Part shown: one piece after another, positions 1 to 32,000 of the stretch
How the letters are laid out: every line of letters starts with the position of its first letter
Position numbering within the stretch: the stretch's first letter is position 1
Assembly (NCBI RefSeq): GCF_001038205.1
Contig: NZ_JWIZ01000003.1
Location: 71,281 to 103,280 of the forward strand
Length of the DNA stretch: 32,000 nt
Origin: Muribacter muris
Lineage (GTDB): Bacteria > Pseudomonadota > Gammaproteobacteria > Enterobacterales > Pasteurellaceae
Reading direction: 5' to 3'
Made by a program: the position numbers and the translations under genes
The notes under the pieces: model-generated
Told to the model about the DNA's origin: nothing
The model's database searches: none
What the model saw: only the letters and a program-made list of their open reading frames with translations

Positions 1-462
1 ATTATTGATGATTTTCTCACCCAAGAAAATTTAGCCGATTATGTGTTGAAAGAGTATGATTATGTGATTGATGCGATTGATAATGTGCGGGTTAAGGCTG
101 CACTTATCGCCTTTTGCAAGCGACACAAAATTAAGCTGATTACCACGGGCGGCGCAGGCGGGCAGACCGACCCGACCCAAATTCAAATTGCCGATTTAAG
201 CAAAACCATTCAAGATCCGCTAGCAGCGAAAGTACGCAGTTTACTGCGTAAAGACTACGGTTTTAGCCGTAATCCGCAGCGAAAATTCGGGATAGAGTGC
301 GTGTTTTCCACCCAACCGCTGATTTTCCCGAAAATGAGCGAAGGCTGTGAAATATCCGCCACAATGAACTGTGCCAACGGCTTTGGCGCAGCGACAATGG
401 TAACGGCAACCTTCGGTTTTTTTGCCGTGAGCCGAGTGATTGAAAAATTACTGAAAGGGTAA
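1..462 (+). CDS. tcdA: tRNA threonylcarbamoyladenosine dehydratase TcdA (CsdL/YgdL), C-terminal part; the 5' end lies outside the window
   Basis: Frame 1 is open from nt 1. The translation ...DYVIDAIDNVRVKAALIAFCKRHKIKLITTGGAGGQTDPTQIQIADLSKTIQDPLAAK...GFGAATMVTATFGF... matches my recollection of E. coli TcdA closely. Stop TAA 460-462. Confidence 0.85.
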   Translation: MIDDFLTQENLADYVLKEYDYVIDAIDNVRVKAALIAFCKRHKIKLITTGGAGGQTDPTQIQIADLSKTIQDPLAAKVRSLLRKDYGFSRNPQRKFGIECVFSTQPLIFPKMSEGCEISATMNCANGFGAATMVTATFGFFAVSRVIEKLLKG

Positions 463-591
463 ATCTTTCAATATCAATAATGAAATGCGTTGATGGTGGA
501 ATTTTTATAAAAATAAATAGCTTAAATTAAAACGTAGTCTTTTTATGGTGATAAAATTATGGTGATTTGAATTTTGTCATTTTGTACGAAG

Positions 592-987
592 TTATTGAGT
601 AGAAGATTTTTTAAGTAGCTCAATAATTTGTTGCAGCATTGCGATTTCTTTTTTCTGCATTTCAATAACTTCTTCTTTATGAGATAATTCTTGTTTTAGA
701 TTTTTAATTTCAAACGCAATTTCTTGGGAAGAACCCATTATATTTAAACTATTACTGACAACGCTTTCCTGGAAAAACATCACATTTCGCTCACCTATCG
801 AAATAAGTTCCAGCATATCCATATCTAATATATTCGCAATTTGTTCTAGCCGTTCCGTATTTATTTTGCTTTCGCCTCTTTCTATTTTTGAGTAACCGTT
901 AGTGGACATATTCAATTTACTTGCCATTTCTTCTTGCGACCAATTTTTTGTTTCTCGCAAATGGCGGATTTTTTCGTTTATTTTCAT
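592..987 (-). CDS. XRE-family helix-turn-helix transcriptional regulator (131 aa) with a C-terminal coiled-coil tail
   Basis: MKINEKIRHLRETKNWSQEEMASKLNMSTNGYSKIERGESKINTERLEQIANILDMDMLELI is a typical HTH_XRE/Cro-CI domain. The C-terminus (EIKNLKQELSHKEEVIEMQKKEIAMLQQIIELLKK) is heptad-like. I prefer the ATG at 987 over the TTG at 999 used by the ORF track. Very AT-rich. Confidence 0.8.
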   Translation of the reverse strand: MKINEKIRHLRETKNWSQEEMASKLNMSTNGYSKIERGESKINTERLEQIANILDMDMLELISIGERNVMFFQESVVSNSLNIMGSSQEIAFEIKNLKQELSHKEEVIEMQKKEIAMLQQIIELLKKSSTQ

Positions 988-1006
988 TTTTACCAACAAT
1001 TAAGAC

Positions 1007-1099
1007 ATTACCCCAACTAAAAGGGGAGAAAAAACAACAGTGGGTTGATTGTAACATAAACTCAAGTCAGATGATAATAGCCAAAAAATTACCCACTAA
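1007..1099. promoter_or_regulatory. Divergent promoter/operator region between the XRE gene and the exported-protein operon, with three copies of an ACCCAC-containing motif
   Basis: ATTACCCCAACTAA (1007-1020) and ATTACCCACTAA (1088-1099) are direct copies; AGTGGGT (1039-1045) is an inverted copy of ACCCACT. Candidate minus-strand extended -10 is TGtTACAAT (1056-1048). Candidate plus-strand -35 is GTAACA (1051-1056) with -10 GATAAT (1073-1078), 16-nt spacer. The two promoters overlap back to back. Confidence 0.35.
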
Positions 1100-1111
1100 T
1101 TTGGAGTTACT

Positions 1112-2134
1112 ATGCAAATAAAAAAATCCCTTTATGCTTCGATATTACTTGGTTTAAGTATGTTCTCGCAAGCAAAAATTTTTGAGGCGTCTGGTGTAGG
1201 CAATACACCTGAATTAGCTAAAAAAGATGCAGTGGCAAATGCGATTAAATTTAGCGTTGGAGAAACAATCGTCAGTAAAGAGGAATTAAATAACGAGCAA
1301 TTTACACAGAGAATTGTCGGTTATTCTGACGGATATGTAAAAAATATCGAGATTATATCGAATATCCGTTTACCTAATGGGGGCTATGAAGCATCCGTAA
1401 AAGTAGATATTGAAAGCCAAAAGCTGATAGGCACATTAAAAGAAATGAATGTTGCCGTACTTGAAAATGCAATTGATAATACAAGTTTAATGGAAGCAAT
1501 AGCTCATTTTGAAAAAAAAGATGCGAATGAAAAGTCTAAAAATGATTATAAGACTCTTGCAGAAGAATTATTATTAAAGCCAATTCAGGAAGGTAAAAAA
1601 ATTATTGATATTGAAATTGTTGAAAAACTAAAACCGCTTAAGCCAAAAGAGAATTCTGATTTATTTCCTTTTGAATTTTCTGCGAGTATTGGTTTAAATC
1701 AGACTTATATTGAAGGGTTTAAAAAATTACTAGAGACAGATAAATCAAAAAATAGTATTAGAGAAGTGAGAGAATTATCAGATATGAATTCTGAAAAACT
1801 ATTGAATATATTTTATATTTCTGATGAGAAGAGTCAAATTCTGAACGATGTACTTAAAGAGGTTAATCGTTTGTTTGGCTATGATAAAACTATTATAGTA
1901 AATTTAATTAATAAAGATGGAAGTAAACCTCAATTATATAATAGAAAAGTAGTTGATTCTAGCTATTATGAAATAGGTGGTAATGACTCGGCACTACTTT
2001 TGTATCTTCCTGAAATTTATAGTAATATTTCAAGATGGCCTTATTTTTATTCTAAGAAAAATAATGTAAAAATTAAGCTCTATTTAACTAAAACTGATCT
2101 GTTAAATTTAAAAGATATAGAACTAACGTATTAA
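1112..2134 (+). CDS. Exported hypothetical protein (340 aa); Sec signal peptide; N-terminal LPP20/FlgT-N-like pattern; C-terminal ~230 aa unassigned
   Basis: GGAG lies 6 nt upstream of the ATG. MQIKKSLYASILLGLSMFSQA/KIF is a classic n-h-c signal peptide with no lipobox Cys. Mature N-terminus: FEASGVGNTPELAKKDAVANAIKFSVGETIVS...GYVKNIEII...GGYEASVKVDIE. No cysteine anywhere. Ends ...DIELTY. Confidence 0.75.
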   Translation: MQIKKSLYASILLGLSMFSQAKIFEASGVGNTPELAKKDAVANAIKFSVGETIVSKEELNNEQFTQRIVGYSDGYVKNIEIISNIRLPNGGYEASVKVDIESQKLIGTLKEMNVAVLENAIDNTSLMEAIAHFEKKDANEKSKNDYKTLAEELLLKPIQEGKKIIDIEIVEKLKPLKPKENSDLFPFEFSASIGLNQTYIEGFKKLLETDKSKNSIREVRELSDMNSEKLLNIFYISDEKSQILNDVLKEVNRLFGYDKTIIVNLINKDGSKPQLYNRKVVDSSYYEIGGNDSALLLYLPEIYSNISRWPYFYSKKNNVKIKLYLTKTDLLNLKDIELTY

Positions 2135-2166
2135 ATGATGAATTTATTTTTAATGAGGAAATCAGA

Positions 2167-2877
2167 ATGAAAAAAATCTTATTTAGTTTAAGTGCAATTT
2201 ACTTATCTCTCTTTTCTCCAATTACTTCTGCGCAGCAAGAGCCTGTTCCCCAGATAAAAAATGAGGCAGAACAATCTGAAGTAGTTGAAATTGTTGATAG
2301 TGTAACGGGAGTAAGCTATGAAGTAGATGAAAATGGAGAATTTGCAAGAATTCGAGCAACAGGCGAAGCTGAGCTTGAATTTGGTGATCGCAAAGATATT
2401 CGTATGGCAACCCAAAAAGCGACGCTAAGAGCAAAAGCAAATATTGCTAAATTCCTTTCAGAGCGTGTAACCAGCGAAGAGGTGATAGACAATGTCGAAA
2501 ACGTTGTAACTAAAACGGAGAATGCAGACAATGTAGCGACTAAAATGGAAAATGGAGAAAATATAACAACTAAGACAGAAAATGGTAACAAAAGCGCGAA
2601 TCGGGAAGTGATATCGAGCTATTTAGAAAAAATTCATAATTCTGCGGAGGCGCTATTAAAAGGCGTTATTGCGACTAAAACAGATATCAATAAAGATGAA
2701 AAATACGTTCAAATAGAACTGGGGATCAGTAAAAAAACAATGGCAGCAGCCGATACCTTAAAAAAGGAATTGCGTACAGACGCAACTGAAAAAAATGCTA
2801 TAAGTAACGGAATACCGATTGAATCAAATGGTGGTGGACGTGAAATTAAGAAATCTAAAAACTACGATAATTTCTAA
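2167..2877 (+). CDS. Exported hypothetical protein (236 aa), LPP20-like pattern interrupted by a 10-aa tandem repeat
   Basis: RBS AGGAAA upstream. Signal peptide MKKILFSLSAIYLSLFSPITSA/QQ. Also IRATGEAELEFGDRKDIRMATQKATLRAKANIAKFLSERVTSEEV ... ALLKGVIATKTDINKDEKYVQIELGI. Cysteine-free. Ends in ...YDNF. Confidence 0.75.
   Translation: MKKILFSLSAIYLSLFSPITSAQQEPVPQIKNEAEQSEVVEIVDSVTGVSYEVDENGEFARIRATGEAELEFGDRKDIRMATQKATLRAKANIAKFLSERVTSEEVIDNVENVVTKTENADNVATKMENGENITTKTENGNKSANREVISSYLEKIHNSAEALLKGVIATKTDINKDEKYVQIELGISKKTMAAADTLKKELRTDATEKNAISNGIPIESNGGGREIKKSKNYDNF
2491..2610 (+). repeat. In-frame 30-bp tandem repeat: 3 good units plus 1 degenerate unit, encoding NVENVVTKTE / NADNVATKME / NGENITTKTE / NGNKSANREV
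   Basis: Units begin at 2491, 2521, 2551 and 2581, each starting AATG. Read directly from the sequence. In frame with the CDS starting at 2167. Confidence 0.8.
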
Positions 2878-3202
2878 CGTTATAGGCATAATCTCTTTTT
2901 TAAGTATTATGCCGGCAGTTGCTAATTCATTTGGTGTTTCTTTAAAAAAAGAGAATGGCAAAATGGTTTATTTTATTGAAACAAAATTGGACACCATAAA
3001 TAGATCGAGAGATAGCCGAGTAGCACCGATATATGCAAAATCACAATTACTTAAGTATTTAAAAAATAAGCATTCATTTGCTTCTGTTGATTTAAAACAT
3101 TTTACTTTATTAAAAGTAGAAAAGCATAATGGATATTCAGTCTTTATTTTTAAAGTAAACAAAAGTAATGTGGTTTTTAAAGAGTTGGCAGCCGATAAAT
3201 AA
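2840..3202 (+). CDS. Small exported hypothetical protein (~120 aa); start uncertain (GTG 2840, ATG 2828 or TTG 2819); overlaps the 3' end of the preceding gene
   Basis: (M)KLRNLKTTIISNVIGIISFLSIMPAVANS/FG looks like a signal peptide. GGTGGTGG sits just upstream of GTG 2840. No in-frame start codon exists downstream of the preceding stop that would keep the signal peptide. Cysteine-free. Followed by a strong terminator. Confidence 0.55.
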   Translation: MKLRNLKTTIISNVIGIISFLSIMPAVANSFGVSLKKENGKMVYFIETKLDTINRSRDSRVAPIYAKSQLLKYLKNKHSFASVDLKHFTLLKVEKHNGYSVFIFKVNKSNVVFKELAADK

Positions 3203-3231
3203 GAATTTATCATTTTAGGTTAATAAGTAAA

Positions 3232-3277
3232 CGGTGGCTTTTGCAGATTTTATGGCAAAAGCCACCGCTTGTTTTTT
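3232..3277. terminator. Rho-independent terminator shared by the convergent exported-protein operon and lysO; contains a USS
   Basis: Stem cggtggcttttgc (3232-3244) pairs with gcaaaagccaccg (3255-3267), 10-nt loop, then cttgtttttt. ACCGCTTGT (3264-3272) is the reverse complement of the USS core. Confidence 0.8.
3239..3272 (-). repeat. USS composite: ACAAGCGGTg-N18-GCAAAA
   Basis: Minus strand reads ACAAGCGGTG GCTTTTGCCATAAAATCT GC AAAA. Confidence 0.8.
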
Positions 3278-4181
3278 ATAACCCGATAAAAAACGACATC
3301 AAAATCGGTACGGCAAGGTTAATGATAAAACCAAAACTGATTGCCAGTGGTACAACTTGAATGCCGCCGGATTTTTGGATAATCGGCAAGGTTGCATCTA
3401 ATGAGGTTGCGCCGCCTAAGCCGACGGCTGTCGAGGGATATTGCCGCATAAAAAACGGAATGGCGAACAGGCAGAAGATTTCTCGGAACAGATCGTTGAA
3501 AAAGGCGATGCTGCCGTACATTGCCCCCCACGCATCGTTGATCAGTACGCTAGAGAGGGAATACCAGCCGAAACCGGCGGTGAGTGCAAGGGATTTAATG
3601 AGCGGTAACCCCAGCACATAAGCGGCAATCACGCCACCGATTAAGCCGCTGACGATAAAAATCAGTGAGGTAATAAGCCCCCGTTTATTCAGAAACACCT
3701 CTTTCAGCGGAATACCGCTGCTGCGTAGCTGAATACCGACACAGAAAATCATCACCACTAACACATAAGTGCTGGAATAGAGCGGGAAATCAACCACGCC
3801 TTTGGTGAAAAAGCCGATAATCCCCCCAATCAACACAGCAAAACAGAGCTGTAACGATTCGCATAAGACTTTTCGGCGGGACGGCAGTGCTTCGGCGTGA
3901 TGGGTTTGACGGGGCATTGGGGCATATTTGTCAAACATCGCCAATGCCAAAATATTGCTGCCGTGCAAAATGTAAGCCAAGCCGAAGGCGGTTGCGCCGA
4001 TTTGCGGCAGCTTAGTTGCCAATTCGTCCAGTTGCCCAAGGGAAATTCCCATTATCAACAAAATCAGATAAAGGCAGTAAAGGCTGATGCGGTTGATCCA
4101 ATGTAGCACGCCGGTGTGTTTGATGACCAGCAGGTAGCCCAAAAATAGCGGGGCAAATGCAATCAGTAAGCCGTAAATCAT
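3276..4181 (-). CDS. lysO: Lysine exporter LysO (YbjE, DUF340 family) inner-membrane protein
   Basis: 301-aa polytopic protein. GFGWYSLSSVLI...AFFNDLFREI...GGATSLDATLPIIQKSGG... aligns with my recollection of E. coli YbjE along its full length. Confidence 0.85.
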   Translation of the reverse strand: MIYGLLIAFAPLFLGYLLVIKHTGVLHWINRISLYCLYLILLIMGISLGQLDELATKLPQIGATAFGLAYILHGSNILALAMFDKYAPMPRQTHHAEALPSRRKVLCESLQLCFAVLIGGIIGFFTKGVVDFPLYSSTYVLVVMIFCVGIQLRSSGIPLKEVFLNKRGLITSLIFIVSGLIGGVIAAYVLGLPLIKSLALTAGFGWYSLSSVLINDAWGAMYGSIAFFNDLFREIFCLFAIPFFMRQYPSTAVGLGGATSLDATLPIIQKSGGIQVVPLAISFGFIINLAVPILMSFFIGL

Positions 4182-4238
4182 AATCCTCTCCTTTTTTATT
4201 ATTGTTGCCGAAATTCTAACCGTTATAAAATGAAATTA

Positions 4239-4258
4239 AACTGTTTTTATATACAGTT
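4239..4258. promoter_or_regulatory. LexA (SOS) box upstream of dinB
   Basis: AACTGTTTTTATATACAGTT is CTGT-N8-ACAG with an AT-rich spacer and palindromic flanks (consensus TACTGT(AT)4ACAGTA). It lies 47 nt upstream of the dinB ATG, next to the -10-like TATACT (4267-4272). Confidence 0.8.
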
Positions 4259-4272
4259 TAATTTGTTATACT

Positions 4273-4306
4273 GCAAGCGGTCAGTTTCTTTCGGAGAATT
4301 GCAAAT
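4273..4306 (+). repeat. USS composite: gCAAGCGGTC-N18-GCAAAt (overlaps the dinB RBS and start)
   Basis: GCAAGCGGTC AGTTTCTTTCGGAGAATT GC AAAT. Confidence 0.8.
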
Positions 4307-5378
4307 GGGCGGTCAAGTACGAAAAATCATTCATATTGATATGGATTGTTTTTACGCCTCCGTTGAAATGCGTGAAAATCCGGCGTTAGTCGGTAAACCG
4401 CTGGCTGTTGGCGGCAAAGCGAACCAACGAGGCGTGTTGGCAACCTGTAATTATGAAGCCAGAAAATTCGGGCTACATAGTGCGATGGCAACGGCGCAAG
4501 CGGTAAAATTATGCCCAAATCTTATTTTGTTGCCGGTAAATATGCCGCTGTATAAACAGGTGTCGGCACAAATTCACCATATTTTCCGCCGTTATACCGA
4601 AATTATCGAACCGCTTTCGCTGGACGAAGCCTATCTTGATGTAACCGATTGCGAGCAGTGCGCCGGTTCGGCAACTTGGATTGCACAGGAAATCCGAACA
4701 GCCATTTGGCAGGAATTGCATCTGACCGCCTCTGCCGGCGTTGCACCGCTCAAATTCCTCGCCAAAATTGCCTCCGAGCAAAATAAACCGAACGGGCAGT
4801 TTGTGATTACGCCCGAACAAGTGTCGGCATTTATTGAAAGGTTGCCGCTCAAGAAAATTCCGGGGGTAGGCAAAGTTACTAATGAAAAGCTGGCACAAAT
4901 GGAGTTTTCCACTTGCGGCGATATTCAGCAATCCAATCCGCATTTTATCTATCAGCATTTCGGTAAATTGGGGCAGCGGTTGTGGGATTTTTGCCACGGG
5001 GTCGATCCTCGTTTGGTGGAAGCAAATCGCCTGCGTAAATCCATTGCCGTTGAAAATACCTTGCTGTCGGATATTGCTGATTTTGGGCAGGCGAAAGCGA
5101 TTGTCGCCGAGCATTTTGAGCAGTTGGTGCGGCGTTTGCAAAAAAATGAGCCGAACCGACCGCTTGCCAGCTATCAAAAGCTCAGCATTAAGCTGAAATT
5201 TGACGATTTTAGCCAAACGACTCTCGAAAGAACGATGAGCGGGGTAACATTGCCGGCATTTTTCGATTTATTGGCTCAAATTTGGCCTCGCCGACAAAAC
5301 CGGAAAATCCGGCTTATCGGGCTAAGTGTACAAATTCCAGTAGAAAAAGTCATAAAACAGTTAAATTTGTGGGAATAA
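4305..5378 (+). CDS. dinB: DNA polymerase IV (Y-family translesion polymerase)
   Basis: RKIIHIDMDCFYASVEMRENPALVGKPLAVGG...SLDEAYLDVT...GVAPLKFLAKIASEQNKPNG... are DinB hallmarks. GGAGAA RBS 7 nt before ATG 4305. The ORF-track start at 4230 would read through the SOS box. Confidence 0.95.
   Translation: MGGQVRKIIHIDMDCFYASVEMRENPALVGKPLAVGGKANQRGVLATCNYEARKFGLHSAMATAQAVKLCPNLILLPVNMPLYKQVSAQIHHIFRRYTEIIEPLSLDEAYLDVTDCEQCAGSATWIAQEIRTAIWQELHLTASAGVAPLKFLAKIASEQNKPNGQFVITPEQVSAFIERLPLKKIPGVGKVTNEKLAQMEFSTCGDIQQSNPHFIYQHFGKLGQRLWDFCHGVDPRLVEANRLRKSIAVENTLLSDIADFGQAKAIVAEHFEQLVRRLQKNEPNRPLASYQKLSIKLKFDDFSQTTLERTMSGVTLPAFFDLLAQIWPRRQNRKIRLIGLSVQIPVEKVIKQLNLWE
5134..5167 (-). repeat. USS composite inside the dinB coding sequence
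   Basis: Minus strand reads GCAAGCGGTC GGTTCGGCTCATTTTTTT GC AAAC. Confidence 0.75.
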
Positions 5379-5391
5379 TTGTTGTCAAAAT

Positions 5392-5420
5392 CTTGAATTT
5401 TTGTGGGATTGCCCCTATTT
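5392..5420 (+). promoter_or_regulatory. Candidate sigma-32 (RpoH) heat-shock promoter for htpX
   Basis: CTTGAA (5392-5397), 14-nt spacer, CCCCTATTT (5412-5420). Consensus is CTTGAAA-N13-15-CCCCATnT. E. coli htpX is a known sigma-32 regulon member. Confidence 0.6.
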
Positions 5421-5480
5421 TGCTGACTCGGTTTTTTGACCGAATTTGATGAATTTAACTCGATTGGAGAATTATCTATT

Positions 5481-6332
5481 ATGATGCGGATTGCACTTTT
5501 CCTCGCAACCAACTTTGCCGTAATGATTGTGTTGGGCATTATTCTAAACGTAACCGGCATTGCGGGTAACAGTACCGGCGGCATTTTAATTATGGCGTTA
5601 TTGTTTGGTTTTGCGGGATCGTTAATTTCCCTGTTCTTATCTAAAAAAATGGCGTTAAGCTCGGTGGGCGCAGAAATTATTACCGAGCCACGCAATAATG
5701 CGGAACGTTGGTTGGTTGAAACGGTGAAGCGTCAATCTCAACAAGCGGGCATTCCAATGCCGGATGTCGCGATTTACCATTCCCAAGATGTCAATGCGTT
5801 TGCCACAGGTGCAACGAAAAGTAACTCTTTGGTAGCGGTGAGTACCGGCTTGCTCAATACGATGACCCAAGACGAAGCGGAAGCGGTGGTTGCCCACGAG
5901 GTCGCACACATTGCCAACGGGGATATGGTAACAATGACCCTATTACAAGGAGTGTTGAATACCTTTGTGATCTTCTTATCCCGAATGATTGCAACGGCAG
6001 TATCAAGTACCCGTAACGATAATGGTGAAGAAAGCCAAAGCGGCGGCATTTATTTTCTCGTCTCAATGGTGTTGGAAATTATTTTCGGTGTGTTAGCGAC
6101 AATGATTGCAATGTGGTTCTCCCGCTACCGTGAATTTAGAGCGGACGCCGGTTCTGCCCAGTTGGTCGGTAAAGAGAAAATGATCGCTGCGCTGCAACGT
6201 TTACAGCGAGTACACGAGCCGCAAGAATTGGAAGGCTCACTGAATGCGATGATGATTAACGGCAAACGTAAAGAACTCTTTATGAGCCACCCGCCGTTAG
6301 AAAAACGCATTGAAGCGTTAAGAAATCTATAA
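5481..6332 (+). CDS. htpX: Membrane zinc metalloprotease HtpX (M48 family)
   Basis: [15 protein letters not shown]... with [12 protein letters not shown] (HExxH), near-collinear with E. coli HtpX. GGAGAA RBS before ATG 5481. Confidence 0.95.
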
Positions 6333-6340
6333 TTAAATTG

Positions 6341-6370
6341 AAAAGCCATTGGTATGACCAATGGCTTTTT
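6341..6370. terminator. Bidirectional rho-independent terminator between convergent htpX and csp
   Basis: aaaagccattgg (6341-6352) / ccaatggctttt (6358-6369), 5-nt loop, with A/T runs on both sides. Confidence 0.85.
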
Positions 6371-6424
6371 GACATTAAACCGCCTTAAACAGCGTTTTGG
6401 GTATGGTTGCCGGATAATTGCGGA

Positions 6425-6637
6425 TTAAATCACTTTAACATTGAGGGCGGATGCGCCACGATCAGATTGCTGCATTTCAAATTCAACTTTATCGCCATCT
6501 TTGAGATTGCGGTAGCTGCTTTCGCTAATGATTGCAGAAAAATGCACAAATACATCATCGCCGCCTTGTTCAGGTGCAATGAAACCAAATCCTTTTACAG
6601 AATTAAACCACTTAACAGTGCCGATTAACTTTGACAT
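6425..6637 (-). CDS. Cold-shock domain protein (CspA family, 70 aa)
   Basis: [31 protein letters not shown] contains the RNP1 (KGFGFI) and RNP2 (VFVHF) motifs. Confidence 0.9.
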
Positions 6638-6864
6638 AAGTTATCCTTTATAAATTAAAACAAAGGTGGCGACTATTTCACCACCGATTTGAATTAGACC
6701 ATTTATGTTGATTGAACGCAAATTAAATTTTAAGAAATTTTACAAAAGTCGGCGTTTTATCGTTGTCTAACGCCGTTGAGGCTATGGACGAAATCCGCCA
6801 AATCAAATATAGTAACGACTATTTTTGTAAACCTGTCTCCAGTTATTTATTAATGGAAAACACT

Positions 6865-7404
6865 ATGTCTGAACAACTTGAAGTACAACAATCAAATCAA
6901 AAAACCAGCCTTTCAACGAAAGAAGTGATTGCCTATCTCTGTGAAAAATTTCCGCTCTGTTTTGTGGCGGAAGGGGAAGCGAAACCGTTAAAAATCGGGC
7001 TTTTCCAAGATTTAGCCGAAGCGTTGGCTGCCGATGAGAAAGTCAGTAAAACCGCCCTTCGCAAAGCTCTGCGGACTTATACGCTGGGCTGGCGTTATTT
7101 ACACGCTTGTCGTGAAGGGGCGGGGCGTGTGGATCTTTTAGGGAATGAAGCCGGTGTAGTAGATGCCCAACAAGCCGAGCACGCCGCAACGTCGTTAGCC
7201 GAGGCGAAAGCTGCATACGCAGAACGCCGAGCTCAAGAGATGAAAGAGAAACGCAAAGCAGAGCGTAAAGCGTTTTTTAAACAAAAAGCGCGTGATGAGA
7301 ATGCAAAAAAACGGGCGGAATTAAGAAAACACGCCGATGCACCGAAAGCATCGTCAGAGAGTTTAGCCGCATTGGAGAGTAAATTCGGTAAAGGCAGAAA
7401 ATAG
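6865..7404 (+). CDS. proQ: RNA chaperone ProQ (FinO-like domain plus a basic tail; no recognisable C-terminal Tudor-like domain)
   Basis: [36 protein letters not shown]...[15 protein letters not shown]...[13 protein letters not shown] matches the E. coli ProQ N-terminal domain. It sits directly upstream of prc, as in E. coli. The start could also be ATG 6853. Confidence 0.85.
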
Positions 7405-7430
7405 TTTTCCGAGTGAAAGCAGGAATGTTT

Positions 7431-9440
7431 ATGAAACAGTATCAATTAAAGATGGTTAGCGCGTTGATGGTCGGGCTTTTTTCGGCAATAAATGTAGGTG
7501 CGGTCGAGCCAACGATCAAAGCAAGCGAGCTAATCCTTCCCAAACCCACCCCTCAACACAGCTTATCGGCAAAGCGTGTTACCGCACGTTTAACCCAATC
7601 GCACTATCATAAATTCACCTTAGACGATGCCTTTGCCGGCAAGATTTTTGATCGTTATATTGATTGGCTTGACGGTGCACATAATACCTTTTTAGCCTCC
7701 GATGTCGAGGAAATGCGGGCGAAATATGCCACAAAATTAGATGATGAACTTTATGAAGGCAAACTGGACAGTGCCTTTGAGATTTATGATCTGATGACCA
7801 AACGCCGCTATGAACGTTATAAATATGCGTTATCGCTTTTGGATCACGAACCGGATTTAAAAGGCGATGATCAGATTGAAAATGATCGTGAAAAAGCGCC
7901 TTTCCCTCAAACCCTCGAAGAAGCGAACACATTATGGGAACAGCGGGTTAAAAACGACATTATCAGCCTTTATCTAAAAGATAAAAAATGGCCGGAAATC
8001 AAAAAGACGCTCGTTAAACGCTATAACTTAGCGATCAAACGCCTGACTCAAAATAAAGCGGACGATATTTTACAAACCTATTTGAATGCTTTTGCCCGTG
8101 AAATCGATCCGCACACCAGTTATCTTTCACCACGTGCGGCAAAACGTTTCCAAGAAAGTATGAACCTTTCCCTTGAAGGCATTGGGGCAACTTTAACAAT
8201 GGAAGATGATGTAACGGTGATTAAATCGTTAGTGCCGGGCGCACCGGCGGCCCGTAGCAAAAAAATTCGGGTAAACGATAAGATTATCGGGGTAGGGCAG
8301 TCTGCCAATAAGATTGAAGATGTGGTCGGTTGGCGCTTAGATGATATTATCGACAAAATCAAAGGTAAAAAAGGCACAAAAGTTTACCTCGAAATCGAAC
8401 CGGAAAAAGGCGGTAAAAGTAAAATTGTAACATTGGTGCGGGATAAAATCCGTCTTGAAGACAGTGCCGCAAAATTAACGGTAACGAAAACCGAGGGTGA
8501 AAATATCGCCGTTATCAAAATTCCGGGCTTCTATATTGGCTTGACCGATGATGTGCGTAAATTACTGAAAGAGATGAAGACCAAAAAAGCAGATGGTCTG
8601 ATTATTGATTTGCGTGAAAACGGCGGCGGTTCATTAACGGAAGTGATTGAATTAGTCGGGCTCTTTATTAAAGAAGGGCCGGTAGTGCAAGTGCGTGATG
8701 CCTTTAACCGCATTAAAGTTCACGAAGATCCGGATAATAGCGTGCAATATGACGGCAACATTATGGTGATGATTAACCGCCATAGTGCATCGGCTTCAGA
8801 GATTCTCGCAGCGGCGATGCAGGATTATAATCGAGCGATTATTGTCGGGCAGCAAACCTTTGGGAAAGGTACGGTACAACAGAGCCGCTCTTTGAATTTC
8901 GTGTATGATTTAGACAGAGAGCCGCTCGGTTCTATTCAATATACCATTCAAAAATTCTACCGGATTAACGGTGGCAGTACCCAGTTAAAAGGGGTGGAGG
9001 CGGATATCCGTTTCCCTGAAATTATCAATGCGGAAAAAACCGGCGAAAGTTTTGAAGATAATGCGCTACCTTGGGATAAAATTCCAGCGGCAAATTATAA
9101 AGAACTCGGGCAAGCTCGTAACGCTGTGGCGGCACTTACGGAAAAACATCAGCAGCGGATTGCTAAAGATCCGGAGTTTATTGTTTTAAATGAGGATATC
9201 AGCATTCGTAAAGCGCGTGATGAGCGTAAATTTACCTCGCTGAATTTAAAAGCACGTTTAGCGGAAAATAAAGCCGATGATGCCAAGCGGTTGAAAGATC
9301 TCAATGCCCGCTTTAAACGGGAGGGTAAAAAGCCGTTGAAAGATTTGGATCAGCTACCGAAAGACTATGAAGCACCGGATTTCTTCCTCAAAGAAACGGA
9401 AAAAATGATGGTCGATTGGTTAGAAATTGATAAAAAATAA
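7431..9440 (+). CDS. prc: Tail-specific (C-terminal processing) periplasmic protease Prc
   Basis: 669 aa with a signal peptide, a PDZ region and the S41 core (LIIDLRENGGGSL...NRHSASASEILAAAMQDYNRAIIVGQQTFGKGTVQ). AGGAA RBS 6 nt before ATG 7431. Confidence 0.95.
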   Translation: MKQYQLKMVSALMVGLFSAINVGAVEPTIKASELILPKPTPQHSLSAKRVTARLTQSHYHKFTLDDAFAGKIFDRYIDWLDGAHNTFLASDVEEMRAKYATKLDDELYEGKLDSAFEIYDLMTKRRYERYKYALSLLDHEPDLKGDDQIENDREKAPFPQTLEEANTLWEQRVKNDIISLYLKDKKWPEIKKTLVKRYNLAIKRLTQNKADDILQTYLNAFAREIDPHTSYLSPRAAKRFQESMNLSLEGIGATLTMEDDVTVIKSLVPGAPAARSKKIRVNDKIIGVGQSANKIEDVVGWRLDDIIDKIKGKKGTKVYLEIEPEKGGKSKIVTLVRDKIRLEDSAAKLTVTKTEGENIAVIKIPGFYIGLTDDVRKLLKEMKTKKADGLIIDLRENGGGSLTEVIELVGLFIKEGPVVQVRDAFNRIKVHEDPDNSVQYDGNIMVMINRHSASASEILAAAMQDYNRAIIVGQQTFGKGTVQQSRSLNFVYDLDREPLGSIQYTIQKFYRINGGSTQLKGVEADIRFPEIINAEKTGESFEDNALPWDKIPAANYKELGQARNAVAALTEKHQQRIAKDPEFIVLNEDISIRKARDERKFTSLNLKARLAENKADDAKRLKDLNARFKREGKKPLKDLDQLPKDYEAPDFFLKETEKMMVDWLEIDKK

Positions 9441-9467
9441 TAAAATAGTATATAATGCGACATTTTG

Positions 9468-9493
9468 CAGACCGCAACAAGCGGTCTGTTTTA
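9468..9493 (+). terminator. Rho-independent terminator after prc; the right arm is a USS
   Basis: cagaccgc (9468-9475) / gcggtctg (9481-9488), loop aacaa, then ttttatt. ACAAGCGGTC at 9477-9486. Confidence 0.8.
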
Positions 9494-9522
9494 TTAAAAA
9501 TATAACAATTTGGATCAAAAAA

Positions 9523-11091
9523 ATGAAAAAACTCACGTTTTTACCTTTTATTGTATTATCAAGTGTGGCGGTGGCGGAAAGCGTGCCGGAGGTGGTGAAT
9601 GCCTTACCGGCAGCGGAGAGTTCGCCGGTTTCGACTACCGATAACGTGTTACCTCAATTTAGTTTTGAAGCACAGCAAGCACGGGCTGCCGAGTGGGCAA
9701 AACAGGCAGAGAATATTTTTCAGCAGGAAGAAGAAAAACGCTTAAAAGCACAGCAACTGGCAGAGGCACAACAACGCATTCAGCAGGAGATCGGGGCTAA
9801 CCAGTTACAGTTAGCAACCGGTACGGCAAAAATTTATGCCGAAAACAATTTTATGCCGATGTGGCAGGATAAAAGCGTAGAAAAGATCTTCTTAAAAGAG
9901 TATGCGGCGTTTGCGGCAAGCGGTGTATCGGCTAAAGCGGCAAAAGCATTACAACAAATTCTGAATGTACCGAATGGCTTGGCAAAAGATATTTTGTTAA
10001 CCGATAGCTTTTTAGACTATTTATACTACAACAAAAATGTGTTGGCGAATGCGAATAGCTGGCTTTATAACTTGGGCAGTTACCGCACAAAATCACCGGC
10101 ACAAGCCCATATTGATAGTTGGGTAAAAGCGGTTAAAAACGGCTCGGTAGGGCAGTTTGTGGCAAACTTAGTACCGCGTAATCATATCTATCAGGAAACG
10201 GTACAACGCTTATTCTCTGGTGCACCGATGGCAACGGCTAAAGCGAAAAAAGGCAAAAAAGGAAAACACACGGCGGAGGATAGTGCAACACAAGCGGGCG
10301 GAACGAGTGCCAATTTTGCAAAACTAGCGTTGAATGCTCAGCGTTTACGCCTTATTCCAAGTTTTAGCAACGGGATTTTCGTGAATATTCCAAGCTATCA
10401 ACTCTACTATTTCCGGGACGGTCAATTGGTTTTACAATCAAAAGTGATTGTTGGGCGGGACGAACGTCGCACGCCGGTAATGTACAGTAAATTGAGCAAT
10501 GTGGTAGTTAATCCGCCTTGGAATGTACCGGCGAGCATTAAAAATAAAGATCTCGTGCCGAAAATGCGTAAAGATCCGAGTTATGTTGATCGCAAAGGCT
10601 ATGAGATTATTGACAGCAAAGGGAACAAGGTCAATCCGCACAGCATCAACTGGGCGGCTTACGACAGTCCGGAGAAAAATTTTCCGTACCATATCCGCCA
10701 AAAAGCCGGTGATGATAGTGCATTAGGGCGTTATAAATTCAATATGCCAAGCTCCGATGCGATCTATTTGCATGATACGCCGAGCCGTGGTCTCTTTAAC
10801 AAAAACGATCGGGCGTTAAGTTCGGGGTGCGTACGGGTCGCTAAAGCCGATGAATTGGCAACCTTGTTGCTAAAAGAGTCCGGTTGGTCTGAACAGAAGA
10901 AACAAGGCGTACTGGCAAGTAAGAAAACCACCTCTGCCCCAATTCGTTCGGATAATCCGGTTTATCTCTACTATGTTACGGCGTGGGTTGAAAATGGCAA
11001 AGTCCATACATTACCGGATATTTACCGTTTCGATAAAAACTTGCCTCGCACGACACTGGATTGGGCGAAGATCCGAACACTGATTAACTGA
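9523..11091 (+). CDS. ldtD: L,D-transpeptidase, YcbB/LdtD-like (YkuD catalytic domain)
   Basis: Signal peptide MKKLTFLPFIVLSSVAVA. YkuD core IPSYQLYYFRDGQLVLQSKVIVGR...IYLHDTPSRGLFNKNDRALSSGCVRV (catalytic HxxxxxxxSxGC). Followed by ycbK and ycbL homologues, as in E. coli. Confidence 0.9.
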   Translation: MKKLTFLPFIVLSSVAVAESVPEVVNALPAAESSPVSTTDNVLPQFSFEAQQARAAEWAKQAENIFQQEEEKRLKAQQLAEAQQRIQQEIGANQLQLATGTAKIYAENNFMPMWQDKSVEKIFLKEYAAFAASGVSAKAAKALQQILNVPNGLAKDILLTDSFLDYLYYNKNVLANANSWLYNLGSYRTKSPAQAHIDSWVKAVKNGSVGQFVANLVPRNHIYQETVQRLFSGAPMATAKAKKGKKGKHTAEDSATQAGGTSANFAKLALNAQRLRLIPSFSNGIFVNIPSYQLYYFRDGQLVLQSKVIVGRDERRTPVMYSKLSNVVVNPPWNVPASIKNKDLVPKMRKDPSYVDRKGYEIIDSKGNKVNPHSINWAAYDSPEKNFPYHIRQKAGDDSALGRYKFNMPSSDAIYLHDTPSRGLFNKNDRALSSGCVRVAKADELATLLLKESGWSEQKKQGVLASKKTTSAPIRSDNPVYLYYVTAWVENGKVHTLPDIYRFDKNLPRTTLDWAKIRTLIN

Positions 11092-11098
11092 CAGAATT

Positions 11099-11136
11099 TT
11101 CCGAGAAGTGTTGCGACTTCTCGGAACTTTCTTTTT
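11099..11136 (+). terminator. Rho-independent terminator after ldtD
   Basis: ttccgagaagt (11099-11109) / acttctcggaa (11116-11126), 6-nt loop, then ctttcttttt. Confidence 0.8.
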
Positions 11137-11231
11137 GATTCAAACACTAAGATCCACAGCTTAATGGTTTATCGTGAATAGTAAGGAGAATATTTACGTT
11201 AGATCATTAATTATCAACACTAGGAGAATTA

Positions 11232-11786
11232 ATGGAACAACCAAATTTACAACGCCGCAGATGGCTTTCTCTGGGCGGTATTGCACTGGGAGCAGCGATA
11301 TTACCCAGCTCGGTAATGGCGATTGTCTCGACCCCTCGTCCGCTTTCGCTGCGTCTGCGTAACGTGAATACGGGCGAAAGTATTATTGCCCAATACTCAA
11401 AGGGCGGTTTTGCGCCGTCAACACTGGGCAAATTAAACTACATTATGCGTGATCGCCATACCAACCAAGTCAAAGCGATTGATCCAAATCTGTTTTTCAA
11501 ACTCACTCAAATCCAATCCCGCCTCGGTTTACGTAATTCGGAAATTGCCGTATTAAGCGGTTATCGCACGGCACAAACCAATGCAAGAATGCGCAGACGT
11601 AGCCGTGGCGTTGCCAGCAACAGCTATCATATTCAAGGCAAAGCGGTGGATTTTTTCATTGACGGCGTGCCGTTATCGAAAATTAAAGCCGCGGCGGAAG
11701 GACTAAGTAACGGCGGGGTCGGCTATTACCCTCGTAGTAATTTTGTCCACGTTGATACCGGGCCGGTGCGGACGTGGCGGGGTTAA
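11232..11786 (+). CDS. mepK: Peptidoglycan L,D-endopeptidase MepK (YcbK, M15 family) with a twin-arginine signal
   Basis: QRRRWLSLGGIALGAAILP is a Tat motif. ...SGYRTAQTN...SYHIQGKAVDF...GGVGYYPRSNFVHVDTGPVRTW is collinear with E. coli YcbK. AGGAGAA RBS. Confidence 0.9.
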   Translation: MEQPNLQRRRWLSLGGIALGAAILPSSVMAIVSTPRPLSLRLRNVNTGESIIAQYSKGGFAPSTLGKLNYIMRDRHTNQVKAIDPNLFFKLTQIQSRLGLRNSEIAVLSGYRTAQTNARMRRRSRGVASNSYHIQGKAVDFFIDGVPLSKIKAAAEGLSNGGVGYYPRSNFVHVDTGPVRTWRG

Positions 11787-11787
11787 T

Positions 11788-11821
11788 GCAAGCGGTAGGT
11801 TGTTATGTTTAATTTGCAAAT
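11788..11821 (+). repeat. USS composite spanning the mepK-gloC junction and the first gloC codons
   Basis: GCAAGCGGTA GGTTGTTATGTTTAATTT GC AAAT. Confidence 0.75.
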
Positions 11822-12434
11822 TATTCCGGTCGGGGCTTTTCAGCAAAATTGCAGCGTGATTTGGGACGACCAAAAAAATGCAGCGATTATTGATGCGGGC
11901 GATGAGGCAGACAAAATTATTCAGTTTGTTGAATCTCAGCAGCTCAAGGTTGAAAAACTGTTGATTACCCACGGGCATCTCGATCACATTATGGCGGTCG
12001 AGCCGTTGAAAGCCTATTTTGGTGTTGAGGTTTACGGCTCTCACTACGCGGATCAACCGCTTTTTGAGCAACTGCCTCAAATCTGCCAAAATTATGGCTT
12101 ACCGGTGGTGAAAGGCTTTTTGCCGGATCACTGGCTGAATGAAGGCGAGCAAATTAAAGTCGGCGAGTTGCACTTTGAGATACGGCATTTGCCGGGACAC
12201 GCACCGGGGCATATCGGCTTTTTTGATTTTGCCAATAAAATTGCCTTTAGCGGTGATGTGTTGTTCCAAAACAGCATCGGGCGTACGGATCTCTATCAGG
12301 GTAATTTATCGCAATTATTAGACACGATCCGCACCAAACTGTTTGATTTGGATGATGATTTTATTATCCTGCCGGGGCACGGCGCTCATACTACGATTGG
12401 GCGTGAGAAAAAAAGTAACCCATTTTTAAAGTAG
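11805..12434 (+). CDS. gloC: Metallo-beta-lactamase-fold hydrolase, YcbL/GloC-type hydroxyacylglutathione hydrolase
   Basis: ITHGHLDHI (HxHxDH motif), HLPGHAPGH, LPGHG. Its position after mepK mirrors E. coli ycbK-ycbL. Confidence 0.85.
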   Translation: MFNLQIIPVGAFQQNCSVIWDDQKNAAIIDAGDEADKIIQFVESQQLKVEKLLITHGHLDHIMAVEPLKAYFGVEVYGSHYADQPLFEQLPQICQNYGLPVVKGFLPDHWLNEGEQIKVGELHFEIRHLPGHAPGHIGFFDFANKIAFSGDVLFQNSIGRTDLYQGNLSQLLDTIRTKLFDLDDDFIILPGHGAHTTIGREKKSNPFLK

Positions 12435-12441
12435 ATTAACT

Positions 12442-13194
12442 ATGAAAAAACACCTTTCCCTTTTACTCGTTACCGCCGCATTTGGCTTAACCGCTTGTTC
12501 GTCATCCATCAATCCGGAAACGGGGCAGCGTGCCGATCCACTTGAACCGTTTAACCGTGCGATGTGGAAGGTTAATTACGAATATCTTGACCCTTATCTC
12601 TTAGAACCGGTGGCGAAAGGGTGGCGGGATTATGTGCCAAGTCCGGTGAAAACTGGCTTGGTTAATGTGGCGAATAACTTGGACGAGCCGGCCAGCTTTG
12701 TGAACCGTTTGCTTGAAGGGGAAGGGAAAAAAGCGATGGTGCATTTTACCCGCTTTTGGTTTAACTCAATTTTCGGTTTAGGTGGCTTGATTGATTTTGC
12801 CAGCCTAACCGATGATTTGAAGTTGGAAAACGGTCGCCGTACCTTTGGTGATACGCTGGGGCGTTATAATGTCCCAACGGGCCCTTATGTGATGCTACCG
12901 GGCTACGGGCCGGCAACGCCTCGTCAAGATCTCGGCGGGATTGTCGATACAGCTTATCCGACCCTTTCAATGCTGACAATGCCTTGGACAGTGGCAAAGT
13001 TCAGCGTGCAAGGGATTGATAAACGGGCGAAATTATTAGACCAAGGGGCATTGCTGAAACAGTCTCAAGATCCTTATACCACGTTCCGTGAGGCTTATTT
13101 CCAAAATCTGGACTTTAAAGTGAAAGACGGAAAAACGGATAATCAAGACGGCAAAGAGATATTGTCGGACGAAGAGTTAAAAAATATTGATTAA
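12442..13194 (+). CDS. mlaA: Outer-membrane lipoprotein MlaA (VacJ), phospholipid asymmetry maintenance
   Basis: Lipobox LTAC at residues 16-19. DPLEPFNRAMWKVNYEYLDPYLLEPVAKGWRDYVPSPVKTGLVNVANNLDEP is the MlaA signature region. Confidence 0.9.
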   Translation: MKKHLSLLLVTAAFGLTACSSSINPETGQRADPLEPFNRAMWKVNYEYLDPYLLEPVAKGWRDYVPSPVKTGLVNVANNLDEPASFVNRLLEGEGKKAMVHFTRFWFNSIFGLGGLIDFASLTDDLKLENGRRTFGDTLGRYNVPTGPYVMLPGYGPATPRQDLGGIVDTAYPTLSMLTMPWTVAKFSVQGIDKRAKLLDQGALLKQSQDPYTTFREAYFQNLDFKVKDGKTDNQDGKEILSDEELKNID

Positions 13195-13200
13195 ACTAAA

Positions 13201-13225
13201 AGCCCTCATTATTGAGGGCTTTGTT
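13201..13225. terminator. Bidirectional terminator between convergent mlaA and yidB
   Basis: agccctca (13201-13208) / tgagggct (13213-13220), 4-nt loop. T-run on the plus side (ttgtt) and TTTTAGTTT on the minus side. Confidence 0.7.
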
Positions 13226-13233
13226 ATGGATAA

Positions 13234-13650
13234 TTAGCTAAATAGTTTGCCTAACACTGCTTTTGCACCTTGTTGCAATAACGCACCGGTATCAAGGCTA
13301 GCCAGATCTAACTGACCGTTCGGGCTGAGTGTATCGACAATTTTCGGCAAGTACTCGGAGAGTAAATTCGGCGCATCTTCTTGCGCAATACCGACTTCTT
13401 CGGCGGCGTTGTCAATGTTTTGCTTTCCGAAAATATCAAAGATTTGCGAAACGGAAATCGGTAAATTTTCACCATTGCCGATCCACGATTTGACGATTTG
13501 CTCTAAACCGCCTTGTTGAAATTTCTCAATTAAACCTTGCACGCCGCCTTGCGATTGTAGCAACGCTTGGATAAGTTGAATCGCTTTGTTTTGACCTTCA
13601 CCACCGCCTAATACTGATGATGCCACTGAACCTAAAATGTTACCTAACAT
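13234..13650 (-). CDS. yidB: YidB-family protein (DUF937), function unknown
   Basis: GLIEKFQQGGLEQIVKSWIGNGENLPIS...LLSEYLPKIVDTLSPNGQL...LGKLF is collinear with E. coli YidB. The GGAGAA RBS favours ATG 13650 over 13662. Confidence 0.8.
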   Translation of the reverse strand: MLGNILGSVASSVLGGGEGQNKAIQLIQALLQSQGGVQGLIEKFQQGGLEQIVKSWIGNGENLPISVSQIFDIFGKQNIDNAAEEVGIAQEDAPNLLSEYLPKIVDTLSPNGQLDLASLDTGALLQQGAKAVLGKLFS

Positions 13651-13692
13651 AAAATTCTCCATTATGATAAAAGTGCCAAATACCGAAACGTA

Positions 13693-13727
13693 TTTTGCAA
13701 AAAATGTAAGCCTAACCGACCGCTTGT
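13693..13727 (-). repeat. USS composite (19-nt spacing) between kdsB and yidB
   Basis: Minus strand reads ACAAGCGGTC GGTTAGGCTTACATTTTTT GC AAAA. Confidence 0.75.
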
Positions 13728-13728
13728 A

Positions 13729-14490
13729 TTATCCACGGGCGGCAAAAATTTGACGTACCCGTTCAAGATCCGCTTGCGTATCGACCCCGACTGCCGGCGC
13801 ACGTTTTGCCAGATCGAGATGAATTTTTTCGCCGTACCATAACGCTCGTAACTGTTCGAGGGACTCCAATTGCTCCAGTGCAGTCGGTTGCCAAGCGACA
13901 TAACGCTTGATAAAGCCTGCCCGATAAGCATAAATACCGATATGGCGCAGGTAATTTTGGCGTTGTACAAATTCATCATCGCAATCAGGGAACGCATCTC
14001 GCCCGAACGGAATCGGCGCACGGGAAAAATAGAGTGCCATTCCGTGTTGGTCGGCGACAACTTTAACCGCATTCGGATTAAAAAGTTCCTCGGCAGTCGT
14101 TAATTTTACCGCCAGCGTTGCCATATTGACCTGATGGCGATCCAAATTTTCCGCCACCTGTGAGACAATCTCCGGTGGAATAAGCGGTTCGTCCCCTTGC
14201 ACATTCACGATAATTTCATCATCAACGATCGCCATTTTTTCAATCACTTCTGCCAAACGCTCGGTGCCGGAATTGTGATGGGCAGAAGTCAAGGAAACTT
14301 CACCGCCGAATTGTTGAACGACATCGGCGATTTCGTGGTGATCCGTTGCCACAATCACCCGCATTGCGCCGGCTTGTTGGGCTTTCTCCCAAACGTGCTG
14401 AATCATCGGTTTGCCGGCAATATCCAACAGCGGTTTGCGTGGCAAGCGGCTGGAGGCGTAGCGGGCGGGAATAATCACACTAAATGGCAT
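13729..14490 (-). CDS. kdsB: 3-deoxy-manno-octulosonate cytidylyltransferase (CMP-KDO synthetase)
   Basis: [33 protein letters not shown]...[12 protein letters not shown]... is a full-length KdsB pattern. Confidence 0.95.
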
Positions 14491-14498
14491 TGTAGCTC

Positions 14499-15065
14499 CT
14501 AGATGCGAGAGAGATCGAAACGTGTTAAGTCAATACGGTCTTCCGTACCGTAAAAACGGGCTAGGGCTTGGCGTAATTGCTCCGCCCGTTTCGGTAAACC
14601 CTTTTCGGCATACTGTTTGACTTGCTGGTAAACCGCTTGTTTGAAAGCGGAATTGTCGCCGGCATCGCCGGTTAAATTATCGCTGCTAGCAAAATAGCGG
14701 AAATTGGCGGCGGTGGCTAAAATCCACTCGATTGCTTGGGGTTTGACTTCCACCTGTTCAAATTCCCGCTGACGCTCGGCGGAACGCCCGTCCGGCTCGT
14801 ACCAGTAGCCGAAATCCTCTAATTTACGGCGTGCTTCGCCGGCAACCAGCCAGTGAGCAATTTCGTGCAGACCGCTGCTATAAAAGCCGTGAGCAAATAA
14901 AATGACATTGTAAGGGCGTTCGCTTGGGGTGTTATTTTCGTCCAGAAACGCGGGAAGGTAGATCGGGTAGTCGCCGCCCCGTTCCAGCCGTGTGTTGTAG
15001 CTTTCGGCAAAGCAATCGTTAAAAATCGCGATTAAATCTTCGTAGCGATGAGCATCTTGGTGCAT
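14499..15065 (-). CDS. epmC: Elongation factor P hydroxylase EpmC (YfcM)
   Basis: [20 protein letters not shown]...[55 protein letters not shown] closely parallels E. coli YfcM. Confidence 0.9.
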
Positions 15066-15083
15066 AAGGTATCCTTCGGTAAT

Positions 15084-15093
15084 GCAAGCGGTT
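15084..15093 (+). repeat. USS core (gCAAGCGGTt) between epmC and ydjA; the downstream motif is degenerate (AATGTAAAT)
   Basis: Read directly. At +19/+20 the bases are GT instead of GC. Confidence 0.6.
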
Positions 15094-15116
15094 GGAACGT
15101 ACCGTGTTAATGTAAA

Positions 15117-15680
15117 TTAGTGAATAAATTCGACAAAACCGTCTATATTTTCCGGTTGAGTAGCAAGGGTAATGCCCTCTTGGTCGAGCGGCGAACCAAT
15201 CATCACAAGAGCGACAATTTTATCCTGCTCCCGACAGGCTAATGCTTGGCGGAGTGCTGAACCGTTTACCCATTTATTGCTGATCCAACAGGTTTCAAAC
15301 CCTTGCGCATTGGCGGCAAGCTGCATTGCATAGGTGGCACAACCGGCGGTGAGCATCTGTTCCCAAGCCGGCACTTTCGGGACATCTTTGGTGATTTTTG
15401 CGACCACGGCGATCACCATTGGCGCACGTCGGCTAAGTTTTTGGGCTTTCATTATCCCTTCTTCACCTAAACCAAATTCAACGGCGGCGGCTTCTAAGTA
15501 GTGGGCTAATTGAGTCATCCCTTGCTTTTCAAATACAAAAAATTGATAGGGTTTGAGGCGACCGTGATCCGGCACACGCAAGCCGGCTTGAATAATCTGT
15601 TTGGTCTGCTCGGCATTCGGAGCGAGCTCACCAAATTTTTTTGTGGAACGGCGGCGTTGTAAAAAATCTAACGTATCCAT
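15117..15680 (-). CDS. ydjA: NAD(P)H nitroreductase, YdjA family
   Basis: MDTLDFLQRRRSTKKF...RVPDHGRLKPYQFFV...KVPAWEQMLTAGCATYAMQLAANAQGF...CREQDKIV is collinear with E. coli YdjA and divergent from sppA, as in E. coli. RBS AGAGGA before ATG 15680. Confidence 0.85.
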   Translation of the reverse strand: MDTLDFLQRRRSTKKFGELAPNAEQTKQIIQAGLRVPDHGRLKPYQFFVFEKQGMTQLAHYLEAAAVEFGLGEEGIMKAQKLSRRAPMVIAVVAKITKDVPKVPAWEQMLTAGCATYAMQLAANAQGFETCWISNKWVNGSALRQALACREQDKIVALVMIGSPLDQEGITLATQPENIDGFVEFIH

Positions 15681-15793
15681 TCTGTCCTCTGGGTCAATGG
15701 TAAAAAATGCAGTTAGAATAGCATATTTTGTTAAATTTCGCCCTGTTTTGTGGTAGTTTAGGCACGGATTTTTCACGAGTGGAAGGAGTAGCA

Positions 15794-17656
15794 ATGTTGA
15801 ATGTGCTGAAAGGGCTTTATCAAGTTTTTCGGTGTATCCGTGAGTTTGTATTAAGCCTGTTTTTTATTTTGTTTGTGTTGGTTTTATTTGCTTTAGCCAG
15901 TGTAATGAGCGGCGGGGACAAGAAAAATGCCCCTATCATCATTGAACAGGGGGCATTAACCCTGAATTTGGACGGCTACCTTGCCGATAATCACGATGAA
16001 TTTAGCGAGTTTAACCGCTTCATCAATGAAGAATTGACCGGTCAAAGAGAGCCGCTCAAAATTTCAACCTTTGATGTTGTCCAAGCGATCGCAATGGCGA
16101 AAACCGATGACAGAGTAAAAGGCTTAGTATTAGATCTGGCGTATTTCCACGGGGGCGATGTGCCGTCCTTGCAGTATATCGGCGAAGCGATCGAGGATTT
16201 TAAAACGGCACAAAAACCGGTGATTGCGGTGGGCAATTATTTCAGCCAGCAGCAATACTACCTTGCCAGCTATGCGGACAAAATCTACCTTAACCGTGCC
16301 GGATTTGTGGATTTACACGGCTTGAGCTACAGTAACCTTTATTTCAAATCCTTGTTCGATAAAATTGAAGCCGTGCCGCATATTTTCCGTTTCGGGACTT
16401 ATAAATCGGCGGTCGAACCGTTTATGCGTAATGATATGTCGCCGGAAGCCCGTCAAAATGCACAGCTTTGGCTGGATAAACTGTGGCGGAATATGAGTCA
16501 AGATATAGCCGAAAACCGACATATTAAGGCGGAAAATGTCGTGCCGGAGACCGCCCGTTTTCTTGCCGAGTACAAAGCGGTAAAAGGCAATGATGCCCAC
16601 TATGCGTTGAAGCAACAGTTGGTTACGGATATTTTAACCCAGCAGGAAATACAGAAAATTTTGGTGCAACACTTCGGCAAAAATAGCGAAGGAAGCTATA
16701 ACAGTATTGATTTCTTCGACTATGTTAGCCAACTACCAAATCGCTTTGAAAAAGAGGGCTTGCACCGTATTGCTGTGATCAACGTTGAAGGGGCGATAAT
16801 GACCGGCGACAGCGACGACCAAACCGCTGGCAGCGATACGATCGTGTCGCAGCTCAAAAAAGCCCGTCAAGATGACAAAGTGAAAGGCGTTATTTTACGC
16901 ATTAACAGCCCCGGCGGCAGTGCGATGGCATCGGAGCTTATCCGTCAAGAAGTGGAAAATGTACAGAGTGCCGGCAAACCGGTGGTTGTGTCGATGGGCG
17001 GAATGGCGGCTTCTGGCGGCTATTGGATTGCAGCAACCAGCGATAAAATCGTGGCACAACCGACTACATTAACAGGTTCAATCGGTATTTTCGGATTGGC
17101 AGTTACCTTTGAGAAAACCGCGAAAAAACTTGGCATTAGCGAAGATGGCATTGCAACCTCGCCGTTAGCCAATCAATCTGCTTTCAAAACCTTGTCAAAA
17201 GAGCAGGGCGATGTGATACAAATCGGGATTGAAAACGGCTATCAACGCTTTTTAGATCTCGTCAGCCGTGGGCGGAAAATGACCACAGCGGAAGTGGATA
17301 AAATTGCCCAAGGTCAAGTATGGTTGGGAGAAAGCGCGTTAGAAAAAGGGCTGGTCGATAAACTCGGATCGTTTAACGATGCACACGAGCTGCTTATCGA
17401 CCTAATCAACGAGAAACGCAAGGCGAAAGGGAAAGTGGCGATTGAGCGTTTCAACACCTATTGGATTGTAGAACAGCGAGATGATTTGCTCAGCCAACTG
17501 ATGCGTGATTTTAAAGCCCAGATCGGCGGCAATATGGCGAGTTGGTTAGGCTTATCCGTGCCGAAAAAAATGGAAAGCCAACTCGGACAACTAGCGAAGT
17601 TTAACGATCCGCAAAGCCGCTATCTCTATTGCTTAAATTGCGGCACGCTGAAATAG
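15794..17656 (+). CDS. sppA: Signal peptide peptidase SppA (protease IV, 67K type)
   Basis: 620 aa with an N-terminal TM segment and duplicated S49 domains (INSPGGSAMASELIRQE..., SMGGMAASGGYWIA). AAGGAG RBS before ATG 15794. Confidence 0.95.
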   Translation: MLNVLKGLYQVFRCIREFVLSLFFILFVLVLFALASVMSGGDKKNAPIIIEQGALTLNLDGYLADNHDEFSEFNRFINEELTGQREPLKISTFDVVQAIAMAKTDDRVKGLVLDLAYFHGGDVPSLQYIGEAIEDFKTAQKPVIAVGNYFSQQQYYLASYADKIYLNRAGFVDLHGLSYSNLYFKSLFDKIEAVPHIFRFGTYKSAVEPFMRNDMSPEARQNAQLWLDKLWRNMSQDIAENRHIKAENVVPETARFLAEYKAVKGNDAHYALKQQLVTDILTQQEIQKILVQHFGKNSEGSYNSIDFFDYVSQLPNRFEKEGLHRIAVINVEGAIMTGDSDDQTAGSDTIVSQLKKARQDDKVKGVILRINSPGGSAMASELIRQEVENVQSAGKPVVVSMGGMAASGGYWIAATSDKIVAQPTTLTGSIGIFGLAVTFEKTAKKLGISEDGIATSPLANQSAFKTLSKEQGDVIQIGIENGYQRFLDLVSRGRKMTTAEVDKIAQGQVWLGESALEKGLVDKLGSFNDAHELLIDLINEKRKAKGKVAIERFNTYWIVEQRDDLLSQLMRDFKAQIGGNMASWLGLSVPKKMESQLGQLAKFNDPQSRYLYCLNCGTLK

Positions 17657-17659
17657 CGA

Positions 17660-17718
17660 CGCAAGCGGTCGGTTTGCCTATTGATTTTGCAAAAAACGGG
17701 CGTAACAGACCGCTTGCG
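17660..17718. repeat. Inverted pair of USS cores flanking a central TTTTGCAAAA palindrome; possible long-loop terminator after sppA
   Basis: cgcaagcggtc (17660-17670) and gaccgcttgcg (17708-17718) are perfect reverse complements 37 nt apart. TTTTGCAAAA (17685-17694) sits almost exactly at the centre. Confidence 0.7.
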
Positions 17719-17820
17719 ATGCACAATTTTAGGGAATTGGGTGAGTTCGGCATTGCAAAACAGGCAATAGCCCTTTAAACTGCCCAACTTATTTTAGGTT
17801 TAATTCTCAGCAGAAAGACA

Positions 17821-18834
17821 ATGACGGAAACAACAGCGAACCTTTCACTAGGTCAACAACTTAAAAATGCACGGGAAGCGCTTGGGCTTTCTATCGAAGA
17901 AGTTGCACAAAAAACCAATTTAAAGAAAAATCATATTGATGCCTTTGAAAATGATATTTTCATTTTACAAAATGTGCCGCCCGCCTTTGCCCGTGGTTAT
18001 GTCCGCAATTATGTTCGCTTTCTACGTTTGCCGGAAAACCTGATCGATTCGGTTAATTACGGCGAGGTTACTATTCCTAAAGAGGTGAAACGGGCAGCGC
18101 CGATTAAAGTAGCAGCTAACCCTAGATCACAAAGCCGTTGGGTGAGAAATATTACTTGGCTGATTTTACTGGCGGCGGTTGGGATGACGCTGGCGTGGTG
18201 GTGGCAAGAGCATCAAAAAGATCAAGCCAGCCGTGATGCGTTAGTGAGTAACACTGAAATACCGGCAGTGCAGGTTCAGGATAATACCCAGTCAGTGCCG
18301 CCGGACACGGTGGCAGCAGCAGAAAATCAAACGGTTGCTCCGGCATCAAATAACAGCGAAAGCGAAGCCCACTCTCAGCCAAGTGCTAACGAGATTGTGC
18401 TTAATAATACGACACCTGCCCACGAAGCGACACAAACTGAGCCGGCAGAAAATGCCACCGAAGCCCCTCAAGCTGCCGAATCTACAACAGAGGAAAGTAC
18501 GTCATCAGAGCCGATCAATGTGTTGCAACAACAGCCCGAGCAGGCGGAACAAACCGTTGCGAATAGCGAGCAACCCGAGGCAGCGGTTATTAACGATGAA
18601 TTGCGGATCGAAATTGTTGGCGGGCAGAGTTGGATTACTGTGCGAGGTGCGAAAAACAAACGCTTAGCGGAGAAGCTCTACAATGCCGGTGAGGTGCTGA
18701 CGTTTAATCATAATGAACAATACCGCCTAACTATCGGTGCGCCGGCAAACGTGAAAATTTATTACAAAGGGCAGCAAGTGCCATTAAAAGTCGATGGGCG
18801 TGTTGCACGTTTCAAATTACCTTTAGCAAACTAA
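17821..18834 (+). CDS. rodZ: Cytoskeleton/cell-shape protein RodZ
   Basis: N-terminal HTH (LGQQLKNAREALGLSIEEVAQKTNLKKNHIDAFE), one TM segment (ITWLILLAAVGMTLAWWW), a low-complexity Q/E/A/T/P linker, and a C-terminal DUF4115-like domain (LRIEIVGGQSWITV...YRLTIGAPANVKIYYKGQ). rodZ-ispG-hisS order as in E. coli. Confidence 0.9.
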   Translation: MTETTANLSLGQQLKNAREALGLSIEEVAQKTNLKKNHIDAFENDIFILQNVPPAFARGYVRNYVRFLRLPENLIDSVNYGEVTIPKEVKRAAPIKVAANPRSQSRWVRNITWLILLAAVGMTLAWWWQEHQKDQASRDALVSNTEIPAVQVQDNTQSVPPDTVAAAENQTVAPASNNSESEAHSQPSANEIVLNNTTPAHEATQTEPAENATEAPQAAESTTEESTSSEPINVLQQQPEQAEQTVANSEQPEAAVINDELRIEIVGGQSWITVRGAKNKRLAEKLYNAGEVLTFNHNEQYRLTIGAPANVKIYYKGQQVPLKVDGRVARFKLPLAN

Positions 18835-18851
18835 CTTGTTGAGTGGGAAAA

Positions 18852-19961
18852 ATGTTAAAAGAAGTGCCGATTACTCGGCGTCAATCAACTAAAATTTATG
18901 TGGGAAATGTGCCTGTTGGTGGCGATGCACCGATTGCTGTGCAATCAATGACCAATACCCGCACCACAGACGTGGAAGCCACGGTTGCGCAGATTAAATC
19001 CCTTGAACGTGTCGGGGCGGATATTGTGCGGGTGTCTGTGCCGACAATGGACGCTGCCGAAGCCTTTAAGCTGATTAAGCAACAGGTGAATGTGCCGTTG
19101 GTGGCAGATATTCACTTTGATTACCGTATCGCCTTGAAAGTGGCGGAATATGGCGTGGATTGCTTGCGGATCAATCCGGGCAATATCGGCAAAGAGGAAC
19201 GGATTCGGGCAGTGGTTGATTGCGCAAGGGATAAAAATATTCCGATTCGGATCGGGGTGAATGCGGGATCGCTTGAAAAAGATCTCCAAGAAAAATTTGG
19301 CGAACCGACACCGGAAGCGTTATTGGAATCGGCACTTCGCCACGTTGAGATCCTAGATCGTCTTAATTTCGATCAGTTTAAGGTCAGCGTAAAAGCCTCC
19401 GATGTGTTTTTAGCGGTCGAATCTTATCGCTTGTTGGCAAAAGCGATTAAACAGCCGATTCACTTAGGCATTACCGAAGCCGGCGGCGCTCGCGCGGGTG
19501 CAGTGAAATCAGCGATTGGCTTAGGGTTATTATTATCGGAAGGCATTGGCGATACGTTGCGGGTTTCCTTAGCGGCTGATCCGGTCGAAGAGATCAAAGT
19601 CGGCTTTGATATTCTGAAGTCGTTACGCATACGCTCCCGCGGTATCAATTTTATTGCCTGCCCGACCTGCTCCCGCCAAGAATTTGACGTGATCGGTACG
19701 GTGAATGCCTTAGAACAACGCCTTGAAGATATTATTACGCCAATGGACGTTTCGATTATCGGCTGCGTAGTAAACGGGCCGGGGGAAGCGTTGGTATCGG
19801 ATTTAGGCGTAACCGGTAGCAACAAGATGAGCGGCTATTACCTTGACGGTGTCCGCCAGAAAGAGCGGTTTGAAAACGATAAACTCATCGACCAATTAGA
19901 AGCGAAAATCCGCGCCAGAGTGGCGGCGCAGCATCAGCGCATTGATGTTCAGCAACTTTAA
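18852..19961 (+). CDS. ispG: 4-hydroxy-3-methylbut-2-en-1-yl diphosphate synthase (MEP pathway)
   Basis: [28 protein letters not shown]...ACPTCSRQ...[10 protein letters not shown] are IspG/GcpE hallmarks. ATG 18852 is preferred over GTG 18843. Confidence 0.95.
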
Positions 19962-19969
19962 TTGCCGTA

Positions 19970-20003
19970 ACAAGCGGTCGGATTGAACCATATTTTTGCA
20001 AAT
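19970..20003 (+). repeat. USS composite between ispG and hisS
   Basis: ACAAGCGGTC GGATTGAACCATATTTTT GC AAAT. Confidence 0.8.
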
Positions 20004-20015
20004 TTAGGAGTAAGC

Positions 20016-21302
20016 GTGTCAAAAACAATTCAAGCGGTGCGTGGAATGAATGATTTTTCACCCAACGAAACGCGATTATGGCAATGGTTGGAGCAAACTA
20101 TCCGTGAAACCTTTGCCGGCTACGGTTATAGCGAAGTGCGTAGCCCGATTATTGAATCGACCCATTTATTTAAACGTGGTGTGGGTGAAGCAACGGATAT
20201 TGTCGAAAAAGAGATGTTTACCTTTGCACGTGATGAAGAAAGCCTGACACTTCGCCCGGAAGGTACGGCGGGGTGCGTGCGTGCGGCGATTGAGCACGGT
20301 TGGATCTATAATCAGGAGCAGCGTTTGTGGTATATCGGGCCGATGTTCCGCTATGAACGCCCACAAAAAGGACGTTACCGTCAATTTCACCAAGCAGGCG
20401 TGGAAATTTTTGGGATTGCAAATGCCGAAGCGGACGCAGAATTGATTTTGCTCACTGCGCGTTTATGGGAAAAATTGGGGATTCGTCAGCACGTTAAATT
20501 GCAGCTCAATTCCATTGGCGACTTAGAGGTGAGAACCCGCTATCGTGAAGCATTAGTGGCGTTTTTACAACAGCATTTGGATGTTTTAAAACAAGATCCG
20601 GACAGTGAACGCCGTTTAACCACCAACCCATTGCGGATTTTGGATACCAAACATCAGGTACTCCAACAGGTGTTGAACGATGCACCGAAATTACACGATT
20701 TTTTAGATGATGAGTCGAAAGCCCATTTTAACCGTTTGTGCGAAATTTTAGATGCAATGGGAATTGCCTACGAAATCAATCAAAAATTGGTGCGTGGATT
20801 GGATTATTACAATAAAACCGTGTTTGAGTGGGTAACAGACGCACTGGGGGCACAAGGCACAGTTTGCGGCGGCGGTCGCTATGACGGCTTGGTCGCACAG
20901 CTCGGCGGACACGCAACCGAAGGGGTCGGCTTTGCAATGGGAATGGAACGCTTGGCATTACTTGTGCAAGAAGTGAACCCGACTATTGCCTTACCGAGAG
21001 CAGTGGATATTTATCTGGTGCATTCGGGCGAGGGTGCAGATTTAGCCGCGTTCCGCCTTGCCGAGACGATTCGTGATGCGCTGCCGACTTTGCGTGTAAT
21101 GTTGCATACCAGCGGGGGCAATTTCAAAAAACAATTCAAACGGGCGGATAAATTGGGCGCAAAAATTGCGTTAGTGTTAGGCGAGAGCGAAGTCGCAGAC
21201 AACACGGTCGTGATTAAAGATCTGTTCGGGCAGAGCGAGCAAGTTACCGTGGCACAAAGTACGCTCATCAACGAGCTTTCTGACCGTTTTTCACAGGAGT
21301 AA
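20016..21302 (+). CDS. hisS: Histidine--tRNA ligase
   Basis: (V)[22 protein letters not shown]...[12 protein letters not shown]...[21 protein letters not shown]...[11 protein letters not shown] 20016 has an AGGAG RBS and matches the E. coli N-terminus (MAKNIQAIRGMND). Confidence 0.95.
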
Positions 21303-21305
21303 AAA

Positions 21306-21926
21306 ATGAGCGATTATTTGAATAAAACCGAAGAACAGCAATTTGAAGAAGCCAAAAGTTGGTTTAAGCAAAACGGCACACCGATTTTAGTGGCAGTCTT
21401 GATTGCGGCGGCTGCTGGTTTCGGTTGGAATTATTGGCAGAAACATCAGCTTGAAACGGCACAGCAAACCTCTGCACAGTATCAGCAGGTGATGGAAAGC
21501 TATTTGCAAAATCCGGAGAAGAACGCCCCGCTTGCAGATAAATTTATCAGCGAACACAGCAACTCAAACTATGCAGTGTTTACGCAGTTAGAGCAGGCGA
21601 AACAGTTGGTAGCAAAAGGGGAATTTGAGACTGCCCGTCAATATTTAACGCAGGCGCTGGCTGCGACAAGTGATGCCACCTTGCAATCGGTGATCCGTTT
21701 TCGCTTAGCGGCGGTTGCTTATCAGCTCAATCAATTTGATGAAGCGTTGGAGATGCTTGCACCGATAAAAGATCAGGCGTGGTCGCTGCGGAAACAGGTT
21801 TTCAGCGGTGATATTTTACTGGCGAAAGGCGATAAAACAGCGGCACGCAGTGCTTATGAGCAAGCCAAAGCGCAGGCACAGCCTCAAGATCAGATGTTGA
21901 TTGATATTCGCTTAAATAATTTATAA
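21306..21926 (+). CDS. yfgM: YfgM-family ancillary SecYEG translocon subunit (N-terminal TM plus TPR-like domain)
   Basis: Collinear with E. coli YfgM (e.g. ...SDATLQSVIRFRLAAV...GDILLAKGDKTAARSAYEQA...). Starts 4 nt after hisS, as in E. coli. Confidence 0.85.
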   Translation: MSDYLNKTEEQQFEEAKSWFKQNGTPILVAVLIAAAAGFGWNYWQKHQLETAQQTSAQYQQVMESYLQNPEKNAPLADKFISEHSNSNYAVFTQLEQAKQLVAKGEFETARQYLTQALAATSDATLQSVIRFRLAAVAYQLNQFDEALEMLAPIKDQAWSLRKQVFSGDILLAKGDKTAARSAYEQAKAQAQPQDQMLIDIRLNNL

Positions 21927-21929
21927 ATA

Positions 21930-21958
21930 AAAAGGGCTACTTGAGTAGCCCTTTTCTT
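21930..21958. terminator. Bidirectional terminator between convergent yfgM and asd
   Basis: aaaagggctac (21930-21940) / gtagccctttt (21945-21955), 4-nt loop, with A/T runs on both sides. Confidence 0.85.
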
Positions 21959-21966
21959 TCTTCGGA

Positions 21967-23082
21967 TTATTTGACCAGTTGCATTAAGATACGGCGTACC
22001 GGCTCTGCAGCACCCCATAATAATTGGTCGCCCACGGTAAAGGCGGCAAGGTATTCTCCGCCCATCGCCAATTTGCGTAAACGTCCGACCGGAATGCTTA
22101 ATGTGCCTGTTACTTTAGCTGGTGTCAGCTCACGCAGGGTACTTTCTTTGTCGTTTGGAATGACTTTGACCCATTCATTATGGGCGGCGATGATCTGTTC
22201 AATCTCGGCTAATGGCAGGTCTTTTTTCAGTTTAATGGTGAAGGCTTGGCTATGGCAACGCAATGCGCCGATGCGTACGCATAGACCGTCCACCGGAATC
22301 GGATTATCGCTTAGCCCAAGGATTTTGTTGGTTTCTGCGTAGCCTTTCCATTCTTCTTTGGTTTGTCCGGTTTCCGGCAAGAGTTTGTCGATCCACGGGA
22401 TTAAGCTGCCGCCTAAAGCTGCGCCGAAATTATCGGTTGGGAAATCGTCAGCACGTATTTTTGCGGTAACTTTGCGTTCAATCTCTAAAATCGAAGCCGC
22501 AGGATCGGCAAGTTCTGCACTCACGCTTTGTTCTAATTGCCCCATTTGGCTGAGTAGTTCACGCATATTTTTTGCACCGGCTCCGGAGGCGGCTTGATAG
22601 GTGGCAACGGAGACCCATTCGACTAAATCTCGTTCAAATAAACCGCCGATTGCCATTAACATTAAGCTGACAGTACAGTTTCCGCCGACAAAGGTTTTAA
22701 TGCCGTTTTTTAACCCTTCTGCAATCACGTTCTGATTGACCGGATCAAGCACGATAATTGCCTCTTTTTCCATACGCAAGGCGGAGGCGGCATCGATCCA
22801 ATAACCGTTCCAACCGGTTGCTCTTAATTTGGGGTACACCTCGTTGGTATAGTCGCCGCCTTGGCAGGTAACGATGATGTCTAATTTTTGTAACTCGGCA
22901 ATATCAAACGCATTTTTCAGCTCACCTGCGTCCTTGTTGCAAAAAATCGGGGCTTTTTGACCCGCTTGCGAAGTGGTGAAAAAAACAGGGTTGATGTTGG
23001 CAAAGTCATTCTCCGTAACCATACGATCCATCAACACCGAACCGACCATACCACGCCAACCGATAAAACCTACATTTTGCAT
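21967..23082 (-). CDS. asd: Aspartate-semialdehyde dehydrogenase
   Basis: [21 protein letters not shown]...[12 protein letters not shown] (active-site Cys)...QAASGAGA... is full-length gamma-proteobacterial Asd. Confidence 0.95.
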
Positions 23083-23408
23083 TGTTACTCCTCACTCATT
23101 GAAGTTGTGTTTTTTAATAGAAAGGCTGATAAATACAAGATTTTCAACCGAATTGCAATCAATTTTTGTGCCTTTATCGCAGAGATTTCAAGGCGGCGAA
23201 AAGCAACGGCAGAAATCTTGACACGAAACAAATGATTTTCTTCATTGATGAAAATAAATACGAATATGATTGAAGAAATTGCTTATCGGAGCTGTTTTTA
23301 TCGTGTTTTTAACTTCGTTTTGTAGTAAAGTTAGCAATGTTTTGCGGTAAAGGGATGCCGTTAATAAATGAATTTATTTAACTATTTGATTTTTAAGAGG
23401 AACTTACT

Positions 23409-23666
23409 ATGTACTCAAAAGATGTAACCATTATTGCACCAAACGGCTTACACACTCGCCCAGCGGCAGAGTTTGTAAAAGCAGCAAAAGGCTTTGCTTC
23501 TGATGTTACGGTAACATCGGGCGGTAAAAGTGCCAGTGCGAAGAGCTTATTTAAGCTTCAAACATTGGGTTTAACTCAAGGTACGGTAATCACAATTTCA
23601 GCTGAAGGTGAAGACGAGCAAAAAGCGGTGGATTTCTTAGTGGATTTAATCCCAACCTTAGAATAG
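23409..23666 (+). CDS. ptsH: Phosphocarrier protein HPr
   Basis: 85 aa. NGLHTRPAA contains the phosphorylated His15 motif. AAGAGG RBS. Confidence 0.95.
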
Positions 23667-23677
23667 TTTTCCCGTTG

Positions 23678-23730
23678 AACATAACGACTTTGTTAGGCTT
23701 AATCAAGCGTCAGCAAAGTCGTTTTATGTT
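23678..23730 (+). other. Long imperfect hairpin in the ptsH-ptsI spacer; candidate partial terminator or processing site
   Basis: aacataacgactttg (23678-23692) pairs with caaagtcgttttatgtt (23714-23730): 10 bp perfect, then 5 bp after a 2-nt bulge; 21-nt loop; followed by attttagctt. Confidence 0.5.
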
Positions 23731-23770
23731 ATTTTAGCTTAACTCATTACCCTCAAGTAAGGATTAAATT

Positions 23771-25492
23771 ATGATTACAGGTATTGCGGCTTCACCGGGG
23801 ATTGTTTTCGGTAAAGCCCTCGTTCTCAAAGAAGAGCCGATTGTCCTTAATACGCAAAAAATCACAGCCGATCAAATTGAGACGGAAAAAGCGAAATTTT
23901 TTGCCGGTCGTGAAAAAGCGGCGGCACAATTAACTGCAATCAAAGAGAAAGCCAGACGTACCTTAGGCGAAGAAAAAGAAGCCATCTTTGAAGGTCATTT
24001 AATGATCTTAGAAGATGAAGAGCTAGAGGAAGAAATTTTAGCTTATGTGGAAGAGCATTTAGTCACGGCAGATGTTGCAACACATAAGATCATTGAAATG
24101 CAAGCCTCTATGTTGGCTGAAATTGATGATGAATACTTAAAAGAGCGTGCCGGTGATATTCGTGATATCGGTAACCGCTTGCTACGCAATATTTTAGGTA
24201 TGCGTATTATTGATTTAGGCGATATTCAAGAAGAAGTCATTCTCGTGGCTTACGATTTAACCCCTTCTGAAACCGCACAACTGAATTTAGATAAAGTGTT
24301 AGGTTTTGTAACCGATATTGGCGGTCGCACCTCTCATACCTCAATTATGGCACGTTCCCTTGAGTTACCGGCGGTGGTCGGCACTAATAACGTAACCACA
24401 TTAGTCAATAGCGGCGATACCTTAATTCTTGATGCGATCAATAATGAAGTACATATCAATCCGTCTGTCGAGCAATTAGCGGCGGCTGAGGCGTTGCAAA
24501 ATAAAGTCGCCGAAGAAAAAGCGGAATTAGCTAAATTAAAAGATTTACCTGCGGAAACCTTGGACGGACACCGTATTGATGTGGCGGGTAATATCGGCAC
24601 AATCCGTGATGTGGACGGCGTATTGCGTAACGGCGGCGAGGCGGTAGGTTTATACCGTACCGAATTCTTGTTTATGGATCGCGACCATCTGCCAAGCGAA
24701 GAAGAACAATTCCGAGCCTACAAAGAAATTGTGGAAGCAATGCAAGGTAAGTTGGTTGTCTTGCGCACAATGGACATTGGTGGCGATAAAGAGTTACCGT
24801 ATCTTGATCTACCAAAAGAGATGAACCCATTCTTGGGCTGGCGTGCGGTGCGTATCGGCTTGGTTCGCCGTGAAATTTTAGACACCCAATTACGTGCGGT
24901 CTTGCGGGCATCAGCCTTTGGGCAATTAGCGGTAATGTTCCCGATGATCATCTCGGTGGAAGAGATCCGTGAATTAAAAGGGATTATTGCCGAGCTAAAA
25001 CAGCAGTTGCGTGATGAAGGTCAAGCTTTTGATGAAAATCTGCAAATCGGGGTAATGGTTGAAACGCCGTCTGCGGCAGTAAATGCCCGTCATCTTGCCA
25101 AAGAGGTCGATTTCTTCAGTATCGGCACTAACGATTTAACCCAATATACCCTTGCGGTTGATCGTGGTAACGAAATTATTGCTCACCTTTATAACCCTCT
25201 GACACCATCCGTATTAAACTTGATTAAGCAAGTGATTGATGCCTCTCACGCCGAGGGCAAATGGACGGGTATGTGTGGCGAGCTTGCCGGTGATGTGCGT
25301 GCTACGGCGTTATTACTGGGAATGGGATTAGACGAATTTAGTATGAGTGCTATTTCCGTACCGCACGTCAAAAAATTAGTGAGAAGTATTCACTATGCGG
25401 ACGCTAAAGCACTTGCCGAGCAGGCATTAGCACAACCAACGGCAGCCGATATTGAAAAACTGGTGAATGACTTTTACCAAAATTTGAACTAA
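23771..25492 (+). CDS. ptsI: Phosphoenolpyruvate-protein phosphotransferase (PTS Enzyme I)
   Basis: 573 aa, near-collinear with E. coli PtsI ([60 protein letters not shown]). Confidence 0.95.
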
Positions 25493-25563
25493 TTCAGATA
25501 CAAAATTAAAATTCTCGTATAAAATATGCGGGAATTTATTCATTGAGTAATGGAGACTAAATT

Positions 25564-26067
25564 ATGGGAATTTTTGACAAATTATTCGGTGGCAAAAAAG
25601 ATGCTGCACCGAAAGAAGTGAAAATTTATGCCCCGCTTTCAGGTGAAATTGTAAATATTGAAGATGTGCCTGATGTGGTTTTTTCCGAGAAAATCGTTGG
25701 TGATGGTATTGCAATCCGCCCGAATGGCGACACTATCGTTGCACCGGTGAATGGGGTGATCGGTAAAATTTTTGAAACCAATCACGCTTTCTCCATTGAA
25801 TCGGAAGACGGGATCGAACTTTTTGTTCACTTCGGTATTGATACTGTCGAGCTAAAAGGCGAAGGCTTTACCCGTATTGCTGAAGAAGGTCAGAAAGTGA
25901 AAGTCGGTGATCCGATTATCAAATTTGACTTAGCGTTATTGTCAGAAAAAGCAAAATCGGTCTTAACGCCGGTTGTGATTTCAAATATGGATGAAATCAG
26001 CAACTTGCAAGAATTGTCCGGCGAAGTGGTTGCTGGCGAGAGCGAAGTGTTATCATTAGCAAAATAA
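25564..26067 (+). CDS. crr: PTS glucose-specific EIIA component
   Basis: [31 protein letters not shown]...[36 protein letters not shown] is nearly identical in pattern to E. coli Crr. Confidence 0.95.
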
Positions 26068-26085
26068 TCACTTTATTTAATTGGC

Positions 26086-26115
26086 AAAACCACGACAAAA
26101 AGTCGTGGTTTTTGT
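26086..26115 (+). terminator. Rho-independent terminator of the pts operon
   Basis: aaaaccacgac (26086-26096) / gtcgtggtttt (26102-26112), 5-nt loop, T-run. Confidence 0.85.
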
Positions 26116-26207
26116 ATTTATTATGCTAAAATGTCGCCGATTTTCAGCGTAAAGGGCATACTCTTTACGCTTTTATTTTTAACTGATTGAACAAGATGAT
26201 TGAGAAA

Positions 26208-27638
26208 ATGGCACAGAAATTACATATTAAAACTTGGGGCTGCCAAATGAACGAGTACGACTCGTCCAAAATGGCGGATTTACTCAACAGTACGCACGGT
26301 TTTGAACTGACCGAAAATGCCGAAGAAGCAGATGTATTATTACTGAACACCTGCTCGATTCGGGAAAAAGCCCAAGAAAAAGTATTCCACCAGCTTGGGC
26401 GTTGGAAAAATTTCAAAAAGAATAAACCGAATCTCGTGATCGGGGTCGGCGGTTGTGTGGCTTCGCAAGAAGGCGAACATATCCGCCAGCGTGCGCCCTT
26501 TGTCGATATTGTGTTTGGGCCGCAAACCTTGCACAGATTACCGGAAATGATCAATCAAATCCGTGGCGGAAAAAGCTCGGTAGTGGACATCAGTTTCCCG
26601 GAAATCGAAAAATTTGACCGCTTGCCTGAGCCTCGAGCAGAAGGGCCGACTGCCTTTGTCTCGATTATGGAAGGCTGTAATAAATATTGCTCATTCTGTG
26701 TCGTGCCTTACACGAGGGGGGAAGAGGTCAGCCGTCCGGTTGATGATATTTTATTTGAAATTGCCCAACTTGCCGAGCAAGGCGTTCGGGAGGTCAATTT
26801 GCTCGGGCAAAATGTGAATGCCTACCGTGGAGAAACTTTTGACGGCAATATTTGTACGTTTGCGGAACTCTTACGTTTGGTGGCGGCGATTGACGGTATC
26901 GACCGCTTACGTTATACCACCAGCCACCCGATTGAATTTACCGATGATATTATTGAGGTTTATCGTGATACGCCGGAGCTGGTGAGCTTCTTACACTTGC
27001 CGATTCAGAGCGGAGCGGATCGGGTTCTGACAATGATGAAACGCAACCATACAGCATTGGAGTACAAGGCGATTATCCGTAAATTACGTGAGGCTCGCCC
27101 GAATATTCAAATCAGCTCAGATTTTATTGTCGGTTTTCCGGGTGAAACGGCGGAAGATTTTGAACAGACAATGAAAATCATCGAGCAAGTGAATTTCGAT
27201 ATGAGCTTTAGCTTTATTTACTCGGCACGTCCTGGCACACCAGCGGCGGATTTGCCTGATGATGTGAGCGAAGAAGAGAAAAAAGAACGTCTTTACCGCC
27301 TGCAACAACGGATTAACCACCAAGCAATGCAGTTTAGCCGCTTAATGCTTGGCACAGAACAACGTATTTTGGTGGAGGGGCCGTCCAAAAAGGATTTGAT
27401 GGAGCTGACCGGACGCACAGAAACAAACCGTATTGTCAATTTCCAAGGGACGCCGGAGATGATCGGCAAATTTGTCGATGTCAAAATCACTGATGTTTAC
27501 ACCAACTCACTGCGGGGAGAAGTTGTGCGTACCGAAGATGAAATGGGGCTACGGGTGATTGAATCCGCCCAAAGCGTCATTAACCGCACTCGCAAAGAGG
27601 ACGAACTCGGCGTGGGTAAATATGTGGTGAATTTATAA
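26208..27638 (+). CDS. miaB: tRNA-2-methylthio-N6-dimethylallyladenosine synthase (radical SAM methylthiotransferase)
   Basis: [16 protein letters not shown]...[13 protein letters not shown]...[16 protein letters not shown] (CxxxCxxC)... plus a TRAM domain. Start uncertain between ATG 26208 (matches the E. coli N-terminus), ATG 26196 and TTG 26187. Confidence 0.95.
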
Positions 27639-27677
27639 TCGCTTTTGTTGTGAATGTACAAAATAGCAGAGAATGTG

Positions 27678-27707
27678 AAGGACGCCGTTTGGCGTCCTTT
27701 CTTTTTT
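27678..27707 (+). terminator. Rho-independent terminator after miaB
   Basis: aaggacgcc (27678-27686) / ggcgtcctt (27691-27699), loop gttt, then tcttttttgg. Confidence 0.85.
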
Positions 27708-27887
27708 GGTTTTATGCAGCGTAAATATGAGATCTTGAGCTTGATGAGTAAGCCTTATTTAAATGGTTCGGATACCTATCATATACACCTGTCGTTCGAT
27801 CTTATATCGGTTTTGGGGCTAATCGCAAATGGGCTAGCAACTGTCAATATAAGAACGTTTGATATTACCAAATTTTCACTTAAGAGA

Positions 27888-27920
27888 CTGCTTGTCAGCA
27901 GTTACAAGCGGGCTGTTTTG
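27888..27920. terminator. Weak hairpin built from two degenerate USS cores downstream of yeeD; possible terminator
   Basis: ctgcttgt (27888-27895) / acaagcgg (27904-27911): 8 bp including one G-U, 8-nt loop. gcTGTTTTg on the plus side and tctctt on the minus side. Confidence 0.35.
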
Positions 27921-27937
27921 GGGAAAAATATGCAAAT
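27904..27937 (+). repeat. Degenerate USS composite (core ACAAGCGGgC)
   Basis: ACAAGCGGGC TGTTTTGGGGAAAAATAT GC AAAT. Confidence 0.6.
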
Positions 27938-28188
27938 TATTTTTGAATTAAATAGCGAATGGTCGGGCCGTCTTGTTCAATCAATAGCACTTGGTAGCCG
28001 TGATTTTTGGCATCAATGGGAATAGTGTTGATCGACTGGGGGCAGTCGCTAATAATTTCTAAGATCTCACCGCTTGCAAGGGTTGGCATTACCTCAAGGG
28101 TGGCGACCGCAGGGTAAGGGCAAGGCTCGCCGGTCATATCCAGCCGGTAGGTCGGTATCATTTCGCTAGATTGGTGTTGTTCCAACAT
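27937..28188 (-). CDS. yeeD: TusA-like sulfurtransferase YeeD (TsuB)
   Basis: YRLDMTGEPCPYPAVATLEVM contains the CPxP active-site motif of the TusA/SirA family. It lies immediately downstream of yeeE. The AAGGA RBS favours ATG 28188 over 28194. Confidence 0.85.
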   Translation of the reverse strand: MLEQHQSSEMIPTYRLDMTGEPCPYPAVATLEVMPTLASGEILEIISDCPQSINTIPIDAKNHGYQVLLIEQDGPTIRYLIQK

Positions 28189-28198
28189 AATCATTTCC

Positions 28199-29386
28199 TT
28201 ATTTTGCCATACGTTTTTGTAGGATACGTTGCTCCCACCAAAGCACTAAAATGAGGGAGAGAATGAGCAGCGCATAATTTGCGACTAAGCCGCCGATTGT
28301 ACCGAGAGGATTGAGCAGATTGATTTTATCGTAATTGAGTGCAAGGTGTGGGGCAATATCGTCCCAAACCAGTGCGAGCAAGGTTGAACCGATGATATTG
28401 CCCAACCCGACCCACATATAATGCACCTGACCTTCAACGGCACGGTACATCCAGCCCGTTTCGCAGCCGCCGGCTAACACAATGCCGAAACCGAACAATA
28501 GCCCGCCGAGAATGGCATTCGGGCCTGCCCACATAATTTTCGGTTCAAGCCCAATCGCAATATAGCTATACACCCCCAGCGTGCCGACCATTACGCCATA
28601 AATAATCGCTTTGAGCATTGTGGTACGGCCGCTGATAAACAGATCCCGAAAGGCAGAGGTGAAACAGATCTGCGCCCGTTCAATCAGCAATCCGAAAGCT
28701 AAGCCGCACAACATCGCAAAGCCGAGCTTCGGCGAGTTAAACAGAGTAAACATTGCCCACGCCAAGAAGATGAAAAAGACCACCATTCCAAGCCGAAAAC
28801 GGCGTTTGGCTTTATCGGGATCTTGCCTTAATGGTTGCTGGGCATTCACCTTCACCATTTTAATCGGAATGCGGAACATTGGCAGCAGTGAGCATTTTGC
28901 CCCAAAATAACAGCCGATTGCTGAGGCAAGCGTAAATAGCCAAGCGTGGAGGGAAAATTGCGGAATACCAGTGAAAAAAGACGCCAAATTACACCCCATT
29001 GCCAAACGTGCGCCAAAGCCGGCAATGATGCCGCCAATCAAGGCTTGTACTATGCGGATTTTGTGGGCGGAACGGCGAAATTTAACATTATTCGCCCAAA
29101 GCGCGGCAGAGAGGCAGCCGGCAAACATTCCCACAATCATCAAACCGTCAATGCGGGTAAAGACCGAACCCTCTAAGCCGACCAGTTGAAAATAGCCCCA
29201 ATCGCTGACATCAATCCCGACAAATTCGAGAATCTCACCGCCCCAGCGGGTAAATTCGCCCGTAACCGCCCAATAGGTGCCGGTTAAGCCGAAATAGTAA
29301 GCAGACAGTATGCCCGCTGCAATCACCGCAGGCACAGGCTGCCAAAATTTAATCAGAAAATCGTGTTTAAAACGCTGCCAAATCAT
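28199..29386 (-). CDS. yeeE: YeeE/YedE-family inner-membrane protein (thiosulfate uptake, TsuA-like)
   Basis: 395-aa polytopic protein with the repeated cysteine-containing motifs typical of YeeE (ARLAMGCNLASFFTG, AQICFTSAFRD, LAGGCETGWMYR) and the yeeE-yeeD gene pair. Confidence 0.9.
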   Translation of the reverse strand: MIWQRFKHDFLIKFWQPVPAVIAAGILSAYYFGLTGTYWAVTGEFTRWGGEILEFVGIDVSDWGYFQLVGLEGSVFTRIDGLMIVGMFAGCLSAALWANNVKFRRSAHKIRIVQALIGGIIAGFGARLAMGCNLASFFTGIPQFSLHAWLFTLASAIGCYFGAKCSLLPMFRIPIKMVKVNAQQPLRQDPDKAKRRFRLGMVVFFIFLAWAMFTLFNSPKLGFAMLCGLAFGLLIERAQICFTSAFRDLFISGRTTMLKAIIYGVMVGTLGVYSYIAIGLEPKIMWAGPNAILGGLLFGFGIVLAGGCETGWMYRAVEGQVHYMWVGLGNIIGSTLLALVWDDIAPHLALNYDKINLLNPLGTIGGLVANYALLILSLILVLWWEQRILQKRMAK

Positions 29387-29477
29387 ACAAAGTCCTTATA
29401 AACTGATAAAAGATTGAATGAATTAAGGCAAAGTTGAGAGGTAAACTAAGTGAACAGACGGCGTGTTTTGTCATCTC

Positions 29478-29504
29478 TTTACACACAAAACCTTGCGATA
29501 TAAT
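29478..29504 (+). promoter_or_regulatory. Candidate sigma-70 promoter for ychN
   Basis: TTTACA (29478-29483), 15-nt spacer, TATAAT (29499-29504). This would give a leader of about 100 nt that contains a USS composite. Confidence 0.4.
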
Positions 29505-29560
29505 GAAATGGTTCAAAAACCGCCGTTATTCTAGCAATATCACCCCGCAAAATAAAGCGT

Positions 29561-29594
29561 GCAAGCGGTGGCTTTCTGTTAGAATTTTGCAAAA
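29561..29594 (+). repeat. USS composite in the ychN leader
   Basis: GCAAGCGGTG GCTTTCTGTTAGAATTTT GC AAAA. Confidence 0.8.
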
Positions 29595-29613
29595 TCAATG
29601 AAGAGGAAAAATG

Positions 29614-29964
29614 ATGCAAAAATTACTGTTTATTTTAAATACTGCGCCGTACGGCAATGAAACATTTTTCAGCGGCTTACGCCTTGCGTTACAAATTCAG
29701 GAATTGCAGCAGGCGGATATTCGATTGTTTTTGATGTCCGATGCCGTTAATGCCGGCTTGGCGAAACAAAATCCGAGCGAAGGCTATCACTTGCAACAAA
29801 TGCTCGAAATTCTCACCGCCCAAGGTGCATTGGTGAAATTATGCAAAACCTGCACCAACGCCCGTGGTATCACCCATTTAGCGCTGGCTGACGGTGTAGA
29901 AATCGGCACATTGGCAGAACTCGCCGACTGGACACTCTGGGCGGATAAAGTGCTGAATTTCTGA
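29614..29964 (+). CDS. ychN: DsrE/DsrF-like sulfur-relay family protein YchN
   Basis: MQKLLFILNTAPYGNETFFSGLRLAL...RLFLMSDAVNAGLAKQNPSEGYHLQQMLEILTAQGALVKLCKTCTNARGI...GTLAELADWTLWADKVLNF is collinear with E. coli YchN. GAGGA spacing favours ATG 29614. Confidence 0.85.
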   Translation: MQKLLFILNTAPYGNETFFSGLRLALQIQELQQADIRLFLMSDAVNAGLAKQNPSEGYHLQQMLEILTAQGALVKLCKTCTNARGITHLALADGVEIGTLAELADWTLWADKVLNF

Positions 29965-29980
29965 TTGGTAAAAATGATCG

Positions 29981-30019
29981 AAAACAGACCGCTCGCTTTC
30001 AACAAGCGGTCTGTTTTTT
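29981..30019. terminator. Rho-independent terminator between convergent ychN and the phosphoesterase gene; the right arm is a USS
   Basis: aaaacagaccgct (29981-29993) / agcggtctgtttt (30005-30017), 11-nt loop, T-run. ACAAGCGGTC at 30002-30011. Confidence 0.85.
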
Positions 30020-30035
30020 CAAAGAATATGCAAAA
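30002..30035 (+). repeat. USS composite downstream of ychN
   Basis: ACAAGCGGTC TGTTTTTTCAAAGAATAT GC AAAA. Confidence 0.8.
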
Positions 30036-30039
30036 TAGT

Positions 30040-32000
<1,961 letters not shown>

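Follow-up and report, generated by a model that had tools for sequence, protein, structure and literature searches.

Gene content and composition of the island

The window, a stretch of 32 kb from the mouse commensal Muribacter muris, contains a single strongly AT-rich island (463 to 3275), located between tcdA (ThiF-type) and lysO (Lys_export; both assigned by Pfam matches). Its G+C content is 31.0%, compared to 45.8% for the remainder of the window, and third-codon-position G+C is 19–29% in the island genes versus 49–59% in tcdA, lysO, dinB and htpX. These values bear out an earlier sequence-only reading of this DNA, in which the segment was described as compositionally foreign. A gene encoding an XRE-family regulator is divergently oriented to an operon of three genes (proteins A, B and C, Table 1), an arrangement whose coordinates were reproduced in the ORF list. 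No tRNA, and no Rfam family either, was found when the window was scanned for both, in line with the lack of a tRNA flank stated before, and no direct repeats bounding the island were found. Predicted Sec-type signal peptides with strong hydrophobic cores and signal peptidase I sites (SQA↓K in A, TSA↓Q in B and AVA↓N in C) are present in all three proteins, none of which shows a lipobox in the same heuristic check. Cysteine is absent from A, B, C and the regulator. The description of A, B and C as exported, cysteine-free proteins lacking a lipobox is thus retained.

Table 1. Features of the AT-rich island; positions refer to the window.
Feature	Position	Strand	Basis or remark
XRE-family HTH regulator, 131 aa	592–987	-	HTH_3, E = 3.7e-14
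Divergent control region, 124 bp	988–1111		Promoter scan, cross-species comparison
Protein A, 340 aa	1112–2134	+	ORF list, AlphaFold model, Foldseek, Pfam, hhalign
Segment of A with hypervariability and recombination, roughly residues 197–330	1700–2100	+	Two-strain comparison, 24 homologs
Protein B, 236 aa	2167–2877	+	ORF list, AlphaFold model, homolog clusters
Imperfect tandem repeat in B, 30 nt, 2.6 copies	2508–2585	+	TRF
A7 tract in B	2789–2795	+	A8 in other M. muris lineage
Protein C, about 120 aa (GTG 2840) or 124 aa (ATG 2828)	2840–3202	+	ORF list
Intrinsic terminator, common to convergent lysO	3232–3275	+	13-bp stem and CUUGUUUUUU; inverted repeat I1

Protein A

Protein A consists of a predicted signal peptide (residues 1–21), an SHS2 domain similar to FlgT_N and LPP20 (22 to about 113), a long helix and a lineage-specific alpha/beta C-terminal region. 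In the AlphaFold model (pLDDT 72), the N-domain has the beta-alpha-beta-beta topology of SHS2 domains (strands 22–30, 74–86 and 92–102, helix 33–49). A conserved insert of 24 amino acids (50–73), nearly invariant across homologs and modelled with low pLDDT, is placed between the helix and strand 2. The best PDB neighbours found with Foldseek are FlgT (3w1e, E = 1.6e-3) and HP1454 (4kzs, probability 0.99), next to an LPHT-ring chain, Tip-alpha and dodecin, all with marginal E-values and low TM scores. The Pfam models LPP20 and FlgT_N gave near-full-length matches to the N-domain, which stay below both cut-offs for the window protein (LPP20: 19.3 bits, cut-off 25.9). Among 24 A homologs, FlgT_N matched 14 (best E = 1.2e-4) and LPP20 nine (best E = 2.6e-4) at E ≤ 1. 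With hhalign, A was aligned to distant A-like proteins at 97% probability (E = 5e-11), and one of these, from Geomonas, passes the FlgT_N cut-off (35.4 vs 28.8 bits). The N-domain is therefore well supported as an SHS2 domain of the FlgT_N/LPP20 type by topology, neighbours and profiles. Between two M. muris strains it shows a dN of 0 and a dS of 0.06, which indicates purifying selection. Since 16 of the 24 homologs contain cysteine in the mature part, the cysteine-free state is not a family trait of A. For A, the missing lipidation, previously regarded as odd, is nothing unusual, as its nearest structural neighbours, FlgT and HP1454, are likewise non-lipidated.

Foldseek, Pfam and profile comparisons returned no known fold or family for the C-terminal 230 amino acids, as had been noticed from the sequence. 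The two M. muris strains share 73% nucleotide identity over positions 1742–2134, compared to 97.6–98.7% in the flanks and the remaining island. In this segment dS reaches 0.46–0.70 and dN about 0.20, and the 24 homologs show many indels and little conservation here. Recombination and mosaic variation mark the C-terminal third of A.

Proteins B and C

Protein B comprises a predicted signal peptide (1–22) followed by a core of a beta strand, long helices and two further beta strands (AlphaFold model, pLDDT 74). Its basic, conserved C-terminal tail (GREIKKSKNYDNF, nt 2836–2874), predicted in the model as an extra beta strand, ends in phenylalanine; the C-terminal residue is F in 85 and W or Y in 8 of 107 diverse B members. 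Homologs were found in several phyla (65 close clusters, 731 representative clusters at E ≤ 1e-3), and no family was assigned to B by Pfam, NCBIfam, PADLOC or PHROG. Judged by these searches, B defines an unannotated family of 731 clusters. Cysteine is lacking in 38 of 39 close homologs, so that the cysteine-free state is a trait of the close B family.

The tandem repeat in B encodes a TKTEN-type insertion, which is specific for M. muris in the alignment and lies in a low-confidence loop of the model. In the other M. muris lineage, the A8 tract shifts the reading frame and the conserved tail is lost; B could be dispensable there. The two datasets with this allele are separated by a single nucleotide difference over 13 kb and hence represent one lineage.

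The start of C overlaps the conserved end of B by 38–50 nt, and the two reading frames overlap in all taxa examined. In C, a signal peptide with cleavage at AVA↓NS is predicted, and the sequence pattern is that of one beta strand, an amphipathic helix and two further beta strands. A word-indexed search yielded no C homologs beyond M. muris, while with a local HMM they were detected behind the B gene of G. parasuis, A. minor, L009, Canicola and H. haemolyticus.

LPP20-type domains had been suggested for all three proteins. This stands for A; for B and C an LPP20/SHS2-type fold is weakly supported. Neither LPP20 nor FlgT_N recognises B or C, LPP20 matched only 4 of the 107 diverse B members (best E = 0.12) and the PDB fold matches of B were not significant. 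Profile comparisons with masked signal peptides gave probabilities of 58% for the N-domain of A versus B and 61% for the helix of C versus that of B.

Control region and terminator

The C-terminal half of the regulator is coiled-coil-like, and the protein gives generic matches to RstR, control proteins, capH and PHROG repressors. A promoter scan of the divergent region yielded a candidate operon promoter (TTGTAA-18-GATAAT, 1049–1078), whose -35 element is overlaid by a palindrome-like element. The block GTTGATTGTA..N..GATAAT is kept across M. muris, G. parasuis and A. minor, with a perfect palindrome in G. parasuis (GATTGT-N3-ACAATC), and the promoter is bracketed by the inverted 7-mer AGTGGGT/ACCCACT. 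The control region is 100% identical in the two M. muris strains. The palindrome-like element is a candidate operator, at which the regulator probably represses the A-B-C operon. Homologous XRE genes are divergent from the module in five taxa, including G. parasuis, A. minor, Canicola and H. haemolyticus; together with the conserved promoter, this agrees with the XRE-linked module proposed earlier.

The terminator consists of a G+C-rich stem of 13 bp (3232–3267) and a U-run. Over the 91-nt stretch 3200–3290 its minimum free energy is -27.8 kcal/mol (z = -4.6), and none of 200 shuffles folded equally well. The operon is thus closed by a strong terminator, as already noted from the sequence.

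Distribution of the module

In Pasteurellaceae the module has approximately 31% G+C (28% in H. haemolyticus) in seven hosts with flanks of 36–46%, and occupies eight different chromosomal sites. Both observations support a horizontally spread accessory module, as the sequence-only reading had assumed. It is not restricted to Pasteurellaceae, since Geomonas, Bacteroidales, Verrucomicrobia, Kiritimatiellae and Acidobacteria also carry the pair of A N-domain and B, and there its G+C is native. In all Pasteurellaceae loci the B domain adjoins an A-type SHS2 domain or forms a fusion with it. The same holds for 11 of 13 loci from other groups, the two exceptions being ended by contig ends. Fusion proteins of approximately 500 amino acids combine B, the SHS2 domain and a weakly LpoB-like part. 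By this strict co-occurrence and fusion, A and B form a conserved core pair. Three further small proteins, one membrane protein and two lipoproteins, belong to the modules of G. parasuis and H. haemolyticus.

Findings named beforehand as speaking against a foreign exported module were not made: no confident matches of all three proteins to a characterised system arose, the genes are not a core at native G+C in every relative at this locus, signal peptides are predicted and fold similarity to LPP20-type domains was detected for A.

Possible functions of the module

The reading we favour, tentatively and at slightly less than even chances, is that of a scaffold, spread horizontally and controlled by a repressor, which sits in the periplasm or near the outer membrane. 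A self-contained mobile operon under a divergent XRE repressor would encode three soluble proteins, which are exported by Sec to the periplasm and may assemble there into an oligomeric scaffold. Such a scaffold would be related to the FlgT/FlgP rings and to the H. pylori Lpp20-HP1454-HP1457 group while having no flagellar role, and the hypervariable C-terminal region of A, specific for Pasteurellaceae, would be its exposed or ligand-facing part. A physical complex of A, B and C, as well as exposure of the C-terminal region of A, are presumed in this model. In the FlgP/FlgT family, ring formation correlates with an insert between the SHS2 helix and strand 2 (PMC12222027). A ring or scaffold geometry may be assumed by analogy, because the insert of A sits where these ring-forming inserts lie. 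The tail of B, with its predicted extra strand, also fits an oligomer, and the overlap of the B and C reading frames fits a functional link of the genes. Against the scaffold speaks that the M. muris module has neither a lipoprotein nor a membrane anchor, which leaves attachment to the envelope unexplained. The weak SHS2 assignments of B and C, the sub-cut-off Pfam scores and marginal Foldseek values of A, the missing fold match for its C-terminal region and the M. muris lineage with the frameshifted B count against it as well.

Release of A, B and C in outer-membrane vesicles, as host-mucosa factors or decoy antigens with an immune-selected C-terminal region of A, is unlikely but deserves serious consideration, and is compatible with the scaffold. 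The known module carriers in Pasteurellaceae are all host-associated and mucosal, HP1454, Tip-alpha and Lpp20, to which A is structurally close, are immunogenic and leave the cell by secretion or in vesicles, the alleles in the C-terminal region of A are old and recombining, and the repeat insertion in B is strain-specific. However, free-living or environmental lineages (Geomonas, Acidobacteria and Verrucomicrobia) also have the core pair, with native G+C, and dN/dS is below 1 in the variable segment of A.

It is improbable that the module is a phage exclusion or envelope defence islet, which would block adsorption or DNA entry, with changes in the variable domain of A following the diversity of phages. 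The islet is AT-rich and mobile with differing insertion sites, contains a hypervariable segment, and its regulator resembles defence-associated HTH proteins, though by generic matches. A also gave full-length structural matches (E 1e-8 to 1e-11) to three uncharacterised proteins of 'uncultured Caudovirales phage', entries which may however be bacterial DNA. Moreover, neither PADLOC nor PHROG offers a family for A, B or C, searches of IMG/VR, INPHARED and PLSDB yielded no relatives, and an effector-type domain is absent.

Still less probable is a regulator of peptidoglycan or envelope synthesis, similar to outer-membrane-proximal factors of the LpoB/YcfL type. Weakly LpoB-like C-terminal parts are found in distant A-like proteins and in the fusions, the Bacteroidales operon includes a gene that matches DUF1425 (YcfL family) above its cut-off, and the Lpp20 operon encodes the LpoB homolog HP1457. 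The LpoB matches are sub-cut-off, though, A of M. muris has no such part, and one would hardly expect a core cell-wall function on a mobile, accessory, repressor-controlled module. A polymorphic secreted toxin (A, with its conserved N-terminus and variable C-terminus) followed by small immunity genes (B and/or C) is very improbable and already disfavoured, as the variation in the C-terminus of A is not mirrored in B and C (73% vs 97.7% and 99.7% identity between the strains), B is the most conserved and widespread component, no toxin domain was found by Pfam and homolog scans, and B and C are themselves predicted to be exported.

Comparison with known systems

The Lpp20 operon of H. pylori (HP1454, HP1456/Lpp20 and HP1457) is likewise a small operon for exported envelope or vesicle proteins with the Lpp20/SHS2 fold, and all three proteins are present in outer-membrane vesicles. 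HP1454, a secreted protein of several domains, is not lipidated and, like A, begins with an Lpp20-like domain; HP1457 recalls the weakly LpoB-like parts in distant relatives of the module. The proteins of both operons share no detectable sequence homology. In contrast to H. pylori, the M. muris module has no equivalent of the lipidated Lpp20 and no LpoB-like protein, B is a separate unannotated family with a phenylalanine-terminated tail, and the module is mobile, AT-rich and XRE-controlled.

FlgT of Vibrio, which together with FlgP and FlgO belongs to the flagellar H-ring and basal disk, is about as large as A, is not lipidated and carries a FlgT_N-type SHS2 domain at the N-terminus. It is the top PDB fold match of A, aligned over the whole length with TM scores of about 0.16. 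A also has an insert at the place where the ring-forming inserts of this family lie. The differences concern the remaining parts: A matches neither FlgT_M nor FlgT_C, neither B nor C is related to MotX, MotY or FlgO, and no flagellar genes are located near the module. Pasteurellaceae are non-flagellate.

With LPP20 (PF02169), FlgT_N (PF16548) and the SHS2-like fold of dodecin and Tip-alpha, the N-domain of A shares its topology, whereas A of the window scores below the gathering thresholds and B and C are recognised by neither model. The outer-membrane-proximal lipoproteins LpoB and YcfL (DUF1425) of E. coli belong to the domain vocabulary of the wider module family, while the M. muris module has neither domain and no lipidation; this likeness would concern domains only, and a link to penicillin-binding proteins is putative. 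The module thus places a pair of the A/B type, found across several phyla and distantly related to flagellar-ring and Lpp20 proteins, in a host without flagella.

Composition and gene layout of the segment between tcdA and lysO

The 2.8-kb segment between tcdA and lysO (window 463-3275) has a G+C content of 31.0%, compared to 45.8% in the remaining window. At third codon positions the values are 19-29% for the genes of the segment and 49-59% for the neighbouring genes, and no comparable AT-rich stretch is found elsewhere in the 32 kb. Genes near this island are tcdA, lysO, dinB and htpX. The island comprises a gene for an XRE-type regulator and, divergent from it, an operon of three genes encoding putative exported proteins, termed A, B and C in the following. 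A sequence-only reading had described an AT-rich insertion of four genes with a divergent XRE regulator, all checkable details of which hold.

Coordinates and genomic sites of the module XRE-A-B-C (positions in M. muris count within the window)
Genome	Feature	Position	Strand	Description
M. muris	tcdA (left flank)	ends at 462		ThiF-type gene
M. muris	XRE	592-987	minus	regulator, HTH_3 E=3.7e-14
M. muris	divergent region	988-1111		124 bp between XRE and A
M. muris	A	1112-2134	plus	340 aa
M. muris	B	2167-2877	plus	236 aa
M. muris	C	2840 (GTG) or 2828 (ATG) to 3202	plus	start inside the end of B
M. muris	operon terminator	within 3200-3290		13-bp G+C-rich hairpin, then U-run
M. muris	lysO (right flank)	3276-4181	minus	
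Glaesserella parasuis	XRE-A-B-C			between znuA-type genes and rsgA
Actinobacillus minor	XRE-A-B-C			between M16-type peptidase gene and putA
Canicola haemoglobinophilus	XRE-A-B-C			between mnmA and cytochrome gene
Haemophilus haemolyticus	XRE-A-B-C			between htpG and arsC
Phocoenobacter uteri	A-B or A-B-C without XRE			between prlC and arsP
Pasteurellaceae bacterium Macca	A-B or A-B-C without XRE			between argS and sigma-factor gene; different HTH gene upstream
Metagenomic Pasteurellaceae contig	A-B or A-B-C without XRE			after atp operon

The regulator passes the gathering score of HTH_3 (PF01381; 52.9 bits, cut-off 23). In proteins A, B and C, a strongly hydrophobic core lies behind a basic N-terminus and is followed by a cleavage site for signal peptidase I (SQA|K, TSA|Q and AVA|N, respectively), and none of them contains a lipobox; both results were obtained with a heuristic check, which supports the earlier description of three non-lipidated proteins with Sec signals. 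As described before, cysteine is absent from A, B and C, and it is also absent from XRE. A strong terminator had likewise been proposed at the end of the operon, and the 91-nt stretch 3200-3290 folds with a minimum free energy of -27.8 kcal/mol (z = -4.6).

Horizontal spread in Pasteurellaceae

Protein A is 100% identical to RO21_00975 of M. muris (= [Actinobacillus] muris) in the homolog search. Its homologs are rare, forming 25 clusters among 5.8 billion proteins, almost all of them from Pasteurellaceae. The module occupies eight chromosomal sites in eight taxa (see table), and its G+C content was 28-33% versus 36-46% in the flanks in the seven Pasteurellaceae hosts measured. The site between tcdA and lysO holds the module in both sequenced M. 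muris lineages. The deviant G+C content and the different sites across hosts clearly point to an accessory, horizontally spread module, in line with the horizontal acquisition assumed from the sequence. Neither an integrase nor an IS element or a tRNA gene was found in the window, as had been noted before, and direct repeats bounding the island are absent as well. Plasmid or phage copies were not found by blastn and tblastn against PLSDB and INPHARED, nor were relatives among viral contigs in scans of IMG/VR with the alignments of A and B.

In G. parasuis, genes for an IS1595-type and a Mutator-type transposase (L001 1007-1657 and 12643-13131) are located approximately 4-5 kb from the module and are not adjacent to it. 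A very AT-rich metagenomic contig (L008 1-10808, flanks 30% G+C) encodes a divergent A (383 aa), a B and a 168-aa third protein; these genes are flanked by a type I restriction-modification/Fic cluster on one side and by a large autotransporter gene on the other.

Protein A contains an SHS2-type N-terminal domain

The AlphaFold model of A (pLDDT 72) begins with a beta-alpha-beta-beta unit (E22-30, H33-49, E74-86 and E92-102) of SHS2 topology; a helix of 37 residues and then another alpha/beta region follow. With Foldseek, the top PDB neighbour was FlgT of Vibrio (3w1e, E=1.6e-3, whole-length alignment), next to a chain of the LPHT-ring cryo-EM structure (8z5n_0), HP1454 of Helicobacter pylori (probability 0.99), Tip-alpha and dodecin (probability 0.95), all with marginal scores. 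A sequence-profile search of the PDB with the alignment of A returned nothing relevant. The Pfam profile LPP20 (PF02169) was matched over nearly its whole length with 19.3 bits, under the cut-off of 25.9, and A reaches the gathering score of neither PF02169 nor PF16548. Among 24 homologs of A, 14 matched FlgT_N (best E 1.2e-4) and nine LPP20 (best E 2.6e-4) at E<=1. The alignment of A matched distant A-like N-domains with a probability of 97.1% (hhalign, E=5e-11, 114 columns), and an A-like protein of Geomonas passes the gathering score of FlgT_N (35.4 versus 28.8 bits). Since A is linked by hhalign to the latter protein, its N-terminal domain (A-N) is accepted here as an SHS2 domain of the FlgT_N/LPP20 type, the decisive link being indirect. 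The LPP20-type domain previously suggested for A is thus supported by fold and profile homology, though A itself stays under the Pfam cut-off. No family was assigned to A in NCBIfam, PADLOC or PHROGs.

An assignment of A as FlgT proper was rejected, because only FlgT_N-type matches were obtained, FlgT_M and FlgT_C are absent and there is no flagellar context. Pasteurellaceae are non-flagellate. An N-terminal lipobox is found in Lpp20 and FlgP, but not in FlgT or HP1454, and it is present in none of the 24 homologs of A.

Residues 50-73 of A, which connect the SHS2 helix to strand 2, are almost invariant in the family and modelled with very low confidence. In the FlgP/FlgT family, an insert at this position correlates with ring formation (PMC12222027). 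By analogy, these residues are a lead towards a possible oligomerisation. The last 220 residues of A occur in Pasteurellaceae only and match nothing known, as the first inspection had suggested for this part of the protein.

When the model of A was compared with BFVD, full-length matches with E-values of 1e-8 to 1e-11, far better than any PDB match, were obtained to three proteins that are uncharacterised and carry the label 'uncultured Caudovirales phage' (A0A6J5P175, A0A6J7WUI0 and A0A6J5LYS9, 325-371 aa). As searches of IMG/VR and INPHARED gave no sequence relatives, these entries may represent mis-binned bacterial DNA.

Protein B represents an unannotated family

Protein B is better conserved than A (58% versus 37% identity to the G. 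parasuis proteins). The B family comprises 731 representative clusters at E<=1e-3 in a library of 1.84 billion and includes members from Geomonas, Bacteroidales/Muribaculaceae, Kiritimatiellae, Verrucomicrobia, Acidobacteria and others. No model in Pfam, NCBIfam, PADLOC or PHROG matches this family, which is large enough to deserve a new family model. UniRef labels the M. muris B 'DUF541 domain-containing protein' (SIMPL), but Pfam scans gave no such match for B or any of 146 relatives, and this assignment was rejected.

The sequence-only reading had placed B, too, among the LPP20-type proteins. In Pfam, neither LPP20 nor FlgT_N matched the M. muris B; FlgT_N was found in two of 39 close homologs (E 0.017), and LPP20 gave weak matches to four of 107 diverse members (best E 0.12). 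A profile search of the PDB with the alignment of B yielded nothing relevant. The model of B (pLDDT 74) consists of a strand, long helices, a beta hairpin and a final helix; Foldseek matched it to FTT1539c (E 0.05) and Tip-alpha (E 0.6). In hhalign, the unmasked full alignments of A and B matched in their signal peptides only, for which reason the masked version was used; here the beta2-beta3-helix segment of A matched the equivalent part of B locally (58% probability). The model is compatible, on thin evidence, with an elaborated SHS2 fold like that of Lpp20 and Tip-alpha.

A characteristic of B is its C-terminus. Close homologs end with GREIKKxKNYDNF, and in diverse members the terminal residue is phenylalanine in 85 of 107 and tryptophan or tyrosine in a further eight. 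The tail is modelled as an extra strand. A 30-nt imperfect tandem repeat (2.6 copies, window 2508-2585) encodes an insertion of approximately 20 residues of the TKTEN type, which was seen in M. muris only and is located in a disordered loop of the model.

Protein C

A word-indexed homolog search with C returned M. muris only. C diverges fast; with a local HMM, homologs were identified in G. parasuis, A. minor, Canicola, H. haemolyticus and on the metagenomic contig, each immediately downstream of B. The codons for the start of C (VKLRxLKTTII) lie within those for the conserved tail of B (window 2828-2877) and are read in a different frame, and this dual coding accounts at least in part for the apparent conservation of the C start across genera. 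By eye, the sequence reads strand, amphipathic helix, strand, strand. The helix of C matched that of B with 61% probability over 20 columns (hhalign), while no match to A-N was obtained. NCBIfam, PADLOC and PHROGs hold no family for C; the single PADLOC match was insignificant (E=0.04). An LPP20-type nature of C is hypothesized from its sequence pattern.

A-N and B form a conserved pair across phyla

A general HMM of the SHS2 N-domain and an HMM of B were run over all fetched loci. Wherever a B locus had usable flanks, an A-N-type SHS2 domain was encoded in the adjacent gene or in the same polypeptide. Outside of Pasteurellaceae, this pairing was found in 11 of 13 loci, the two exceptions being truncated at contig ends. 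In proteins of approximately 500 aa, a B domain is fused to an A-N-type SHS2 domain (DGWIECIGxG...) and to a part weakly resembling LpoB. One operon from Bacteroidales is arranged in the order A-like protein, DUF1425 protein (YcfL family, above cut-off), B-fusion, B and TPR protein. The co-occurrence and fusion across phyla constitute the strongest evidence that A and B probably work together.

In the rumen or gut Bacteroidales locus, the DUF1425 gene is located at L014 2936-3397 between the A-like and the B-fusion gene, and an IS200-like transposase gene lies approximately 1 kb beyond the TPR protein gene closing the operon. The cluster of Geomonas has the G+C content of its host. A resolvase gene (L022 1836-2465) is found approximately 1 kb upstream of the Acidobacteria cluster and is not adjacent to it.

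Regulation and extended forms of the module

Within Pasteurellaceae, the XRE regulators of the different modules are homologs of one another (51% for the pair from Canicola and H. haemolyticus). The promoter block of the operon, GTTGATTGTA..N..GATAAT, is kept in three genera. A palindrome covers the -35 region, GATTGT-N3-ACAATC in G. parasuis and imperfect (GATTGT-N3-ATAAAC) in M. muris, where an inverted 7-mer (AGTGGGT/ACCCACT) brackets the promoter. Repression of the A-B-C operon by XRE is the natural reading of this arrangement.

G. parasuis and H. haemolyticus share a cassette encoding a small multi-pass membrane protein and two small cysteine-containing lipoproteins (32%, about 50% and 52% identity). 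It is located downstream of C in the former (L001 8062-9436) and upstream of A in the latter (L025 2868-3878), and for one of its members the G. parasuis gene had not been called (L001 about 8432-8680). A further small membrane protein of G. parasuis (g6, 9071-9436) has no counterpart in H. haemolyticus. The M. muris window lacks this cassette, which may supply membrane anchoring; the module of M. muris is the minimal form.

Variation between the M. muris lineages

The two lineages of M. muris are 97.6-98.7% identical over the flanks, XRE, the N-domain of A, B and C, but only 73% over window 1742-2134, the C-terminal third of A, which coincides with an indel-rich, poorly conserved part of the family alignment. 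In this segment dS is 0.46-0.70 and dN about 0.20, compared to a dS of 0.06 and a dN of 0 in the N-domain. Since dS is raised as well as dN, the variable segment is an old allele introduced by recombination rather than a product of recent positive selection; selection in situ was rejected, with dN/dS below 1. In the two lineages, the variable end of A is not accompanied by matching variation in B and C, which argues against a toxin-immunity arrangement, and this reading was rejected as well.

The island holds seven A7-A8 tracts. One of them, A7 at window 2789-2795 in B, is A8 in the other lineage (represented by two datasets that are 1 nt apart over 13 kb), and the resulting frameshift leads to a B of 213 aa (L005 7068-7709) without the GREIKKxKNYDNF tail. 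This may be a simple loss or decay, or a slipped-strand switch of low rate.

Putative function and relation to known systems

In the model proposed here, relief of XRE repression would lead to export of A, B and C by the Sec system. A-N and B would then assemble into an oligomeric scaffold in the periplasm or near the outer membrane, of which C would be a small accessory SHS2-like subunit, and the variable C-terminal region of A would form the exposed or ligand-facing part. The whole chain is put forward tentatively, with doubt slightly outweighing confidence. The main rival explanation is that the proteins leave the cell in vesicles and work as antigens or as factors directed at the host, a role reported for Lpp20, HP1454 and Tip-alpha; it can coexist with a scaffold. 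Phage exclusion is less likely: PADLOC contains no defence-system model matching A or B, XRE was matched there by generic HTH entries and C by the insignificant hit only, and searches of PLSDB, INPHARED and IMG/VR gave no copies of the module. Also less likely is a cell-wall role resembling that of LpoB, to which part of the fusion proteins is weakly similar. A polymorphic toxin is a less likely reading too, given the constancy of B and C next to the variable end of A.

Going beyond the scaffold model, A-N-type SHS2 domains and B might form an unrecognised, phylogenetically broad, non-flagellar periplasmic ring or cage, drawn from the same structural pool as FlgT, FlgP and Lpp20, with a mobile, repressor-gated version in Pasteurellaceae whose outward-facing domain varies antigenically. 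This wider reading is considered rather unlikely. The conserved pairing of an SHS2 domain with the unannotated B family in several phyla, non-flagellates included, offers a handle on the role of such domains outside flagella and on the possible origin of the flagellar rings. In Pasteurellaceae, among them the pig pathogen G. parasuis and the human commensal H. haemolyticus, the module is a mobile, strain-variable set of exported proteins and thus a candidate for typing and for an antigen at the surface or in OMVs. With its proposed assembly, it offers envelope biology a solid and testable lead, as it does for the question of how flagellar rings evolved. Literature searches on G. parasuis with LPP20 and on DUF1425/LpoB/YcfL returned nothing on the module.

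Proteins of the SHS2/LPP20 type are known chiefly from the flagellar motor, where they are accessories (FlgP, FlgT), and from Helicobacter, where they are antigens whose function is unclear. The vocabulary of SHS2, LpoB-like and DUF1425 domains is common to the relatives of the module, the flagellar FlgT/FlgP/FlgO set and the Lpp20 operon of H. pylori, whose member HP1457 is homologous to LpoB, while HP1454 is secreted and begins with an Lpp20-like domain. By its LPP20/FlgT_N connection, A is a variant of a known structural kind and not categorically new. New are the unannotated B family with its Phe-terminated tail, the strict pairing or fusion of B with FlgT_N-type domains, which extends over several phyla and is found outside flagellar contexts, the mobile, AT-rich and presumably repressor-gated version of the module in Pasteurellaceae, and the recombining hypervariable end of A.
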